From an uncultured Methylomirabilota bacterium (GTDB lineage Bacteria > Methylomirabilota > Methylomirabilia > Methylomirabilales > 2-02-FULL-66-22), in contig OY970067.1 in the NCBI GenBank assembly GCA_963705305.1, positions 2,944,001 through 3,008,000 on the forward strand: 64,000 bases of DNA. The letters are read 5' to 3'. Numbering within the stretch: position 1 is the stretch's first letter; each line of letters starts with the position of its first letter. The notes under the pieces are model-generated. The model was not told where the DNA came from, made no database searches, and was given only the letters and a program-made list of their open reading frames with translations. Positions 1 through 64,000 of this stretch are shown here, piece after piece. A program made the position numbers and the translations under genes.

Positions 1-1912
1 GCTCGTCCACCACGTCCAGCAGGGTCTGCGGGCCCACGCCCTCTACAAGCGGGACGTGGACTACGTGGTGAAGGAGGGCGAGGTCATCATCGTCGACGAG
101 TTCACCGGCCGGCTGATGCCGGGGCGGCGCTGGAGCGACGGCCTGCACCAGGCGGTGGAGGCCAAAGAGAAGGTGAAGATCGAAAAGGAGAACCAGACGC
201 TGGCCTCCATCACCATCCAGAACTATTTCCGCATGTACACCAAGCTGGCGGGCATGACCGGCACGGCGGACACCGAGGCGGCGGAATTCGCCAAGATCTA
301 CAATCTGGACGTGATGGTCATTCCCACCAACAAGCCCCTCATCCGGCACTCCTACAACGACGTGGTCTACAAGACCCACCGGGAGAAGCTCAGCGCCGCA
401 GCGGACGAGATCGCGGAGATGCACAAGATCGGCCGGCCGGTCCTGGTGGGCACCACCTCCATCGAGAAATCCGAGGCGCTCAGCGCGCTGCTCAAGCGGC
501 GGGGCACCCCCCACCAGGTCTTGAACGCCAAGCCGATGTACGCCGAGCGCGAGGCGGAAGTCGTGGCGCAGGCCGGGCGGTTCAAGGCCGTGACCATCTC
601 CACCAACATGGCCGGCCGCGGGACGGACATCCTGCTGGGCGGCAACCCGAAGTTCCTGGCGGAGGACTTGCTGCGGCGGGGGGAGATCGGCCGGGACGGC
701 CTGAACCCCGGCGAGTTCGAGCGGATCCTGGCCGAGGTCCGGGACATGCAGCGCTACGGTCTGCTGGAGACCGACGATCCCGAGAACTATGCGGCCGCCC
801 TGGCGCGGGTCCGCAAGGAGACCGAGGCCGAGCACGAGAAGGTGGTAGCGCTGGGCGGGCTGCACATCATCGCCACGGAGCGCCACGAGGCGCGCCGCAT
901 CGACAACCAGCTGCGGGGCCGCGCCGGCCGGCAGGGCGATCCCGGCTCCTCCCGCTTCTACCTGTCGCTGGAAGACGACCTGCTGCGGCTCTTCGCCCAG
1001 GAGCGCATCGCCCGGATCATGGAGAAGCTGGGCATGCAGGAGGGGGAGCCCATCGAGCACCCGTGGGTGACCCGCGCCATCGAGACCGCCCAGAAGCGGG
1101 TGGAGGATCACAACTTCGAGATCCGCAAGCACCTGATCGAGTACGACGACGTCATGAACACCCAGCGCAAGATCATCTACGGCGAGCGCCGGAAGCTCCT
1201 GGAGGGGGAGGACGTGCGCGAGGTCGTGGAGGGGATGTTCGAGGAGGCGCTGGACAGTCTGCTGGGTGTGTACACCAAGGAAGAGACCTACCCGGAAGAG
1301 TGGGACATAGTCGGCCTGAGCGAAGCCATGAAGCGCCAGTTCGACCTGGAGGTCTCCTGGAGCAAGGCGCAGATCGAGGAGATGACCCTGGCCATCCTGA
1401 AGGATGAGCTCCTCGAGAAGGTGCAGGGCGCCTACCGGGCCAAGGAGGCCCAGGTCGGCGGCGACATGATGCGCTACCTGGAGCGGATGATCATGCTCCA
1501 GGTGGTGGACTCCCAGTGGAAGGACCACCTCCTGGCGATGGACCACCTGAAGGAGGGGATCGGCCTCAGAGGCTACGGGCAGAAGGATCCCCTGGTCGAG
1601 TACAAGCGCGAAGGCTACGAGATGTTCGAAGCCATGGAGGCGCGTCTTGCCAAGGACACGGTGGAGTTCCTGATGAAGGTGCAGGCGGCGGTGGAGCCCG
1701 AGCGGGTCGGCGAGATGGCGGACCTGTCGGAGTTCCCCCTGGCCCCGGCGGGCGACGCCCGCCGCCACCGCGAGCGCGCGGCCACTCCCGCCCGCAGCCT
1801 CCAGCCGGCCGGCGCGCCCGCCCTGGCCCCGGTCTCCCGGGTCAAGGTGGGGCGCAACGATCCCTGTCCCTGCGGGAGTGGGAAGAAATACAAGAAGTGC
1901 TGTGGGGCCTGA
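1..1912 (+). CDS. secA: Preprotein translocase ATPase SecA (5'-truncated by window edge)
   Basis: [34 protein letters not shown] motifs and C-terminal SEC-C motif [18 protein letters not shown]; frame open to the left edge. Confidence 0.98.
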
Positions 1913-1962
1913 GGGCCGCCAGGACGAGGCGGCCGGGCAACAGTGAAGGTGCCGGGGCCGTC

Positions 1963-2820
1963 ATGGGAGGTCGGGTAGTGAGCGAGCGCGGATCGGCTGG
2001 CGGTATGGTCACGGTTGCGGGAATTCAGTTGGCGTGCGGCGCGGAGCGGGATGCCAACATCTCCAAGGCCATGGACCTGGCCCGCATCGCGGTCGAGCGG
2101 GGAGCCAAGATCGTCTGCTTCGCCGAGTGCTTTGCCTGGCCCTGGTTCCCCCGCAAGGCCGTGGAGGCGAACCGCGCCCTGGCAGAGCCGATCCCCGGCT
2201 CCCTGACGCGCGCCCTGCAGCTCTTGGCGGAATCGACTCAGGCGGTGGTGGTGGCTCCCATGTACGAGGCGGCCGAGGAGTCGGCCCGCTACAACACCAC
2301 CGCGGTCATCGACGCCGACGGCAGCCTCCTGGGGGTGTACCGGAAGAATCACATTCCCGACCTTCCCAACTATGAGGAGCGCTTCTACTTCCGGCCTGGG
2401 AACCTGGGGTTCCCGGTGTTCAAGACGCGGTACGCGACCATCGGGATCCAGACGTGCTGGGACAACTTCTTCCCGGAGGGCGCACGCGCCCTGGCCCTCA
2501 AGGGGGCCCAGATCATCCTCTGCCCGACGGCCTGTTCCACGGCCGGCGGCTCCGCCAAGTGGGAGCGGGCCATCGCCGGCCACGCGGTCTACAACTGCCT
2601 GTATGCCTTCCGCGTGAACCGGATCGGAACGGAAGAGTCGATGAGCTTCTATGGGCGGAGCTTCTGCGTGGATCCCAACGGGGATTTCGTCAGCGAGCCC
2701 GCCGGCCCCAACGAGGGGATCATCCTGGCGGACCTCGACCTGGGGTGGATCAAGCTGGTGCGGGACGACTGGACCTTCTTCAAGGACCGGCGACCGGGCA
2801 TCTACAAGGATCTGGTCTGA
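1963..2820 (+). CDS. Carbon-nitrogen hydrolase (nitrilase superfamily, N-carbamoylputrescine amidase/beta-ureidopropionase-like)
   Basis: Glu-Lys-Cys triad contexts FAEC, YRKNHIP, TCWD; start ATG 1963 or 2005. Confidence 0.88.
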   Translation: MGGRVVSERGSAGGMVTVAGIQLACGAERDANISKAMDLARIAVERGAKIVCFAECFAWPWFPRKAVEANRALAEPIPGSLTRALQLLAESTQAVVVAPMYEAAEESARYNTTAVIDADGSLLGVYRKNHIPDLPNYEERFYFRPGNLGFPVFKTRYATIGIQTCWDNFFPEGARALALKGAQIILCPTACSTAGGSAKWERAIAGHAVYNCLYAFRVNRIGTEESMSFYGRSFCVDPNGDFVSEPAGPNEGIILADLDLGWIKLVRDDWTFFKDRRPGIYKDLV

Positions 2821-2911
2821 GGCGGGGCGTCGAGCGCCCTCCGGTCGAAGATGCACGCGGCCGGCTCCCGGGGGAGCCGGCCGCGTCGTGTGTGCCGGGC
2901 CGAAGCCCGGA

Positions 2912-3697
2912 TTATTTCTTCGCCGATCCCATGACCGTCGTGTAGGCGGCCTGCATGGCGTCCTGCAGCCAGGCCATGTCGCCACCCAGGCACATGAAGC
3001 GGCAGCCTCGCCCGATCCACTTCTTGGCGGAGTCCAGATCGTAGGTGTGCACGCCGCAGGGAATGTTCTTCTTTTGGCAAGCCTCCAGGATGTGGTCCAC
3101 CCGCTTGGATACCTCGGGGTGACCGATGTCCCCCGGAATGCCCAGCGTCTGGGACATGTCGTTCGGACCGATGAAGACGGCATCCACGCCGGGGACGTCG
3201 AGCATTGCCGCGACGTTGTCCGCCCCCTCCTTGGACTCGATCTGCAGGACGATCATGGTCTCCTGGTTCAGCTTGGGGGTCAGCTCGGACCCCTTGTACT
3301 TGCCCCAGGAGGTGTGGGCGTTGCGCAGAGACATCCCGCGCTGGCCCATGGGGTAGTACTTGGTCGAGTGGATGATGAACTCCACCTGCTCGCGGGTCTC
3401 GGTTTGGGGACAGAGCAGGCCGGTGGCGCCCAGGTCGAGGATCTGGTACATCCGCTGGGCCTCGCGGCTGTTGGGCACCCGGACGATGGTTGGAAGGTTG
3501 ACCCCGCGGGCGGCGATGCAGAAGTCCATCAGGCTGGGGGGCGTGAACGAGCCGTGCTCGGCATCCAGGAACACGTAATCCCAGCCGGCGTTCTTCATCA
3601 GGACGGCCACGGCGGGCTGATTCAGATGGGTGAGCATGGTGCCGAGGACTACGCCCCCGGCTTTCAGTGTCTTCTTCACTTGGTTGTCCAGGATCAT
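2912..3697 (-). CDS. HpcH/HpaI family class II aldolase
   Basis: LDAEHG, LQIES, FIGPNDMS motifs; GGAGG RBS before ATG. Confidence 0.9.
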   Translation of the reverse strand: MILDNQVKKTLKAGGVVLGTMLTHLNQPAVAVLMKNAGWDYVFLDAEHGSFTPPSLMDFCIAARGVNLPTIVRVPNSREAQRMYQILDLGATGLLCPQTETREQVEFIIHSTKYYPMGQRGMSLRNAHTSWGKYKGSELTPKLNQETMIVLQIESKEGADNVAAMLDVPGVDAVFIGPNDMSQTLGIPGDIGHPEVSKRVDHILEACQKKNIPCGVHTYDLDSAKKWIGRGCRFMCLGGDMAWLQDAMQAAYTTVMGSAKK

Positions 3698-3790
3698 CGC
3701 TTCCTCCGTGCCAAAGCGTGCGGCGTGATTGGTTGCGGTTCAGCGCGCGGAACGGGTGTGAGGGTAGCGCAGGTGGGCCAGAAGGCAAGC

Positions 3791-3824
3791 AAAAAGGGCC
3801 AGAGGTCCGAACCCCTGGCCCTTT
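3791..3824 (-). terminator. Rho-independent terminator after the AOR-MoaD operon
   Basis: Arms AAAGGGCCAG (3793-3802) / CTGGCCCTTT (3815-3824); T-run follows on the minus strand. Confidence 0.7.
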
Positions 3825-3846
3825 CCCCCTCCCCGGTCCCGATGGG

Positions 3847-4122
3847 TCAGCCGCCCATCAGGATGGGGTGCAGCTCGACGACGTGGCCGTCCTTGGGCCT
3901 GAAGGTGAGGTACTCTCGCTCGCCGTTCACCGCAGCAAGGCCGAACTCGACCTCCGGCAGGCCGGCCAGGCGGATGAGATCGCGAACGGTCGCCTCCTGG
4001 GGCCCCCGGACTTCGATCAGATGCGAGGGAAGATTGTAGTAGCGCAGGAAGCTCCGGGGGATCTCCAGGAGCACAGTTTTCCCGGCGCGCTCATGCCCGT
4101 TGCCGTTTCCGCTCCCCTTCAC
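3847..4122 (-). CDS. MoaD/ThiS-like sulfur carrier (ubiquitin-like)
   Basis: About 90 aa, AVNGE motif, C-terminal Gly-Gly; start overlaps the AOR stop. Confidence 0.8.
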   Translation of the reverse strand: MKGSGNGNGHERAGKTVLLEIPRSFLRYYNLPSHLIEVRGPQEATVRDLIRLAGLPEVEFGLAAVNGEREYLTFRPKDGHVVELHPILMGG

Positions 4123-5993
4123 GTGAACACGACTTCCTTCTCGTCGGTCAGCTCCAAGGTGTGGAGCGTCTCCGGCGTCGGCAGTCCGTCGGGCGACCAG
4201 CCCCGGACCTCATAGTATTCGTCCAGCATCTTCTCGAACGCTTCGGGCGGGATGTTGGGCAGGTCCTCGCCCCGCTTCTGGAGGGTGAGGATGCGGTGAG
4301 GAAGCTGGTCGTCCTCGCGCGTCACGCCCAGCCGTGCATTGTAGAGCCGCTTCAGGGTGAAGATGCGGTCTCCCGCCTCCATCAGGTCTTCCCAGGTCCA
4401 CTTCCATCCCGTGATGAGGTTCAGGGCCTCGGTGACAGGCGTCGGACTCATGGCCCGCGCGTAGAATTTGCAGAGGCCGACCCCGTTGTAGACCGCCATC
4501 AGGCTGTGCATGCGGGCGGCCAGCAGGGCCTTCCCGTCGGTGACGCGGGGGCTCAGCTTGGCGTTGTAGCCGAACTCCGGCATGGGGACCCCGGTCTCCA
4601 CGATGAAGGGGAGCCCCTCCAGGTGGCAGGCGCCCCGCGCCCCGGTGGCGTAGTTCAACCCCATGGACCAGAAGGCCCGGGGATCGTGCATGGGAAACTC
4701 CAGGCCCTTCACCGTGACCGTAAGCTTCTCGGCCCCGCCCCCGATTTTTTTGGCCGCAGCCAGCGAACCGTCGGCCAACAGGTCCCCCAGGCCCTGGCGG
4801 TGCGCGATCTGCTCTACCAAGGTCAGGATGGCCTTGGCATCCCCCCAGGCGAGCTTCATCCCGCCGGTGTCCCGCTCACCGATGAGGCCCTGCTCGAAGG
4901 CCTCGATGGCGAAGGCGATGCTGTTCCCCGTGGAGATGGTATCGAGGCCGTAGCGGTTGCACAGCTCGTTGGCCCGGATGACGGAAGGCAGATCGTCGTT
5001 CAGCGACATGGCGCCGAACGCCCCCAGCGTCTCGTACTCGGGGTTGTGGCCGACGTTCATCCGGACCCCGTCGGGACCCTCCATCGTGACGTGTTGCCAG
5101 CAGTGGATGGGGCAGCCGGAGCAGGAGCTGGACTTGACCTCGTACTTCTGATGAATGGTCTTGCCGCTGATCTTGGCCGCGCCCTCCGGCCAGTGTCCTC
5201 CCCGGAAGTTCTGGATGGGGAGGCCGCCGCGCTCTTCGTGAACCTCGATGCCGCCGGAGGTGCCGTAGGTCGTAAAGAGGCCGAACTTGGGGGGCATCTC
5301 GACGGTCTTCTTGAAGGCCCAGCCCATGAGCCCACCCGGGTTGGCGACCGGCACGCCTCGGGTGCCGCGGACCACGACGGCCTTCAGGTTCTTGGCCCCC
5401 ATGACGGCGCCCAGGCCGGTGCGTCCGGCGGCACGGGCATGTTGGCCCTCCACCATGATGGAGGCGATCCGCACCAGGTTCTCGCCGGCCAGCCCGATGG
5501 CGGCCACCTTGGCCTTGGGATCCGTCTCTGCCAGCAAGAGATCGTTGGCGTCGTACGTGTCTTTTCCCCAGAGGTGCTCGGCGGGTCGGAGCTTGACGTG
5601 GTCGTCGCTGATCCAGAGATAGACCGGGCGCTTCGCCGCGCCCAGGATCACCAGGCCGTCGTAGCCGGTGAATCGGAACTCGGCGCCCCAGGTCCCGCCG
5701 ACGGTGGCCTCGCCCCAGATATTGGTGAGGGGAGAGCGGGAGATCACGGAGGTGCGTGTCCCCCCGGGGATGGTCGTCCCCGTGAACATCCCGGGCATGA
5801 AGATCAGCGGATTGCGGGGATGAAATGGGTCCAGCGGCGGGTTGCCCAGGTCCATGAGCAGCCGCGCTCCCAGGCCGCTTCCCATGAGGTACTTCTTGTA
5901 CAGGGCGTCCGGGAGCGTCCGTTTTTCTACCGTCCCGGAGGTGAGATCAACCAGGAGGATCTTGCCAGAATATCCCTTGCCTCGCATTGCCAT
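4119..5993 (-). CDS. Aldehyde:ferredoxin oxidoreductase (W/Mo-pterin AOR family)
   Basis: GYSGKILLVDL N-terminus, AAGRTGLGAVMGAKNLKA, CSGCPIHC, EYET, GLDTIS, GACH; start ATG 5993 or 5987. Confidence 0.93.
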   Translation of the reverse strand: MAMRGKGYSGKILLVDLTSGTVEKRTLPDALYKKYLMGSGLGARLLMDLGNPPLDPFHPRNPLIFMPGMFTGTTIPGGTRTSVISRSPLTNIWGEATVGGTWGAEFRFTGYDGLVILGAAKRPVYLWISDDHVKLRPAEHLWGKDTYDANDLLLAETDPKAKVAAIGLAGENLVRIASIMVEGQHARAAGRTGLGAVMGAKNLKAVVVRGTRGVPVANPGGLMGWAFKKTVEMPPKFGLFTTYGTSGGIEVHEERGGLPIQNFRGGHWPEGAAKISGKTIHQKYEVKSSSCSGCPIHCWQHVTMEGPDGVRMNVGHNPEYETLGAFGAMSLNDDLPSVIRANELCNRYGLDTISTGNSIAFAIEAFEQGLIGERDTGGMKLAWGDAKAILTLVEQIAHRQGLGDLLADGSLAAAKKIGGGAEKLTVTVKGLEFPMHDPRAFWSMGLNYATGARGACHLEGLPFIVETGVPMPEFGYNAKLSPRVTDGKALLAARMHSLMAVYNGVGLCKFYARAMSPTPVTEALNLITGWKWTWEDLMEAGDRIFTLKRLYNARLGVTREDDQLPHRILTLQKRGEDLPNIPPEAFEKMLDEYYEVRGWSPDGLPTPETLHTLELTDEKEVVFT

Positions 5994-6335
5994 CCTCGAA
6001 CATCCGCGGCCGATTCGTTGAGTCAGAATACGCCATAAGGCACCGTTATCATCCTGTATCAAGCCGGATGGTTCAAGAGAAAATTCAAAGGCCAGATTAT
6101 GCTTGTAAATATTTGTATTTTCACAGCTAGGTCGAATGGAGATACCAGATTGAAGCCACCAAATATGCTGGCATATTGGTGAGATTTCGCAGACGCAAGG
6201 CTGCGGCATGAGTGTCAAGATTCCTCTGCCGCCATTGGAGGTTGACGAGGCGGGGGTGAAAGAGTAAAAAGCCAACAATTCCAAAAGAAGCAATGCGCGC
6301 CGGCTGCCATCCTCGGCCGGGCGGCGGGATCGCAC

Positions 6336-7151
6336 ATGTCTGGGAAATACGTGCACGGTTATTCGCCGACGGAGGGCGGACGCCTCATGGATCAGGCGTC
6401 CACCCTGGCGGAGCTCTTGCACTCGGACACCGCCTACCCGGCGGGAAGCCTGGTGCTGGAGGCGGGCTGTGGCGTCGGCGCCCAGACCGTCACGCTGGCC
6501 GCTTCCAGCCCGCATGCTGCCTTCGTCTCCGTGGACATTTCGGCGGACTCGCTGGCGCAGGCAGAATCCCGGCTGCGACAGGCGGGGCTGGACAACGTCA
6601 CCTTCCGGCAGGCCGACATCTTTGCCCTGCCCTTCGATGCTGCCCACTTCGATCACGTCTTCATCTGCTTTGTCCTGGAGCACCTGGCAAGCTCCAAGCG
6701 CGCGCTGGCGGAGATGATCCGGGTCCTGAAGCCCGGCGGAACGCTGACCGTGATCGAGGGGGACCACGGCTCGGCCTACTTCCATCCCCAGAGCGACTTC
6801 GCCCGGAAAGCCATCCAGTGCCTGGTGGATCTCCAGCGCGACGCGGGCGGTGATGCGCTCATAGGGCGCCGGCTGTATCCGCTGCTGGTCCAGGCCGGGT
6901 TCCGTGAGGTTCGCGTGTCGCCGCGAATGGTCTACGCCGACGCCAGCCGGCCGGCGATGGTGGATGGCTTCATTCGCAAGACCTTCGCGGCCATGGTGGA
7001 GGGAGTGGGGCAGCAGGCTATCCGCCAGGGGTTGATGGACGCGGCCTCTTGGGCACGGGGGATTCAGGACCTGTACCGGACGGCGGAGAACGACGGGACC
7101 TTCTGCTATACGTTCTTCAAAGCTATTGCACGGCGTCCGGAGGGTGCGTGA
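6336..7151 (+). CDS. Class I SAM-dependent methyltransferase
   Basis: VLEAGCGVG motif I, FDHVF, RVLKPGG. Confidence 0.88.
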   Translation: MSGKYVHGYSPTEGGRLMDQASTLAELLHSDTAYPAGSLVLEAGCGVGAQTVTLAASSPHAAFVSVDISADSLAQAESRLRQAGLDNVTFRQADIFALPFDAAHFDHVFICFVLEHLASSKRALAEMIRVLKPGGTLTVIEGDHGSAYFHPQSDFARKAIQCLVDLQRDAGGDALIGRRLYPLLVQAGFREVRVSPRMVYADASRPAMVDGFIRKTFAAMVEGVGQQAIRQGLMDAASWARGIQDLYRTAENDGTFCYTFFKAIARRPEGA

Positions 7152-7391
7152 CCCCGTCGATCCGGGGGGTCACGCGACGCCCGAAGCCTCACAGGTACCG
7201 GAACCGGGGCCTTTCTGCCGCATAACTGCCCTGCCTTCTCGGCGATCTTTCGGTCAACCCACAGACTCAGCCCGATTTCTGCCGCATTTGCTTGAACAAA
7301 TGGAAAATATGTGCACAATGCCTCCTACGATCCCCGCAGGGACGGGGAGGGAGGCGGGTCCAGCTAACAACGAAAGGCGGCGAGGTGGCAC

Positions 7392-7967
7392 ATGGAAGAG
7401 AAGAACACGATTGGCGACAAGCTGAAGGCGGTGCGCGCATCCCGGAGCCTGAACCAGGATCAGCTGGCGGAGCGCGCCGGTCTCCGGCTCGAGGTCGTGA
7501 GCGGAATCGAGTCGGGAGAGTTGGTTCCGTCCCTGGCCCCCCTGATCCGGATCGCCCGGGCCCTGGGGGTGCGGCTTGGCACCTTCCTGGATGACCGGGA
7601 AAACGTAGGTCCCGTGCTGGTGCGGGCCGGGGAAAAGCGCAAGGTCATGCACGTCTCGGACAAGAACCATCCCGGGCACAGCGACCTCGATTTCTTCTCA
7701 CTGGCGGCCGACAAGGCGGGCCGTCACATGGAGCCCTTCCTCATCGATATCTATCCCTCCTCGGCGCAGGAGGTCAAGATGTCAACCCACGAGGGGGAGG
7801 AGTTCATCTACGTCGTCGCCGGCCAGGTGGAGATCACTTACGGGACGGAGGTCCATCGCCTCTCGCCCGGCGATTCGGTCTACTATGACAGCATCGTCGC
7901 CCACAGTGTGCATTGCGCGGGGAGTCAGCCGGCGCAGATCCTGGCTGTCGTGTACGCCCCGTTCTGA
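7392..7967 (+). CDS. XRE-family HTH plus cupin transcriptional regulator
   Basis: N-terminal HTH ([17 protein letters not shown]), cupin HEGEEFIYV and [19 protein letters not shown]. Confidence 0.9.
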
Positions 7968-7984
7968 TTCCGAGAGGAGGCCGC

Positions 7985-9637
7985 ATGGAGTACATCACAG
8001 AGACGCTCGGTCAGGTCCTGGAGGCGCAGGTTGCCCGCCATCCCGAGAAGGAGTTCATGGTCTACGCCGACCGGGACCTGCGCTTCACGTACGCGGAGTT
8101 CGACCGCCGGGTGAACTCCATGGCCAAAGGCCTGCTGGCCATCGGCCTGCGAAAGGGGGACCATCTCGGCATCTGGGCCACCAACGTTCCCGACTGGCTC
8201 ACGCTGCTCTTCGCCACAGCCAAAATCGGCGTCGTCGCGGTCACCGTGAACACCGCGTACCGGCTCCATGAGATCGACTATCTGGTAAAGCAGTCGGACA
8301 TCAAGGCCCTCTGCCTCGTTGACGGATTCCGCGACAGCGATTACGTGGCCATGATCAACGAGCTGGTGCCCGAGCTGAAATCTTGCGAGCGGGGCCGGCT
8401 GGTCAGCGCGCGCTTCCCCAATCTGAAGAGTGTGATCTTCGTCGGTCCCGAGAAGCACCGGGGAATGTACAACACCCAAGAGCTCTTGCTCCTGGGTGCC
8501 CACACGCCCGACGAGGCGGTGGCGCGGGCCTCGGCGGACCTCTCCTGCGACGAGGTGATCAACATGCAGTACACCTCGGGCACCACGGGCTTCCCGAAGG
8601 GCGTGATGCTCACGCACCATAACATCCTGAACAACGGGTTCCACATCGGGGAGCGGCAGAAGCTCACCGAGGCCGATCGCCTCTGCCTGTCCGTCCCCCT
8701 GTTCCACTGCTTCGGGCTGGTGCTGGGGGTCATGGCCGTCCTCACCCACGGGGCCACCCTGGTGATCCTGGAAAGCTTCGACCCGCTGCTGGCCCTGGCC
8801 TCCGTGCAGAAAGAGCGATGCACGGCACTTTACGGCGTGCCGACCATGTTCATCGCCGAGCTGAACCACCCCATGTTCAAGATGTTCGACCTCTCCACGT
8901 TGCGGACCGGCATCATGGCCGGCTCTCCCTGCCCGATGGAGATCATGAAGCGGGTGATCTCGGACATGCGCTGCCGCGACATCACCATCGCCTACGGTCT
9001 CACCGAGGGCTCGCCGGTGATGACCCAGACCTCCACCGATGACCCCATCGAGATGCGGGTCTCGACGGTGGGGCAGCGGCTACCGGGGATCGAGGTGCGG
9101 ATCGTGAATCCGGAGACCCACACGGAGGTGCCGCCGGGGACGCAGGGGGAGGTGGTCTGCCGGGGCTACAACGTGATGAAGGGCTACTACCATTTGCCCG
9201 AGGCCACCGCCCAGGCCATCGACGCGGACGGGTGGCTGCACTCCGGGGATCTGGGCACCATGGACGAGAACGGGTACTTCAAGATCACGGGCCGGATCAA
9301 GGACATGATCATCCGGGGCGGCGAGAACATCTCGCCTCGCGAGATCGAGGAGTTCCTCCTCCAGCTGGACGGCATCCGGGACATCCAGATCGCCGGGATC
9401 GCCAGTCCCAAGTACGGCGAGGAGGTCGGCGCCTTCATCATCAAGAGGGAGGGCGCCACGATCACCGAGGAGGACGTACGGGATTTCTGCCGGGGCCAGA
9501 TCGCCAATTTCAAGATCCCCCGCTACGTGTTCTTCGTGGACGGGTACCCGATGACGGCCAGCGGCAAGGTCCAGAAATACAAGCTCAGGGAGCTGGGCCT
9601 GGAGCTGCTCAAGGCGCAGGGGGTCGAGCCGGCCTAG
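7985..9637 (+). CDS. AMP-binding acyl-CoA synthetase
   Basis: [50 protein letters not shown]. Confidence 0.93.
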
Positions 9638-9708
9638 TGCGGGGCCACGCGGCCGTCCGGCACTGGACGGTTGTCCCGCCTGTGCGCACCGGGGGTGGAG
9701 GCGGCAAG

Positions 9709-10074
9709 ATGAACAAGCTGCAGGAGATCGCGCGGCGGCGGAAAGAGGCGCACGCGAAGCTGGTGGCGCTGAAGTCGCCCGTGTACCAGGCGTTCCTGGC
9801 GATGGAGCAGGCGGCCTTTACGGATGGGGCGCTGCCCAAGAAGACCAAGGAGCTGATCGCGGCCGGGATCTCGGTCGTCCTGGACTGCGAATCCTGCATG
9901 CAGTGGCACATCGAGCAGGCGGCCCGGGCCGGGGCGAGCTTCCGGGAGGTCCTGGAGGCGGTCGAGGTGGGCATCGAGATGGGCGGCGGCCCGGCCACCG
10001 TCTCCGCCCGGTTCGCCCTCGAGGTCATGGAGGAGACCTTCCCAAACACTTCACCGCCAAGCTGCCAAGAATAA
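9709..10074 (+). CDS. Carboxymuconolactone decarboxylase/AhpD family protein
   Basis: GALPKKTKELIA and CESCMQWH (CxxC..H); GGAGG RBS. Confidence 0.85.
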   Translation: MNKLQEIARRRKEAHAKLVALKSPVYQAFLAMEQAAFTDGALPKKTKELIAAGISVVLDCESCMQWHIEQAARAGASFREVLEAVEVGIEMGGGPATVSARFALEVMEETFPNTSPPSCQE

Positions 10075-10113
10075 CGGGGAAGGTCTGCCTGCCTGCAGGT
10101 CAACACGCCAATC

Positions 10114-11255
10114 ATGCAGCACCTCAAAGCCGCCGGGGGGGTTGCTGTGTCAAGAACGTGGAAGCCGGAAACCGTCAACCTGCTGACGGTCTGCCTGGCC
10201 GGGCTCTTCGCTATTTTCATCATGCTGCGCTGCACGGCAGCAGCCTCGGCCGCAAGCGCCGCAGTACCCCAACCCCTGTTCAATGTCGGCTACCAGATTC
10301 TCGATCTCAAGTATCCAAAGGACGGACAGGTGCAGGCGCTCACCGTGGCCGTATGGTACCCGACCACGGCGCAGCCGAAACCGTACACCTACGCGGGGCC
10401 GACGACGCGCAGCGTCGCGGTCGGGGGGGGGCACCCGACGCCGGCAACAGCCCCTATCCTCTCCTGGTCTTTTCCCACGGCTATGGAGGAAGCGGCCTCA
10501 GCGCGGTGTTTTTCACGGAAGCCCTCGCCGCGCACGGCTGGGTCGTGGCCTGCCCGGATCATCACGACGAGTATTCGGCGGCCCGCATCCGGACCGGCCC
10601 GCAGAAGAACTTCGACCGCCTGGGCTTCCTGCGGGGCGCCAGGGAGATAACGAATTCGGGTCCCGGCGACCGAGGGAAGTACCTCTACCGACTGGACGAG
10701 ATGAGCCTTGTCCTGAACAGCATGCTGACCTCCGCCTCCTTCGGGAAACTCATCGACGGCGATCGAATAGCCGTCGGGGGTCACTCGCTGGGAGGATTCA
10801 CCGCACTGGGCTTGAGCGGAACCATTCCGGACCGGCGAGATCCCCGCATCAAGGCCGTCTTGTTGTTCTCGACAGGAGCCGGTGGATACCTGTTCAGGGA
10901 GGACGAGCTTGCGGGCGTGCGCATTCCATCCATGCTGTTCATGGGGGAAAGGGAAGAGCGCCAATCGCGCGGTTCCGGGACGATGGTGGAGCTTTCGACC
11001 AGGATTTTCGTGAAGGTATCGCCGCCGAAGTACTTCCTTGAAGTCAAAGGGGCCAGCCATTTCTCGTTCAACAACCGCTTTACGGACAACCGCATGGCGA
11101 GACTGCTGAGCGGCACCGAGGTGCAGTTTCGGGTGATTCGAAGATACTCGATTGCTTTCTTGGAGAAATATGTTGCCGGAAGGCAAGACTCCGGGCACGT
11201 GCTGGAGCACAGCGACCCAATGCTGACGCGGTATCTCGCGATACCCGGATCGTGA
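10114..11255 (+). pseudogene. Alpha/beta hydrolase (PAF-AH/dienelactone hydrolase-like), split by a frameshift in a G9 run
   Basis: N-half (signal-like segment, VAVWYP) is in the frame of ORF 10114; C-half (YPLLVFSHGYGG, GHSLGG, HFSF) is in the frame ending 11255; junction at G9 10423-10431. Confidence 0.75.
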
Positions 11256-11317
11256 ACACGCTCCAAGGCTCTCCGTGCCGGACATCGCAAAAATGTCGGG
11301 ATAACGGAGCGATCAGA

Positions 11318-11346
11318 AGTCCACTGAGTCAACAACGTCCCCCAAA
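11318..11346 (+). repeat. 29-bp repeat copy A (AGTCCACTGAGTCAACAACGTCCCCCAAA)
   Basis: 28/29 identical to 13726-13754; inverted copy at 13575-13601. Confidence 0.85.
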
Positions 11347-11418
11347 ACGAGGGAAATGGCTCGGTCTACGCGTACCTGAACTTCGCCTGTTGAAGAGACG
11401 CGGGAAATCTGATACACC

Positions 11419-12108
11419 ATGCTCATGAAACCTGACGACAAGCTTCGCGATTTGTCGATGCGCACGGGGAAGGCGGTCGCCCACTCTTGGAAGACTCGGA
11501 CAGGACAGCAAGATAGGCAGCGGAAGACCGGGAAGGCCGACCAGGGACTGCGCAGCGCCGTCACCGGCGGCGCGCAGATGGACGGATTCATCGACCTCTT
11601 CACGGAGTTGATAACGGCAGCCGGGATTTTTCCGTCCCCCAAAGAGTGGGACCTGCTCGTGGTGCGCGAGAAGACGCTCCTTGCCGCGATCGAGGCCAAG
11701 TCCCAGGTGGGTCCATCCTTTGGCAACAACTTCAACAACCGAACTGAGGAGGCGATCGGAAGCGCCCTTGACCTCTGGACCGCATACCGCGAACATGCCT
11801 ACCTGAGCAGCCCCCAGCCTTTCCTTGGCTATTTCTTCATGCTGGAAGACTGTGTCGCCTCCAATCGCCCGGTCAAGGTGCAGGAGCCGCATTTCAAAGT
11901 GTTTCCCGAATTCGTCGACGCCTCGTACATGCGCCGCTATGAAGTCTTCTGCCGCAAGCTCGTGCTGGAGCGGCATTACACGGCAGCGGCGTTCATCTCG
12001 TCCACGGCGTACGACGGGATTGGGGGACGCTTCTCGACGCCGGCGGACGACCTGTCCGTCGAGCGTTTCGCGAAGACACTCGCGGCCCACTTGGCCGCCT
12101 TTGCGTGA
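11419..12108 (+). CDS. PaeR7I/XhoI-family type II restriction endonuclease, probably degenerate
   Basis: KADQG, MDGF, WDLLV, EAKSQVGPSFGNNFNNRTEEAIG signature; segment between MDGF and WDLLV looks shortened. Confidence 0.8.
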   Translation: MLMKPDDKLRDLSMRTGKAVAHSWKTRTGQQDRQRKTGKADQGLRSAVTGGAQMDGFIDLFTELITAAGIFPSPKEWDLLVVREKTLLAAIEAKSQVGPSFGNNFNNRTEEAIGSALDLWTAYREHAYLSSPQPFLGYFFMLEDCVASNRPVKVQEPHFKVFPEFVDASYMRRYEVFCRKLVLERHYTAAAFISSTAYDGIGGRFSTPADDLSVERFAKTLAAHLAAFA

Positions 12109-12112
12109 ACCC

Positions 12113-13020
12113 ATGGTCACTACGATTCACAGGCTGATCAACGGCGACGCGAGGGAGCTCGCGTACCTGGATGATGCTTCGGTTCATCTTGTCGTCACGT
12201 CTCCCCCGTATTGGAATCTGAAGCGCTACAACGAGAACCCGGACCAGCTCGCCATATTCAGGACTACGAGGCGTTCCTGTTCGAGCTGGAAAAGGTCTGG
12301 CGGCATGTCTACAGGATCCTCGTGCCGGGTGGGCGACTCGTGTGTGTGGTGGGAGACGTCTGCGTCGCGCGCCGCGACTTCGGACGCCACCTCGTCTTTC
12401 CCCTCCACGCCGACATCTGTGTCATGTGTCGACGGATCGGATTCGACAACCTGAACCCCATCATCTGGCACAAGATCGCCAACGCCTCCTACGAAGTGGA
12501 AAACGGCTCCAAGTTTCTCGGAAAGCCCTACGAGCCGAATGCCATCGTGAAGAACGATATGGAGTTTATCCTGATGCAGCGAAAGCCCGGGGGCTACAGG
12601 AAACCAACGAACGCGCAACGAGAGGCAAGCAAGATTGCCAAAGACGACTTTGACCGGTGGTTTCAACAGATCTGGACCATCACCGGAGCCTCAACCAAAG
12701 ACTACCCAGCCCCCTTCCCGCTGGAACTTGCCACACGCCTGGTCCGCATGTTCTCCTTCACCGAGGACACGGTCCTGGACCCGTTCAGCGGGTCAGGCAC
12801 GACGATGGTCGCCGCCCTGCGCCACGGACGAAACAGCATTGGTGTTGAGATCGATCCGGAATACTGCCGCATGACCGCCCGGTATCTGAAAGCCGAGACG
12901 GCCGACCTCTTCACGAAAGCGGAACTTCGCTTTGAGAAAGCACCTACAGAAACCACCGCGTTCGTGAGAGAAGAGCGCGCCCTGTACGAGGTCCGGCCGG
13001 CCAGAAAGAAGCTTGAATAG
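12113..13020 (+). pseudogene. Beta-class N4/N6 DNA methyltransferase, frameshifted near 12251
   Basis: VVTSPPY (motif IV) in the frame from ATG 12113; HIQDYE onward, including DPFSGSGT (motif I), in another frame; a 1-nt loss at ctc-gc-cat explains the shift. Confidence 0.85.
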
Positions 13021-13088
13021 TCAAACAAAACTGTGTCGGTCGAAAAGCTTGCCACGGCATTCCGGCGCCGCTAAGTTGGGCGTTGGGC
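13020..13088 (+). other. Possible degenerate integron attC site
   Basis: GTCAAAC at the MTase stop and GCCGCTAAGTTGGGCGTTGGGC ending in GTTRRRY, about 20 nt before the next ATG; inner pairing poor. Confidence 0.35.
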
Positions 13089-13110
13089 GGGCGCGCCCTG
13101 CGGAGGCTTT

Positions 13111-13569
13111 ATGGTAGTCGTTTCACTGCGCGAGATCATCGAGGAGCTGGAGCTACAGAGCGAGGAGGCGGTTATCTATCTGAACCGTGTGACGGGCGAG
13201 ATTGTCCGAGTCTCGGAGGAGGAAAGCCGGCTGGTCGAAAACGACGAGCCGGACGACAGCCTACCGGAGTGGTAGCGGGAGATGCTCCCGAAAATCCGTG
13301 AGGCCCTCGAGTCCGATGACTTCCTCCAGTTGCCCAATCGTTTCGAGATCAATGAGTGGAGCATCATGGAGCGCTTTGCGGAGAGCCAAGAGAACCGCGA
13401 GCATCGAGAGGCCCTTCGCGAGGCGATTCACGGAAAGGGCGCGTTCCGGCGCTTTCGCGAAACGCTTCGTGACCTGGACCTCGAGGACGCATGGTACCGA
13501 TTTCGCGAGCTGGCGCTCGAGGAGATCGCCAAGGACTGGCTGAATGCCAACGGCATCAGCTACCGGTAG
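13111..13569 (+). pseudogene. UPF0158 family protein with in-frame TAG
   Basis: ATG 13111 with GGAGG RBS: MVVVSLREIIEELELQSEE..YLNRVTGEIV..LPEW*REMLP..HGKGAFRRFRE..W; TAG at 13273-13275. Confidence 0.8.
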
Positions 13570-13574
13570 TAATT

Positions 13575-13754
13575 TTTGTGGGACGTTGCTGACTGAGTGG
13601 AACAACTCCCAGTAGCATCCCACCCGCTTCGGGGGATCAAGCGCGTGGAGGCATATCCCGGCAGACCCCGCTGACGTTTTCCCGCCGCACGTAATAACTG
13701 CTGTCGCCTCTGGCGACGAAACTACAGTCCAATGAGTCAACAACGTCCCCCAAA
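13575..13754. repeat. 180-bp MITE/REP-like unit bounded by 27-bp imperfect inverted repeats
   Basis: TTTGTGGGACGTTGCTGACTGAGTGGA (13575-13601) versus TCCAATGAGTCAACAACGTCCCCCAAA (13728-13754), 23/27 complementary. Confidence 0.65.
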
Positions 13755-13899
13755 GTATCGGGCGGCCGCCTATGAACTGGGGGACGCTGCATTATCTGCG
13801 CAATTCATGACCTCGCGCGCGCGCCGGGTGCATGACATCGTGCGGGCGAGATGCTAGACTGCCTCAGCGCTTTTGCGTGCTGTCACAACGGGAGGCCCA

Positions 13900-14202
13900 G
13901 TGGCCCACACCTGCATCATTCAGGGAGAGCGCGGGGTGCCGGACGACGGCTATCGAGCCGTGATTGAGATCACCGCCAACATCCCCATGCCCGGCAGCAG
14001 TAACGCCGTCCGCGGTCTGTCGCCTTGGATCACCACCATCCTCCCATGCCCGGATTGCGGCCAGACGATGCTGTGGGCCGAGAACAGATATGGTCCCTGG
14101 CACCGGATCTGCGAAGGCTGCGGCTCTCACTGGACCGTGACCCCCGAGGACATGGTCGAGGACCGGCAACGCGTTGTGATCCAGCGCGCCAGGTTCCCTT
14201 AG
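13900..14202 (+). CDS. Hypothetical zinc-ribbon protein
   Basis: GGGAGG RBS plus GTG 13900; CPDC and CEGC pairs. Confidence 0.5.
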   Translation: MAHTCIIQGERGVPDDGYRAVIEITANIPMPGSSNAVRGLSPWITTILPCPDCGQTMLWAENRYGPWHRICEGCGSHWTVTPEDMVEDRQRVVIQRARFP

Positions 14203-14221
14203 GCCAGGTCCAGATTTCGGA

Positions 14222-14361
14222 CTCACGCAAAGATCGCCAAGACAAGCCGTTCATTTCGAAATTCGAACTTCGAAATTCGAATTTTCCCTGCACTACTTTG
14301 CGACCTTTGCGTCTTGGCGTGAGGAATATCCAAGTGTGGTCTCACGCAAAGATCTCCAGGA
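14222..14361. repeat. REP-like palindromic cluster with internal TTCGAA(A/C/T) short repeats
   Basis: CTCACGCAAAGATC at 14222 and 14341; inverted partner CTTTGCGTCTTGGCGTGAG at about 14305-14323; four TTCGAA units at about 14255-14281. Confidence 0.6.
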
Positions 14362-14382
14362 TTGAGGGGAAGGGTGGAGCCG

Positions 14383-14766
14383 ATGTGGAAGTACGCGCTC
14401 GCCTGGGTGCCGATGGTCCTCATCGCCATCCTAAACGGGGCCGTGCGGGAGGTGTGGTACGGGAAGTCCCTCGGTGAATTGCGCGCCCACCAGCTCTCCA
14501 CGCTGATCGGCGCGGTGCTTCTTGGGCTTTACATCTGGGGGATCTCCCGGCTCTGGCCGCTGGCATCGGGGCACCAGGCCCTGGCCGTGGGTGTACTCTG
14601 GCTGGTTCTGACCGTGGGCTTCGAGTTCCTGTTCGGGCACTACGTCGTCGGACACCCCTGGACCCGACTGTTCCACGACTACGACCTCCTGGCCGGGCGC
14701 GTCTGGAGCCTGCTCCTCCTCTGGGTGACGGTTGCGCCCTATCTCTTCTACCGCCTGGGCCGCTAG
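14383..14766 (+). CDS. Hypothetical 4-TM membrane protein
   Basis: Four hydrophobic segments, NGAVRE and FEFLFGHY; GGAG RBS. Confidence 0.75.
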   Translation: MWKYALAWVPMVLIAILNGAVREVWYGKSLGELRAHQLSTLIGAVLLGLYIWGISRLWPLASGHQALAVGVLWLVLTVGFEFLFGHYVVGHPWTRLFHDYDLLAGRVWSLLLLWVTVAPYLFYRLGR

Positions 14767-15933
14767 TCTAGTGTGTCATAAATACGGTGACTTATAGTAC
14801 GTACTCTGGTATGCTCCTCGGTGAGGAGGAGCAAGCCATGCGTGTGGCGGTGCCGATTGTGCTGAGCCCGCAGGAACGCACCATCTTGGAACGCTGGGCA
14901 CGGGGGCGGCGCACCCCCGCGCGCCTCGTGCGCCGGGCGCAGATCGTCCTGCGCGCGGCGGCGGGGCAGCGGAACGACGAGGTCGCCCGGGCCCTGGACA
15001 CGGATCGCGAGTGTGTGGGTCGGTGGCGGACTCGCTTCGCCCAGCAGCGGCTGGCCGGGATCGAGCGGGATGCCCCGCGCCCCGGCCGGACGCCCGCCAT
15101 CGCCCCGGCGGTCCTGCAGCGCATCGTCACCCTGACGACAACCAGCGCGCCGCCCGCCGCCACCCACTGGAGCACGCGGACCCTGGCGGCCGCGGTCGGC
15201 GTGAGCCCGAAGACCGTGCACCGGGTCTGGCAGGCCCACGGCCTGAAGCCGCATCGGGTCCGCCCGTTCAAGGTGAGCCGCGACCGGCGGTTCCTCGAGA
15301 AGCTGACCGATGTGGTGGGGCTGTACCTGAATCCCCCTGAGCACGCGTTGGTGCTGTGCGCCGACGAGAAGAGCCAGATCCAAGCGCTCGACCGCACCCA
15401 ACCCGGCCTCCCGCTGAAGAAGGGCCGGTGCGGCACCCTGACCCACGACTACAAGCGGAACGGCACGACCACGCTCTTCGCCGCCCTGGGGCTCGTGACG
15501 GGCCAGCTCATCGGCACGTGCCTGCCCAAGCATCGGCACCAGGAGTGGCTCCGGTTCCTCCGGCTGATCGACGCGCAGACCCCGCCCGACCTGGACCTCC
15601 ACCTGATCGTGGACAACTACGCCACCCATAAACACCCTGCGGTCCAGCGCTGGCTCGCCCGCCACCCACGCTTCCACATGCACTTCATTCCGACCAGCAG
15701 CTCGTGGTTGAATCTCATCGAGCGGTGGTTCCGGGAGCTCACGACCAAGCGGCTCCGCCGGGGCGTCTTCAAGAGCGTCGCCGACCTCATCGCCGCCATT
15801 GAGGCCTTCATCGCACACCACAACCGCCACCCCCGGTCGTTCACCTGGACGGCCAAGGTGGAGGACATCCTGGCGAAAGTCGAGCGGGCTCGAGCAGTGC
15901 TGCATAAGATGGCATCTGTGTGACACGGTAGAC
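14766..15933 (+). mobile_element. IS630-family insertion sequence
   Basis: Imperfect IRs GTCTAGTGTGTCA / TGACACGGTAGAC; TA duplicated at 14764-65 and 15934-35 in a CTAG target. Confidence 0.88.
14838..15923 (+). CDS. IS630-family transposase
   Basis: [58 protein letters not shown]. Confidence 0.95.
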
Positions 15934-16090
15934 TAGCAGGCTGCTGAAAAGCGCCCATATGCGGCGTTGCCCCGCTCCCGCGGCGCTGCGGCGTACGGGC
16001 TAAGTACGCCTCGCGCCTCGGATCGCGTGCGCCTTGCATCTGGGCGTTTTGAGCAGCCTCAGCGAAATCGAGCTCTTCAGCATCCCGCTA
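15934..16090. repeat. 157-bp MITE-like interspersed element
   Basis: Terminal IRs TAGCAGGCTGCTGAA / TTCAGCATCCCGCTA (13/15); internal palindromic arm TTTTGAGCAGCCT. Confidence 0.7.
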
Positions 16091-16400
16091 ACCGGCCGGG
16101 ACTCCTCTGACCCGCGGCATGCCTCCCTCGCCGCACCTTCGCTCCGTCTTTTGCTCTGCCCGGAGAGCGCGCATGCCACGGTTGCCCTTGTCCCCCGCCC
16201 GTGCCCGCCGTAAGCGCTTGGGTTCTTCGAGGAGAGAGTCCGAACGAGGATGGACGAACAACGAGGTGTGCGATAAGATCGCCACCGACGGTGGCGTCGG
16301 GGTCTTCGGGGCAGGGAGCGGGGAGAAGCCATGAAGGCGAAGCCCCTCGGAACGCCTGGGGACAAGGGAGACCGACGGCGCTCCACCAAGGAGATCGACG

Positions 16401-18815
16401 ATGGCGATGACCAGCTGCCAGGGGATCCGGGAACAAGGTACCTTCCAGGGCGCGAGTCGGGCCACTCCCCGCATCCGGCGCCTGCGGGAGCGGATGCTGG
16501 CGGCCGTTCCGGAGATCACCGTTGAGCGGGCCGTCGTGATCACCGAGTCCTACCGGGAGACGGAGGCAGAGCCGATCGAGATCCGCCGCGCGCTGGCGCT
16601 GGACAGGATCCTCCGGCGCATGACGATCTTCATCCTGGAGGACGAGCTGATCGTCGGCCACCTGTGCGACAAGTATCGCTGCTCGCCGGTCCACCCCGAG
16701 GTGAACGTCCAGTGGATTCTGGACGACGAAGAGCTGGAGTCCATCCAGACGCGGCGCCAGAACCGGCTTCTGGTCTCCGACGAGACGAAGGCCGCGCTGC
16801 GCGAGGTGGCCCGCTACTGGCAGGGCAAGACCCTCTTCGACAGGTCGTGGGCCGCCCTCCCGGAGTCGGTGCGACGCATGCGGCGGACGGGGGGCATGAC
16901 CCTGGCCCACGAGAAGAACATGCTGGGCCACTGCATCCCCGACTGGAATCATCTGCTCCAGCAGGGCTTCGGCGGCCTGCGGGAAGAGGTGGAGGCCAGG
17001 CTGGGCCGGCTCAACCTGGCCGACCCCGACGACCTCGCCAAGTGGAACTTCCTGCGATCCCTGGTCATCGTCATCGACGCCTGCTCGGCCTTTATCCGGC
17101 GCTACGCCGCTCTGGCGGCGCAGATGGCGGACGCCGCCCCCGAGGGGGAGCGCCGGGCGGAGCTCCAGCGGATCGCCGCAGTGTGCGAGGCCATAGCGGT
17201 GGGTCCGCCGCGGGGCTTCCAGGAGGCGCTGCAGCTCCTCTGGTTCGGCCACCTGGTCACGGTCATCGAGGGGGACGCGCGCTCCACCTCGTACGGCCGG
17301 CTGGATCAGTACATGCTCCCGTTCTACCGGCGGGACATCGAGGCGGGCACTCTCACGCCGGAGCGGGCGCAGGAGCTGCTGGAGTGCTTCTGGATCAAGC
17401 CCAACGAGATGATCCTGCTGGACGACCGCGAGCACGCCACGTACCGGGGCGGGTATCCGAACGGGTGGAACCTGGTGGTGGGCGGGATGACCAGGGAGGG
17501 GCTCGACGCCGCCAACGAGCTGTCCTACATGTGCCTGCAGGCCTTCGAGGACGTGCGGCTGTTCCAGCCCAACTTCGGGGTGCGCATCTTCCGCGGCTCC
17601 CCCGAGCCGTTCCTGCGCCGCACCTACGAGGTCATCGGCCTGGGGACGGGGATTCCCCAGGTCTTCAACGACGAGGTCGTCGTGCAGGCGTTGGCGCGCT
17701 CGGGCCTCCCCATCGAGGAGGCTCGCGATTATACGGCCACCGGCTGTGTGGAGCACGCGACGCCGGCGGTGTGGATTCGCGGGAACGGCGGCTGGATCAA
17801 TCTGGCCAAGGCCGTCGAGTTCGCTCTGAACGACGGCCGCTGCGCCCTGACCGGGCAGCAGGTGGGCCTCCGGACGGGAGACGCCGCATCGTTCCAGACG
17901 TACGAGGAGTTCGAGGCGGCCGTGAAAAGACAGCTCGCCTACGAGATCGAGCAGATGGTGATCGAGAACAACATCATCGATGGGATTCATGCCGGGCTGG
18001 TCCCGGAGCTGCTCGTCTCGCTGCTCATCCGCGACTGCGTGGCGAAAGGAAGGTCGGCAGCCGCGGGGGGAGCGCGATACAACTACACCAGTCCCATGTC
18101 CATCGGCGTGGCGACGTTGGCCGACTCCCTGGCCGCCGTGAAGAAACTGGTCTTCGAAGAGCGGCGGATCGAGATAGACACGCTGCGCGCCGCCCTGGCC
18201 GCCGATTTTGTGGGGGTTGAGACGCTCCGGCAGATGCTGTGCAATCGCGCGCCGAAGTACGGGAACGACGACGATTACGTGGATCGCATCGCGATCGAGA
18301 TGCAGCGCTTCTTCGCTGAGGAGCTCCGGGAATACCGGTCGCCCCGGGGCGGGACCTTCCGGCCGGGCTTCTGGACGGTCCTGGCCAACATGGGCCTGGG
18401 GCGGCTGACGGGGGCCACCCCCGACGGGCGAAAGGCGGGGGAGCCGCTATCGGATTCCATCGGCCCCTCCAACGGCTGCGACCGGCAGGACACCACGGCG
18501 GTGCTCTGCTCCGCCGGGAAGATCGACCAGACGCTGGCGGCGAACGGGACGGTCCTGAACCTGCGGTTGTCTCCGGCCCTGGTCGCGGGCCAGGGGGGTG
18601 TGTCCCGCATCGGTCATCTCATCAAGTCGTATTTCGACATGGGGGGCGGCCAGCTGGCCATCACGGTGGTATCCACGGACACCCTGCGCGAGGCCCAGCG
18701 GCACCCCGATCGCTACCGGGATCTCTTGGTGAAAGTGGCCGGGTACGCCGCCTTCTTCGTGGAACTGGGCGAGCAGGCGCAGAACGAGATCATCCTCAGA
18801 AGCGAGCACAGCTGA
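16401..18815 (+). CDS. Glycyl radical enzyme (PFL-like family), substrate unknown
   Basis: GRLDQY, Cys loop GCVEH, APKYGNDD, ATPDGRKAG, Gly loop LLVKVAGY; AAGGAG RBS. Confidence 0.93.
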   Translation: MAMTSCQGIREQGTFQGASRATPRIRRLRERMLAAVPEITVERAVVITESYRETEAEPIEIRRALALDRILRRMTIFILEDELIVGHLCDKYRCSPVHPEVNVQWILDDEELESIQTRRQNRLLVSDETKAALREVARYWQGKTLFDRSWAALPESVRRMRRTGGMTLAHEKNMLGHCIPDWNHLLQQGFGGLREEVEARLGRLNLADPDDLAKWNFLRSLVIVIDACSAFIRRYAALAAQMADAAPEGERRAELQRIAAVCEAIAVGPPRGFQEALQLLWFGHLVTVIEGDARSTSYGRLDQYMLPFYRRDIEAGTLTPERAQELLECFWIKPNEMILLDDREHATYRGGYPNGWNLVVGGMTREGLDAANELSYMCLQAFEDVRLFQPNFGVRIFRGSPEPFLRRTYEVIGLGTGIPQVFNDEVVVQALARSGLPIEEARDYTATGCVEHATPAVWIRGNGGWINLAKAVEFALNDGRCALTGQQVGLRTGDAASFQTYEEFEAAVKRQLAYEIEQMVIENNIIDGIHAGLVPELLVSLLIRDCVAKGRSAAAGGARYNYTSPMSIGVATLADSLAAVKKLVFEERRIEIDTLRAALAADFVGVETLRQMLCNRAPKYGNDDDYVDRIAIEMQRFFAEELREYRSPRGGTFRPGFWTVLANMGLGRLTGATPDGRKAGEPLSDSIGPSNGCDRQDTTAVLCSAGKIDQTLAANGTVLNLRLSPALVAGQGGVSRIGHLIKSYFDMGGGQLAITVVSTDTLREAQRHPDRYRDLLVKVAGYAAFFVELGEQAQNEIILRSEHS

Positions 18816-19780
18816 TGGGGCCGACGGAGGGACAGGCCCGCGCCGCCGGCCCGCTGGCGGAGGCGACGGGTGACACGGCGCGCGGGCTCGTGGCCAGCAT
18901 ACGCCGCTTGGCCGTCCACGACGGCCCCGGCATCCGGACGATCGTCTTCATGAAGGGATGCCCCCTGCGGTGCGTCTGGTGCGCCGCCCCCGAGACCCAG
19001 TTGCCGGGTCGGGAGATCCTCCACTATCCCGAGCGCTGTCTCGGCTGCGAACTGTGCCGCCAGGCCTGCCCCGAGGGGGCCATCGCGGTCGCTTCGGACG
19101 CGGACCGCCGCATCGACCGGTCTCGCTGCACCCTATGCGGCCGCTGCGTCGAGGCATGCGCGGCCGAGGCGTTGCAGATGCCGGCCCGCGAGATGAGCGC
19201 GGCCGAGGTGCTGGCCGAGGTGGAGCGGGACCGGATGTTCTACCGGCACTCCGGCGGGGGGGTGACCATCTCCGGGGGGGAGCCCTTGATGCAGCCGGCC
19301 TTCACGTCGGCCCTTCTCCGCTCCTGCCGGCAGGCCGGCCTCCACACGGCGATGGAGACCTCTGGGCTCCAGTCCTGGGAGGTCTTCGCCGCCACGCTGG
19401 TCGACCTGGACCTTCTGCTGTACGATCTGAAGCTCATGGACCCCGAGGCGCACCGTCAATATACCGGCGCCTCCAACGAGCGGATCCTCGAAAATTTGGA
19501 GCGGGCCGTGGCCCGCGGAATTCCGACCGTCGTGCGCATCCCCGTGATCCCCGGATTCACCGACCAGGATTCCAACATCCTCGCCATGCGCCAGCTCCTC
19601 CGGGGCATCGGGCCGATCCGGCGCATCGATCTCTTGCCGTACCACCGGCTGGGGGAGGCGATGTACGCACGGCTGGGGCGGGAGTATGCCCTGAGCCTCC
19701 CGTTGGTGACCGACGAGCGGCTGGAGCACGTGGCCGGGCTGCTGCAGGCGGCAGGCTTTGTGGTCCAGGTCGGCGGGTGA
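18815..19780 (+). CDS. Glycyl radical enzyme activase (radical SAM with ferredoxin insert)
   Basis: HDGPGIRT, GCPLRCVWC, two CxxCxxCxxxC motifs, SGGEP, LLPYH; start overlaps the GRE stop. Confidence 0.95.
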   Translation: MGPTEGQARAAGPLAEATGDTARGLVASIRRLAVHDGPGIRTIVFMKGCPLRCVWCAAPETQLPGREILHYPERCLGCELCRQACPEGAIAVASDADRRIDRSRCTLCGRCVEACAAEALQMPAREMSAAEVLAEVERDRMFYRHSGGGVTISGGEPLMQPAFTSALLRSCRQAGLHTAMETSGLQSWEVFAATLVDLDLLLYDLKLMDPEAHRQYTGASNERILENLERAVARGIPTVVRIPVIPGFTDQDSNILAMRQLLRGIGPIRRIDLLPYHRLGEAMYARLGREYALSLPLVTDERLEHVAGLLQAAGFVVQVGG

Positions 19781-20006
19781 GCCGGTTTTCGAATCCTTCG
19801 GCATTCATCCCGCGCGCGCCGCCGCCGGTCGGCAAGGCTTGCCCTTGTGTCATCTCCACAGCTGCGGTACTCTTCCTTCCGGCTTGGCCCGCGTCCGGCG
19901 GGACCTGATCGAGTGTGAATTCGTCCTGGCGGTTCCGTCCAACGAGACAGGCGGAACTACGCGTCCGCCGTGGAGACCCTCCATCCCATGAAAGGAGCCC
20001 TCGCCC

Positions 20007-21050
20007 ATGCCGACACTTCGCTGCGAACCGCTGGAGCAGCTGGCGGTGAGCATCTTCCAGGCCATCGGCGTCCCCCCGGCCGGGGCGACCTGGATGGGCC
20101 AGCTCTTGGTCCGCGCCAATCTGCGCGGCCATGACTCCCACGGGGTCATCCGCATCCCTCAGTACGTGACCTCCTGGAAGAAGGGGGAGGCCGATCCGGC
20201 GGCCGACCCGCAAATTGTGCAGGAGGGACCCGCCACGGCCCTGGTGGATGGCAAGCGAGGATTCGGACAGATCGTGGCCCGCCGCGGGATGGAGATGGCC
20301 CTGGAGAAGGCCGCGGCCGTCGGGGTGGCGGCCGTGGGGGTGCACAACAGCAACCACATCGGCCGCCTGGCGGACTACACCGAGATGGCCGCCGAGCGGA
20401 ACATGCTGGCGTTCCTGGCGGTAAACGCCGCCGGCGCCGGCCTGCGGATGGCCCCCTGGGGCGGGCGCGCCGCCCGGCTGAGCACCAATCCGTTCGCTTT
20501 TGCCTGCCCGACCGGACGGGGCGTCCCCATCAGCTTCGACGTTGCCACCACCGTGGTGGCCGAAGGAAAGGTGCGCGTCAAGCGGAACCGCAAGGAGCCG
20601 CTGCCCCTCGGCTGGGTCCTCGACGCGCAAGGGAACCCCACCACGGATCCCAACGCCCTCTACGGCGATCCCCCAGGAACCATCCTGCCGGCGGGCGGCC
20701 ACAAGGGATACGCGCTGGCGCTGATGATCGAGGTGCTGGCGGGAGTCCTGGCGCGGGCGGGATACTCGCGGGAGAAGCCCGGACCGATCCTGAACGGCCT
20801 GCTCATGGTGGTGGTGGACATCGCCCGCTTCGTGTCAGCCGACACGTTCCGCGCCGAGGTGGACGACCTCACTCGCTACCTGAAGACGTCTCCCACGGTT
20901 CCCGGCGTCAAGGAGATCCTGACGCCGGGCGAACCAGAGGCCATGTGCGAGGCGGAGCGACGCCGGACGGGGATCTTCGTCGAGGAGCAGACTTGGGGCC
21001 AGATCGTGCAGGCGGCGGAGGGGTTGCGGGTGCCGGTGCCGTCCGTCTGA
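20007..21050 (+). CDS. Ldh_2-family (malate/L-lactate/sulfolactate-like) oxidoreductase
   Basis: GHDSHG, HIGRL, STNP, GGHKGY, PGEPE; AAGGAG RBS. Confidence 0.9.
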   Translation: MPTLRCEPLEQLAVSIFQAIGVPPAGATWMGQLLVRANLRGHDSHGVIRIPQYVTSWKKGEADPAADPQIVQEGPATALVDGKRGFGQIVARRGMEMALEKAAAVGVAAVGVHNSNHIGRLADYTEMAAERNMLAFLAVNAAGAGLRMAPWGGRAARLSTNPFAFACPTGRGVPISFDVATTVVAEGKVRVKRNRKEPLPLGWVLDAQGNPTTDPNALYGDPPGTILPAGGHKGYALALMIEVLAGVLARAGYSREKPGPILNGLLMVVVDIARFVSADTFRAEVDDLTRYLKTSPTVPGVKEILTPGEPEAMCEAERRRTGIFVEEQTWGQIVQAAEGLRVPVPSV

Positions 21051-21136
21051 TGTCGCCTGCGCGCCTGGCCGCCCGGACCGCCGTGGCTGCGTCCCGGGCG
21101 GCGATGCCGAGCGAGGCGGCCGGAAGGTGATGGGCT

Positions 21137-21643
21137 ATGAAAAGACATGCGATCCGACGCGGTGGAATCGGGACGGGCCTGTTGGCGGCGGCCCTGGTGC
21201 TGGCAGCCGGGTGCCAGTATGCGCCGCCCCCGCTGCCCCGGCTGCCCATCCAGGTGGAGGTGGAGAACTCGGGCCCCCTGCGCGTGGCGGTCGTGGACAC
21301 GGTCAAGCGCCCGGTGCCGGCGGTGGAGCTGTCGGGGTTCCTCAAGGCGGGGGTCCGCTGGACCTACACGGTCCAGTTCGCCAACACCGGCTCGGTCGGC
21401 ATCCGGCTGCTGGAAGTGGAGGCCACCGTCGAAAGCTTGAGCGGGGTGACCAGCACCCGGACGATTCCGCTGCCCAGCCGGGTAGAGCCCGGAGGCACCA
21501 CCCCGGTCGCCATCGAGGCGGTCCTCACCACCTCCAATCCCGCGGAGCCGCAGAATCTGACCGGGGTGCAACGGCTGGTGTTCCTGGGGCGGGACGATCG
21601 GGGGAATCCCCTCCGCGTGACCGTGCGCGTCCCGCTGGTGTGA
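21137..21643 (+). CDS. Hypothetical lipoprotein
   Basis: Basic N-terminus, hydrophobic core, lipobox LAAGC. Confidence 0.65.
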   Translation: MKRHAIRRGGIGTGLLAAALVLAAGCQYAPPPLPRLPIQVEVENSGPLRVAVVDTVKRPVPAVELSGFLKAGVRWTYTVQFANTGSVGIRLLEVEATVESLSGVTSTRTIPLPSRVEPGGTTPVAIEAVLTTSNPAEPQNLTGVQRLVFLGRDDRGNPLRVTVRVPLV

Positions 21644-21670
21644 GGATGGGGGGCCGGGCGGGAGAGCCGC

Positions 21671-23065
21671 TCAAGCCGACAGGAGCCCGGGCATCTCTTT
21701 CGACGGGGTGCCGGACGCCGAGGCATACAGCCGGAGCTTGCGGTACAGGGTCCGCTCCGAGAGGCCCAGCATCTTGGCCGCCGCGGCGCGGTTTCCCCGG
21801 CAGTGAACGAGGGTGCGCAGGATGGCTTCCCGCTCCAGGTCGGTGATGGTCATTCCCAGCGGGAGGCGCAATCCCTCCTTGGGGCCCATGGCGCGGACGG
21901 AGGGGGGAAGCTCGTTGGCGGTGATGGCGGGCCCCTTGGCCAGCACTACGGCCCGCTCGATGCAGTTTTCCAGCTCGCGCACGTTCCCCGGCCAGGCGTA
22001 GTCCAGGAGGAGGCCCATGGCCTCCTCCCCGATCCGCTCGACAGGTTTCCCCATCTTCTTGGCAAACCGCTCCAGGAAGTGGTTGGCGAGGAGGGGGAGA
22101 TCCTCGGTCCGCTCCGCCAAGTCGGGGAGGGCGATCGTGATGACGTTCAGCCGGTAGTACAGATCCTCCCGGAACGTGCCGTCGGCGACCGCCTGTATCA
22201 GATCCCGGTTGGTGGCCGCGATGAACCGGACATTGACCTTGATGGTCTGATTGGAGCCGACCGGCTTGATTTCTCCCTCTTGGATGGTTCGCAGCAGCTT
22301 TACCTGCATCGCCGGCGGCATGTTTCCGATTTCGTCCAGGAAAATGGTCCCGCCGTCCGCCTCCTGAAAGACCCCGTGCTTGTTGCCGATGGCGCCGGTG
22401 AAGGACCCCTTGACATGGCCGAACAGCTCGCTCTCCAGCAAGGTCTCCGTCAAGCCGCCACAGTTCAGGGCCATGAAGCGCCGATCCCGTCGCGGGCTCT
22501 GGGAGTGGATGGCGCGCGCCACCAGCTCCTTCCCGGTGCCGCTCTTCCCCTGGATCAGGACGTTGCTCTCGGTCCCCGCCAGGTTTTCCAAGAGCTGGAA
22601 AACCTCCTGCATGCGCGGGCTCTTGCCGATGAGGTCCTGATAGGTGTACCGGCGGTCCAGCTCCCGGCGCAGGGCCTCGTTCTCCTGGCGGAGGCGGATC
22701 TCTTCGATGGCCTTCTTGGTCAGATGCAGCAGCCGGTCGCGCGTGATGGGCTTGGTGATGTAGCAGAGAGCCCCTTGCTTGATAGCCTTGACGGCCGTGT
22801 CGATGGTCTCGTAGGCGGTGACGAAGATGACTCCCGGTGTGGCGGCCAACTCGCGCAGGGCCTCCAGGAGGCCCAGGCCGCTCATCTCCGGCAGGCGCTC
22901 GTCGGTGAAGACCAGCTCCGCGGGCTCCCGGCGCAGCGCGGCGAGCGCCCCGGACGCGGTCTCGACACCCCGCACGTGAAAGCCGTCCGACTCCAGCGTG
23001 GCCTGGATGAGACCACGCAGATCGTTGTCGCTGCTGACGACGAGAACGCGCGCGTGTTTGGCCAT
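21671..23065 (-). CDS. Sigma54-dependent response regulator (REC-AAA+-Fis HTH)
   Basis: [49 protein letters not shown]. Confidence 0.93.
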   Translation of the reverse strand: MAKHARVLVVSSDNDLRGLIQATLESDGFHVRGVETASGALAALRREPAELVFTDERLPEMSGLGLLEALRELAATPGVIFVTAYETIDTAVKAIKQGALCYITKPITRDRLLHLTKKAIEEIRLRQENEALRRELDRRYTYQDLIGKSPRMQEVFQLLENLAGTESNVLIQGKSGTGKELVARAIHSQSPRRDRRFMALNCGGLTETLLESELFGHVKGSFTGAIGNKHGVFQEADGGTIFLDEIGNMPPAMQVKLLRTIQEGEIKPVGSNQTIKVNVRFIAATNRDLIQAVADGTFREDLYYRLNVITIALPDLAERTEDLPLLANHFLERFAKKMGKPVERIGEEAMGLLLDYAWPGNVRELENCIERAVVLAKGPAITANELPPSVRAMGPKEGLRLPLGMTITDLEREAILRTLVHCRGNRAAAAKMLGLSERTLYRKLRLYASASGTPSKEMPGLLSA

Positions 23066-23082
23066 CGCTGACCTCGCTGCGC

Positions 23083-23493
23083 TCAGCCTCTGCCTTCCGC
23101 GGGAGGATGAGGCGCCGAATGGGCCCCCGGGCCCGCAGCATGGTCCCGGAGAATCTGCGGCAGTCGTGCCGCAAAGGCGGAGCGGGGCATGACCTCGTCG
23201 CAGCCCGCGTCCGCCGCGGCCGCCTTGAGATCGTCGCGCACGTGGGAGAAGATCCCCAGCGTGCGGGTCCCCTTCAGCTCGGGATCCGCCTTTATCTGCC
23301 GGATAGCCGCCAGGGGCTCGCAGCCCTGGCAGTGCAAGTCCACGATCAACAAGGCCGGATGGCTGGCCCGGGCCCGGGCGATCATCTCGCTCCGCGTGCG
23401 CGCCAGGCTGAGGGGCACGTGAAGCTGCCGCGCGGTTTCCTGGATGCGCGCCTCGAAGAACAAATCATCCATGGCGGCCACCACGCCAGCCAC
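23083..23493 (-). CDS. Single-domain atypical receiver (REC-like) protein
   Basis: MDDLFF, LLIVDL, IKADPEL, AGCDEV pattern; GTG start with GAAGGGG upstream. Confidence 0.7.
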   Translation of the reverse strand: MAGVVAAMDDLFFEARIQETARQLHVPLSLARTRSEMIARARASHPALLIVDLHCQGCEPLAAIRQIKADPELKGTRTLGIFSHVRDDLKAAAADAGCDEVMPRSAFAARLPQILRDHAAGPGAHSAPHPPAEGRG

Positions 23494-23517
23494 GCCCCTT
23501 CCCCCGCCCGCTGCCGG

Positions 23518-24741
23518 CTAGCCCTTGGAGGCCAGCACCTTTGGGACCACGGGCGCGCGGAGGCGGTGGGCCGACTCCAACCCGGATCCCATCAGCGGCA
23601 ACGCATAGCCCCGAAACGCCTCCGTGACGTTGTTCCCGGCATCGTTGATGAAATGATCGGGCATATGGCGGGTCTTGCCGGCGATGTCCATCAGGGGAAC
23701 CAGCCGGTAGTCAACGGCGTAGTCCCCGGTGCGGACGATGGCGATGGAGCCGTTCACATTATCCCGCATGGCGAACTGGGCCCCCTTCTCGCCGACCTCC
23801 CGTGCCTCGCGCTGGTCCACGTCGGAGACGCAGCCGAAGAAGGATCGCTGCAGATACCCGAAGGTGTCGGCGCGCACGCGCTTGATCTTCAGCTGCGCGC
23901 GCACCGCCTCGGCCAAGACGTCCCCCAAGGCCCCCGTTCCCGAGAGCTGTACGTTGCCGTGGGCGTCCTTCTCTTGCAGCTGGATGAATTTGGTCAGGAT
24001 GGGAGTGCCGTCCTCGGCCTGAATTCCTTCCGAGACGGCAACCACGCAGCGGCCGAACTGGTCGTAAACACCCTTGACGTCCGCCAGGAACCGCTCCATG
24101 CTGAACGGCCGCTCGGGCAGGTAGATCAGGTGGGGGCCGTCGTCGGGATACTTGCGGGCGATTGCAGAAGCCGCCGTCAGGAATCCGGCGTGGCGCCCCA
24201 TGACGACCGCGACGTAGACGCCGGGCAGCGATCGGTTGTCGAGGTTCGCCCCGATGAACGCCTGGGCCACGAACCGGGCCGCCGAACCGTATCCCGGCGT
24301 ATGGTCGTTCAGCACCAGGTCGTTGTCGATGGTCTTGGGAATATGGATGGCCCGCAGCTCGTACTGGGCCCGGTCGGCTTCCTGGTTGACGATGTTCACC
24401 GTGTCGGACGAATCGTTGCCCCCGATGTAGAAGAAGTAGCGCACGTCGTGGGCCTTCAGGACCCGGAAGATCTCCTGGCAGTACTTGTGGTCGGGCTTGT
24501 CGCGGGTGGAGAGGAGAGCCGCGGCGGGGGTGTTGGCCACCCGCTCCAGGTTCTGGGAGGTTTCCCGGGTCAAATCGAGGAACGCTTCGTTGACGATCCC
24601 TCGGACCCCCTGCACGGCCCCGTAGACGCCGGTGACCTGGGGAAATTTCCACGACTCCAGGACGGCACCGACCAGCGACTGATTGATGACCGCGGTGGGG
24701 CCGCCCCCCTGGGCCACCACAACCTTTCCAGCCAATGCCAT
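23518..24741 (-). CDS. pfp: 6-phosphofructokinase, probably PPi-dependent
   Basis: QGGGP, GGNDS (Asp at the phosphoryl-donor specificity site), PKTIDND, MGRHAG; GGAG RBS. Confidence 0.85.
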   Translation of the reverse strand: MALAGKVVVAQGGGPTAVINQSLVGAVLESWKFPQVTGVYGAVQGVRGIVNEAFLDLTRETSQNLERVANTPAAALLSTRDKPDHKYCQEIFRVLKAHDVRYFFYIGGNDSSDTVNIVNQEADRAQYELRAIHIPKTIDNDLVLNDHTPGYGSAARFVAQAFIGANLDNRSLPGVYVAVVMGRHAGFLTAASAIARKYPDDGPHLIYLPERPFSMERFLADVKGVYDQFGRCVVAVSEGIQAEDGTPILTKFIQLQEKDAHGNVQLSGTGALGDVLAEAVRAQLKIKRVRADTFGYLQRSFFGCVSDVDQREAREVGEKGAQFAMRDNVNGSIAIVRTGDYAVDYRLVPLMDIAGKTRHMPDHFINDAGNNVTEAFRGYALPLMGSGLESAHRLRAPVVPKVLASKG

Positions 24742-25074
24742 ACCATTCTCCTGCCGCCCAGGATCCATCCTCGGATCGATGGAGGAAGTGGGCGCAAACG
24801 AGACACCGTCCGGCGCTGGCAGTCCAATGGCATGCCCGCCGGACAGACTGTCACTCTTCTATCATATTGACCGAACGCTCGTAAAGGAGAAAGGCGATTC
24901 CCGCGCATGGATACAGAACGGCAGGTGGCTTTGTTTGAGGCCGACGAGGGTCCGAAAATCTTGCGGCGTCTCGGGCCGGGTCGTATGCAGTTCCGCGGTC
25001 GGGGAAGTACCGATGGGAAGGAAGTGGCCGGGCGGATAGCCCGGTTCGCAAAGGCCTAGGGTGGGAAGGCGGGC

Positions 25075-25618
25075 CTAGCGCTTGGTCTTGAGCGCCAGGG
25101 CTTTCTTGATAAGGCCGATGAGCTGGTTGGGATCAAACGGCTTCTGTATGGCCAGGTTTGCTCCTGCATCCACCCCCTTTTCTTTCAGGCGGGGGTCAGC
25201 CATGGCAGTCAGGATGATGATGGGGGTGCGCCGGAGTACGGGGTCGGCCCGCATCTGGCGGCAGAACGTCGAAGCCGCTCATTTTCGGCATCATCACATC
25301 CACCAGAATAACGTCCGGCCGCTCCTTCCGGGCAATTTCGATGCCCGAGGGGCCGTCCGTGGCGGTGATTGCCTTGAAATTCTGTCCCTCCAGGGTGTCG
25401 GTAAAGAGGGCCAGGAGCAGGCGGTCGTCGTCGATGCAGAGGATCTTGGGGCGCGCGGGGGGGGCGGCAGCCGCGGCTGGGGCGGATTCAGCCCCCGGGC
25501 GCGCCTCACCTAGGGGGGAGGCGCAGGACTTGCAGCAGATGATGACCCGCCCGCCTTGGCGAACCAGTTCCCCGGGTTGATCGGCGCCACAGAAAGGGCA
25601 GAAGTAGGTAGGTTTCAC
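25075..25618 (-). pseudogene. Zinc-ribbon plus receiver-domain protein, frameshifted near 25265
   Basis: GTG with GAGGT RBS; CPFC..CKSC then ILCIDDD..DVMMP..GFDV; removing one T gives CRQMRAD..IIILTA..QKPFD..TAG at 25075. Confidence 0.8.
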
Positions 25619-25853
25619 GCTGCACCTCGAATGGCAGGCAATCCCCGATACCCGCACAGATCTATCGATTGGGTGAAAACGTATGGCACACGCCGGTTTG
25701 TGTCAAGTGGAATTCCCAATTCATCCCCGCGGGGGAATTAGGCCGGCCGGAAGCGCCTCCGCGGATCCTCCCTGCCCGCGCCGGACGCGTGGCCCGCGGG
25801 AGCGTCGCAGCCCGCACCCGGTGCAGGAGAGCCGGACGCACGGGAGGTTGACG

Positions 25854-25883
25854 TTGACACCCTTTTGCGGCGGGCAGTATACT
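25854..25883 (+). promoter_or_regulatory. Sigma70-type promoter for glpX-hisS-aspS
   Basis: TTGACA-N18-TATACT; the -10 lies inside the perfect palindrome GGGCAGTATACTGCCC. Confidence 0.65.
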
Positions 25884-25957
25884 GCCCTTCACCGTCCGGG
25901 CCGGCCCGGAGGGGCTGGCCGCCAGGAGCGGCGCGCGGTATCGGGGGGAGAAAGACC

Positions 25958-26914
25958 GTGGAGCGCAATCTGGCTTTACAAGTCGTTCGGGTGACCGAAG
26001 CGGCGGCCTTGTCCTCGGCCCGATGGATGGGGGTGGGCAACGAGCAGGCGGCGGACCAGGCCGCGGTGGACGCCATGCGGCGGGGGTTTGAGGCCGTGCC
26101 GTTGTGCGGGACGGTGGTCATCGGACAGGGGGAGCGGGAGGAGGTGCCCACCCTCTTCAACGGCGAGCGGATCGGGACGGGCGACGGACCGAAATTGGAC
26201 GTGGCCCTCGATCCCCTCGTCGATGCCGACAGCCTGGTGCAGGGTCGGGCCAACACCCTGTCCGTCGTTGCCATCACCGACAGCGGGGGCTTCCTCCGCG
26301 TCCCCGAGACATACATGGAGAAGATCGCCGTGGGACCGAAGGCCAAGGGGGCCGTCGACCTGAGCCTGAGCCCGGCGCAGAATCTGCAGAACATCGCCGA
26401 TGCCATGAAGTGTTACGTGGAAGATCTGACGGTCGTCATCCTCGACCGCCCGCGGCATGTCGACCTGATCCGCTCGGTTCGGGAGATCGGCGCCCGTATC
26501 AAGCTCATCCAGCACGGTGACCTGTCCGCCGCCATCGCGACGGCTTTTCCGGAGACCGGGGTGAACGTTCTCATGGGCATCGGGGGCGCCGCGGAGGGAG
26601 TCCTGGCCGCCGCGGCGCTGCAGTGCCTGGGGGGCGACATGCAGGGCCGGCTTCGGCCGCGGGACGACCAGGAGGTGGAGCGGGCCCGGCGGCTGGGCGT
26701 CAAGGACCCTGACCGGATCTACCGGATCGGGGAGCTGGCCAACGGCGGCGATCTCATGTTCGCAGCCACCGGCGTGACCGACGGCGATCTCCTGCGGGGC
26801 GTCCGCTTCTTCGGCGGCGGGGCTCGGACGCACTCGATTGCCATGCGGCAGCGGTCCGGAACCGTCCGACTCATCGAGACGACCCACCGGTTCGATCGGC
26901 ATCCTGTTTACTGA
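25958..26914 (+). CDS. glpX: Class II fructose-1,6-bisphosphatase homolog with degenerate active site
   Basis: VRVTEAAA, ADQAAVDAMR, YMEKI, LDRPRH, ATGVTDG; catalytic motifs altered (see findings). Confidence 0.85.
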   Translation: MERNLALQVVRVTEAAALSSARWMGVGNEQAADQAAVDAMRRGFEAVPLCGTVVIGQGEREEVPTLFNGERIGTGDGPKLDVALDPLVDADSLVQGRANTLSVVAITDSGGFLRVPETYMEKIAVGPKAKGAVDLSLSPAQNLQNIADAMKCYVEDLTVVILDRPRHVDLIRSVREIGARIKLIQHGDLSAAIATAFPETGVNVLMGIGGAAEGVLAAAALQCLGGDMQGRLRPRDDQEVERARRLGVKDPDRIYRIGELANGGDLMFAATGVTDGDLLRGVRFFGGGARTHSIAMRQRSGTVRLIETTHRFDRHPVY

Positions 26915-26981
26915 CCCGGACAGAAAGACGCTCGGCGAGATCGCGGGGAGAGACGACTGCCGGCAGGAGAAGGGTGGCGGC

Positions 26982-28253
26982 GTGATCAAAGGCGTACGAG
27001 GAGCTCCGGATATCCTGCCCGAAGAGACGGGGAGATGGCAGGCGCTGGAGGCCGTGGCCCGGGACGTGTTCGATCGGTACGGGTACGCGGAGATCCGGAC
27101 GCCGATCTTCGAGCGGACGGAGCTGTTTATCCGCGGGATCGGTGAGGGGACGGACATCGTCGAGAAGGAGATGTACACCTTCGAAGACCGGGGTGGGGAC
27201 AGCTTGGCGCTTCGCCCCGAGGCCACGGCCTCGTTGATGCGGGCCTACGCCGAGCACAACCTGGGGGCCAGGAGCAGCCTGGTAAAGCTGTACCTTGTCG
27301 GCCCCATGTTCCGCCACGAGCGCCCGCAGTCGGGCCGCTTCCGGCAGTTTCACCAGATCGATGTGGAGGCGGTGGGCTCCCCGGGGCCGGCGGTGGACGC
27401 CGAGGTGATTGCGCTCCTCCACCATCTGCTTGAGACGTGGGGGCTGCGGGGGATCCAGCTGCACCTGAACAGCATCGGGGACCCCGTCTGCCGGCCGGCC
27501 TACCGCCAGGCTTTTGTGGAGTACCTGTCTGTCCACCGCGAGGCGCTGTGTGCCGACTGCCACGTCCGCCTGGGAAAAAACCCGCTGCGGGTCCTGGACT
27601 GCAAGCAGGCCGGCTGCCAGCAGATCGCGGTCGGGGCGCCCACCATCACGGGCTACCTGTGTCCCCCCTGCCGCGAGCACTTTGCCGCCGTCCGGACGCT
27701 CCTGGAAGGGCTCAAAATCGACTACGCGATCAACGAGAGGCTGGTCCGCGGCCTGGACTACTACACCCGGACCACGTTCGAATTCCTCAACCCGGCCCTC
27801 GGCGCGCAGAACGCCGTGGCGGGAGGGGGCCGGTACGACGGGCTGCTGGAAGAGCTGGGCGGGCCGCCCACGCCCTCTATCGGGTTTGCCGTGGGGGAGG
27901 AGCGGGTTCTCACCTCCCTGGCGGCCCAGGCCGGTCCGGCAGAGACTCCGTTCTACGTCGGCGTGTACGTGGCGACCGTGGGCGAGGTGCCACTTTCGGC
28001 GGCCTTCGACCTGTGCCAGACCTTCCGGCGGCGAGGGCTCCGGGCCGGACTGGACCTCGAGGGCCGCAGCCTGAAGGGCCAGATGCGCCAGGCCAACAAG
28101 GACCGCTTCCGATACTCGGTGATCCTGGGGAGCGAGGAGCTGGCCCGGGCCCAGGTGACCCTGAAGGACATGCTGTCCGGCGCGCAGCGCGAGGTGCCGC
28201 TGGCGGAGATCGTGGATCAGCTGACCCGGCTGCCCGAACGGGAGATCGTCTAG
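26982..28253 (+). CDS. hisS: Histidine--tRNA ligase
   Basis: LRPEAT, FRHERPQSGRFRQFHQ, LVRGLDYY, GGGRYD. Confidence 0.97.
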   Translation: MIKGVRGAPDILPEETGRWQALEAVARDVFDRYGYAEIRTPIFERTELFIRGIGEGTDIVEKEMYTFEDRGGDSLALRPEATASLMRAYAEHNLGARSSLVKLYLVGPMFRHERPQSGRFRQFHQIDVEAVGSPGPAVDAEVIALLHHLLETWGLRGIQLHLNSIGDPVCRPAYRQAFVEYLSVHREALCADCHVRLGKNPLRVLDCKQAGCQQIAVGAPTITGYLCPPCREHFAAVRTLLEGLKIDYAINERLVRGLDYYTRTTFEFLNPALGAQNAVAGGGRYDGLLEELGGPPTPSIGFAVGEERVLTSLAAQAGPAETPFYVGVYVATVGEVPLSAAFDLCQTFRRRGLRAGLDLEGRSLKGQMRQANKDRFRYSVILGSEELARAQVTLKDMLSGAQREVPLAEIVDQLTRLPEREIV

Positions 28254-30023
28254 ATGAACGACTGGAAGCGAAGCTGCTACTGCGGTGAGGTGGGTGTTGC
28301 GCGGATCGGCCAGACGGTGACCTTGAACGGCTGGGTGGATCGCCGCCGGGATCTGGGCGGGCTGATCTTCGTCCACCTGCGGGACCGAGAGGGGGTCGTC
28401 CAGGTGGTCTTCAATCCGGAGCGGTTCGTCGCCGCACATGGGCTGGCCGAATCCATGCGGCCGGAGTATGTGGTGGCGGTGCGCGGCGAGGTGGCCCGCC
28501 GGCCGGCGGGCAGCGAAAACCTGGATCTCCCGACGGGAGAGGTGGAGGTGATTGCCCGCGAGGCTGTCATCCTCAGTGAGGCCAAGACTCCCGTCTTTCC
28601 GATCGAGGACGAGACCGAGGTGGCGGAGGATGTGCGGCTGGCCTACCGCTACCTCGACCTGCGACGCGCCCCCCTGCAGCGCAATCTTCGGCTGCGGCAC
28701 CGCTTCTATCAGGTGACCCGCCGCTACCTGGACGCGCACGGTTTCCTGGAGGTGGAGACGCCGGTCCTCACCAAGAGCACCCCGGAGGGGGCGCGCGACT
28801 ACCTGGTGCCGAGCCGGGTCAATCCGGGGCAGTTCTTCGCCCTGCCCCAATCCCCGCAGCTGTTCAAGCAGCTCCTGATGGTGGCGGGGTACGACCGCTA
28901 CTTTCAGATCGTCAAATGCTTCCGGGATGAAGACCTCCGCGCGGACCGGCAGCCCGAGTTCACCCAGATCGATATCGAGATGTCCTTCGTGGACCGGGAC
29001 GATGTCCTGGACACGATGGAGGGCCTGGTGGTGGAGCTGTTCCGGGAACTCAAGAGCATCCGCCTCGCGCGCCCGTTTCCCCGGCTCACCTACGACGAGG
29101 CCATCCGGCGATTCGGCCTGGACGCCCCGGACCTGCGATTCGGTCTGGAGCTCCAGGACGTCGGCGACCTCTTCGCCGGAACCGACTTCCGCGCCTTTGC
29201 CCAGCCGCTCCAGGCTGGAGGTCGGGCCATGGCGCTGAATGCCAAGGGCTGCGGGGATTTCTCGCGGAGCCAGGTGGACCAGATGGAAGCCTTCATCAAA
29301 GGGTTCGGCGCCAAGGGGCTGGCTTGGTTCAGGATCGGACCCGACGGCATTCAATCGCCGATCGCCAAGTTCCTCCCGGCCGAGGTTGTGCAGCGCTTCC
29401 GCGAGCGGATGGGCGGCGAGGAGGGGGATCTGCTTCTCCTCTGCGTGGACCGGCCCAAGCCGGCTGCGGATGCCATGGGGCGCCTGCGCCTACGGCTGGG
29501 CCAGGAGCTGAAGCTGATTCCGAGCGATGCGCTGGCCATCACCTGGGTCACCGACTTTCCACTGCTGGAGTGGGACGAGAAGGAGAAGCGCTGGTCGGCC
29601 ATGCACCACCCCTTCACGTCGCCCCAGGATGAGGACCTCCCGCTCTTCGAGAGCGACCCCGGGAAGATTCGGGCCAAGGCCTACGATCTGGTGGTGAACG
29701 GAGCCGAGGTGGGCGGCGGGAGCATTCGGATTCACCGGCGGGAGATTCAGAACATGATGTTTCAGGCTTTGGGCATCGGACCGGACGAGGCCCGGGCGAA
29801 GTTCGGATTCCTGCTGGACGCCTTGGAGTACGGGACGCCGCCTCACGGCGGGATTGCCTTCGGGCTGGATCGGCTGGTGATGATCCTGACCGGGGCGGAG
29901 TCCATCCGGGACGTCGTGGCCTTCCCCAAGACGCAGAAGGCCCAGGACCTCATGACCAGGGCCCCCTCGCCCGTGGACGCCGCCCAGCTCAAAGAGCTCC
30001 ACATCAAGCTGGACCTCGCCTGA
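28254..30023 (+). CDS. aspS: Aspartate--tRNA ligase
   Basis: [47 protein letters not shown]. Confidence 0.97.
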
Positions 30024-30102
30024 CCCCGGGCCTCCCGCCGCGTCCGACGTGCCGGCGGGGCGGCCGTGCCGCATCGAGGAGGGCAGCGACCCCTGGAGAT
30101 CG

Positions 30103-30813
30103 TCAGAGCGCCTGAAGATAGGCCGGTCCGCCCAGATGGCCCATCTGCTCCAGGATCCACGCCGCCCGCTCCCGCACGTACTCGGAGGGATGCCCGGCGT
30201 GGAACCGCACCGGGTTCGGGAGCACGGCGGCGAGAAGGGCCGCCTCATCCGCCGTTAACTTCGCCGGAGGCCTAGCGAAGAACGTGTGAGCCGCGGCCGA
30301 CACGCCAAAGATTCCATCGCCGAACTCGGCGACATTCAAATAGACCTCCAAGATCCGCCGCTTCGTCCAGCAGAGCTCCAAGAGCAGGGTGAAATAGGCC
30401 TCCAGTCCTTTTCGGACGTAACTGCGGCCGGGCCAGAGGAACAGATTCCTGGCGACCTGCTGGGTGATCGTGCTGGCTCCCCGCAGGCGGCCGCGCGCCT
30501 CGTCCTCCTTCACAGCTTCTTGGATGGATGCGAAATCGAATCCCCAGTGGTACGGGAATTTCTGATCCTCGGCCGCAACCGCGGCCAGGCGCATCTCGGG
30601 GGAAATGGACTCCCATGCGGTCCAGCGGTACCGAATAACCCTGGGCGGGTTTCCCCGAACGATGTCGGCCGCGCGCTGCTCCAGCATGTACGCGCTCGTG
30701 GGGGGAGGAATCCAGCGCAGGCAGACGACGGGGACGACCGTGACTGCCAACGCCCCCAGCCCCATGTACCAGAGGACCCGGCACACCCGCCTGAATCCGT
30801 GTCTTCGCGACAT
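30103..30813 (-). CDS. mtgA: Monofunctional peptidoglycan transglycosylase
   Basis: AEDQKF, GASTITQQVARNLF, RKGLE, YLNVAEFG, LPNP. Confidence 0.92.
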   Translation of the reverse strand: MSRRHGFRRVCRVLWYMGLGALAVTVVPVVCLRWIPPPTSAYMLEQRAADIVRGNPPRVIRYRWTAWESISPEMRLAAVAAEDQKFPYHWGFDFASIQEAVKEDEARGRLRGASTITQQVARNLFLWPGRSYVRKGLEAYFTLLLELCWTKRRILEVYLNVAEFGDGIFGVSAAAHTFFARPPAKLTADEAALLAAVLPNPVRFHAGHPSEYVRERAAWILEQMGHLGGPAYLQAL

Positions 30814-30990
30814 GGCTGTTGCCGATGCCGCCTCCCTTGGAGGCGGGGGAGGTTCACCCGCACGGTGACCGCGGCGCGCGCGAGGCCCCTTGTCCGATGA
30901 CGCGCCCGCAGGAGGAGGGGGAGGATGCCGTGCGAAGGAAGCACGGCCGCTCGGGCTCACCTGCTTCGAAAGTTCGCAGTGACTGGATCG

Positions 30991-31248
30991 CTAGAGGGGG
31001 GATTTCAAGACGCTCTGCAGCTTCGTGATCAGCGCAAGATTGGGAAGCTCGCGGAGAATCGAGCGGACGGTAAAGCCGCAGCGGCGACAGCGCTTATAGA
31101 CGTAGATCCACCGCCCCTCTTCCTGCGGCTCTCCGAGCACCTCCATGTCGGAAAAGCAACAGAGACCAGACCGCATGGGCGATACGATCCGTTCGGGAAA
31201 CTGATTGCGGGGCCGCTTTGTGTCGGTGTATTCGATAATCGTCGGCAT
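30991..31248 (-). CDS. Small hypothetical Cys-rich (zinc-ribbon-like) protein
   Basis: MPTIIEY..CC..CRRCGF; GGAG-like RBS. Confidence 0.6.
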   Translation of the reverse strand: MPTIIEYTDTKRPRNQFPERIVSPMRSGLCCFSDMEVLGEPQEEGRWIYVYKRCRRCGFTVRSILRELPNLALITKLQSVLKSPL

Positions 31249-31401
31249 TTCCCCACTCCAGGCGCCAGCGGTTTCAATGAAATATATGCATGCGACGTGT
31301 CCTGGAGTCAAGGCAAAAGCCCAACGACTGACGCATACGTATGACCGGAACCAGCCAGGCATCTGCGAGGTCCGCTCGCTCCGCCTCCGCGCCCGGCCGC
31401 C

Positions 31402-32250
31402 CTATGAGGCCACCGAGGGGTAGAGCCACCCGGCGAAGGCCACCAGACCGGCCGTCACCCCCAGCAGGACGGCCAGATCGAGCGCCACACCGCCGCTCGT
31501 TCCTCCGGCCAGCATCAGGCTCCGCAGGGCATTCACCTCGTAGCTCAGTGGGTTTGTCCGTGCGATGACCTGCAGCCAAGCCGGCATGATCGAAATGGGA
31601 TAGATGGCGTTGCTGGCAAAGAACAGCGGCATGGTCAGCACCTGCCCGATGCCCATGAACCGCTCGCGTGTCTTGACCACACAGGCGACGATCAGGGAGA
31701 AGGTGGAGAAGCAGGCGGCGCCCAGCAGGACCACCAGCATCACTCCCAGGAGGGCCTGTGGGCTCCAGTTCATCCGCACTCCCAGGAACAGTGCCAAAAT
31801 ATAAACGATTGCGGCCTGGGACAGCCCGCGGATGCCGGCGGACAGAGCCTTGCCCAGGACCAGCGCCGCGCGCGGCGTGGGCGTGGCGAGGAACTTGTGC
31901 ACGATTCCCAGATCCCGCTCCCAGATGATGGCGATGCCGTAGAAGATCGCAATGAACAGCACGCTCTGGGCCAGGATCCCGGGGGCCATAAAGTCGATGT
32001 AGGGCAGGTTCCCGGTCGGAATGGCCCGGACCCGGGTGAACACCTCCCCGAAGATCAACAGCCACAGCGCGGGCTGGATGGCGCGTGTCATCAGCTCGGT
32101 GGGCTCGTGGCGCAGCTTGCGCACCTCCAGCTCGGTGATGACCAGGGTCTTTTCAATGAACCGCCAGATCGCCCGCCAGGAGTTGGCAGGGCTCCACGGC
32201 GCCGGGCTAACCCAGGCGCCGGGCAGTGCGTCGTGTTCTTGAAGTCTCAC
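31402..32250 (-). CDS. ABC-2 type exporter permease (DrrB-like)
   Basis: FMAPGILAQ, WERDLG, NPLSY, multiple TM segments; start approximate. Confidence 0.88.
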   Translation of the reverse strand: MRLQEHDALPGAWVSPAPWSPANSWRAIWRFIEKTLVITELEVRKLRHEPTELMTRAIQPALWLLIFGEVFTRVRAIPTGNLPYIDFMAPGILAQSVLFIAIFYGIAIIWERDLGIVHKFLATPTPRAALVLGKALSAGIRGLSQAAIVYILALFLGVRMNWSPQALLGVMLVVLLGAACFSTFSLIVACVVKTRERFMGIGQVLTMPLFFASNAIYPISIMPAWLQVIARTNPLSYEVNALRSLMLAGGTSGGVALDLAVLLGVTAGLVAFAGWLYPSVAS

Positions 32251-33013
32251 GGAAATTCCCCCCTGCAGCCAGCTCCGCGCCGGCGTAGTGCGCAAAGACC
32301 TGGTCCAACGTGGCGCCATTGCCCCCGATAGACGCCTTGAGCTCGCCCGAGGTGCCCATGGCCGCCACTCTGCCCAGGTGCATCATGGCCAAACGATCAC
32401 ACAGGCGCTCCGCCTCTTCCATGTAGTGCGTGGTCAGGAGGATGGTCATGCCGTACTCGGCGCGCAATTGCTGGATGTGCTCCCACACCGCCCCGCGCGC
32501 CACGGGATCCAGCCCGATCGTCGGCTCATCCAGGAACAGCACGCGTGGCCGGTGCAGCATGGATTGGGCGATCTCCAAGCGCCGGATCATGCCCCCCGAA
32601 TACGTGCGGACAAGCTTGTCCGCCGCGTCCTCCAGCCCCATCGACACCAGGGCATTCTCCACGCGGGTCTGCCGCTCGTGACGCGGAAGATCGTACAGCT
32701 TGGCGAAGACCAGCAGGTTCTCGTAGCCGGTCAAGGTGCCGTCGGCCGAGAGCAGCTGCGGCACGTAGCCGATGGCCCGTCGGACGTCGCGCGCTTGGCG
32801 AACGATATCGAAGCCGGCCACGCTGGCCCTCCCGGCGGTGGGGGTGAGGAGCGTGGTGAGCATCTTGATGGTGGTCGACTTGCCGGCCCCGTTGGCGCCG
32901 AGCAGCCCGAAGATCTCGCCGGCCTGCACGGAAATGGTGAGTCGGTCTACCGCCGTCAGCGCGCCAAAGCGACGCGTGAGTGCTTCTGCGTGAAGGATGT
33001 CCATGGCTTCCAT
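32207..33013 (-). CDS. ABC exporter ATP-binding protein (DrrA-like)
   Basis: GANGAGKST, YSGGM, LFLDEPT, TTHY. Confidence 0.93.
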   Translation of the reverse strand: MEAMDILHAEALTRRFGALTAVDRLTISVQAGEIFGLLGANGAGKSTTIKMLTTLLTPTAGRASVAGFDIVRQARDVRRAIGYVPQLLSADGTLTGYENLLVFAKLYDLPRHERQTRVENALVSMGLEDAADKLVRTYSGGMIRRLEIAQSMLHRPRVLFLDEPTIGLDPVARGAVWEHIQQLRAEYGMTILLTTHYMEEAERLCDRLAMMHLGRVAAMGTSGELKASIGGNGATLDQVFAHYAGAELAAGGNFRETSRTRRTARRLG

Positions 33014-33107
33014 CTGGCCCTTTCACAACGGGTGAGGATCATTCCGGAACAGGCGGCCGAGCACGCATCCGGCGTCAGCCGCAATCCCGCGGAATGGGGG
33101 CCCGCTT

Positions 33108-33584
33108 CTACGAGTCGGTTTCCCTCTCCCGGCCGGCCTGGCCGAGCTTGTCCGAGGCGAAGAGTGGACGCAAGGTCCGCATGGCCTGCACGACGAGAGC
33201 CGGCTCACCCGGCGCCAGCGCGGCCACTCGCTTGGCCAGGTCGGCCTGGGTGGCCGACCAGGCGGCCTGCAGGGTGGTCCGGCCCTGCTTCGTCAATTCC
33301 AGCCTGATACGGCGACGATCGTCCGGGCTGCCCTTCCGGCTGACCAGGCCCCGGCCTACCAGGCCGTCAACCAGCTTGGACGTGGAAGGAGGCGTCAGCC
33401 CGATGTGTTCGGCCACATCGGACAACGAGGCGCCCTCGTGGCGGTTCAGGAAGGTCAAGGTGCGAAACTGCGGCACCGACACGTCAGGTGTGCGATGGCT
33501 GCGCATCTGGCCGCGGATCACGCGCATGATCAACGGCACGACCTCCAGCATCTCGCGGGCGCATTCTTCCGGTGAATTGTTCAT
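33108..33584 (-). CDS. MarR-family transcriptional regulator
   Basis: SVPQFRTL, LVGRGLV, DDRRRIRLELTKQG. Confidence 0.9.
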   Translation of the reverse strand: MNNSPEECAREMLEVVPLIMRVIRGQMRSHRTPDVSVPQFRTLTFLNRHEGASLSDVAEHIGLTPPSTSKLVDGLVGRGLVSRKGSPDDRRRIRLELTKQGRTTLQAAWSATQADLAKRVAALAPGEPALVVQAMRTLRPLFASDKLGQAGRERETDS

Positions 33585-33615
33585 TAGTTTCACTTTCAAA
33601 TAGTGTCACTTTCTA

Positions 33616-33644
33616 ATCATATGTGATCCGGGCTGTCCTGTCAA
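33616..33644 (-). promoter_or_regulatory. Sigma70-type promoter of the marR-ABC operon
   Basis: Minus strand TTGACA (33644-33639)-N17-TATGAT (33621-33616). Confidence 0.75.
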
Positions 33645-33733
33645 GAGGTGGGGTGCTCCCCTAATCTCCGGCTAAGAAGTTGAGGGGGATCGCGAATCAC
33701 GCAGCGGCCCGCAGTGCGCGCGGCCCGCGGGGT

Positions 33734-33749
33734 TGGCATCGGCCTTGCT
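33734..33749 (+). promoter_or_regulatory. Sigma54-type -24/-12 motif upstream of the IS1380 transposase (also at 55918-55933)
   Basis: TGGCATCGGCCTTGCT = GG-N10-GC, 42 nt before the ATG. Confidence 0.5.
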
Positions 33750-33791
33750 TGGTTTCACCCAGTGGGTGCAAACACCACAAGGAGGAGAGCG

Positions 33792-35165
33792 ATGCCCGAC
33801 ACCTCGCCCCGGTTGCCGTTCGAGATCGATGACGCGATCGACCCCACGCTGGTCACGGGCCGGGCCGGGGTCCCGCTCGTGATCGAGCTGTTCCGCCAGC
33901 TCGGGGTGGCCCAGGCCGTCGACACCCACGTTGCGGTCAAGCAGCGGCAGCGCGGATTACCCCCCTCGCAGCTCGTGGAGAGTCTCGTCGCGTTGTGGAC
34001 GAGCGGCGGGGACCGCTGCCAGGACCTCACGACGCTCCGGGAGGATCAGGCCCTGGCCACGCTGCTCGGCTACCCCCTGCCGGCCGCGACCACGGTCCGG
34101 GACTTCCTCGAGGCCTTCCACGTGGAGGACGGGCCGCTCTGGGTGGCCGGGCCCGCGGCCACGGTCCCCCTGGAGTCCGCCCCCTTGGCGGGCCTCGGAC
34201 AGGCGAACCGGACGCTGGTCGCGGGCGTCCAGCGCGGGGCCCGGGCGGCGACGGCCACCCTGGATGTGGACGCGACGCTCGTCGAGAGCCACAAGGACGC
34301 GGCGACCGTGGCCTACGACGGGACCCGGGGCTACCAGCCCGTCGTGGTCCTCTGGGCCGAGCACGATGTCATCGTGCACGACCAGTTCCGCGATGGCCAG
34401 GTGCCCGCCGGGTGCGGCAACGTGCGCGTCCTCGAACAGGCGGTGGCCAACTTGCCCCAGGGCGTGGACCGCATCTCCCTGCGGGCCGACAGCGCCCTCT
34501 ACGAGACGGAGGTCCTCCGCTGGTGCGAGGAGAAGAAAATCGCCTACGCGATTAGCGCCGATATGTCCGCGCAGCTCCAGGCCGAGATCCGGCGCCTCCC
34601 CGCGGCCGCCTGGCAGCTCGAGCGGGAGGAGCCCGAGGCGATCCGGGCCTGGGCCGAAGTCCCCTACGTCCCCGAGGATGGCGATCACCGGAAGGCGCGG
34701 CCGTGCGTTCGCCGCTACCTCGCGGTGCGTATCCAGCGACGCCAGGGGAGCCTCTTCGCCGACGGGAGTAGCGTGCAGTACTTCGCCGTGGTCACCAATC
34801 GGCCGGAGGATGGGCTCACGATCCTCCGGTGGCACCGGGAGAAAGCAGGGACCATCGAGCACACCCATCACGTCCTCAAGACCGAGCTGGCGGCCGCCGC
34901 GCTGCCCAGTGGGAAGTTCGGGGCGAACGCCGCCTGGTTCCGGCTGAACGTGCTCACCTACAACCTGCTCACCGCGCTCAAGCGGTTGACCTTACCCGGA
35001 GATCTCCGGACCGCCCGGCCGAAGCGTCTCCGGTTCCTGCTGTTCAACACCGTCGGGAAGGTCGTCGCGCATGCCCGACGGACGCTCTTGCGGCTCTCGG
35101 GCGCCCTGCAGCACGCCTTGCTCGTCCGGGCGCGGCGCAAGATCGCCCGGCTGGCCACCGCTTAG
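33792..35165 (+). CDS. IS1380-family DDE transposase
   Basis: TLDVDAT, GYQP, LRADSA, IEHTHHVLK, FGANAAW..YNL; AGGAGG RBS; stop lies inside the right IR. Confidence 0.92.
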   Translation: MPDTSPRLPFEIDDAIDPTLVTGRAGVPLVIELFRQLGVAQAVDTHVAVKQRQRGLPPSQLVESLVALWTSGGDRCQDLTTLREDQALATLLGYPLPAATTVRDFLEAFHVEDGPLWVAGPAATVPLESAPLAGLGQANRTLVAGVQRGARAATATLDVDATLVESHKDAATVAYDGTRGYQPVVVLWAEHDVIVHDQFRDGQVPAGCGNVRVLEQAVANLPQGVDRISLRADSALYETEVLRWCEEKKIAYAISADMSAQLQAEIRRLPAAAWQLEREEPEAIRAWAEVPYVPEDGDHRKARPCVRRYLAVRIQRRQGSLFADGSSVQYFAVVTNRPEDGLTILRWHREKAGTIEHTHHVLKTELAAAALPSGKFGANAAWFRLNVLTYNLLTALKRLTLPGDLRTARPKRLRFLLFNTVGKVVAHARRTLLRLSGALQHALLVRARRKIARLATA

Positions 35166-35183
35166 CCGGAGATTAGGGTGCTC

Positions 35184-35333
35184 CCTTAATCTCCGGCTAA
35201 CGTCGCAGGCCGGTAGCGCACATGAGTCGCGCCCGCATTCATGGCTGCGGGGCCGGCTGCCCGCCTCGGACCTGGTCGCACCCGACGGGTGGCGCCCCGT
35301 AGAGGCGATGCACAGGTTAGCCGGAGATTTGGG
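35184..35333. mobile_element. 150-bp MITE with IS1380-like ends
   Basis: Ends CCTTAATCTCCGGCTAAC / GTTAGCCGGAGATTTGGG; flanked by TGCTC at 35179-83 and 35334-38. Confidence 0.85.
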
Positions 35334-35549
35334 TGCTCCTTTGACAAATGCCCCGGGGGGCCGTATACATGGGAAGGCTCAACCGGGCGAATCCCTCCGG
35401 CAACCGCCTGGCGAAGGACGTTGCCGGACGGCAGAAAGCATTGCGAGCGCGGCCACGCGCGCCGCGGTTCCCGGGCGGGATCGGCGATTCGCGGCCGGAG
35501 CGGGCGGTCACAGACGGCAGCGCCAGGGGGCCGCTCGCGGAGAATGCTC

Positions 35550-36059
35550 ATGGCTATCACGGTTGGCGATCGGCTCCCCGACGGGACGCTCTTGGAATGC
35601 ACCGAGTTCGACCCTGCCACGGCGTGCCCGATCAACCCGGCGAGAATCAGTGTCGCAGAGGCGGCCAAGGGCAGGAGGATCGTGATCGTCGGTGTTCCCG
35701 GTGCGTTCACCCCGACGTGCTCGGCCAGGCATCTGCCCGGTTACGTGCGGAACTACGCTATGCTGAAGGCCAAGAAGGTGGACGAGATCTGGTGCGTGGC
35801 GGTCAACGATGCCTTCGTCATGGCGGCCTGGGGCCGCGAGCAGCAGGCCGCGGGAAAGGTCCGCATGCTGGGGGACGGCAGCGCGGCCTGGGCCAGGGCG
35901 CTCGGCCTCGAGCTCGATCTGGCCTCTCGCGGAATGGGGGTGCGGATGCAGCGTTTTTCCATGCTGGTCGAAGACGGCGTGGTCAGGCGGCTCAACGTCG
36001 AGGCCCCCGGCAAGTTCGAGGTCAGCGACGCCGAGAGCATGCTCGATCATCTCGGCTGA
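35550..36059 (+). CDS. Peroxiredoxin, Prx5/redoxin family
   Basis: PGAFTPTCS..HLPGY, VNDAFVM..W, RFSMLVEDG. Confidence 0.93.
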   Translation: MAITVGDRLPDGTLLECTEFDPATACPINPARISVAEAAKGRRIVIVGVPGAFTPTCSARHLPGYVRNYAMLKAKKVDEIWCVAVNDAFVMAAWGREQQAAGKVRMLGDGSAAWARALGLELDLASRGMGVRMQRFSMLVEDGVVRRLNVEAPGKFEVSDAESMLDHLG

Positions 36060-36159
36060 GCCGGAGCAAGGCGATCTTCGCCCGTTTCCGCTTACCCCCG
36101 CGGGCGGGAAGCCGGCTCAGCGGAGGCCGGCACACGCGGGGACGCCGGAGCGAGGGCCG

Positions 36160-37236
36160 TCAGCCGCGGAGGCGGGCCAGCTCGCCGTCGATCACCCGCT
36201 TGAACTCCTCGAACGGCTGGGCCCCTGAAAGTATCTGCCCGTTGATGAAGAAGGCCGGCGTGCCGTCCACCCCCGCCCGCTCGCCGGCCTGCAGATCCTC
36301 CTTGACCCGCGGGGCCATCCGGCCGCTGTCCAGGCACGCGTCGAACTTCGGCCCGTCGAGGCCGATCTGTCGCGCGTCGGCCTTGAGGTCGGCGATGGCC
36401 AGCCGGTCCTGATGGCCGAAGAGCATATCGTGCATCTGCCAGAATTTGCCCTGCTCTCCGGCGCAGCGGGCGGCCTCGGCCGCCTTCTCCGCATGCTCGT
36501 GGATCGAGAGCGGGAAGTCCCTGAAGACCAGCCGAACCTTGTCCCCATATGTCCTCAGCACCCGCTCGATGGTCGGATTGGCCTGGGCACAGAACGGGCA
36601 CTGGAAATCCGAGAACATGACGATCGTCACGGGGGCGTTGGCGGGACCGCGGGCCGGGCCGATCGCCGCCACGTCCACGCGCGGCGGCTCCGGCCGGGGG
36701 AGCGTCACCTCCACCCGGGCCGCGGTGCGGAGGCTTGCCTCATATTCCCGGAGGCGCTGGTCCCGGTTTTGGTCCTGGAGGTACTTGCGCAATCGATCCC
36801 GAATCTGCTCGAAAGGGCCGGGCATCTGCTGGGCGTGGGCCTCGTAGAAGCTCTTGACCTCGGCCTCCGTGACGGCGGGCGTCTTGTCGTCGACCTCGGT
36901 CTTGAGGAGCGCGTCCTCGGACGCGCCGCGACGGCGGGCCTCTGCCCTCAGAAGCATCGTATTGATCATCTCGTCCAGACCGGTCTGGCGGATGGTGTAC
37001 TCTTGCTCCGCCCGCTGCCGCTCGAGCTCCTTGAGCTGTCCCTCCACTGATCGATCCAGCGCTTCCAGGGTGATCGTCTCGCCGCCGACCCGCGCAACGA
37101 CCGTTGGGGGAACGGGTGTCAACGCGGACTGCAAGCCGTTCCCAACATGGGGGTAGGCGCTGCAGCCAACCAGCGCCAGCGCAGCCGCCGCTGCGCCCAG
37201 CAGCGCAACAGGATTCCGTTTCCCTTGCATGGACAT
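36160..37236 (-). CDS. DsbA-like thioredoxin-fold lipoprotein with N-terminal SurA-like helical region
   Basis: Lipobox LVGC, FSDFQCPFC, FRDFPL, GTPAFFING. Confidence 0.88.
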   Translation of the reverse strand: MSMQGKRNPVALLGAAAAALALVGCSAYPHVGNGLQSALTPVPPTVVARVGGETITLEALDRSVEGQLKELERQRAEQEYTIRQTGLDEMINTMLLRAEARRRGASEDALLKTEVDDKTPAVTEAEVKSFYEAHAQQMPGPFEQIRDRLRKYLQDQNRDQRLREYEASLRTAARVEVTLPRPEPPRVDVAAIGPARGPANAPVTIVMFSDFQCPFCAQANPTIERVLRTYGDKVRLVFRDFPLSIHEHAEKAAEAARCAGEQGKFWQMHDMLFGHQDRLAIADLKADARQIGLDGPKFDACLDSGRMAPRVKEDLQAGERAGVDGTPAFFINGQILSGAQPFEEFKRVIDGELARLRG

Positions 37237-37298
37237 TCCCTCGTGGCTCGGTTTCTCTAGCACCGTCTCGGCGGCCGTCCCGCCCAGGCGCCGACCAA

Positions 37299-38183
37299 CT
37301 ACGCCCGCGGGTGGTACTTGTCGTAGACGGCCTTGAGGTGCGCTCGGCTGAGGTGCGTGTAAATCTGGGTGGTGCCGATGTCGGCATGGCCCAGCATCAA
37401 TTGGACCGATCGAAGATCCGCCCCGCCCTCCAAGAGGTGAGTGGCAAAGGAGTGACGCAGCGTGTGGGGGGTCACCGGCTTGGTGATCCCGGCCGTGCGT
37501 GCGGTGCGCTTCAGCAGTTGCCAGAACATCTGGCGGGTGAGGCCGCGGCCGTGCCGGCCCAGAAAGAGATGGGCGCTGGCGCGGGGCCTCTCCAGGGCCG
37601 GACGGCTGCGACGAAGATAGAGGCGAAGGCTCTCGGCCGCGGCGTCCCCCAGGGGAACCAGCCGCTCCTTGCCCCCCTTGCCCACCACGCGGACGATCCC
37701 CGCAGCCAGATCCAGATCCGAGAGGCGGAGGCCCACCAGCTCGGAGACGCGAAGGCCGGAAGCGTACGTCAGCTCCAGCATGGCCCGGTCCCGGATTCCT
37801 TGGGGAGTGGGCGGCATCGGCACCTCCAGGAGGCGCGACACGTCGTCGCTGCTGAGCACGCCGGGCAGGCGCCGCCAGGGCCGCGGGGACTCCAGGTGGG
37901 CGGTTGGGTCCTGGGTCGCGTGCCCCTCGCGCACCATGAAGCGGTGGAACTGTCGGATCGCCGACAGGTGCCGGGTGACGGAGCGCGGACTCAGTCCCGC
38001 CTCGCGAAGCAGCAACAGGTACCGGGGGACCTCCGCTCGGTCCAGAGCCATGGCCTGTTTCCGCCGGGTCCGCAGGTACCCCGTGTACCTCACCAGATCG
38101 CGCCGGTATGCCTCCAGGGTGTTCTGGGCCAGGCCTCGCTCCACCACCAGATGATCCAGGAACGCTTCCAGGCATCGGTCCAC
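37299..38183 (-). CDS. xerD: Tyrosine recombinase XerD
   Basis: RDRAMLELTYASGLRVSEL, GKGGKER, TPHTLRHSFATH, LGHADIGTTQIYTH, YDKYHPRA. Confidence 0.93.
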   Translation of the reverse strand: MDRCLEAFLDHLVVERGLAQNTLEAYRRDLVRYTGYLRTRRKQAMALDRAEVPRYLLLLREAGLSPRSVTRHLSAIRQFHRFMVREGHATQDPTAHLESPRPWRRLPGVLSSDDVSRLLEVPMPPTPQGIRDRAMLELTYASGLRVSELVGLRLSDLDLAAGIVRVVGKGGKERLVPLGDAAAESLRLYLRRSRPALERPRASAHLFLGRHGRGLTRQMFWQLLKRTARTAGITKPVTPHTLRHSFATHLLEGGADLRSVQLMLGHADIGTTQIYTHLSRAHLKAVYDKYHPRA

Positions 38184-38212
38184 AGGCGGTCGCCTCCGTC
38201 CGCAGGGCGCGT

Positions 38213-39376
38213 TCAGACGGGGTGCGGTCCGACGGGCGCCTCGAGGAGCTCGCGATACACGGCCAGCAGCCGCTCGGCGCACCGCTCGGGTGTGAACTCG
38301 GCGGCGACCTGCCGCCCGGCCTCCGACATGGCCTGCCGCCGGTCTGCCTGGCCCCAGAGCGTCACGACGGCCCGGGCAAAGGCGCCCGGATCCTCGGGCG
38401 CCAGCAGACCGCTCCGGCCGTCTCTTAAGAGATCCAGGGCCGCCTCGGAGGTTACGGCCACAACCGGGAGGCCTGCGGCCAGAGCCTCCAGGGCCACCAG
38501 CCCCTGCGTGTCGGACGTGGACGGGAACAAGAACACGTCCGCCGCCAGATAATACCCTGGTATAGCCTCATGAGGAACGCTCCCGACGAACTCTACGGCC
38601 TGTGTCAGGCCGAGATCGGCCGACAGCCGCTCCAGGCGGGAGCGATCATCCCCCTCCCCCACCAGGATCAGACGGGCGGTCGGCACGGCCCGCCGGACCA
38701 GCGCGAAAGCGGCCAGGAGGAACGCCAGGTTCTTCTCGCGGGCCAACCGGCCCACGCAGAGGCAGAGCGGGCTGCCGCCGTCCAGGTGCAAAGCCAGACG
38801 CCGCTCCGTGCGGTTCCCTCTGCCGGCCTGTGCAACGGGGGGCACGCCGGTGGGGAGGATCTCGATCCGGCTCTGAAGCCCCCGCGCCCGGAGATCGCGC
38901 GCCACCGACGGCCCGGGCGCGATGACCAGATCCGCGCGGGCTGCGAAAGCCAGGGCGCGGCGGAGCGCCAGCCGGGCCAGCAGCTGGGTCGGCCCCGGCG
39001 CGTAGTGGGCATACCGATCATAGCGGGTGTGATATGTGAAAACCAGGGGCCGAGCCGCCTGGCGGGCCCATCGGCCTGCCGCCGCTCCGAGGAGGAACGG
39101 GTGCTGGGCGTGGTAGATGTCGAGCCCCAGGCTGCGGACCGCCCTCGCCGTCCCGGGCCAGCGGGGGAACGGGAGCCGGTAGGCATGGTGGGTGGGGGTG
39201 CGACAGGACGGCACCCGCAGCACCGCCATCTCCCGCCGGGGAGCCTGTGGGTAGCGGGGAGCGACCACGATGGCCTCGTGGCCCTTCTGCCGCAGGGCGC
39301 GAGCCGTCGTCTCCACCGAAGTGGCCAGACCGTTGACCAGGGGCCGGTAATTATTGGTGAACAGACCGATCCGCAT
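38213..39376 (-). CDS. GT4-family glycosyltransferase
   Basis: MRIGLFT..Y.P..NG, VGRLAREKN, DTQGLVALEA. Confidence 0.88.
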   Translation of the reverse strand: MRIGLFTNNYRPLVNGLATSVETTARALRQKGHEAIVVAPRYPQAPRREMAVLRVPSCRTPTHHAYRLPFPRWPGTARAVRSLGLDIYHAQHPFLLGAAAGRWARQAARPLVFTYHTRYDRYAHYAPGPTQLLARLALRRALAFAARADLVIAPGPSVARDLRARGLQSRIEILPTGVPPVAQAGRGNRTERRLALHLDGGSPLCLCVGRLAREKNLAFLLAAFALVRRAVPTARLILVGEGDDRSRLERLSADLGLTQAVEFVGSVPHEAIPGYYLAADVFLFPSTSDTQGLVALEALAAGLPVVAVTSEAALDLLRDGRSGLLAPEDPGAFARAVVTLWGQADRRQAMSEAGRQVAAEFTPERCAERLLAVYRELLEAPVGPHPV

Positions 39377-39430
39377 CCGATCCGCGCACGTCCTCCGGTC
39401 CGCCCACCTGCCGATCTGACGGCGTGGAGG

Positions 39431-41116
39431 TCATTTGCGGGTCACCGGCGTGTGGGCGATGGGCAGGCCGAGGGCCAGCTTCATCTGCATATAGAGCTGG
39501 GCCGAGGCCATGAGGAAATAGTTATGCAGATTCATGGGCGAAAAGACCAGGCGGAACCATTCCGCAAACTTCCGCGTCCGCCGCCAGCGCGGCGGGGTCG
39601 GCTGGTAGATGATTGGTTTCAGGGTGTGGGGCACCACCACCATGCCGAGGATCGTGGAGGAGGTCAGCACGATGGTCTGAAAGATGAGGTTGAAGGCGCC
39701 CATGGGGCTGACGCACAGGCTCCGTCCGCCCAGCTTCAGGGCCAGGATGTCCGGGGACAGGAACACGTCCACCGGCCAGAGGTCGCGCACGCACGGGTTG
39801 ATCCAGGAGATCAGGATGAGCTGGGCCGGCAGCAAGACGGTCAGGGGCGGCATGGCGTTGGCCAGGAGCGCCCGAACGGCCTGGAAGGCCTTGCTGCGCA
39901 ACGGTGACATGCGGGAATCCCGAGACTTTCGCCGGTAGCGCGCCACGAACTTGACATCCACGGCGCCGCGCGCCCAGCGGGCGATCTGCCCCCAGGATTC
40001 CCGGCTGGTCAGGGGGGCCTGCCCCCAGGTGGGCATCTTCAAGGGCGCCACGCGGTAGCCCTCCATCACCACCTTGTAGCGGAACTGCATATCCTCGTTG
40101 TGGCGGTTGGGCTCGAAGTAGTCCACGGCACGGAAGTCCCAGAGGTCCATGCTGGTCCCCGGACCCAGGACGAGGTAATCACCCCGGCTCTGCATTTTCC
40201 CCATCTGGTAGAGGACGAAGCCCGTATTGTGCAGACGGGGGAGCATGGGAACCTTCCAGTAGTTCGCCGTGTAGGTCGTCAGGGACTGCAGGACGACCCC
40301 CCGGAGTCCCTGCGCCCGGGCGCGGGCGGCCTCCTCGTGGTGGGTGAACTCGCGGAATCCCAGATCCTGCGGGTGCAAGATCGTGTCGGCGTCGATGATC
40401 AACACCTTGACCCCGCCCGGACCGGCCGAGAATCGGTCCGCTTCGACCTGGTCGGCCAGCCAGCGGCCCGCCGTGGTCACAGAAGTGGCCTTGCACTTCA
40501 CCGGCATCCCGTCCGCGGGGTAAATGAAGGGTGCGACCTGCATGCGACTCGCGAACAGCGGAACGACCTCCTCCAACTTCTCCAACGTCACCCGGTCCTC
40601 CGCCTCGACGATGGGGACCAGCGTCACCAGCGACCTGGGATAGTGCAGCCGCTCCACCGACCGGAAGGTCTGGAACAGGACATGCCGATTGCCCTCGTTC
40701 TTGAGCGGCATGAAGATCGCATAATGGTTAAGCGGAAGGCCCAGCGCATGCAGGCGCCCCAGCCAGTCCACCTCCTGGTTTTGCAGGATGGCCTGGCGGG
40801 TCTTCTGGGCCCGCACCATGCTTACGATCAGGAAGCCGATCCAGAATGAGATGAAGCCGAAGCGGAACAGCTCGGCAGGGAAGGGGTCCCGCAGCAGATA
40901 CCGTAAGAGCGGGTAGACCGATAGGAGGAGGAGCGTGGTCAGGAAAGGCGCCACCTCCAGAAGGCGATCACCGCACCGGTGGAGAAAGGGATCCCGATGT
41001 GTTTGCGAGACTCGGGAGGCAAAAAAAACGGCTCGCCCGCTCTCCTGCTGTCCTGTCGGGCGAGCCATGGTCGAGGAGTCCGAGGCGGCCTCCGCCTCGG
41101 CAAAACTCGCGTCCAT
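39431..41116 (-). CDS. Membrane GT2-family glycosyltransferase
   Basis: PLKNE, DAD, NED, QIARW (QxxRW) and flanking TM helices; start approximate. Confidence 0.75.
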   Translation of the reverse strand: MDASFAEAEAASDSSTMARPTGQQESGRAVFFASRVSQTHRDPFLHRCGDRLLEVAPFLTTLLLLSVYPLLRYLLRDPFPAELFRFGFISFWIGFLIVSMVRAQKTRQAILQNQEVDWLGRLHALGLPLNHYAIFMPLKNEGNRHVLFQTFRSVERLHYPRSLVTLVPIVEAEDRVTLEKLEEVVPLFASRMQVAPFIYPADGMPVKCKATSVTTAGRWLADQVEADRFSAGPGGVKVLIIDADTILHPQDLGFREFTHHEEAARARAQGLRGVVLQSLTTYTANYWKVPMLPRLHNTGFVLYQMGKMQSRGDYLVLGPGTSMDLWDFRAVDYFEPNRHNEDMQFRYKVVMEGYRVAPLKMPTWGQAPLTSRESWGQIARWARGAVDVKFVARYRRKSRDSRMSPLRSKAFQAVRALLANAMPPLTVLLPAQLILISWINPCVRDLWPVDVFLSPDILALKLGGRSLCVSPMGAFNLIFQTIVLTSSTILGMVVVPHTLKPIIYQPTPPRWRRTRKFAEWFRLVFSPMNLHNYFLMASAQLYMQMKLALGLPIAHTPVTRK

Positions 41117-41130
41117 GGCTGAACTCCACA

Positions 41131-41592
41131 TTACCCGTCGATCGAAGGGTCCGTCGGCGATTCGAGCAGGATGGTCACCGGCCCGTCGTTGACCAGCTCC
41201 ACCTGCATGACTGTTTGAAAGCGACCGGCAGCGGTGATTATTCCACGGCAAAGGAGCAAGTCAACGAATTTTTCAAATAATGTCCGGGCTTCCTCCGCCG
41301 GGGCCGCTGCGTCGAAGCTCGGCCGCCGGCCCTTGCGGGCATCCCCGTACAGGGTGAATTGGGACACCGCCAAGGCCTGCCCCCCGGTGTCGAGGAGGGA
41401 GCGATTCATCCTGCCGTCGGCGTCCTCGAAGATCCGTAAATGGACGATCTTATCGACCATCCACGACAGGGCCGCCTCCTCCTCCCCGCGGCGGAAGCCC
41501 ACGAAAAGGAGGACGCCCGGCCCAATGGCCGCGATCGTCTCGCCTCCGATATGGACGGCTGCCTGGGCTACCCGCTGGACGAGCACGCGCAT
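41131..41592 (-). CDS. dtd: D-aminoacyl-tRNA deacylase
   Basis: MRVLVQRV, SQFTL, NDGPVT. Confidence 0.95.
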   Translation of the reverse strand: MRVLVQRVAQAAVHIGGETIAAIGPGVLLFVGFRRGEEEAALSWMVDKIVHLRIFEDADGRMNRSLLDTGGQALAVSQFTLYGDARKGRRPSFDAAAPAEEARTLFEKFVDLLLCRGIITAAGRFQTVMQVELVNDGPVTILLESPTDPSIDG

Positions 41593-41747
41593 TCCGCGGA
41601 CCCCCGGGGAGAAACCCGTCTTTCCCGGAGCGGAACTATAGCAGAAAAAGGGTTCGGCCGTGCGCAGAAATTGCGCTGACCGGACAGAGCAAGAGTCGGC
41701 ACCAGGCAAGGGGAGCGGTGGCCCGGGACCGCGAGCCCGGGCGCAGA

Positions 41748-43772
41748 TCAGGAGGCCGGATCGACGAGGTGGAGTTCCTGCCCGGGACGGATGGCGGCAT
41801 CCTTGGAGAGTTTGTTCCAGCGCCGGAGGTCCTCGGGCGAGACCCCAAAGGCTTGCCCGATCTCCCAGAGGGTGTCACCCTGCTTGACCACATACCGCCG
41901 CTTGGCAGCCGGGCGGGAGGACGAATGTCGGACAGGCGCGGCAGGTGTCCGAACAGCAGCCGCCTGAATCTCTGCAGGGGAGACGACCAGCAGTGTCTGC
42001 CCGGGACGGAGAGCGGCATCCCTCGAGAGCCTGTTCCAGCGCCGGAGATCGTTCAGCGAGACGCCAGAGCTCTTGGCGATCCACGACAGTGTGTCCCCCG
42101 GCCTCACCACGTATGTGCGCCCGGCGTGGCGCACCGGCGCAGCCGAGGGGGCGGTCCGGGTTGCCTTCGCCAGCGCGACCGTCCCGCTTTCAGCCGAGGA
42201 GGGAATGCGCAGGAGCATGCCCACCTTCAGAGCCTGGCGCTTGCCGAGGCCGTTCATCTCCGCGAGCGCCTCCGGATCGACCCGGTACTGACGGGCAACA
42301 CGACGAAGCGTCTCCCCCTTGCGGACCCGGTGGGTCGCCCACCGGACGCGCTCCGCCGGTGGGATGCGCGAGATGGCTTCCAGGAACGTCTCCGTGCGTC
42401 CGGCCGGGATGCGGAGGGAGTAGCGCGAAACATCCGGGGGAGTCGTCCCGCGGGTCAACTCAGGATTTAACTCCCGGATCCGTTCGACGGACGTGCCGGC
42501 AGCCTGCGCCGCGATCTTCAAATCGGTGGGGTGCAAGAGCCGAACCGTCTCACTTTCCAGGCCCTTTTCCGGTGGCACGGAAAACCCATACCGCTCGGGG
42601 TAGTGGGAGATGAGGGTCATGGCCATGATCGCCGGCACGAAGAGCTTGGTCTCCCTGGGAAGCTTGAGCGACCAGAAATCGCGCGTGCGCTGCCGCTGGA
42701 TGGCCCGCTGCAGCGCCCCCTCCCCGAGATTGTAGGCGGCGAGAGCCAGGGGCCATGAATCGAACATTTCGTGAAGCGTCTTCAAATACTCGGCCGCGGC
42801 GCGGGTGGATTTTTCGGGGTCGCGCCGTTCGTCCAGCCACCAGGAGGTGTGCATCCCGAAGAGGCGGGCCGTCGAAGGAATAAACTGCCAGATGCCTGCC
42901 GCCTTGGCCCGAGAGGTGGCGTGCGGATTCACGGCGCTCTCGATGAAGGCCAGGTTGGTGAGCTCTTCCGGCAGCGCCTTCTCCTGAAAGATCCGGCGCA
43001 TCATCGGGAGATACCGGCTGGCCCGCTCGAACGCCTGGGTGATGACGCCCCACTTGCGGGTCTGGAAATACTCCAGGAAGGACTCCACCTCATCGTTGAG
43101 GATGATAGGAAATTGCGATCCCTCCACCTCGGTTCCGACGTCCGGGGCCTCTTTTTCCTTGGCCGGGGCCTCGGTCACGGCCTGAATGTCGTCCGGTCCC
43201 AGCAGCGCCGGGGCGTCCAGTGGCGGCTCCTCGGCCGCGGTGGAATCGGAGTCGTCGGCCGACGAAGACGGCGATGCGACGTTTGTCATCGGCGCCGCCA
43301 GCTCCCTCACCCAGCTGGATGGAGGAAAGCTCACGGGACGCGTGACCGCTGCCAATCCGGCCGGGGGAGCGTAGACCGGATTGGTTGTCAGGAGAGTCTC
43401 CAGGGCGGCGTCGAATTCCCATTCGGCCTGATCGGCATCGCCGCTCTGCATCGCCTGGAGTCCGCGCTGGTAGTACGAGGTTGCGCGTCCCATGGCGACG
43501 GTCAGCGCCGCGGGCCCGGGCGGGGCCGCGGGGGCGGGGGCCGCGGCCGATCCGGGGCTGGTGATGGGAGCTGGGGGCGGGCTGCCGGAAGGCGATCCGA
43601 ACTGCAGGGTCCATTCGACTCCGCTCGAGAGCTCGCGACCCCGCGCCAAATCGGTGCGCTGCAAGGGGGACAGCCCCGAGACGGGAGACGTTGTCGCGCA
43701 TCCGGCGAGCAGGCTGGCCAGGAGGGCACACCACAGAAAGCTCAGGGGTCCAGGAGGTTGCCGAACCGGCAT
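41748..43772 (-). CDS. mltD: MltD-like lytic transglycosylase lipoprotein with three LysM domains
   Basis: Lipobox LAGC, IESA, GIWQF, AAYNLG, three LysM repeats. Confidence 0.88.
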   Translation of the reverse strand: MPVRQPPGPLSFLWCALLASLLAGCATTSPVSGLSPLQRTDLARGRELSSGVEWTLQFGSPSGSPPPAPITSPGSAAAPAPAAPPGPAALTVAMGRATSYYQRGLQAMQSGDADQAEWEFDAALETLLTTNPVYAPPAGLAAVTRPVSFPPSSWVRELAAPMTNVASPSSSADDSDSTAAEEPPLDAPALLGPDDIQAVTEAPAKEKEAPDVGTEVEGSQFPIILNDEVESFLEYFQTRKWGVITQAFERASRYLPMMRRIFQEKALPEELTNLAFIESAVNPHATSRAKAAGIWQFIPSTARLFGMHTSWWLDERRDPEKSTRAAAEYLKTLHEMFDSWPLALAAYNLGEGALQRAIQRQRTRDFWSLKLPRETKLFVPAIMAMTLISHYPERYGFSVPPEKGLESETVRLLHPTDLKIAAQAAGTSVERIRELNPELTRGTTPPDVSRYSLRIPAGRTETFLEAISRIPPAERVRWATHRVRKGETLRRVARQYRVDPEALAEMNGLGKRQALKVGMLLRIPSSAESGTVALAKATRTAPSAAPVRHAGRTYVVRPGDTLSWIAKSSGVSLNDLRRWNRLSRDAALRPGQTLLVVSPAEIQAAAVRTPAAPVRHSSSRPAAKRRYVVKQGDTLWEIGQAFGVSPEDLRRWNKLSKDAAIRPGQELHLVDPAS

Positions 43773-43928
43773 CAAATGCCCTCCGCCTAGGACTGCCCGG
43801 AATCAGGCAGCGATGACGGAAGTGATGTGTTTTGTCGGTCGTCCTTGAAGGCCCCTGAACGAGCGGGCACAAATACTGCCCTCCTTTTTACCTGTCACTG
43901 CGGTCTTTGTCAAGATCTGCTTGCCTGT

Positions 43929-45221
43929 TGTGAAGATGCTCTGAGAATTTGTCCTCCCCTAACTGCTCAGGGATTCTGTCCTCTCACCGAGAGGAGGACA
44001 GATGACCCTGACACCCGAAGAAGGACGGAGACTGCACGTGCTCACCCTCCTGGAAGGGAGACGGATCTCCCTGGGCCAGGCGGCCGAAGGGTTGGGCGTA
44101 ACTGCCCGGCAGGTCCGGCGGCTGCGGGTGAGGTTGCGCCGCGATGGCCCGGCGGCCCTGATCCATGGCAATCGGGGGCGGCACGCGTCCCATCGGCTCC
44201 CGGAGGAGCTCCAGACCCAGATCGTCACCTTCGCCCGCGGACGGTACACCGGCCTCAACGATGTCCACCTCACCGAGAAGCTCACCACCGTCGAAGGGCT
44301 CACCGTGAGCCGGGCCACGGTGCAGCGGGTGCTCCGGGCCGCGGGGCTCGTCTCGCCCGGGCGGCACCGGCCGCCCCGGCACGGGAGCCGACGCCCCCGG
44401 CGGGCCCACGCAGCCCCCCTGTAGCCTCCTGGGGGCCATCGACGATGCCACGGGGGCCGTCCTCGCGGCCACCTTCCGCGCCCAGGAAGATGCGGCGGGC
44501 TCCCTCACGCTCCTCCACACGGGGGGGCGCACCGTGGGGCTCCCGGCCGCGGTCGACCCGGATGCCCATGGCATCTTCGTGCGTCCCGATGCCCACTGGA
44601 CGCTCGCCGAGGAGCTCCAGGGGTTCCAGGACCCGCTGCAGGTCGGCCGGGCGCTGCAGGCGCTGGGGATTCACCACCTCGTCGCCGAGAGCCCGCAGGC
44701 CAAGGGCCGGATCGAGCGCCTCTGGAACACCTTGCAGGATCGCCTCGTGGCCGAACTTCGCCTGGCGGGCATCACGACGCTGGCGGCCGCGAACGTCTTC
44801 CTCGCGACGACCTTCCTCCCGGCCTTCAACGCCCAGTTCGCCGTGCCGCCCGCCGTGGCCGCCCCGGCGTACCGCCGGGTTCCCCGCGGGATCGACCTCA
44901 CGCGCCTCTGCGCCTTCCACTACGCGCGGCAGGTGGCCCTAGACAACACCGTGCGCGTGGACGAGGTGGTGCTCCAACTCGTCCCCGGCCCGTATCGCCG
45001 GAGTTACGCTCGAGCCCAGGCCGACGTCGCGCAGTGTCTCGATGGGTCCTGGCGGGTCTCCGTCGGGGACCGCCTCGTCGGCACGACGCCCGCCCCGCCC
45101 GATCCGGGGCAGCTCCGCGCCCGGAAGCGCCGGTGAGCCCCGCGGGCCCCGCGGGGTGGCATGGGCGCGCGAGGACATTTTCTCGGAGCAGTTAGGCGGA
45201 CATTTTCCCTGAGCACCGACA
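43929..45221 (+). mobile_element. IS1202-family (ISNCY) element, internally deleted
   Basis: TGT..ACA ends with doubled subterminal GGACA..CT(C/G)..AGCA boxes; 15-bp direct repeat GATCTGCTTGCCTGT at 43914-28 and 45222-36. Confidence 0.82.
44002..45136 (+). pseudogene. IS1202/ISNCY transposase pseudogene
   Basis: HTH (RQVRRL..HGNRG) stops at 44424; catalytic part (LLGAIDDATG..SPQAKGRIERLWNTLQDRL) continues in another frame; region of the first catalytic Asp is missing. Confidence 0.85.
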
Positions 45222-45360
45222 GATCTGCTTGCCTGTTGCGCGAGGGTGGGCTGCCGGCGCGGGGCTGGGGAGAGCGGCCGAGGAGCCGGAGGTGTCGAGG
45301 TCACCCGCCGGCTCCCACGGCGGTCGGCTTGGCGTCCCTTTGCAGACCCCGGAGCCGGGG

Positions 45361-45696
45361 TCAACGCGTGGATCGATCCACCCAGGTCAGGTAGGGTGCG
45401 CTGCCCGCGGCGATAGGCAGGGCGATAATCTCCGGCGTCGAGTAGGGGTGCAGCGTCTTGACCCGCCGGCTGAGGGCGGCGAAGCGGGCACGGCGGGTCT
45501 TCACGAGCAGCAGTGCCTCGGGGTCCCGGCAGAGGTCCCCCTCCCAGCGATAGAGGGAAGTCAAGCCGGGGACCAGGTTCACGCAAGCGGCGAGGCGCTC
45601 CTCCACCAGGATGCGGGCGAGCGACTCCCCGACGTCCGGGTTCGGGCAGGTGATCAGGACGACGATGCACGCTGGATGGGGAGATCGAGTCGCCAT
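45361..45696 (-). CDS. cutA: Divalent-cation tolerance protein CutA
   Basis: RLAACVN, SLYRWEG, HPYSTPEI, YLTWV. Confidence 0.93.
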   Translation of the reverse strand: MATRSPHPACIVVLITCPNPDVGESLARILVEERLAACVNLVPGLTSLYRWEGDLCRDPEALLLVKTRRARFAALSRRVKTLHPYSTPEIIALPIAAGSAPYLTWVDRSTR

Positions 45697-45909
45697 GCTG
45701 TCCTCCGCGGGCTTCTAAGCCCCATTCCGAACATATCTCACCGCCAAGCGCCAAGAATGCCCTGGCGGGAATGAGCGGAAGGCCCAGGGGCTCGAGCCGC
45801 GTCAAATCCCCTAAAAGGGGCGTTCCAAAGCATCGATTCAAAGCCGCCGTACTCCTTGGACTGTGGAGTCTTGGCGTCATGGCGGCTCGCGAATGTTCTC
45901 GGTTCGAGG

Positions 45910-47079
45910 TTAGGAGGCGGGCATCTCGCCGATCCGGACCTTGACGCTGTGCGTGATCTTCTCCCGCAGTATGGTCACCTCAACGGTCTTGCCGATGTCC
46001 GCCTCGGCGATGACCTGTTGCAGCTGCCGCGGATCCTTAACCGGCGTTCCGTTCACGGCCAGGATCAGGTCGCCGGCCTTCAGACCCGCCGATTCGGCCG
46101 GACTCTTGGGCATCACCTGGCTCACCAGAACGCCCTCCGCGTCAACGCCGAAGCTCTTGGCCAGCTCGGGGGTGAGCGGCTGAATGCCGATGCCCAGCCA
46201 GCCTCGCGTGACCTTTCCCTTCGTCACCAGATCGTCGATTACTTTCCGGGCCATGTTGATCGGAATGGCAAAACCGATGCCCTGCCCCGCAGCGACGATG
46301 GCGGTATTGATGCCGACGACTTCACCCCTGATATTCAGCAGGGGGCCGCCGCTATTGCCGGGATTGATCGAGGCGTCCGTCTGAATGAAGTTCTCGTAGG
46401 TTGCGATCCCGACCTCCGACCGCCCGGTCGCGCTGATGACTCCGACGGTCAAGGTATGGTCCAGCCCAAAGGGATTTCCAATGGCAATGGCCCATTCGCC
46501 GACCCGAAGCGCGTCCGAATTGCCCAGCCGGGCTGCAGGGAGGTCCGCCTTGACTGGAACGCGGATCACGGCCAGGTCGGTCTTGGGATCGGTTCCGACG
46601 ACCCTCCCTTTGACTTCATGATTGTCGGCGAACTTCACAGTGATCTCGTCGGCATCCCGGATGACGTGGTTATTGGTGAGGATCAGCCCGCTCTTATCGA
46701 TGACCACACCCGACCCCAGGCTGGTGGTGGGCTGCCGGCGGTGGGGAGTTCCCTCAAAGAACCTGTCGAAGAAGTCCCGGAAGAACGGGTCGTTGCCGAA
46801 CGGCTGAAAGAACTCACCGGGGTTCCGCCCGGCACGGGACGTCACGGTGCTGATGTTGACCACGGATGGCGTGACGAGCTCCGCCACGCGCACGAATGGA
46901 CTGTCGGGTGTGGCAGCGTCCGAGACGGGGGGAAGCGAGGAGCGCAGGGGGATGGCGGCCGGCCCCCATGTGGGAGGAGTCGGCTTCGTCAAGGCGCTGT
47001 GCACGTATATGCCGAGGCTGAAGAAAATCAGGGCATACAGCACAAGGGTCAGGCCTTTGAACCAGCGCGTGCTTGTCAT
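45910..47079 (-). CDS. HtrA/DegP-family serine protease (single PDZ)
   Basis: LGSG, TNNHV, DLAV, QTDASINPGNSGGPL, one PDZ domain, N-terminal TM. Confidence 0.93.
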   Translation of the reverse strand: MTSTRWFKGLTLVLYALIFFSLGIYVHSALTKPTPPTWGPAAIPLRSSLPPVSDAATPDSPFVRVAELVTPSVVNISTVTSRAGRNPGEFFQPFGNDPFFRDFFDRFFEGTPHRRQPTTSLGSGVVIDKSGLILTNNHVIRDADEITVKFADNHEVKGRVVGTDPKTDLAVIRVPVKADLPAARLGNSDALRVGEWAIAIGNPFGLDHTLTVGVISATGRSEVGIATYENFIQTDASINPGNSGGPLLNIRGEVVGINTAIVAAGQGIGFAIPINMARKVIDDLVTKGKVTRGWLGIGIQPLTPELAKSFGVDAEGVLVSQVMPKSPAESAGLKAGDLILAVNGTPVKDPRQLQQVIAEADIGKTVEVTILREKITHSVKVRIGEMPAS

Positions 47080-47114
47080 GTCTGACCTTCCATTGTTTGG
47101 AGGGGAATGGGTCA

Positions 47115-47143
47115 ATTAAAGGCTAGGTATCCTACAGTGTCAA
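47115..47143 (-). promoter_or_regulatory. Sigma70-type promoter for the htrA-like gene
   Basis: Minus strand TTGACA-N17-TTTAAT. Confidence 0.55.
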
Positions 47144-47276
47144 CACATAAGAGCGTCAATACATGGATGGAGAGCGTGGCAGGTCCGTACTGATCCATGG
47201 CTATTTACTTTATCGCTTTGTCTGACGAACACTGATAAGTACTCATCATCAATTGGTTATTTTCTTCATATAAGAA

Positions 47277-47306
47277 CTTGACAAGTAATGGCTCAAGTTT
47301 TATATT
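47277..47306 (+). promoter_or_regulatory. dnaK promoter overlapped by a HAIR (HspR) operator
   Basis: TTGACA (47278)-N17-TATATT (47301); CTTGACA-N7-GCTCAAG (47277-47297) versus HAIR consensus CTTGAGT-N7-ACTCAAG. Confidence 0.8.
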
Positions 47307-47389
47307 GACTGCGTCATGATCCATTGAGCAGATGGAGAACGACGCGAACGTGAATCCATGGGCTGTCCCACAAAACCAGGAGGTAAAAA

Positions 47390-49312
47390 GTGGGGAAAGT
47401 TATCGGAATTGACCTTGGTACGACCAACTCAGTTGTAGCGGTGATGGAGGGTGGAGACCCTGTGGTCATCACCAATGCCGAGGGTGGTCGCCTGACGCCT
47501 TCCGTGGTCGGTTTTACGAAAGATGGCGAGCGGCTGGTGGGGCAAGTGGCGCGTCGCCAAGCCATCACCAATCCGGAGAATACCGTTTTCTCGATCAAGA
47601 GGTTCATGGGCAGACGATACGACGAGGTGACCCAGGAGATCAAGCTGGTGCCTTACAGGGTGGCCCGCGGGTCGAGCGGTGACGTTCGGGTGGAGGTGCG
47701 GGGGAAACAATACTCGCCGCCCGAGATCTCGGCCATGATCCTGCAAAAGCTGAAGGAGGCCGCGGAGGCTTACCTTGGTGAGAAGGTCACCCAGGCGGTC
47801 ATTACGGTGCCGGCGTACTTCAACGACAGCCAGCGGCAGGCGACCAAAGACGCGGGCACCATCGCCGGTCTCGAGGTTTTGCGGATCGTCAACGAACCGA
47901 CCGCCGCGGCGCTCGCCTATGGGCTGGACAAGAAGAAGGACGAGCGGATCGCCGTCTTCGACCTGGGCGGCGGAACCTTCGACATCTCCATCCTGGAGCT
48001 AGGGGAGGGGGTCTTCGAGGTCAAATCCACCAACGGCGACACCCACCTGGGTGGCGACGACTTCGACGACCGGGTCATCCAGTGGCTGGTGGCCGAGTTC
48101 AAGAAGGATCAGGGGATCGATCTGAGCAAGGACCGCATGGCCTTGCAGCGCCTGAAGGAGGCAGCCGAGAAGGCCAAGTGCGAGCTCAGCTCGACCATGG
48201 AGACCGAGATCAACCTGCCTTTTGTGACCGCGGATGCCTCGGGGCCGAAACACCTGAACCTGAAGCTGACCCGGGCAAAGCTGGAACAGCTGGTGGAGGA
48301 TCTGATCCAGCGGACCGTCGGCCCATGCCGCCAGGCTCTGAAGGACTCCGGCCTGGAGGCCAACCAGATCGACGAGGTGGTCCTGGTCGGCGGACAGACT
48401 CGGATGCCCAAGGTGCAGCAGATTGTGAAGGAGTTTTTCGGCAGGGAGCCCCACAAGGGGGTCAATCCGGACGAGGTCGTGGCTGTCGGCGCCGCCATCC
48501 AGGCCGGTGTGCTGGTGGGGGACGTGAAGGATGTGGTCCTGCTGGACGTCACCCCGCTTAGCCTGGGCATCGAAACCCTGGGCGGGGTGATGACCCGGCT
48601 GATCGAGCGGAACATGACCATCCCGACGCGGAAGAGCGAGATCTTCACCACCGCGGCGGACAATCAGACCAGCGTCGAGATCCACGTTCTGCAGGGCGAG
48701 CGCGAGATGGCCCGCGACAACCGGACACTCGGGAAGTTCCACCTGGTGGGCATCCCGTCGGCCCCGCGCGGCGTCCCGCAGATCGAGGTCGCCTTCGACA
48801 TCGACGCCAACGGCATCGTGAACGTCTCGGCCAAGGACCTGGCCACCGGGAAGGAACAGGCCATCACCATCACCGCCTCCTCAGGACTCGCGAAGGACGA
48901 TATCGACAAGATGGTGAAGGACGCCGAGGGGCACGCGGAGGATGATAAGAAGCGCCGGGCGGACATCGAGGCCCGTAACCAGGCCGATAGCATGGTCTAC
49001 AACACGGAGAAAATGCTCAACGAGAATCGGGAGAAGATCCCGGTGGCGGACATCAAACCCATCGAGGACGCCCTGGCCGCGGCCAAGGAAGCCCTGAAGA
49101 GCGAGGATATGGATCGGATCCGGCAGGCCATGGAGACGCTGACCAAGGCGTCGCACCATCTGGCCGAGGTGATGTACAAGCAGGCCCGCGAAAAACAGGC
49201 ACCTCCGGGTCCCGGCGACGCCAAGCAGGGCCAGCCGAAAGCCGACGGCCAGGCCCCGGAGGGCGAGGTGGTGGACGCCGAGTTCGAGGATCTGGGGAAG
49301 GGGAAGCGGTAA
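47390..49312 (+). CDS. dnaK: Chaperone DnaK
   Basis: [44 protein letters not shown] plus GTG. Confidence 0.99.
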
Positions 49313-49378
49313 GCTGCCGGCCGGCGCCGGGTCCGTCGGGGACCCAGCGCGCCGGGCCACGCGAGGGGAGACGCAATC

Positions 49379-49825
49379 ATGGCTGTTGTGAAGTGGGATC
49401 CATTTCGGGACCTGCTCTCCATTCAGGACCGGATGAACAGGTTGTTCGAGCAGACGCTGTCTCGTTCCCGGCCGGAGGAGGGGATCTCGACATCCACGTG
49501 GGCTCCGGCGGTGGACATCTACGAGACGCCGGAGAATATTGTACTGAAGGCGGAGCTGCCGGGTCTCAGCCGGGAGGACATCGAGATCCACGTCCGCGAC
49601 AACATGTTGACCCTCAAGGGCGAGCGCCGTTTTTCCAAGGACGTGCAGGAGGAGAACTACCTGCGGATCGAGCGGGCCTACGGGGCCTTCGAGCGGAGCT
49701 TCACTTTACCCACCACCATCCGGCAGGACACCATCCGCGCGGTCTTCCGGGACGGCGTTCTGGAAGTCACGCTCCCGAAGGCCGAGGGGGCCAGGCCGAA
49801 AAAGATCCCCATTGAGGTCCGGTAG
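49379..49825 (+). CDS. Hsp20 small heat shock protein
   Basis: WDPFRDL, PAVDIYE, ERAYGAFERSF, DGVL. Confidence 0.93.
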   Translation: MAVVKWDPFRDLLSIQDRMNRLFEQTLSRSRPEEGISTSTWAPAVDIYETPENIVLKAELPGLSREDIEIHVRDNMLTLKGERRFSKDVQEENYLRIERAYGAFERSFTLPTTIRQDTIRAVFRDGVLEVTLPKAEGARPKKIPIEVR

Positions 49826-49886
49826 GATCCGGAGAAGATCTGCCTCGGAGCGGCCGTAGGGACCCGCAGGCGGGGCGAGGGGGGGC

Positions 49887-50348
49887 GTGGGACGGCAACC
49901 GTGGCTGGGGCCAGGCTGGGATCCTTCCGGCGATCTGGTCTCGATCCAGCAGCGGATGAATCAACTGTTCGAGATTTTGCTGGGGGCGAGGCCCGGAAAT
50001 CCGCAGGCGGTGGAGCGGACATGGGCGCCTGCCATGGATGTGTCGGAGACATTGACCGAGCTGCGGGTCCGAGTGGAGCTGCCCGGAATTCCTCGAAAGG
50101 ACATCGAGGCCTCCATCGTCAAGGGGGCCCTCGTGATCCGTGGGGAGCGGCGATCGGCGGCCGCCTCCGGGCAGGAGCAGCCGTTGCGGCTGGAGCGAAG
50201 CTCCGGGCCGTTCTATCGGAGTCTCGAGCTGCCGCCCAGCGTGGATCCCGACGGGGCGCGGGCGGTGTTTCGGGACGGGATCCTGGAGATCCGGATGCCC
50301 AAGCGGGCGGGGGCGACCTCACGGGCCATCAGCATGGAGGAATCATAG
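49887..50348 (+). CDS. Hsp20 small heat shock protein (second paralog)
   Basis: PAMDVSE, ELPG, ERSSGPFYRS, DGIL. Confidence 0.88.
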   Translation: MGRQPWLGPGWDPSGDLVSIQQRMNQLFEILLGARPGNPQAVERTWAPAMDVSETLTELRVRVELPGIPRKDIEASIVKGALVIRGERRSAAASGQEQPLRLERSSGPFYRSLELPPSVDPDGARAVFRDGILEIRMPKRAGATSRAISMEES

Positions 50349-50391
50349 GATGACAGACGGCTGGGCGGCCTGCCTCGGAGGATGAGCGAGG

Positions 50392-51507
50392 ATGACGAAG
50401 CAGGACTATTACGACGCGCTGGGGGTGCGGCGCGGGGCATCGGAGCAGGAGATCAAGCGGGCCTATCGGAAGCTGGCCCGGAAACACCACCCCGACGTCA
50501 ACCCCGGCAACAAGGCCGCTGAAGCCAAGTTCAAGGAGATCAGCGAGGCGTACGATGTCCTCAGCGATCCGGAGAAGCGCCGGCGCTACGACCAGCTCGG
50601 CCATGAGGCTTTCGCCCCGGGGGCTGGGGCCCGCGGGCCGGAGCCGGGTGCGGGTTTCCCCGGCTTTGACTTCAGCGACGTCAACATCGGCGGGGGCAAC
50701 TTCGGCGACCTGGGCGAGATCTTCTCCGACTTCCTCGGGCAGCGGGGATATTCGCAGGCTGCGGGTCCGGCCGCGGGGGAGGATCTGCACTACACCCTGG
50801 ACATCGGCTTTGAGGAGGCGATCCGCGGCCTGGCGACGGAGATCAACATTCAAAAGCGGTCTCCATGCGGGGTGTGCCACGGCAGCGGAGCCCGGCCCGG
50901 CAGCCCGCTGGATGTCTGTCCGAATTGTCACGGCAGCGGCCGTCTGGTCAGCCGAGGGCTCCTGCGGACGAGTCGGCCGTGCCCCCGCTGCCAGGGCAAC
51001 GGGAAGATCAGCCGGGAGGTCTGCACTGCCTGCGGCGGGCGCGGGGTCACGTTCGGAACGGAGCGCATCTCCGTCAAGATTCCGCCCGGAGTGGACAACG
51101 GCTCGCGGGTCCGGCTCCAGGGGAAGGGTGAGCCCGGGCGGAACGGCGGACCCCCTGGAGACCTCTACATTATCACGCGAGTCCGACCGCATGCTGTGCT
51201 GGAGCGGAAGGGGGATAATCTGCACGTGGAAGTTCCTGTCACCATCACCGAGGCCGCCCTGGGGGCCCGGATCGACGTGCCGAGCATCGACGGGACGACG
51301 ACCATGCGGATCCCCCCGGAGACCAGCAGCGGCCAGGTGTTTCGCCTGCGGGGCAAGGGCGTCCCTCACCTCAAGGGCGGCGGGCAGGGCGACCAGTTCG
51401 TGACGGTCAAGATCGTCGCGCCACGGAACCTGGACGCTCGATCCCAGGAACTTCTGCAGGAATTTGCCCGGCTGAATCCGGAGAATCCGCGGCAAGCGCC
51501 ACGGTAA
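50392..51507 (+). CDS. dnaJ: Chaperone DnaJ
   Basis: J domain HPD, G/F region, four CxxCxGxG repeats. Confidence 0.95.
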
Positions 51508-51577
51508 GAGTGGCGGCGGACAGCCCAGGCCTTGCCCGGCATGACGGTCCGGGTTGCGCTTCCGCCGGCGAGGGAAC

Positions 51578-51979
51578 ATGGCGAAACAGAAGCGGCCCCT
51601 GTACATGATCAGCGTCGTGGCGGAGATGTTCGACATCCATCCGCAGACCCTTCGGGCCTACGAGCGCGAGGGGCTGCTGCGGCCCGCTCGGACCGACGGA
51701 AACACGCGCCTGTATTCCCAGGAGGACATCGAGCGGATCGAGATGATCCTGCGGCTGACGAAAGACCTGGGGGTCAACCTGGCGGGGGTCGAGGTCATCC
51801 TGAACATGCTCGAGCGCATGGGCGATATGCAGGAACGCGTGAACCAGATGCTCCAGGAAATGCTCCGCCGGATGGAGGAAGAGGTCAAACATAGGCAGCA
51901 GGTGCAGGAGAACGCCGAAGGACTGGTGCCGCTGGGGCGGAAGGGCATCGTCCGGCAAGTGCCCATCGAAGAACGATAG
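51578..51979 (+). CDS. hspR: HspR-like MerR-family heat-shock repressor
   Basis: [32 protein letters not shown]; lies in the dnaK operon, whose promoter has a HAIR site. Confidence 0.88.
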
Positions 51980-52000
51980 ACCGCGGCGGAGCGGCGCGGC

Positions 52001-52030
52001 TTGACAGGCTGCGGCAGTCTCCTCTATGCT
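52001..52030 (+). promoter_or_regulatory. Sigma70-type promoter for htpX
   Basis: TTGACA-N18-TATGCT. Confidence 0.55.
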
Positions 52031-52092
52031 CCGTCCGGATGTGGGGAAAGAGGCGGGGACGGCTCGTCTCGCACATCGAAGGAGTTGGATTC

Positions 52093-52947
52093 ATGTCGAA
52101 CACGGTGAAGACTGCATTCCTGCTGACGGTTCTGACCGTCCTGCTCATGCTGATTGGCGGGATGGTCGGGGGGCAGCATGGCATGATCGTGGCGTTTCTC
52201 TTTGCCGGCGTGATGAACTTCGCCTCCTACTGGTGGTCGGATCGAATCGTCCTGTGGATGTACGGGGCGCAGGAGGCCACCGAGGCGGAGGCTCCCGAGC
52301 TCTACGCCATCGTGCGCCGCCTGGCCCAGCAGGCCGGCCTGCCCATGCCGCGCGTCTACGTCATCCCCACCGATACGCCAAATGCCTTTGCCACGGGACG
52401 CGACCCGGCCCATGCGGCCGTGGCCGCCACCCAGGGAATCCTGCGCCTCCTGACCCCGGACGAGCTGGAGGGGGTGATCGGCCACGAGCTGGGCCACGTG
52501 CGGAACCGCGACATCCTGATCTCGACCCTGGCGGCCACGCTGGCGGGGGCGATCATGATGTTGGCCCGCATGGCGCAATGGGCGGCCATCTTCGGTGTGG
52601 GCCGCAGCCAAGAGGACGAAGAGGGGGGCGGCGGCCTGATCGAAATGCTGGCACTGGCCATCATCGCCCCGCTGGCGGCCATGCTGATCCAGATGGCCAT
52701 CTCCCGGTCGCGGGAGTATCAGGCAGACGCGACGGGCGCCAAGATCAGCCACAAACCCTGGGCGTTGGCCGACGCGCTGGAGAAGCTGGAGCGGGCCGCG
52801 ACGGTCACGCCCATGCAGGCCAATCCCGCCACCGCCCACATGTTCATCGTCAACCCGTTGAGCGGGGCCAGCTTGCTGCGCCTCTTCTCCACGCATCCGC
52901 CCACCGAGGAGCGTGTGGCTCGTCTCCGATCCATGCGGGTCGGCTGA
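52093..52947 (+). CDS. htpX: Zinc metalloprotease HtpX
   Basis: [26 protein letters not shown]. Confidence 0.95.
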
Positions 52948-52948
52948 C

Positions 52949-53596
52949 ATGCGCTGCCGGGTGATGGGTGGCAACAGGCGCGGGTGGGTCGCCCGTGCCT
53001 GGGCGGTGTGGGCCTGTCTGCTGCTGGCGGGGTGCGCCACCACGCCGAACCCCCGGGGAGAGCTGGCAATCCGCCCGGACGTCCAGCACCAGACCACCTC
53101 CCAGGTGGTGGGGGACGCGGTCGTGGCCTCGCTCGGGGGAGCCACGGTGACCGTCCGGTGGCTGGCCGAGGCGGACGCGGCGCGGTACTACGCGGCTCGG
53201 CCGGGGCTGGTCGATCCCTGGCCACCCGACCTCTGGAAGGAGTCGCCGCCGACGATCTTCCTCCTGCGGGTGCGCAATACGACCCCAGGGGAGCTGCAGT
53301 TCGATCCCGGCATGGTGTCGCTGGTTGCCCCGAGTGGCCAACCCGAGCGGACCATCCCGTATGAAGAAATGTACATGCGGCTGTCGGAGACCAAGGACTC
53401 GGGGGCCCGCCTGGTCAGCCTGCAGGCGACGATGTTCAGCCGCTTTGTCGTGATCCAACCCGGAGGAGAGCGAGAAGGGCTGCTGGTCTTCCGCGAGCTG
53501 GGTCCAAAAGTCAAGCACGTCCTCCTCGAGCTCAGTTCGTTCTTCGTGGAGGGGCGGGCGGTCCCCGGCCTGTTCGAGTTTCAGGTGTCTCGCTGA
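52949..53596 (+). CDS. Hypothetical lipoprotein
   Basis: Lipobox LAGC; begins immediately after the htpX stop. Confidence 0.65.
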   Translation: MRCRVMGGNRRGWVARAWAVWACLLLAGCATTPNPRGELAIRPDVQHQTTSQVVGDAVVASLGGATVTVRWLAEADAARYYAARPGLVDPWPPDLWKESPPTIFLLRVRNTTPGELQFDPGMVSLVAPSGQPERTIPYEEMYMRLSETKDSGARLVSLQATMFSRFVVIQPGGEREGLLVFRELGPKVKHVLLELSSFFVEGRAVPGLFEFQVSR

Positions 53597-53829
53597 CCGG
53601 CAACCGGCCGGGCGGGGTGGGCCCCGGCGGCTGCAGGCGGTTGGCGCCTCTCCCCCAGTATTCGCCGCCAAAATACTAACGGCTTCCCGGCTACACTGAC
53701 CCGCCGGCAGGGCCCGGCTGCAGCCCGCGCGGAGGCCCCGGACGTGCGCCGGAGGGCTCTTCGGCGCGGGGCTGAAGTGGTCGGCATCCGCGCCGGTCTC
53801 GTGCATGCCGATGGGAGGCCGTTGCCGCG

Positions 53830-54165
53830 TCAAACGGAGGTGGAAAGGCGGGGATGCGACCCGGCGGCAGAAGTTAGGCGCGCAAGGACGCCCGCGGCAT
53901 TCGCATCGGCGATGCGTACGACTTTCCGGCGGGCGGTCTCTCCGCGTGCGATGGTGATGTAAGACTGCGGTACGTCCAGCAGTTCCGCCAGGAAGCGGCG
54001 GCAGGCTGCGTTGGCCTCTCCATCCACAGGCGCCGCGGTCAGACGGAGAATCAGGTCCTGCGGAGACCGGAACAGGATTTCCGACCGGGAGCTTCGCGGC
54101 TGGACCCGGAGGGACAACAGCACATCGGGCCCCGCCTGCACCGCCGCCGGCAGCTCGGCGTTCAT
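53830..54165 (-). CDS. DUF167 (YggU) family protein
   Basis: VQPRSS, APVDGEAN, GETARRK. Confidence 0.85.
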   Translation of the reverse strand: MNAELPAAVQAGPDVLLSLRVQPRSSRSEILFRSPQDLILRLTAAPVDGEANAACRRFLAELLDVPQSYITIARGETARRKVVRIADANAAGVLARLTSAAGSHPRLSTSV

Positions 54166-54629
54166 CCTTGGGGGGCGGCCGGCTTCTCCGGCGCGGATTC
54201 CAGCAGATCCAGGTGGGTCTTGAGCAGGCCCCGCAGCTTGGCGGCAAAGAGGTCGCGCTGACGCTTCAGCTCAGCAATCTCCACCTGGACCTGGGCCAGC
54301 TTCTTGTGCGCCTGTTCCAGCAGCCGCTCGGCCTTCAGCTCGGTCTCTTTCATGAGGAGATCGGCTTCCCGCTTGGCATTCGCCTTGATCTCCTCCGTCA
54401 TCTTCTGCGCGGTCACCAGGGTGCTGCGCAGCGTTTCCTCACGCTCCTGATGCGTGTGCACCTCGGCCTCCAGCCGCTGAATCTGTCCGGCGCGGTCGTT
54501 GCTCTCCTGCAGGAGATGGGTCATCTCTTCGGCGACCTGCTCCAGGAAGGTCTGCACCTCCTCCGGATCCAGCCCGCGGAACTTCCGGCCGAACTCTCGC
54601 TGGGTGATCTCGAGCGGAGAGAATTCCAT
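54162..54629 (-). CDS. divIVA: DivIVA domain protein
   Basis: SPLEITQREF..FRGLD..EV..FL followed by a coiled coil. Confidence 0.88.
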   Translation of the reverse strand: MEFSPLEITQREFGRKFRGLDPEEVQTFLEQVAEEMTHLLQESNDRAGQIQRLEAEVHTHQEREETLRSTLVTAQKMTEEIKANAKREADLLMKETELKAERLLEQAHKKLAQVQVEIAELKRQRDLFAAKLRGLLKTHLDLLESAPEKPAAPQG

Positions 54630-54925
54630 CAGCGCATCCTCCAGGCCAGGTCGTGCAGCGTTCCCACCAGGAAAGTCTGCAGAAAATAGATCGCCAGGAT
54701 GACCACGACGGGCGAGAAGTCGATTCCAAACTGCCACGGCAGCCGGCGGCGGACGGGCGCCAGCACAGGCTCGGTGATGCGAGTGAGGAACTGCACGATC
54801 GGGTTCCAGGGATCGGGATTCACCCAGGACAGCAGCGCCCGGATGATGACGACCCACATGTACAGCCACAGCACGGTGTTCAGGATCGTGGCCAGGGCGC
54901 TCATGAAATTGCCCATCACGAACAT
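54629..54925 (-). CDS. yggT: YggT family membrane protein
   Basis: LLSWVNPDP.NP, TEPVLAP, IDFSP. Confidence 0.92.
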   Translation of the reverse strand: MFVMGNFMSALATILNTVLWLYMWVVIIRALLSWVNPDPWNPIVQFLTRITEPVLAPVRRRLPWQFGIDFSPVVVILAIYFLQTFLVGTLHDLAWRMR

Positions 54926-54964
54926 CGACTCGTGTCCTTCCCGCCGGAGCCCGTCCCCGCGGCC

Positions 54965-55780
<816 letters not shown>

Positions 55781-55799
55781 GTGCCGACCCCCTCGGGGT

Positions 55800-55828
55800 T
55801 TTATAGCCTTGCGTCGGGTGGAAGTCAA
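55800..55828 (-). promoter_or_regulatory. Sigma70-type promoter of the proC operon
   Basis: Minus strand TTGACT (55828-55823)-N17-TATAAA (55805-55800). Confidence 0.65.
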
Positions 55829-55842
55829 GCCTCTCCGAAGCG

Positions 55843-57362
55843 CCCTAATCTCCGGCTAAGAAGTTGAGGGGGATCGCGAATCACGCAGCGGCCCGCAGTG
55901 CGCGCGGCCCGCGGGGTTGGCATCGGCCTTGCTTGGTTTCACCCAGTGGGTGCAAACACCACAAGGAGGAGAGCGATGCCCGACACCTCGCCCCGGTTGC
56001 CGTTCGAGATCGATGACGCGATCGACCCCACGCTGGTCACGGGCCGGGCCGGGGTCCCGCTCGTGATCGAGCTGTTCCGCCAGCTCGGGGTGGCCCAGGC
56101 CGTCGACACCCACGTTGCGGTCAAGCAGCGGCAGCGCGGATTACCCCCCTCGCAGCTCGTGGAGAGTCTCGTCGCGTTGTGGACGAGCGGCGGGGACCGC
56201 TGCCAGGACCTCACGACGCTCCGGGAGGATCAGGCCCTGGCCACGCTGCTCGGCTACCCCCTGCCGGCCGCGACCACGGTCCGGGACTTCCTCGAGGCCT
56301 TCCACGTGGAGGACGGGCCGCTCTGGGTGGCCGGGCCCGCGGCCACGGTCCCCCTGGAGTCCGCCCCCTTGGCGGGCCTCGGACAGGCGAACCGGACGCT
56401 GGTCGCGGGCGTCCAGCGCGGGGCCCGGGCGGCGACGGCCACCCTGGATGTGGACGCGACGCTCGTCGAGAGCCACAAGGACGCGGCGACCGTGGCCTAC
56501 GACGGGACCCGGGGCTACCAGCCCGTCGTGGTCCTCTGGGCCGAGCACGATGTCATCGTGCACGACCAGTTCCGCGATGGCCAGGTGCCCGCCGGGTGCG
56601 GCAACGTGCGCGTCCTCGAACAGGCGGTGGCCAACTTGCCCCAGGGCGTGGACCGCATCTCCCTGCGGGCCGACAGCGCCCTCTACGAGACGGAGGTCCT
56701 CCGCTGGTGCGAGGAGAAGAAAATCGCCTACGCGATTAGCGCCGATATGTCCGCGCAGCTCCAGGCCGAGATCCGGCGCCTCCCCGCGGCCGCCTGGCAG
56801 CTCGAGCGGGAGGAGCCCGAGGCGATCCGGGCCTGGGCCGAAGTCCCCTACGTCCCCGAGGATGGCGATCACCGGAAGGCGCGGCCGTGCGTTCGCCGCT
56901 ACCTCGCGGTGCGTATCCAGCGACGCCAGGGGAGCCTCTTCGCCGACGGGAGTAGCGTGCAGTACTTCGCCGTGGTCACCAATCGGCCGGAGGATGGGCT
57001 CACGATCCTCCGGTGGCACCGGGAGAAAGCAGGGACCATCGAGCACACCCATCACGTCCTCAAGACCGAGCTGGCGGCCGCCGCGCTGCCCAGTGGGAAG
57101 TTCGGGGCGAACGCCGCCTGGTTCCGGCTGAACGTGCTCACCTACAACCTGCTCACCGCGCTCAAGCGGTTGACCTTACCCGGAGATCTCCGGACCGCCC
57201 GGCCGAAGCGTCTCCGGTTCCTGCTGTTCAACACCGTCGGGAAGGTCGTCGCGCATGCCCGACGGACGCTCTTGCGGCTCTCGGGCGCCCTGCAGCACGC
57301 CTTGCTCGTCCGGGCGCGGCGCAAGATCGCCCGGCTGGCCACCGCTTAGCCGGAGATTAGGG
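55843..57362 (+). mobile_element. IS1380-family element, copy 2 (1520 bp, apparently identical to copy 1)
   Basis: Same 18-bp IRs; TSD AAGCG (55838-42, 57363-67); identical ORF translations. Confidence 0.93.
55976..57349 (+). CDS. IS1380-family DDE transposase
   Basis: Same protein as 33792-35165. Confidence 0.92.
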   Translation: MPDTSPRLPFEIDDAIDPTLVTGRAGVPLVIELFRQLGVAQAVDTHVAVKQRQRGLPPSQLVESLVALWTSGGDRCQDLTTLREDQALATLLGYPLPAATTVRDFLEAFHVEDGPLWVAGPAATVPLESAPLAGLGQANRTLVAGVQRGARAATATLDVDATLVESHKDAATVAYDGTRGYQPVVVLWAEHDVIVHDQFRDGQVPAGCGNVRVLEQAVANLPQGVDRISLRADSALYETEVLRWCEEKKIAYAISADMSAQLQAEIRRLPAAAWQLEREEPEAIRAWAEVPYVPEDGDHRKARPCVRRYLAVRIQRRQGSLFADGSSVQYFAVVTNRPEDGLTILRWHREKAGTIEHTHHVLKTELAAAALPSGKFGANAAWFRLNVLTYNLLTALKRLTLPGDLRTARPKRLRFLLFNTVGKVVAHARRTLLRLSGALQHALLVRARRKIARLATA

Positions 57363-57718
57363 AAGCGCCCGAGCCCGTGGGCCCGATCCTTGGGCGAGGG
57401 CGCGGTATCCCCGATATCCTTGTCTGGCGATCGCGCCCAAGCGGGCAGCAGCGGCGTCGATTCCGTCGCACGCCGTCGCCGCTGCCCGTTCGCCGTGCGG
57501 AGGAGGCGGTCGGCCACGCCCTGGGACGTCCGGGGACCGTCGGGAGCACGTCGCCGGTGGCCATCGGGAAAACTTGCGGGTGCGAGGGCGCTTGGGGTAT
57601 ACAAAGAGCGCCTGCATGCCGCAGCATGCAGGATTTCCCAGGCCTCCCGCCTCGTGATTCGCAGCAGGCGTACGGCGAGGGTCGGGGAGATCTACAACCT
57701 TCGCGGAGGGAGGTTCGG

Positions 57719-58636
57719 ATGGGTGATCGACGGCAGGTCCGGGTGCGGGTCCCGGCTACGGCGGCGAACCTCGGCGCAGGGTTCGATGTGCTGGGGATCG
57801 CCCTGGGCCTGTACAACGAGATCGAGGTGGAGATTGAGGGCACCGGGCTGGCCCTGCAGGTTGAGGGGGAGGGGGCCCAGCGGCTGCAGAGCCTGGCGGG
57901 ACGGAATCTCACCGTTCGGGCCGTCTCGACGACCCTCGAGCGGCTGGGGCGTCCGGCCGCCGGCCTGCGGGTGCACATGCGAAATGCGATCCCCCTGAGT
58001 CGGGGCCTGGGCAGCAGCGCCGCCGCCGCGCTGGGCGGCGTGGCGGCGGCGGCAGCGCTCGCGGGGGCGTCCCTGTCCCCGGAGGATCTGCTCGGCCTGG
58101 CGCTGCCCTTCGAAGGGCACCCCGACAACATCACTCCGGCCTTGCTGGGTGGCCTGACGGTGGCCGCCCTGGAAGCGGGGCGGGTGCGGTGTCTCAAGCT
58201 TCCCATCCCCGCCGACGTGAAGGCGATCGCCGTCGTGCCCGACTTTCATCTGCCCACGGTCAAGGCGCGGAAAGTCCTGCCCAGAATGGTGCCCCGCGAG
58301 GATGCGGTGTTCAACGTGGGCCGGGTCGCCCTTTTCCTGGGCGCGATGCAGACCGGCCGCCTGGAGCTTTTGCGCGAGGCCGTACGTGACCGCCTGCATC
58401 AACCCTATCGTGCACCGCTCATTCCCGGCATGGAGGAGGTATTGGCGGAAGGCGAGCGCGCCGGGGCGCTGGCGTGCTTCCTGAGCGGCGCCGGCCCCAC
58501 GCTGTTGGCCCTGGTCGCGGGGGACGAGCAGGAGGTGGGGGCCCGGATGGCGGCCTGCTGGAGGGCGCGGGCCAATATCTCGGCCCGGGCGGAGGTTCTC
58601 TCCATCGACCGGGCGGGACTGCAGGTGGACGGCTAG
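57719..58636 (+). CDS. thrB: Homoserine kinase
   Basis: VPATAANLGAGFD, PLSRGLGSSA, EGHPDN, LHQPYR, SGAGPT; GGAGG RBS. Confidence 0.94.
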   Translation: MGDRRQVRVRVPATAANLGAGFDVLGIALGLYNEIEVEIEGTGLALQVEGEGAQRLQSLAGRNLTVRAVSTTLERLGRPAAGLRVHMRNAIPLSRGLGSSAAAALGGVAAAAALAGASLSPEDLLGLALPFEGHPDNITPALLGGLTVAALEAGRVRCLKLPIPADVKAIAVVPDFHLPTVKARKVLPRMVPREDAVFNVGRVALFLGAMQTGRLELLREAVRDRLHQPYRAPLIPGMEEVLAEGERAGALACFLSGAGPTLLALVAGDEQEVGARMAACWRARANISARAEVLSIDRAGLQVDG

Positions 58637-58654
58637 GGCCGGTCGAGACGGGGT

Positions 58655-60128
58655 CTACGGGGCCACCGGAAGATGAACCGTGAAGGCTGTTCCCACACCC
58701 ACCTCGCTCCGCACGTCGATGGTCCCCTTGTGGTCCTCCACGATCCGGTGGGCGATGGCCATGCCGAGACCGAGCCCTTTCTCCTTGGTGGTGTAGAACG
58801 GATCGAAGATCCGCGACAGACGCTCGGGCGGGATACCCTGCCCCGTGTCGGAGATGGTCACACAGACGGCCGGCTCCGGGCGCGTGCCCGCCGGGCGGGA
58901 CACGGCGAACGTCATGGCGGGCACCGATTGCGTCGACAGCTTGAGGTCGCCCCCATTCGGCATGGCCTGCACGGCATTCGACACGAGGTTGCTGAAGCAG
59001 CGGTGGAGGCGCTTGCGATCCACCATCCCGTAGGGCAGATCGGGGTCGAATTCCCGAATGATCTTGATGCCCTGGTTCGTCGCCTGGGTTTCAAACAACT
59101 CCAGGATCTGCGAGAGGATCTCATTCAGGTTCACCGGCTCGAGCTGCACGTTCATCGGCCGTGCCAGCTCCATCATCTCTTCGATGACGGCCTGGACGCG
59201 CTCCAGCTCCCGCGGGACCACCCGGTCGAACTTCTCCCGGACGCTGGGGTCATCATGGTGCATGGACATCAGCTGAGAGAAGATCAGGATCGAGGTGAGG
59301 GGGTTCCGGATATCGTGAGCGATGCCGGCCGCCATCGTCCCCAGGGCGGCCAACCGGTCGGCTCGACGCAGGCGGTCCTCCAGCTCGCGCACGTGGGAGA
59401 GCTGGCGGCTCATCTCGTTGAAGGCGGCCGAGAGCTGGCCGAGCTCGTCGTGGGAATGCACCTCAATCTGCTGGTTGAAATCGCCGCGACCGACGGCGGC
59501 CACGCCCTGGGTGAGGGCCCGAAGAGGCTTGGTAATTCGTTCCGCCAGGACCACGGAACTTAGGCTGGAGAGAAGGACCGCCAAGAGGCCGAAGGCAACG
59601 ATCTGCCATCCGGTCCGTGTGATCTGTTTGTTCATGCCCTCCAGGGACACGCCGATGCGGACCGTTCCCCACCGTTGCGCAGAACCCTCGATCATGACCG
59701 GGACCGCCACATCGTATACGGTCTCGCTATGGGCGCCCGGGATGCTGCGCTGGCGGATCAGCGGTTTGTCCCCAGCCGCCGGCATCTCCTGGTAGTCCTG
59801 GAGAAGGTCCTTTTGGCTCAAGACATTCCGGACGCTGCTCGCGGCAACGTGCCCCTCCTTGTCCAAGACGACGGCGTATACGACGTTCAGCGCTTCTGGT
59901 AGCAACGGCTAGGCTCTGCTCCACTCCCACGTAATTGTATGTGACGAGAGAGTTAGCGCTGGCTTGGGCCAGGCCGCTGGCCAGGATAAGGGCTCGCTTT
60001 CTCACCTCCTCGACAATAGCATTCCGCTGTTCCCTTTGCGCCACGACAGCTGCGCTGCCCACGAGCAACACTACGAGCAGGTTGATGAACAAGATGAGCT
60101 TCGTTCGGATGGGGAGATGGTTGATCAT
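58655..60128 (-). CDS. Membrane sensor histidine kinase (TM-periplasmic domain-TM-HAMP-HisKA-HATPase), frameshifted near 59900
   Basis: N-part MINHLPIRTKL..TM1 in ORF 59727-60128; remainder (TM2, HAMP DELGQL..FN, AHDIRNPL, DTGQGI, GLGLG) in ORF 58655-59905. Confidence 0.88.
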
Positions 60129-60154
60129 GGCGGAACCGCGCCCGTAGGGTGAGC

Positions 60155-61804
60155 CTACTTCTCCTTGTTCCGATCGAACCAGATCCGTTTCATGGGGATA
60201 TAAGGGTCTCCCAGCGCGCTCACCTCGATCCCCCTCACGTAGGGCTGGAAAATCCGCTCGTAGGAATAATAGCTCAGGACTATGAGTGGTGCCAGGTTCA
60301 TAATCTCCCGCTCTGCTTCCTGATAGAGAAGAAGCTTCCTCTGGGTGTCGCTCTCGAAACGGGCCCGCTGCAAGAGGGAGTCGACGGTGCGATTGTGGAG
60401 CTGCGTGAAATTGTCGGAGCTTCGAGAGTCGAACAGCTGTCCCAGGAACGTTTCGGGATCCGGCGTGTCAGCGTACCAACTGTACCGGAAGATCGGCAGC
60501 TTTCCCGCGTAGACCCCGGCATGGTATTCGGGCCAGTTTGTGTTGTAATGGATCTCTGCGTGAATTCCCACGGCAGCCAAGTACTTGATGATGGTCTGGT
60601 GCTCGGCCACAGCCTCGTCGTTCTTCCGCGCCGACCAAATATGAATGACCGGCAGGCCCTTTCCGCCCGGGTAGCCGGCAGCGGCCAAGAGGTCGGCTGA
60701 TTTTTTGGGATCGTAAGGATAGCCGACGAGATTTGGATCATAGCCGTAGGTGCCGGGCGGAAGAATCCCAGCAGCAGGGAGGTACTGGTCGTCATAGATC
60801 TCGTGCATGAGCCTGCGGCGGTCGATCGCGTAATTGATCGCTTGGCGAACCCGCGGATCGTCGAGGGGTTTCGTGGTGGTGTTGATCCCCAAGAAGGAGA
60901 TACCAAGAATGGGGCGACGGATGAACTGGTACCTTCGATCATTAAGCAGTTGCGTGCGCATTCGTGCTGGAATGCCTGAGTCCTCGAGATTCCCGCGCTC
61001 AAACTCTTCGAACATTTTGTCGAGGTTTTCGCCGGTGAAGATCCTGTACTCCAGCCGGTTGAGCTTCGGGGGCCCCTCGAAATAATCCCGATTGGCCGAT
61101 AGGACAATCTCCTTGTTCCGGACCCATCTGACAAACTTGAAGGGTCCTGTGCCCACGGGCTCCTGCCCAAAACGATCGCCCAAGCTTTTTACCACCTCTT
61201 GCGGGACGACCTTCGCGAAGCCGACAGCCAGCGAAGCGACGAAGGGCGACTGAGACTCTGTCAGAGTGATCCGAAGGGTTAGCGGATCGAGAGCCTCCAG
61301 GCCCTCCACACGGCTGGCGCGTCCCTCAGCGAACTCCCTGGCTCCTTTGATTTTCATGAAAAGGGTGGCGCCTGCGGATTTGGTTGCGGGATCCACGATG
61401 CGGGTGAAAGAGTATACGAAGTCCTGCGCGGTCACGTCCCGCCCGTTGTGGAATTTCACCCCCTTCTTTAGCTTGAAGGTCCACACCAATCCGTCGCGCG
61501 AGGCTGTCCATGTCTCGGCGATGGCAGGCTTTATGCCGAGAGCACCGTCGAATTGAACGAGCCCGTCGAAGAGTTGGTTGGCAATGGTACGACCGTAGAT
61601 GTCGTTGGGGCGAGCGGGATCCAGGGTTACCGGATCAGTCGCCAACGGACGACGGTAGGTGTCACCTTGGTGCTCGTCTCCGGACCGGACGAATGCCTCC
61701 CCACCCACGGCAGGGCAGGGAGGTACCCCTAAGGCGGCGACAAACGCCAACAAGAAGGCGATCTTCCAGCGCCGGAAGTCACACCACGATGATCTAGGAA
61801 CCAC
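60155..61804 (-). CDS. Family 5 (OppA/DppA-like) extracellular solute-binding protein
   Basis: DPVTLDP, LFDGLV, GVKFHNG, PVGTGPF, VRQAINYAID, signal-like N-terminus; start approximate. Confidence 0.92.
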   Translation of the reverse strand: MVPRSSWCDFRRWKIAFLLAFVAALGVPPCPAVGGEAFVRSGDEHQGDTYRRPLATDPVTLDPARPNDIYGRTIANQLFDGLVQFDGALGIKPAIAETWTASRDGLVWTFKLKKGVKFHNGRDVTAQDFVYSFTRIVDPATKSAGATLFMKIKGAREFAEGRASRVEGLEALDPLTLRITLTESQSPFVASLAVGFAKVVPQEVVKSLGDRFGQEPVGTGPFKFVRWVRNKEIVLSANRDYFEGPPKLNRLEYRIFTGENLDKMFEEFERGNLEDSGIPARMRTQLLNDRRYQFIRRPILGISFLGINTTTKPLDDPRVRQAINYAIDRRRLMHEIYDDQYLPAAGILPPGTYGYDPNLVGYPYDPKKSADLLAAAGYPGGKGLPVIHIWSARKNDEAVAEHQTIIKYLAAVGIHAEIHYNTNWPEYHAGVYAGKLPIFRYSWYADTPDPETFLGQLFDSRSSDNFTQLHNRTVDSLLQRARFESDTQRKLLLYQEAEREIMNLAPLIVLSYYSYERIFQPYVRGIEVSALGDPYIPMKRIWFDRNKEK

Positions 61805-62552
61805 CGATCATTCCCTCCCTGCAAAGCGAATACGCGACAAGCGCCAGGACATCATGCACACCTATGCGTACCGGGGCACCGATCATGCGAGCGGTGGGTG
61901 AAATGTCCGTCGTGGCCGCGGCAGGGAATCCATCGTAAGCCTGAGTCTGCGACCTTGTCACAACCTCCTCGCTACTACCGCCGTGCACCTGCGAAGCCAG
62001 CAGGGGTCATGGCGGACACTTCTTCGGACACACTCTGACAACTAATAAAAGGTTGTCAAGATAAATTCACGGGGGTTGAACGCATCTGAACTGATTACAT
62101 TGTGACAGGGAGGAAACAGGGGGGACCCAATTCCTCGCCGGCGCCTCAGTCAGATGGTGGGCGCGCGCGTCCTGCGGTTCGGAATCTCGAAGTGATGAGC
62201 GAGCCACGGATGGCGAGAAAGCCGAGCGGGAAGGGTAGACGGCAGAAACAGTAGCCGGAGTTGCTTGGCCGGCTTCATTCTTGGGGAAACCCCACTTGGT
62301 TCTTCAGGGGCACTCGCCCGCCCCCGGCGTCAAAGGGGACGACAACTCGAACCGCCGAAGGGGGGCGGAATGCAGAGCGGAGCCCTTGAAGATAAGGTGT
62401 CCGCTCAAGTCTAGCCTTTCGTCCATGGACCAGTTGGCGTCGAGGCTGTTGTAGCGTTGGCGCAAGCATCCGACCGGGAGGTCGGAGAGTTGACTGGACT
62501 GCTGGCTGGTAGGCCGCCGGAGAACGAGGTATTTTTCGTGCGCACTAAACAC

Positions 62553-62583
62553 AAAAAGGGGATGAGGCTCACGCCTCATCCCC
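62553..62583 (-). terminator. Rho-independent terminator of the small-peptide gene
   Basis: Perfect 11-bp stem GGGGATGAGGC / GCCTCATCCCC, GTGA loop, then TTTTT on the minus strand, 36 nt after the stop. Confidence 0.88.
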
Positions 62584-62619
62584 GGAAGTGTCGAGTATGC
62601 TGATGTGAACTCGGTCAGG

Positions 62620-62742
62620 CTACATGCCCCCTTCGGCAAAACCGGTGCGGCTGAACACCTGGGTATTGGACTGCACTTCCATCGCCGGAACGATCGCGAG
62701 GAGGCCGATCACCACCAGCACCAGGACGATGATCTTCTTCAT
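62620..62742 (-). CDS. 40-aa secreted peptide precursor MKKIIVLVLVVIGLLAIVPAMEVQSNTQVFSRTGFAEGGM (not in ORF track)
   Basis: AGGAG RBS 8 nt before ATG; MKK plus hydrophobic signal; own promoter and terminator. Confidence 0.85.
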   Translation of the reverse strand: MKKIIVLVLVVIGLLAIVPAMEVQSNTQVFSRTGFAEGGM

Positions 62743-62833
62743 GACGGTTTCTCCTTTTGTTCGATTTGAGATTTCCAATAAGTCCATCTTGACTCAGTTT
62801 TCGGCGTTTCGCTGTTCTCTGGGCCGGAAGTAA

Positions 62834-62849
62834 AGCAGGGCGTATGCCA
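62834..62849 (-). promoter_or_regulatory. Sigma54 -24/-12 promoter of the peptide gene
   Basis: Minus strand TGGCATACGCCCTGCT (GG-N10-GC). Confidence 0.75.
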
Positions 62850-62937
62850 TAGCAAAGCAAAAGAGGCGGGAGGTTCGGAAATTCCTGATCAATAAAGGAG
62901 TTAACCCTTTATGGAGTAGGCTAGTGCGGAATACGTG

Positions 62938-62957
62938 TTGCCTAAATTTTTAGGCAA
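62938..62957. promoter_or_regulatory. Candidate enhancer (UAS) palindrome
   Basis: Perfect TTGCCTAAA-N2-TTTAGGCAA about 90-110 nt upstream of the -24 box. Confidence 0.55.
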
Positions 62958-63082
62958 GTAATTGTGACAGGATCAAGGATGTATTGAGAAAAACGCTCTA
63001 ACATTCTTTTCTGAAAGGACTTATCGCAACCTTAGATTTTTTGTGCAATGTGCATAAGGAATTGAGCGACGGTGGGTTTGGC

Positions 63083-64000
63083 CTAAGGGGTGGGAACATG
63101 CTGGCGGGATTCGATACCGAGACGTTGGAGCTTCCAGAGCAGGGTGTTTCGATGCAAGCCGAGGACGCGGGCGGCCTCGCTTTGGTTCCACTGAACCTTC
63201 TCCAGGATGCTGAGGATGTATTGCCGCTCGAAGTGATTCCTGGCCTCGCGCAGGCTGAGCCCATTCTTCTGGGTCCGCTCGATCACGTCGTGGCCCAGAA
63301 TGGAGAGGTCCAGGGGGAGCTCTCGCAGAGAGATGGTCTCGCTCTGCGCCAGGGCCACCGCCCGCTCGATGACATTCTCCAGCTCGCGGACGTTGCCGGG
63401 CCAGTCGTATTGGTAGAGGGCCGCCGTGGCCCCGGCGGAAAAACCCCGGACGTGGCGATTGAATTCCCGGTTGTATTTGGCGATGAAGTGCTCGACCAGG
63501 AGCGGGATGTCGTCCCGGCGATGGCGCAGCGGGGGCAGGGTGATGGGGATGACATTCAACCGGTAGTACAGATCCTCCCGGAAGCTCCCCTCCTCCACGG
63601 CCTTCTTCAGGTCCCGGTTGGTGGCGGCGATGACCCGGACGTCGATCTTGATGGTCCGGGTCCCCCCCACCCGCTCGATCTCCCGCTCCTGGAGGGCGCG
63701 GAGGATCTTCGCCTGGAGGTCCAGGCGCATGGAGCCCACCTCGTCCAGGAACAGGCTCCCCCCGGTGGCGAGCTCGAACTTCCCCACCTTGGTGGCGATG
63801 GCCCCGGTGAAGGCCCCCTTCTCATGGCCGAACAGCTCCGACTCCAGGAGCTCGGAGGGGATGGCGGCGCAGTTGACGGCGACGAACAGCCGCTGGGCGC
63901 GGTGGCTCTGCTGGTGGATGGCGCGCGCCAGCACCTCTTTGCCGGTGCCGCTCTCGCCGCTGAGCAGGATCGTGGCGTTGTTGTCGGCGATACGGGAGAT
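63083..64000 (-). CDS. Sigma54-dependent NtrC-type activator (5'-truncated by window edge)
   Basis: GESGTGKE (frame open to the edge), [25 protein letters not shown], Fis [11 protein letters not shown]. Confidence 0.95.

Follow-up and report, generated by a model that had tools for sequence, protein, structure and literature searches.

A conserved four-gene cassette of Methylomirabilota with a predicted sigma54-driven peptide gene, a candidate autoinduction circuit

In Vibrio, the sigma54-type AI-2 system LuxP-LuxQ-LuxU-LuxO responds to a small molecule made by LuxS; the hybrid kinase LuxQ acts via LuxU, and LuxO drives sRNAs. The AioR system is also sigma54-dependent. Gene-encoded peptide signalling is textbook knowledge for Bacillota. 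In the PapR/PlcR and Phr/Rap systems of Bacillus, which work with Opp, a Sec-type pro-peptide of about 40–48 aa is used, the conserved C-terminal part is the active one, and recognition is by the OppA family. To our knowledge, gene-encoded peptide signalling is almost unknown in diderm bacteria. In the case of binding proteins coupled to kinases, CBP of Vibrio cholerae is described as a PF00496 protein encoded beside, and controlling, ChiS, a kinase with a Cache-like periplasmic domain (PMC8050422). Moreover, the PhoQ/PhoP regulon is described as including MgrB, a 47-aa membrane protein whose inhibition of PhoQ closes a negative-feedback loop (PMC8404706).

The locus compared with these systems lies in the window, i.e., the whole 64,000-nt stretch of DNA that was analysed, from the 5.6-Mb genome of a Methylomirabilota (NC10/Rokubacteria) bacterium. 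Rokubacteria/NC10 abound in soil and sediment and are uncultured. Four co-oriented minus-strand genes had been claimed in a preliminary description of the locus, and all four were confirmed in the window, namely, an NtrC-type activator, a 40-aa peptide gene, a family-5 binding protein, and an sCache-HAMP histidine kinase. No description of this four-gene circuit was found in print. The next gene is a convergent GHMP kinase gene (thrB-like), and no permease genes are adjacent.

The conservation of the cassette was evaluated using 20 loci around binding-protein homologues, 14 of which carried an orthologue at ≥48% identity. The kinase follows the binding protein in 14/14 orthologous loci (13 in full and one cut by a contig end), and the activator lies upstream in 10/14, the other four being three contig ends and one IS element. 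The preliminary description had expected a small ORF near homologous loci, and the peptide gene was indeed present between the activator and the binding protein in 12/14 of them; of the two without it, one is a contig ending inside the binding-protein gene and the other a locus with an IS upstream. The order activator, peptide, binding protein, and kinase was also found in 8/8 longer loci from other families. At E ≤ 0.01, the peptide profile matched 79 of 251 phylum genomes. Among the best 30 peptide loci, both neighbours (orthologues of the activator and the binding protein) were present in 25, one neighbour in five (contig ends), and none in 0. Judged from these comparisons, the arrangement of the cassette is more than chance, as the ORF is conserved with mostly third-position change and the promoter is conserved too.

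The activator gene (63083..64000, minus strand) runs on beyond the window, and the full ORF read from the genome spans window-equivalent 63083–64489 and encodes 468 aa. Its Pfam domains are Response_reg (residues 13–121), Sigma54_activat (150–316), AAA_lid_14, and HTH_8 (420–456). Thus, the REC domain that the preliminary description proposed to seek beyond 64000 is present. The GAFTGA motif of the AAA+ domain is visible in the translation, and the protein has the REC-AAA+-HTH make-up of an enhancer-binding sigma54 regulator. The best NCBIfam matches were AtoC (491 bits, cut-off 714) and NtrC (460 bits, cut-off 559), both below cut-off. As a LuxO orthologue, the activator was rejected, since it scored 376 bits with the LuxO model, whose cut-off is 800.

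A sigma54-type -24/-12 promoter, TGGCATACGCCCTGCT (62834..62849, minus strand), was located by motif and alignment 107 nt before the peptide ATG. The predicted promoter reads TGGCAT-N5-CTGCT at 62849–62834 and is of the GG-N10-GC type. Its TGGCA and TGCT columns are invariant in 11/11 aligned loci. A -24/-12 element was likewise found in 2/2 loci of a second family and in 17/19 rows, or 15/16 distinct loci, of the remaining families, the background rate of such an element being 0.046 per 200 nt. The genome also carries rpoN, with the DNA-binding domain detected at 208 bits. The perfect palindrome TGCCTAAATTTTTAGGCA (62939..62956, without strand), which precedes the -24 element by about 105 nt, was identified as a candidate enhancer (UAS) for the activator. 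The orthologues keep this proximal palindrome as TGCCCAA-N4-TTGGGCA in the alignment of 11 upstream regions, and the window palindrome is the sole one of its type in the 5.6-Mb genome. In the same alignment, a distal conserved block, TGCA.A.TGCACAA... (63030..63054, minus strand), forms a second candidate enhancer site; it is a TGCACAA-N4-TTGTG(C)A palindrome in the orthologues, and its right half is degenerate in the window. The palindromic candidate enhancer sites are thus conserved in 11 close loci. Moreover, the peptide promoter had the top UAS score among the 121 sigma54-like promoters of the genome. No second promoter with this enhancer was found in the genome using an enhancer model that is strict and was built on the locus itself; in that case, a pure loop would have nothing else as output. 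Taking promoter and candidate enhancers together, the prediction that the activator drives the peptide gene is well supported.

The peptide gene (62620..62742, minus strand) has its ATG at 62742 and its stop at 62620–62622. An AAGGAG ribosome-binding site lies ahead of the ATG, and a strong site is kept in 11/11 loci. On the 3' side, an intrinsic terminator with an 11-bp stem and then a T run (62558..62583, minus strand) was identified, and the same hairpin was present in 6/6 aligned loci, i.e., the window and five close orthologues. Among 10 orthologues, the differences at codon positions 1:2:3 were 80:21:159. The peptide consists of an N-terminal KK with an 18-residue hydrophobic segment, followed by a conserved 20-aa acidic, Gly-rich tail with the pattern E...S-T-Q-V-F..G.A-[D/E]-G-G-G-G-x. 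Its length is 40–46 aa across loci, and Pro19 and Glu22 are invariant at the predicted membrane boundary. Most invariant positions are in the tail, and the hydrophobic segment differs between clades, like a signal peptide; between families, the identity is 33–48%, with the motif kept at the protein level. The N-terminus is of the Sec type and not a double-glycine leader. By the -3/-1 rule, no signal-peptidase site was found at one aligned position for all clades, the predicted cleavage falling between VPA and ME in the genus and between IES and G in the large family. Therefore, the peptide may stay membrane-anchored. Tandem copies, identical in DNA, were found in the two genomes checked (two and three copies, respectively), and a third genome likewise has three peptide matches. 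No Pfam or NCBIfam family matched the peptide, and 1576 predicted protein clusters matched it at E ≤ 0.01, all labelled hypothetical.

The binding-protein gene (60155..61804, minus strand) encodes a periplasmic solute-binding protein of family 5 (PF00496, E 4e-90) that is an orphan, belongs to the DppA/OppA group, and has an N-terminal signal sequence. The nearest solved structure is 8upi, a peptide-binding protein, followed by HbpA, DppA (E 3e-51), OppA, and MppA, and the protein groups with the DppA/OppA/MppA/GsiB peptide binders. The Asp aligned to DppA Asp408, which we take to hold the free amino group of the ligand, is present in 14/14 orthologues; at the position of DppA Arg355, conservation does not extend beyond the genus. 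No partner ABC permease or ATPase genes were adjacent in the window or in the flanks of the three other loci scanned, and judged by this neighbourhood it would operate as an orphan, in the manner of sensor-type binding proteins. For the binding protein-kinase operon, a candidate promoter of the sigma70 type (62031..62059, minus strand) was found by motif only; its TTGACA(A/T)C block is present in 6/6 aligned loci (the same six as for the terminator), with TTGACA conserved and the -10 hexamer weak in the window. The gap between the peptide and the binding protein is 816 bp in the window versus 165–312 bp in 12 other loci. According to the locus comparison, the excess is accounted for by an insertion of about 440 bp (62091..62545, without strand) between the terminator and the binding-protein promoter, which occurs at this locus only and is single copy in the genome. 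No Rfam match was found to the insertion or to the peptide region.

The histidine kinase gene (58655..60128, minus strand) starts 26 nt after the binding-protein stop and encodes TM1, a periplasmic sCache_3_2 domain, TM2, HAMP, HisKA, and HATPase_c. In the assembly, it is split into two frames (59727–60128 and 58655–59905) because of one extra base at 59886. This base is missing from 8/8 orthologues examined and from a 251-nt contig of a public run, which is otherwise identical and has a depth of about 3. The frameshift at 59886 is probably an assembly error. The orthologous kinases are intact, at 486–493 aa, with the same domains.

In addition to the gene set, the preliminary description proposed an autoinduction circuit. 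The genome comparison supports well the wiring from the activator through the sigma54 promoter to the peptide and the co-inheritance of the four genes, while for peptide capture by the binding protein and sensing by the kinase, a weak co-fold pass and the logic of the arrangement are what may speak for it. When the mature binding protein was co-folded with the peptide, the score was 0.38 (runs 0.38, 0.37, and 0.49), compared with 0.01 for the best of three controls, which points weakly to binding. The mark was reached by 116/157 solved complexes and 2/215 mismatched pairs, and 18 of those 157, plus both passing mismatches, passed at 0.60 or under. The runs agreed in at least 57% of contacts, with a partner pLDDT of at least 37. 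Since many OppA/DppA-peptide complexes have been solved, the pass may reflect memory of those structures.

The best explanation, which we hold tentatively as a whole, is that the cassette is a self-contained, vertically conserved signalling unit of Methylomirabilota, in which binding protein and kinase sense the peptide, forming an autoinduction circuit. In the first step, the binding protein and the kinase would be made from their own sigma70-type promoter, as its motif suggests. Phosphorylated activator would then bind the palindromic enhancers just downstream of its own gene and fire the sigma54 promoter, whose sole product would be the peptide of 40–46 aa in one to three tandem copies; motifs and synteny argue strongly for this step. 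The hydrophobic N-terminus would lead the peptide to Sec, leaving the conserved tail exposed outside the cytoplasm. Subsequently, either the whole tail or a shorter piece cleaved from its C-terminal end could be bound by the orphan DppA/OppA-type protein, and the loaded protein could dock on the Cache domain of the kinase and raise activator phosphorylation, as the structural model weakly suggests. The outcome would be a positive autoinduction loop, either between cells (quorum sensing) or within the periplasm of the producer. That the peptide is a pheromone, i.e., that the Sec-exported pro-peptide is trimmed to a short C-terminal stretch, acidic and oligoglycine, which exits the cell, is captured in the periplasm by the orphan binding protein docked on the Cache kinase, and switches on its own promoter, was considered unlikely. 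Against the autoinduction circuit, a 2-kDa peptide should not pass outer-membrane porins. In the window and the flanks of three other loci, no exporter, protease, or maturation enzyme was conserved beside the cassette, and no Agr/Com-type processing or export gene (AgrB, ComAB) was found in the cassette or flanks. Moreover, adjacent sbp and kinase genes are described as not always functionally linked (PMC11113362).

Alternatively, the binding protein-kinase pair might respond to an external signal (e.g., short peptides from the environment, muropeptides, or glutathione-like ligands), and the peptide, unseen by that sensor, would be the effector that the system turns on, with an extracellular or envelope role; this was judged somewhat improbable. 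According to the molecule names of the structures and the account in PMC8050422, the family-5 proteins of this group bind di-/oligopeptides, murein tripeptide, glutathione, haem, or AI-2, a range that would suit such a cue. A paralogous binding protein (64% identity) adjoins a Cache-domain protein where there is no peptide gene, so binding protein/Cache sensor pairs exist without the peptide. However, no effector activity is obvious for an anionic, Gly-rich 20-mer, and the peptide gene itself was never apart from the sensor genes in the best 30 loci, and likewise in 12/12 loci with a readable gap. The enhancer is on the peptide promoter only, as expected for an output, but the weak co-fold signal (0.38 versus 0.01), to which the caveat of structure memory applies, points the other way.

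Quite unlikely, in our judgement, is that the peptide acts like MgrB, as an uncleaved single-pass inner-membrane peptide (N in, tail out) that works directly on the kinase, probably in negative feedback, with the binding protein sensing a different ligand. The size of 40–46 aa, the KK, the hydrophobic stretch of about 18 residues, and the two invariant residues (Pro19 and Glu22) at the predicted edge of the membrane would fit such a peptide, but the hydrophobic segment varies like a signal peptide, and the tail holds most of the invariant positions. Similarly, the peptide gene would be transcribed under the system's own regulator, and the peptide shows no clade-wide AxA cleavage site, whereas two to three identical tandem copies are easier to reconcile with a product that is secreted or consumed than with a stoichiometric partner in the membrane, and the peptide and MgrB have no sequence relation. 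That the small ORF is not a gene, and that the sigma54 promoter instead yields a non-coding RNA or read-through into the operon of the binding protein and the kinase, is suggested only by the small size and the missing Pfam or NCBIfam family and is hardly credible given the third-position bias, the strong ribosome-binding site in 11/11 loci, the protein motif kept at 33–48% identity across families, the 1576 clusters, the terminator between the ORF and the binding protein, and the absence of an Rfam match.

If the pheromone reading of the autoinduction circuit were true, this would be the first peptide quorum-sensing circuit via a binding protein and a kinase, and the first such circuit in a diderm phylum known only from metagenomes. 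With four genes, a single promoter, and a single enhancer, the cassette is small as well as conserved and complete, and could therefore be rebuilt in a laboratory host with synthetic peptide. The question of cell-cell or self-signalling in an uncultured phylum thus becomes directly testable. Should the peptide prove to be no more than an output or a modulator in the membrane, there would still be novelty in a small-protein family that lacks annotation and has >1500 sequence clusters, all hypothetical, in a sigma54 regulon that may hold a single peptide gene, and in a family-5 binding protein-kinase pair.

Compared with the described systems, the cassette resembles LuxP/LuxQ in having a periplasmic binding protein and a membrane kinase and in ending at an NtrC-type sigma54 activator. 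However, LuxP is of another binding-protein family, the candidate signal of the cassette is a gene-encoded peptide, and LuxO does not drive the signal gene. In AioX-AioS-AioR, an orphan binding protein, a kinase, and an NtrC-type activator are likewise encoded together, but the ligand is described as arsenite, the binding protein as of the phosphonate family, and the target as an enzyme operon (PMC8050422). CBP-ChiS differs in that, in the same account, the ligand is a chitin disaccharide and CBP is shared with an ABC transporter, while no sigma54 activator and no peptide gene take part (PMC8050422). Similarly, DppA-Tap of E. coli is described as a DppA-type protein passing a peptide signal to a membrane receptor, but Tap is a chemoreceptor, dietary dipeptides serve as the ligands, and DppA doubles as a transport protein (PMC8050422). 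MgrB-PhoQ would be alike in that a small single-pass peptide belongs to the regulon of the two-component system (PMC8404706) on which, in the cassette, the peptide would possibly act; MgrB, which is unrelated to the peptide in sequence, lacks a binding-protein partner and is sigma70/PhoP-dependent. In the case of PapR, a cluster at 0.77 versus the peptide is a lead only. The PapR/Phr peptides are taken up and then detected in the cytoplasm by an RRNPP receptor, whereas the cassette has no RRNPP protein and its binding protein is an orphan beside a kinase; their hosts are Bacillus, whereas the host of the cassette is a diderm of another phylum.

The cassette lies at 58655-64000 on the minus strand of the window, which spans G000:C1:2944001-3008000 of a genome assembled as a single contig of 5.65 Mb. 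All four genes that the preliminary description had placed there (activator, small peptide, binding protein and kinase) were located. Within the window, the activator fragment carries the Pfam domains Sigma54_activat, AAA_lid_14 and HTH_8. When the genome was read past the window edge, the full-length protein was found to comprise 468 aa with Response_reg at 13-121; the receiver domain that had been sought beyond 64000 is present, and the domain content identifies the activator as a full NtrC-type response regulator. The uvrC gene is divergent and lies upstream of the activator. The 40-aa peptide ORF (62742-62620, minus strand) has an AAGGAG ribosome-binding site in front, the sigma54-type element TGGCATACGCCCTGCT 107 nt upstream, and a terminator with an 11-bp stem downstream. 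The binding protein (PF00496, E 4e-90) has a predicted export signal, and its stop codon is separated by 26 nt from the start of the kinase, in which Pfam recognizes sCache_3_2, HAMP, HisKA and HATPase_c.

An insertion of ~440 bp (about 62091-62545) separates the terminator of the peptide gene from the promoter of the binding protein, and none of the five close orthologues that were aligned to the window has it. Neither a second genomic copy nor a convincing ORF inside it was found, and no Rfam family was found at E<=1 in 58000-64000, which covers the insertion. Among public runs matching the stretch, no RNA run was found; the only match was the DNA run X1, with contigs in 14 of 30 bins. Moreover, a DDE transposase (PF13701, E 3e-39) is encoded at 55898-57349 on the plus strand, ~1.3 kb past the kinase end of the cassette and beyond a thrB-like gene. 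In the AAA+ core of the activator (63560-63886), 327 nt are identical to an NtrC-type paralogue at about 2581219 of the same contig (fetched locus L002, from 1712); the two genes lie 425 kb apart and share 90% identity across 541 nt. Such identity would suit a recent gene conversion between paralogous enhancer-binding proteins or, alternatively, an artefact of assembly; regulators of this kind number about 30 in the genome.

The assembly splits the kinase across two reading frames. Since the one extra base responsible in the alignment is absent from 8/8 orthologues, and since a 251-nt contig of X1, a run that covers the stretch in part, differs from it by one missing letter at 59886 and by nothing else (single contig, depth about 3), the frameshift was taken as a probable assembly error or strain variant and as no property of the signalling system. 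The orthologous kinases are intact, with 486-493 aa and the same four domains. Further single-base indel errors of this type may be present in the assembly.

The conservation of the cassette was evaluated with 20 loci, each taken from the surroundings of a binding-protein homologue in a set of 41 related genomes. A binding-protein orthologue (48-81% identity) was found in 14 of them, and the kinase followed it in every case (complete in 13, truncated at a contig end in 1). The activator was upstream in 10/14, the other four consisting of three contig ends and one locus with an IS-type transposase in its place. As expected from the preliminary description, a small ORF accompanied the homologous pairs: it was found between activator and binding protein in 12/14 loci, 10 through tblastn and 2 divergent ones through reading of the gap. 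The remaining six loci, with a binding protein of 39-41% identity or a 64% paralogue, had no cassette neighbours. Twelve genomes of the genus had both the peptide and the binding-protein orthologue, and in six (completeness 68-94%) both were unfound; of the two discordant cases, one was due to an IS insertion and the other to a contig end. At L041 (G004:C174), a locus of a genus member, a DDE/IS630-like transposase fragment at 1-490 replaces activator and peptide, and the binding protein-kinase pair is intact downstream. At 5206-8016 of L034 (G013:C45), another paralogue of the binding protein (64% identity) precedes a dCache/sCache protein, with peptide and activator absent alongside; this is a related sensor pair that lacks a peptide.

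Across the phylum, the peptide profile matched 79/251 genomes at E<=0.01 (two of the 79 being unpublished) and 33/104 high-quality genomes. By family, the matches were 12/20 in f1, 3/6 in f5, 1/1 in f2, 60/159 in f9, 1/1 in f11 and 1/1 in f12, and none was found at E<=0.01 in f4 (15 genomes), f7 (20) and f10 (21). Among the best 30 peptide loci, 25 had both activator and binding-protein orthologues adjoining, five had one (contig ends) and none had neither, or 24/29 with both when L076, a locus from an unpublished genome, is left out; because these orthologues adjoin them, the weak matches were regarded as real. The order activator, peptide, binding protein, kinase was kept in 8/8 longer loci that belong to four further families (f5, f9, f12 and others), and the kinase had an added PAS domain in at least one of the eight. 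At 10498-13651 of the other-family locus L087 (G249:C423), such a PAS-bearing kinase is followed by a REC-HisKA-HATPase hybrid protein, an arrangement that suggests an extended phosphorelay there. In the cassette flanks, no genes of conserved position were found beyond the genus, and no co-travelling protease, exporter or maturation enzyme was found in the flanks scanned. A contig search with the peptide alignment, in which the hydrophobic N-terminus served as pattern, gave, among the matches listed, two true loci, both from "Candidatus Methylomirabilota bacterium" MAGs, and two chance Bacteroidota matches.

The sigma54-type promoter element seen upstream of the peptide proved to be conserved. 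The TGGCA and TGCT columns were invariant across 11/11 aligned upstream regions, in which the ribosome-binding site was kept too; the two f5 loci (2/2) read TGGCATCC(A/G)CCTTGCT; and in the remaining families TGGC-N8-TTGC(T/C) occurred 76-96 nt before the ATG in 17/19 rows, corresponding to 15/16 distinct loci, against a background of 0.046 per 200 nt. The genome also contains rpoN. Upstream of the promoter, two blocks were conserved as palindromes TGC(A/C)CAA-N4-TTG(G/T)GCA in the 11 aligned regions. In the window, the proximal one, a candidate enhancer at 62939-62956, takes the form of the perfect palindrome TGCCTAAATTTTTAGGCA. No other TGCNNAA-N4-TTNNGCA site in the 5.65 Mb has inner bases that are complementary; the outer pattern alone has six genomic sites, among which only this one is near a sigma54-like promoter. 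When 121 sigma54-like promoters were scored for the enhancer, the peptide promoter obtained 14 of 14, the next 12 and then seven 11, its top rank being given by construction because the pattern was derived from the same locus. The ranking shows the absence of another strong enhancer site among the 121 promoters, and no second promoter with this enhancer was found among them. Before the binding protein-kinase operon, a TTGACA block is conserved in the window and five close orthologues, the subgroup to which the sigma70 claim is confined; a sigma70 regex matched in only 5/13 loci.

The nearest solved relatives of the binding protein were the peptide ABC-transporter binding protein 8upi (E 6e-72), HbpA, DppA, OppA, MppA and YliB/GsiB, and nickel, opine and agrocinopine binders were far weaker structural matches. 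NCBIfam ranked DppA, OppA and GsiB first, each well below its own cut-off. In E. coli DppA, Asp408 holds the amino terminus of the ligand. The opposite residue is Asp in 14/14 orthologues, which is consistent with a peptide-like ligand whose amino group is free and does not single out the ligand. Opposite Arg355, the window's subgroup has Arg, with no conservation elsewhere, and no clear co-variation with the peptide C-terminus was found.

Peptide capture was evaluated by a co-fold that paired the binding protein in its mature form, given as a 14-row alignment, with the peptide, given as a 28-row alignment. The score was 0.38 (runs 0.38, 0.37 and 0.49) and the best of three controls gave 0.01; the mark was reached by 116/157 solved complexes and 2/215 mismatched pairs, and at scores <=0.60 by only 18/157 solved complexes plus both passing mismatches. 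The runs had at least 57% contact agreement, with a partner pLDDT of at least 37. The co-fold gives weak support for the pairing, and the pass may come from likeness to OppA/DppA-peptide complexes, of which many have been solved.

The preliminary description had read the cassette as a peptide circuit, and this interpretation stood in part. Motif conservation and synteny support control of the monocistronic or tandem peptide gene by the activator's enhancer and the sigma54 promoter, and likewise the joint inheritance of the peptide gene, a Cache kinase and an orphan binding protein of the peptide type; capture of the peptide has the weak co-fold behind it, and its sensing by the kinase is proposed from the gene arrangement. 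In the feedback reading, the peptide would be exported, its tail or a fragment of the tail would load the binding protein, and the loaded protein would activate the kinase and hence the activator. We consider this possible, at somewhat less than an even chance. Its main doubts are that no signal-peptidase cleavage site common to all clades was found, that no second target promoter was found among the 121 scored, and that a 2-kDa peptide faces the outer-membrane barrier; because of this barrier, a processed short fragment or a periplasm-confined loop is more plausible than the whole tail diffusing freely. Alternatively, the peptide may be the mere output of a sensor for outside ligands. This is unlikely, if by no means negligible; the weak co-fold signal points instead to the peptide as ligand. 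A further doubt about the feedback reading is that a functional link between neighbouring sbp and kinase genes is not a given (PMC11113362).

The peptide consists of a short basic N-terminus, an ~18-residue hydrophobic segment that varies between clades, P-x-x-E and a tail reading S-T-Q-V-F-x-x-(I/V)-G-x-A-(D/E)-G-G-G-G-x, whose last residue is often D, E, W, F or Y. Over 28 sequences, M1, L15, P19, E22, T27, G34 and A36 were invariant, and S26 and G39 varied very little. A peptide that stays uncleaved in the membrane and modulates the kinase, as MgrB does PhoQ, would suit the hydrophobic segment and the lack of a shared cleavage site, and the conserved tail behind a variable hydrophobic segment speaks against it; such a modulator seems improbable. 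That the small ORF is a non-gene is scarcely credible: codon-position differences between 10 orthologues and the window ORF were 80:21:159 (1:2:3), and because they pile on third positions and the sequence motif is kept, the ORF very probably represents a real gene family.

Tandem peptide copies were found in three genomes, two in G013 and three each in G005 and G010; in the two checked, G013 and G005, the copies were identical at the DNA level, each with its own ribosome-binding site, behind one shared promoter. At L061 (G010:C28:11758-14023), the three copies stand beside a binding-protein homologue with six in-frame stops and 41% identity, which may be a decaying cassette or poor assembly (completeness 76%). 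The family comprised 1576 clusters at E<=0.01 among 8000 candidates scored, and, when clustered at 50% identity, 72 representatives (E<=0.001), at least two of them long repetitive proteins that are false positives. The sources were named as Rokubacteria, NC10 or Methylomirabilota, apart from a single Anaerolineales label, and every homologue was labelled "hypothetical" or evidently mislabelled (ComGC, YxeA, PilX). No family for the peptide was found in Pfam and NCBIfam, which gave two chance matches only (E 0.05-0.08); the ESM Atlas returned nothing beyond clusters without a name (0.81-0.85) and a PapR cluster scoring 0.77, short of what the tool counts as evidence. A RiPP or bacteriocin precursor was rejected as the leading reading, as no conserved maturation, immunity or export genes lie nearby and the tail is anionic. 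The metagenomic protein P0174 (88 aa) has two tail-like modules (…AEGGGGG… twice) behind a single hydrophobic N-terminus, reminiscent of multi-core precursor peptides.

The observation of the cassette as real, conserved and undescribed is confirmed, and the interpretation is supported in part, the feedback function being a hypothesis open to test. No description of the cassette or the peptide family was found in the full-text literature searched. Binding-protein-dependent kinases and chemoreceptors are well known. In LuxPQ-LuxO, a binding protein acts through a kinase on sigma54, a route like that of the cassette, whereas the signal is AI-2. PapR and Phr likewise combine a Sec pro-peptide with a binder of the OppA family, but their signal is first imported and then acts on receptors in the cytoplasm. 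Among family-5 binding proteins, a review names the sensor pairs DppA-Tap, AibA-TlpB and CBP-ChiS (PMC8050422), none of which relies on a gene-encoded peptide. MgrB, as described in PMC8404706, resembles the cassette peptide as a small peptide within a regulon. PghKR was rejected as a relative, being described as a CBM9 kinase system without a binding protein (10.1101/2023.05.05.539549). Accordingly, the cassette was filed as a two-component system whose co-sensor is a binding protein and which is here linked with a peptide that the cassette itself encodes, and it stands outside every named quorum-sensing family.

Follow-up and report, generated by a model that had tools for sequence, protein, structure and literature searches.

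A conserved small-peptide gene inside a binding-protein, histidine kinase and sigma-54 activator cassette of Methylomirabilota: possibly a novel loop for peptide feedback or signalling

To our knowledge, signalling by peptides is considered a trait of Gram-positive bacteria, with few examples from diderms. The Gram-positive pheromones ComC/CSP and AgrD are sensed directly by the kinases ComD and AgrC and depend on dedicated exporters or processing enzymes, with neither sigma-54 nor a binding protein known to be involved. The LuxPQ-LuxO-Qrr system of Vibrio combines a kinase partnered by a periplasmic binding protein with a sigma-54 activator that drives short transcripts, sometimes in several copies. 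Small proteins are also known as feedback regulators of sensor kinases, as in MgrB-PhoQ, CpxP-CpxA and ZraP-ZraSR, the last of which is sigma-54 dependent as well. The AioX-AioS-AioR system senses arsenite, and AioR is likewise dependent on sigma-54. Binding-protein-dependent kinases are an established class, for which PMC8050422 gives AioX-AioS and the family-5 binding protein CBP with ChiS as examples.

Here we describe a small-peptide gene located within a cassette of comparable parts in an uncultured Methylomirabilota bacterium (G000). The window, i.e., the whole stretch of 64,000 nucleotides that was analysed, contains the following features of this cassette:

63083..64000, minus strand, 3' part of an NtrC-type sigma-54 activator (response regulator; Response_reg 3.5e-30, Sigma54_activat 1.2e-73, AAA_lid_14, HTH_8 1.2e-10)
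63036..63048, minus strand, candidate activator-binding half-site TTGCACAAAAAAT, one of two adjacent upstream sites just past the activator stop codon
62939..62956, minus strand, candidate activator-binding palindrome TGCCTAAAAATTTAGGCA of the form TGC-N12-GCA, ~90-105 nt upstream of the -24 element
62834..62849, minus strand, predicted sigma-54 promoter TGGCATacgccCTGCT with -24 TGGCAT and -12 CTGCT, its motif conserved across loci
62755..62751, minus strand, Shine-Dalgarno sequence AGGAG, 8 nt 5' of the ATG at 62742
62742..62620, minus strand, open reading frame of 40 codons plus a TAG stop, encoding by translation MKK, a hydrophobic stretch of 15 residues, Pro19 and a 21-residue conserved tail
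62548..62583, minus strand, intrinsic terminator with an 11-bp stem, a 4-nt loop and a T-rich tail (RNA fold -23.4 kcal/mol)
61805..62547, minus strand, spacer of ~740 nt between the terminator and the binding-protein gene (~240 nt in relatives)
60155..61804, minus strand, orphan periplasmic family 5 solute-binding protein of the peptide/nickel type (SBP_bac_5 4.2e-90)
58655..60128, minus strand, sensor histidine kinase with a single Cache domain (sCache_3_2), HAMP, HisKA and HATPase, from domain matches

The full activator gene (L016:9084-10781) corresponds to window positions 63083..64780 and extends beyond the window; its translation shows the GAFTGA loop. No transporter genes (permease, ATPase) lie beside the binding-protein gene in the cassette, and the solved structures closest to its product are binders of peptides, dipeptides, oligopeptides and murein peptides. 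The reading frame of the kinase is broken in this genome by a one-base frame shift near 59889; its ortholog in G007 is intact, with 493 aa and an N-terminal membrane span. What marks a three-component system was thus found here: a binding-protein gene beside a kinase gene without transporter genes, and a kinase with a Cache sensor domain and a membrane span (the latter in G007).

Gene order in the cassette is constant throughout the phylum. The activator lies upstream of the peptide gene in every locus where that flank is sequenced, and the binding-protein gene is always directly downstream. Five same-genus loci that span the whole cassette have the order activator, peptide(s), binding protein and kinase, and eight that are cut at a contig edge are consistent with it. 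The first three genes are arranged likewise in all 16 loci from other families, followed by the kinase in the 14 that reach that far. The activator is adjoined by uvrC in nine same-genus loci and in G032. The neighbourhood conserved across loci contains no exporter, protease, outer-membrane component, immunity or modification gene.

The cassette resembles AioX-AioS-AioR and Vibrio CBP-ChiS in having the gene of a periplasmic binding protein next to that of a kinase whose sensor is Cache-like (PMC8050422), and it shares with AioR an NtrC-type sigma-54 activator as the regulator and an adjacent target promoter. It differs from both in its sole adjacent target: instead of a catabolic or detoxifying operon, this is a small peptide gene, often in tandem copies, that lies within the cassette. 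As in LuxPQ-LuxO-Qrr, a binding protein is combined with a kinase, and short terminator-ended transcripts, sometimes multicopy, are encoded beside a sigma-54 activator; in contrast to that system, the transcripts here are coding, as judged by dN/dS, and the kinase is simple rather than hybrid. The likeness to MgrB, CpxP and ZraP would lie in an exported or membrane-bound small protein that modulates the very system by which its gene is induced, both of which are proposed here. However, searches of Pfam and NCBIfam showed no sequence similarity of the peptide to any of them, and tandem multiplication and involvement of a binding protein are not known from those systems. ComC/CSP-ComD and AgrD-AgrC share with the present locus a small precursor encoded beside a two-component system and peptide variants that go with receptor variants, whereas sigma-54 and a binding protein are present only here and a dedicated exporter or processing enzyme only there.

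On the sequence evidence, the 40-residue peptide gene is real and was missed by annotation. The sigma-54 box, the AGGAG, the 40-codon frame and the 11-bp terminator 36 nt downstream that the initial annotation had listed were all present where it had placed them, and the peptide reads as it had quoted. The terminator stem-loop (62583..62558) consists of 11 pairs, 8 of them G-C, and a 4-nt loop, followed by TTTTTGTGTT, and begins 36 nt past the stop. The proposal of an unannotated small gene was borne out by purifying selection on the coding sequence, a Sec-type N-terminus and an own predicted sigma-54 promoter, ribosome-binding site and terminator. Over 91 pairs from 14 sequences and 37 codons, dN was 0.109 versus a dS of 0.619 (dN/dS ~0.18), indicating purifying selection, and Arg32 and Gly34 are each retained via four different codons. 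A further in-frame ATG at 62787 would extend the product to 55 aa; unlike this extension, the MKK start with its ribosome-binding site is kept in relatives.

Conservation of the frame in relatives, which had been named as a check on the gene, was confirmed by a profile search that matched 127 of 251 Methylomirabilota genomes, and the peptide gene was found in 12 of 20 other same-genus genomes. A binding-protein ortholog is present in 115 of the 251 genomes. Both genes occur together in 107 genomes, the peptide without the binding protein in 20, the binding protein without the peptide in 8, and neither in 116. Three of the eight genomes with only a binding protein do have the peptide on inspection, four have the locus at contig edges, and one has a transposase insertion. 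Both genes are absent from all 15 genomes of family f4 and all 20 of family f7; the peptide and the binding protein share the same clades.

The gene is present in one to five tandem copies per locus, with up to five in G237 and four differing copies in G243. In G005, three identical copies, each with its own ribosome-binding site, are preceded by one promoter and followed by one terminator. The conserved part of the peptide is its middle, P-A-M-E..S-S-T-Q-V-F-S-R-x-G-x-A-E/D-G (positions 19-37), in which Pro19 and Glu22 are invariant. Variation within the family is greatest at the C-terminus (GGM, GGP, GGN, GGGGE, GDGGGGE, SDGGG, GGGGGW). Two family members matched no Pfam family at E<=10, and NCBIfam gave no significant family, only two chance-level matches (E 0.05-0.08) far below the cut-offs. 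Related clusters in a large protein collection are unnamed or called 'hypothetical protein'. The best Protein Atlas score was 0.85, to unnamed clusters, with a PapR cluster at rank 7 (0.77), below the lead level. A literature search, mostly of listings and abstracts, found no paper describing the peptide family or the cassette. Lasso, graspetide, pilin, Flp and PqqA-like precursors were rejected, as the conserved cassette is without maturation genes and their defining motifs are absent.

The promoter was evaluated both within the window and among relatives. With up to two mismatches, the sigma-54 consensus had 20 matches in the window versus 23.7 expected from shuffles; as consensus matches thus occur at chance level, the box is not significant alone. 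It is, however, present in 11 of 11 same-genus loci. A looser pattern than the consensus used for the window count, TGG[CT]-N7-[TC]TGC at -200..-30 before the first peptide gene, was found in 27 of 29 phylum-wide loci versus 0.30 expected from shuffles; the two loci lacking it are X019, with just 19 nt of upstream sequence, and G008. In the 11 aligned loci, the N5 spacer of the promoter varies and the -24 and -12 elements are fixed, and a GGAGG-type ribosome-binding site is kept in all 11. The predicted sigma-54 promoter is therefore convincing through its conservation among relatives, with transcription predicted to start near 62823.

Upstream of the promoter, conserved palindromes are found at 90-200 nt, and the 5' UTR is not conserved. 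The block TGC..CAAAAAATTG..GCA could be aligned in the 11 loci, in which TGCACAA of the half-site is invariant or nearly so, and palindromes TGCACAGT..ACTGTGCA occur in two to three copies in distant loci. The exact 13-mer half-site has a single occurrence in the 5.65-Mb genome, in which the palindrome TGCCTAAAAATTTAGGCA is also unique. These elements are putative binding sites of an activator, and the adjacent one is chosen for its adjacency. A genome-wide scan for further activator sites, in which 12 unclustered matches agreed at 13 of 16 positions, is too unspecific for any statement on whether the peptide promoter is the activator's only target. The genome carries one rpoN (one Sigma54_DBD gene). 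The sequence elements expected of a sigma-54-dependent unit were thus found: -24 GG and -12 GC at the correct spacing and at orthologous positions, rpoN, an activator with GAFTGA and upstream palindromes.

The initial annotation had also called the unit self-contained, which holds in the window and its closest relatives. The terminator hairpin, with varied loops, is also found in G007, G020, G012, G015 and X019. Across the phylum, a crude hairpin scan detected a terminator-like hairpin after the last peptide copy in 17 of 29 loci and none in the other 12, so that read-through into the binding-protein and kinase genes is possible elsewhere, and the description does not extend to those loci.

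The peptide N-terminus, with MKK, 15 hydrophobic residues and then Pro, has a Sec-type layout and is built like the signal peptides of the binding proteins themselves (G004). The hydrophobic segment varies freely (I/L/V/M swaps; Gly13 and Ala16 lost in G021) and the tail is conserved. One common alignment column, after Ser25 in the present peptide, agrees with the (-3,-1,+1) rule of thumb in 27 of 29 sequences. The peptide is predicted to be exported and may be cleaved at a putative signal-peptidase site after Ser25, which would release a product of 15 residues here and of 15-18 in the family. Such a cleavage would remove the invariant Pro19 and Glu22, which is odd for residues without a role.

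Precursors of ~40 residues with an N-terminal export signal, such as is predicted here, are also found in the Rap-Phr systems (PhrC/CSF), whose sensing involves a family-5 (Opp-type) binding protein, a role that is proposed here as well. The gene had accordingly been called Phr-like. As a statement of family membership this is rejected, since no Rap/TPR receptor gene is adjacent, no Phr model (including that of Pfam) is matched, and Methylomirabilota are not Firmicutes but a phylum generally regarded as diderm. In contrast to Rap-Phr, the adjoining genes encode a sigma-54 activator, SBP_bac_5 and a histidine kinase; the binding protein is an orphan that adjoins the kinase and not an importer; and the predicted promoter is sigma-54 dependent. 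The mature signal had been placed in the C-terminal 5-7 residues, which are the least conserved of the family; with the middle being the conserved part, this placement was not upheld.

Within the genus, the peptide tail types match the binding-protein types. The branch separating the tail types has 0.79 substitutions per site in the binding-protein tree, versus 0.17 for the same split in the kinase tree, and of 19 fixed differences that could be polarised, 14 fall on the lineage where the peptide tail shortened. This excess divergence of the binding protein within the genus is essentially one branch and one event. In a partial Mantel analysis of 20 phylum loci, the tail distance tracked the activator (r 0.42) and the binding protein (r 0.40) without preference. 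As it tracks the activator equally, there is no binding-protein-specific co-evolution beyond shared ancestry. The residue aligned with Asp408 of DppA, which presumably has a role in that binding protein, is kept in 25 of 26 binding-protein sequences, and the present protein keeps both DppA-type anchoring residues. A di- or tripeptide would be a better match for such anchors than a peptide of 15-21 residues. Complex prediction for the binding protein with the 40-residue peptide scored 0.02 twice, values that without controls speak neither for nor against binding.

We hypothesize, with a probability of roughly 0.5, that the peptide is a dedicated sigma-54-dependent exported output of the binding-protein, kinase and activator system, most likely acting back on its own sensor. 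Whether ligand-bound or not, the periplasmic family-5 binding protein would modulate the Cache-domain histidine kinase, which would phosphorylate the NtrC-type activator. The activator, presumed to be the adjacent one, would then bind the TGC-N12-GCA palindromes just upstream and open the sigma-54 promoter, and a short mRNA of ~270 nt would be made in quantity, with one to five tandem copies of the frame depending on the genome. The product would enter or cross the inner membrane, placing the conserved tail of ~15-21 residues in the periplasm. There the tail may act back on the sensor pair, either as the binding protein's ligand or competitor or by modulating the kinase, and thereby close a feedback loop, which could have either direction. 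Counting against this reading are the lack of an exporter, protease or outer-membrane component in the cassette and the broken kinase frame in G000.

The same parts could instead serve a diffusible, quorum-sensing-like signal that is exported, cut by signal peptidase, perhaps trimmed, leaves the cell and accumulates until its complex with the binding protein switches the kinase on, resulting in autoinduction. This is the idea of the initial annotation without the Phr family label. It would agree with the location of the peptide gene between a regulator and a peptide-type binding protein, with the high dose that tandem copies would give and with the matching of tail and binding-protein types within the genus. 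A predicted mature length of 15-18 residues is within the range of known peptide pheromones, and in the 12 loci without a detectable terminator the binding-protein and kinase genes may be co-induced. Against it, the cassette has nothing to carry a peptide of ~1.6-2 kDa over the outer membrane, nor a processing protease or an exporter. Furthermore, binding-protein-specific co-evolution is not seen across the phylum, the pocket keeps dipeptide-type anchors, and the variable part of the peptide is a glycine run, a poor recognition element. We consider this signal unlikely. The broader proposal of a new phylum-wide ribosomal peptide loop is similarly doubtful. In such a loop, Sec-exported peptides of ~15-18 residues from one to five tandem sigma-54 genes would be read by an orphan Opp/Dpp-type binding protein, which would signal via the Cache kinase to the same activator, and the variants within the genus would be 'pherotypes'.

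The dipeptide-type anchors would be better explained if the binding protein, which is like dipeptide and murein-peptide binders, sensed an external short peptide (a nutrient or cell-wall fragment), and the 40-residue product were an uncleaved single-pass membrane protein (N-in, C-out) that serves the regulon as an effector, e.g., a transporter modulator or envelope protein, without acting on its own sensor. The 18 uncharged residues from Ile4 to Met21 could just span the membrane, and the invariance of Pro19 and Glu22, where the membrane edge is predicted, is in keeping with a segment that is retained and not discarded. However, a freely varying hydrophobic segment followed by a conserved tail is the pattern of a signal peptide, the 15-residue run before Pro is short for a span, and co-regulation would then be the only functional reason for the strict linkage to the sensor genes. 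We consider this membrane protein unlikely as well. A secreted antimicrobial peptide, microcin- or bacteriocin-like and induced by the sensor system, would also be small and exported, as predicted here, and the glycine-rich C-terminus and the tandem, sometimes diversified copies could be seen in this light. It is nevertheless very improbable, as the otherwise strictly conserved cassette has no immunity, exporter or modification gene, the locus behaves within the order as a vertically inherited, core-like locus beside uvrC, and the tail is acidic and uncharged, neither cationic nor amphipathic. A short sigma-54 transcript with a strong terminator beside its activator is also the layout of LuxO and the Qrr RNAs, in which such transcripts lie next to the activator. 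That the transcript is a small regulatory RNA with an incidental reading frame is hardly credible given the codon-level conservation (dN/dS ~0.18, with variable third positions), the lack of conservation in the 5' UTR and the own ribosome-binding site before each tandem copy; Rfam gave no match on the unit.

Should the exported peptide indeed be a ligand of, or feedback partner to, the binding protein and kinase of its own cassette, it would represent a new wiring of known parts, and the four components are small enough to be rebuilt in a laboratory host, which makes the feedback reading directly testable. Read conservatively, the family, for which Pfam and NCBIfam hold no model and which was missed or left unnamed in annotation, still shows how conserved small proteins with a regulatory role are lost to gene callers. 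Roughly half of the sampled genomes of this soil and groundwater phylum, which is almost entirely uncultured, carry it at a fixed place within a sensing cassette.

For the ~740-nt spacer, genome comparison ruled out a repeat or a decayed peptide copy, and an Rfam search gave no family at threshold in the spacer or on the peptide unit; the sole match was sub-threshold (gut-2, 17.4 bits versus 39.8) at 62288-62326, outside the unit. The spacer has a single occurrence in the genome and differs from the sequences of relatives except for the terminator.

On the minus strand, each element of the transcription unit described in the initial annotation was present: a sigma-54 box, an AGGAG ribosome-binding site, a 40-codon ORF and an 11-bp hairpin with its tail. 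They lie within a cassette that also encodes a regulator, a binding protein and a kinase, listed here with its neighbours in local gene order.

uvrC, divergent, first in the order
63083..64780, minus strand, NtrC-type sigma-54 activator
62849..62834, minus strand, sigma-54-like box TGGCATacgccCTGCT, read in the sequence
62755..62751, minus strand, Shine-Dalgarno AGGAG, 8 nt 5' of the ATG at 62742
62742..62620, minus strand, peptide ORF of 40 codons (ATG at 62742, TAG at 62622..62620) encoding MKKIIVLVLVVIGLLAIVPAMEVQSNTQVFSRTGFAEGGM, read in the sequence
62583..62558, minus strand, terminator hairpin, a perfect 11 bp with 8 G-C pairs and a 4-nt loop, then TTTTTGTGTT
61804..60155, minus strand, SBP_bac_5 binding protein, 3' of the peptide gene
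60128..58655, minus strand, histidine kinase with single Cache, HAMP, HisKA and HATPase domains
GHMP kinase gene, convergent, beyond the histidine kinase

No ABC permease or ATPase genes were present in the cassette neighbourhood. A scan of 62000-63300 revealed no sigma-70-type promoter, and no Rfam family matched the peptide unit. The sigma-54 box alone is no proof, because the window contains 20 matches to the consensus with at most two mismatches, compared with an expectation of 23.7. A strong terminator follows the peptide gene in the window and its nearest relatives, and was detected in 17/29 loci overall using a crude criterion. The spacer from this terminator to the binding-protein gene (61805-62547) spans ~740 nt in the window, compared with ~240 nt in relatives. 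Its sequence recurs nowhere else in the genome and contains no conserved ORF and no Rfam match at threshold.

Comparison between genomes indicates that the peptide ORF is a real gene. The initial annotation had made its proposal depend on relatives carrying the ORF, and a profile search found orthologs in 12 of the 20 other genomes of the genus; the gene has a single copy in its own 5.65-Mb genome. Same-genus peptides were 74-87% identical to that of the window in a single-sequence search. For 14 orthologous coding sequences (91 pairs, 37 codons), mean dN was 0.109 and mean dS 0.619, and Arg32 and Gly34 were kept with four different codons used for each. The MKK start and its GGAGG site are kept in relatives; an in-frame upstream ATG at 62787 is not. 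The gene is also found in tandem. Genome G005 carries three identical ORF copies with a 213-nt period behind one promoter, each with a separate ribosome-binding site, and one terminator after the last copy. Within the genus there are two copies in G013 and three in G010, and in other families five in G237, four mutually different ones in G243 and two in G242. The first two of the three copies in G010 (locus L010, 7000-8450) continue past the glycine run into out-of-frame tails, and the binding-protein genes of G010 (L010) and G006 (L025) are fragmented. This frame damage may represent assembly errors in G-runs, or decay.

No Pfam family matched the peptide, even at E ≤ 10, and NCBIfam gave no meaningful match. 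A word-indexed search of 5.8 billion proteins returned 14 clusters including the window's own, all unnamed or "hypothetical protein", and a profile search run exhaustively over 1.84 billion representatives gave 21 matches, all short proteins sharing one pattern. It opens with M-[KTA]-K and 15-20 hydrophobic residues, continues with P-x-x-E and a conserved tail of the form ..S-[ST]-Q-[VF]-F-[SQ]-[RA]-x-G-x-A-[DE]-G, and ends in a glycine run that varies in length and a last residue that varies in identity. Only M1, K3, L15, P19 and E22 are invariant among 19 diverse members. I, L, V and M are freely exchanged in the hydrophobic run and the tail is conserved, a pattern that fits an N-terminal export signal with the tail as the working part. 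Signal peptidase I sites follow the (-3,-1,+1) rule of von Heijne, and this rule of thumb, which is not a prediction tool, was satisfied at one common alignment column in 27/29 sequences. In the window peptide this column lies after Ser25 and would leave a predicted 15-residue NTQVFSRTGFAEGGM. Cleavage after Ala20, the first choice by eye, agrees with the rule in only 8/29 sequences. If the putative cleavage discards Pro19 and Glu22, there would be no explanation for why these two residues are invariant.

The same-genus cassette order was kept in five loci covering all four genes and was consistent in eight ending at a contig edge. In other families the order activator, peptide(s), binding protein was found in 16/16 fetched loci, with the kinase next in all 14 that extend that far. 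The peptide profile was present in 127/251 phylum genomes, distributed by family as 12/20 (f1), 89/159 (f9), 19/21 (f10), 0/15 (f4) and 0/20 (f7). An ortholog of the binding protein (E ≤ 1e-120) was present in 115/251 genomes with the same clade pattern. Both were found in 107 genomes, the peptide only in 20, the binding protein only in 8 and neither in 116; since related genomes are not independent, this is a pattern, not a statistic. Among the eight binding-protein-only genomes, three (G098, G102, G105) prove to hold the peptide on direct DNA reading and four (G019, G091, G215, G220) are cut by contig ends. In the other, G004 (L075, G004:C174:1-600), a transposase fragment at the contig start, presumably of the IS630 family, stops 20 nt short of the binding-protein start; displacement or loss of the peptide gene is possible there. 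A full-text literature search, of incomplete coverage, found no published account of the peptide family or cassette.

A second binding-protein paralog with 64% identity occurs elsewhere in G013 (G013:C45:27402-28907); the adjoining 2.2 kb examined contain neither a peptide gene nor a sigma-54 box. Two binding-protein copies, 64-78% identical, were found on separate contigs in G249 (L070/L078), G170 (L069/L079), G217 (L080/L081) and G188 (L082/L083). Three of these four genomes have a peptide gene beside both copies, with differing tails, and the second copy in G188 begins at a contig edge; they may represent paralogous cassettes or mixed bins. The contig of L019, titled Anaerolineales bacterium, carries a type A cassette (see below) with a kinase 99% identical to that of G020, and is probably a Methylomirabilota contig in the wrong bin.

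Upstream regions from the activator stop to the first ATG were aligned for 11 loci. The 5' UTR was not conserved; the four conserved blocks were palindromes, a TGGCA[CT]-N5-CTGCT box (11/11 same-genus loci), the Shine-Dalgarno sequence and the ATG. Two to three palindromes have the form TGC-N12-GCA with the consensus TGCNCAAAAAATTGNGCA, and distant loci contain two or three copies of TGCACAGT..ACTGTGCA palindromes. A looser TGG[CT]-N7-[TC]TGC at -200 to -30 of the first start codon was found in 27/29 phylum-wide loci, compared with 0.30 expected from mononucleotide shuffles; the exceptions were G008 and X019, a locus with only 19 nt of upstream sequence. The window's genome has one rpoN gene, and a search for the sigma-54 interaction domain gave 34 matches there, of which 28 are strong. 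The adjacent activator contains a receiver domain, a sigma-54 AAA+ domain with GAFTGA and a Fis-type HTH. From its adjacency and co-conservation, we infer that it binds the upstream palindromes.

The closest solved structures to the binding protein are peptide binders: 8upi (5.7e-72), HbpA, DppA, OppA and MppA. In E. coli DppA, we take Asp408 to hold the ligand amino group and Arg355 the carboxylate. In the alignment with DppA (1dpp), Asp408 corresponds to the Asp of WYAD, kept in 25/26 family members, and Arg355 to the Arg of WSARK in the type of the window's genome; the other types have a basic residue one position on. Because of these aligned residues, the ligand probably has a free amino terminus and is possibly a short peptide. 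Signalling by binding proteins through kinases has ample precedent, for example in AioX-AioS and the family-5 CBP with ChiS (PMC8050422). In the window, a one-base insertion near 59889 (within 59880-59895) relative to G007 breaks the kinase frame, leaving an N-terminal ORF of 133 aa (59727..60128) and another of 416 aa. The gene may be truly inactivated, or long-read assembly may have introduced the error.

Within the genus, three tail types were distinguished: type A, that of the window (...G[FL]A[ED]GG[MPNE], 40 aa), type B (...GMAE[GS].GG[DG]) and type C (...GMAEG(D)GGGGE). Binding proteins are 73-84% identical within a type and 53-56% between A and B, and kinases about 69-83% and 65-75%, the types having been defined after these identities had been seen. 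The activator is 84-93% identical across the genus, independently of tail type; type A as a single group was rejected for its tree (p-AU 1e-7). The split of A from B+C measures 0.79 substitutions per site in the binding-protein tree and 0.17 in the kinase tree, with similar end-branch lengths. As the order's binding proteins form a single clade in a 26-row tree, they are orthologs, not replacements. A and B show fixed differences at 36/510 binding-protein positions, of which, where outgroups give polarity, 14 are assigned to the lineage of A, on which the peptide tail also shortened, and 5 to that of B. These changes hint that a matched peptide/binding-protein pair shifted together, in what is essentially one event. 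This is weakened because tail distance tracks the activator as well as the binding protein (partial Mantel, 20 phylum loci, r 0.42 and 0.40). The activator of G013 (L011, type A) clusters with the activators of G005 (L009, type C) and G014 (L029, type B) at 92-93% identity, in conflict with the kinase and binding-protein trees, which hints at recombination inside the cassette.

The findings fit best with a three-component sensing system that has this small exported protein as its putative proximal output; the protein would in turn act back on the sensor. Such feedback is suggested because the peptide gene consistently sits between the genes for the regulator and the sensor pair, peptide and binding protein share a phyletic pattern, all three partners are predicted to be periplasmic, and tail types go with binding-protein types. 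We give this general reading, output plus feedback, a probability of about 50%; the peptide may serve as a diffusible signal, act in the periplasm as a ligand or competitor, or modulate the kinase from a membrane anchor. We consider a membrane effector without feedback unlikely.

A true diffusible signal is likewise improbable. The product had been called Phr-like, and by analogy it possibly works somewhat like Phr, as a ribosomally made, exported peptide whose sensing involves an Opp-type binding protein. Membership of the Phr family fails in the partner gene (the neighbours are the activator, SBP_bac_5 and histidine kinase genes), in the sequence model (no Pfam family), in the conserved C-terminal pentapeptide (here the glycine run and last residue vary) and in the taxon, the host being Methylomirabilota. 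For a fifth feature, a cleavable signal, the site after Ser25 is a candidate.

The window also contains a 1.52-kb insertion sequence with a DDE_Tnp_1_4 transposase, at 55843-57362 and 33659-35178. BLAST against the genome gave 28 alignments, 24 of them near-full-length at ≥98% identity with the query copy excluded. Two identical sigma-54-like 16-mers, at 33734 and 55918, are part of this element, and its copy at 55.8 kb, between the GHMP kinase and proline-reductase genes, is found only in the window's genome.
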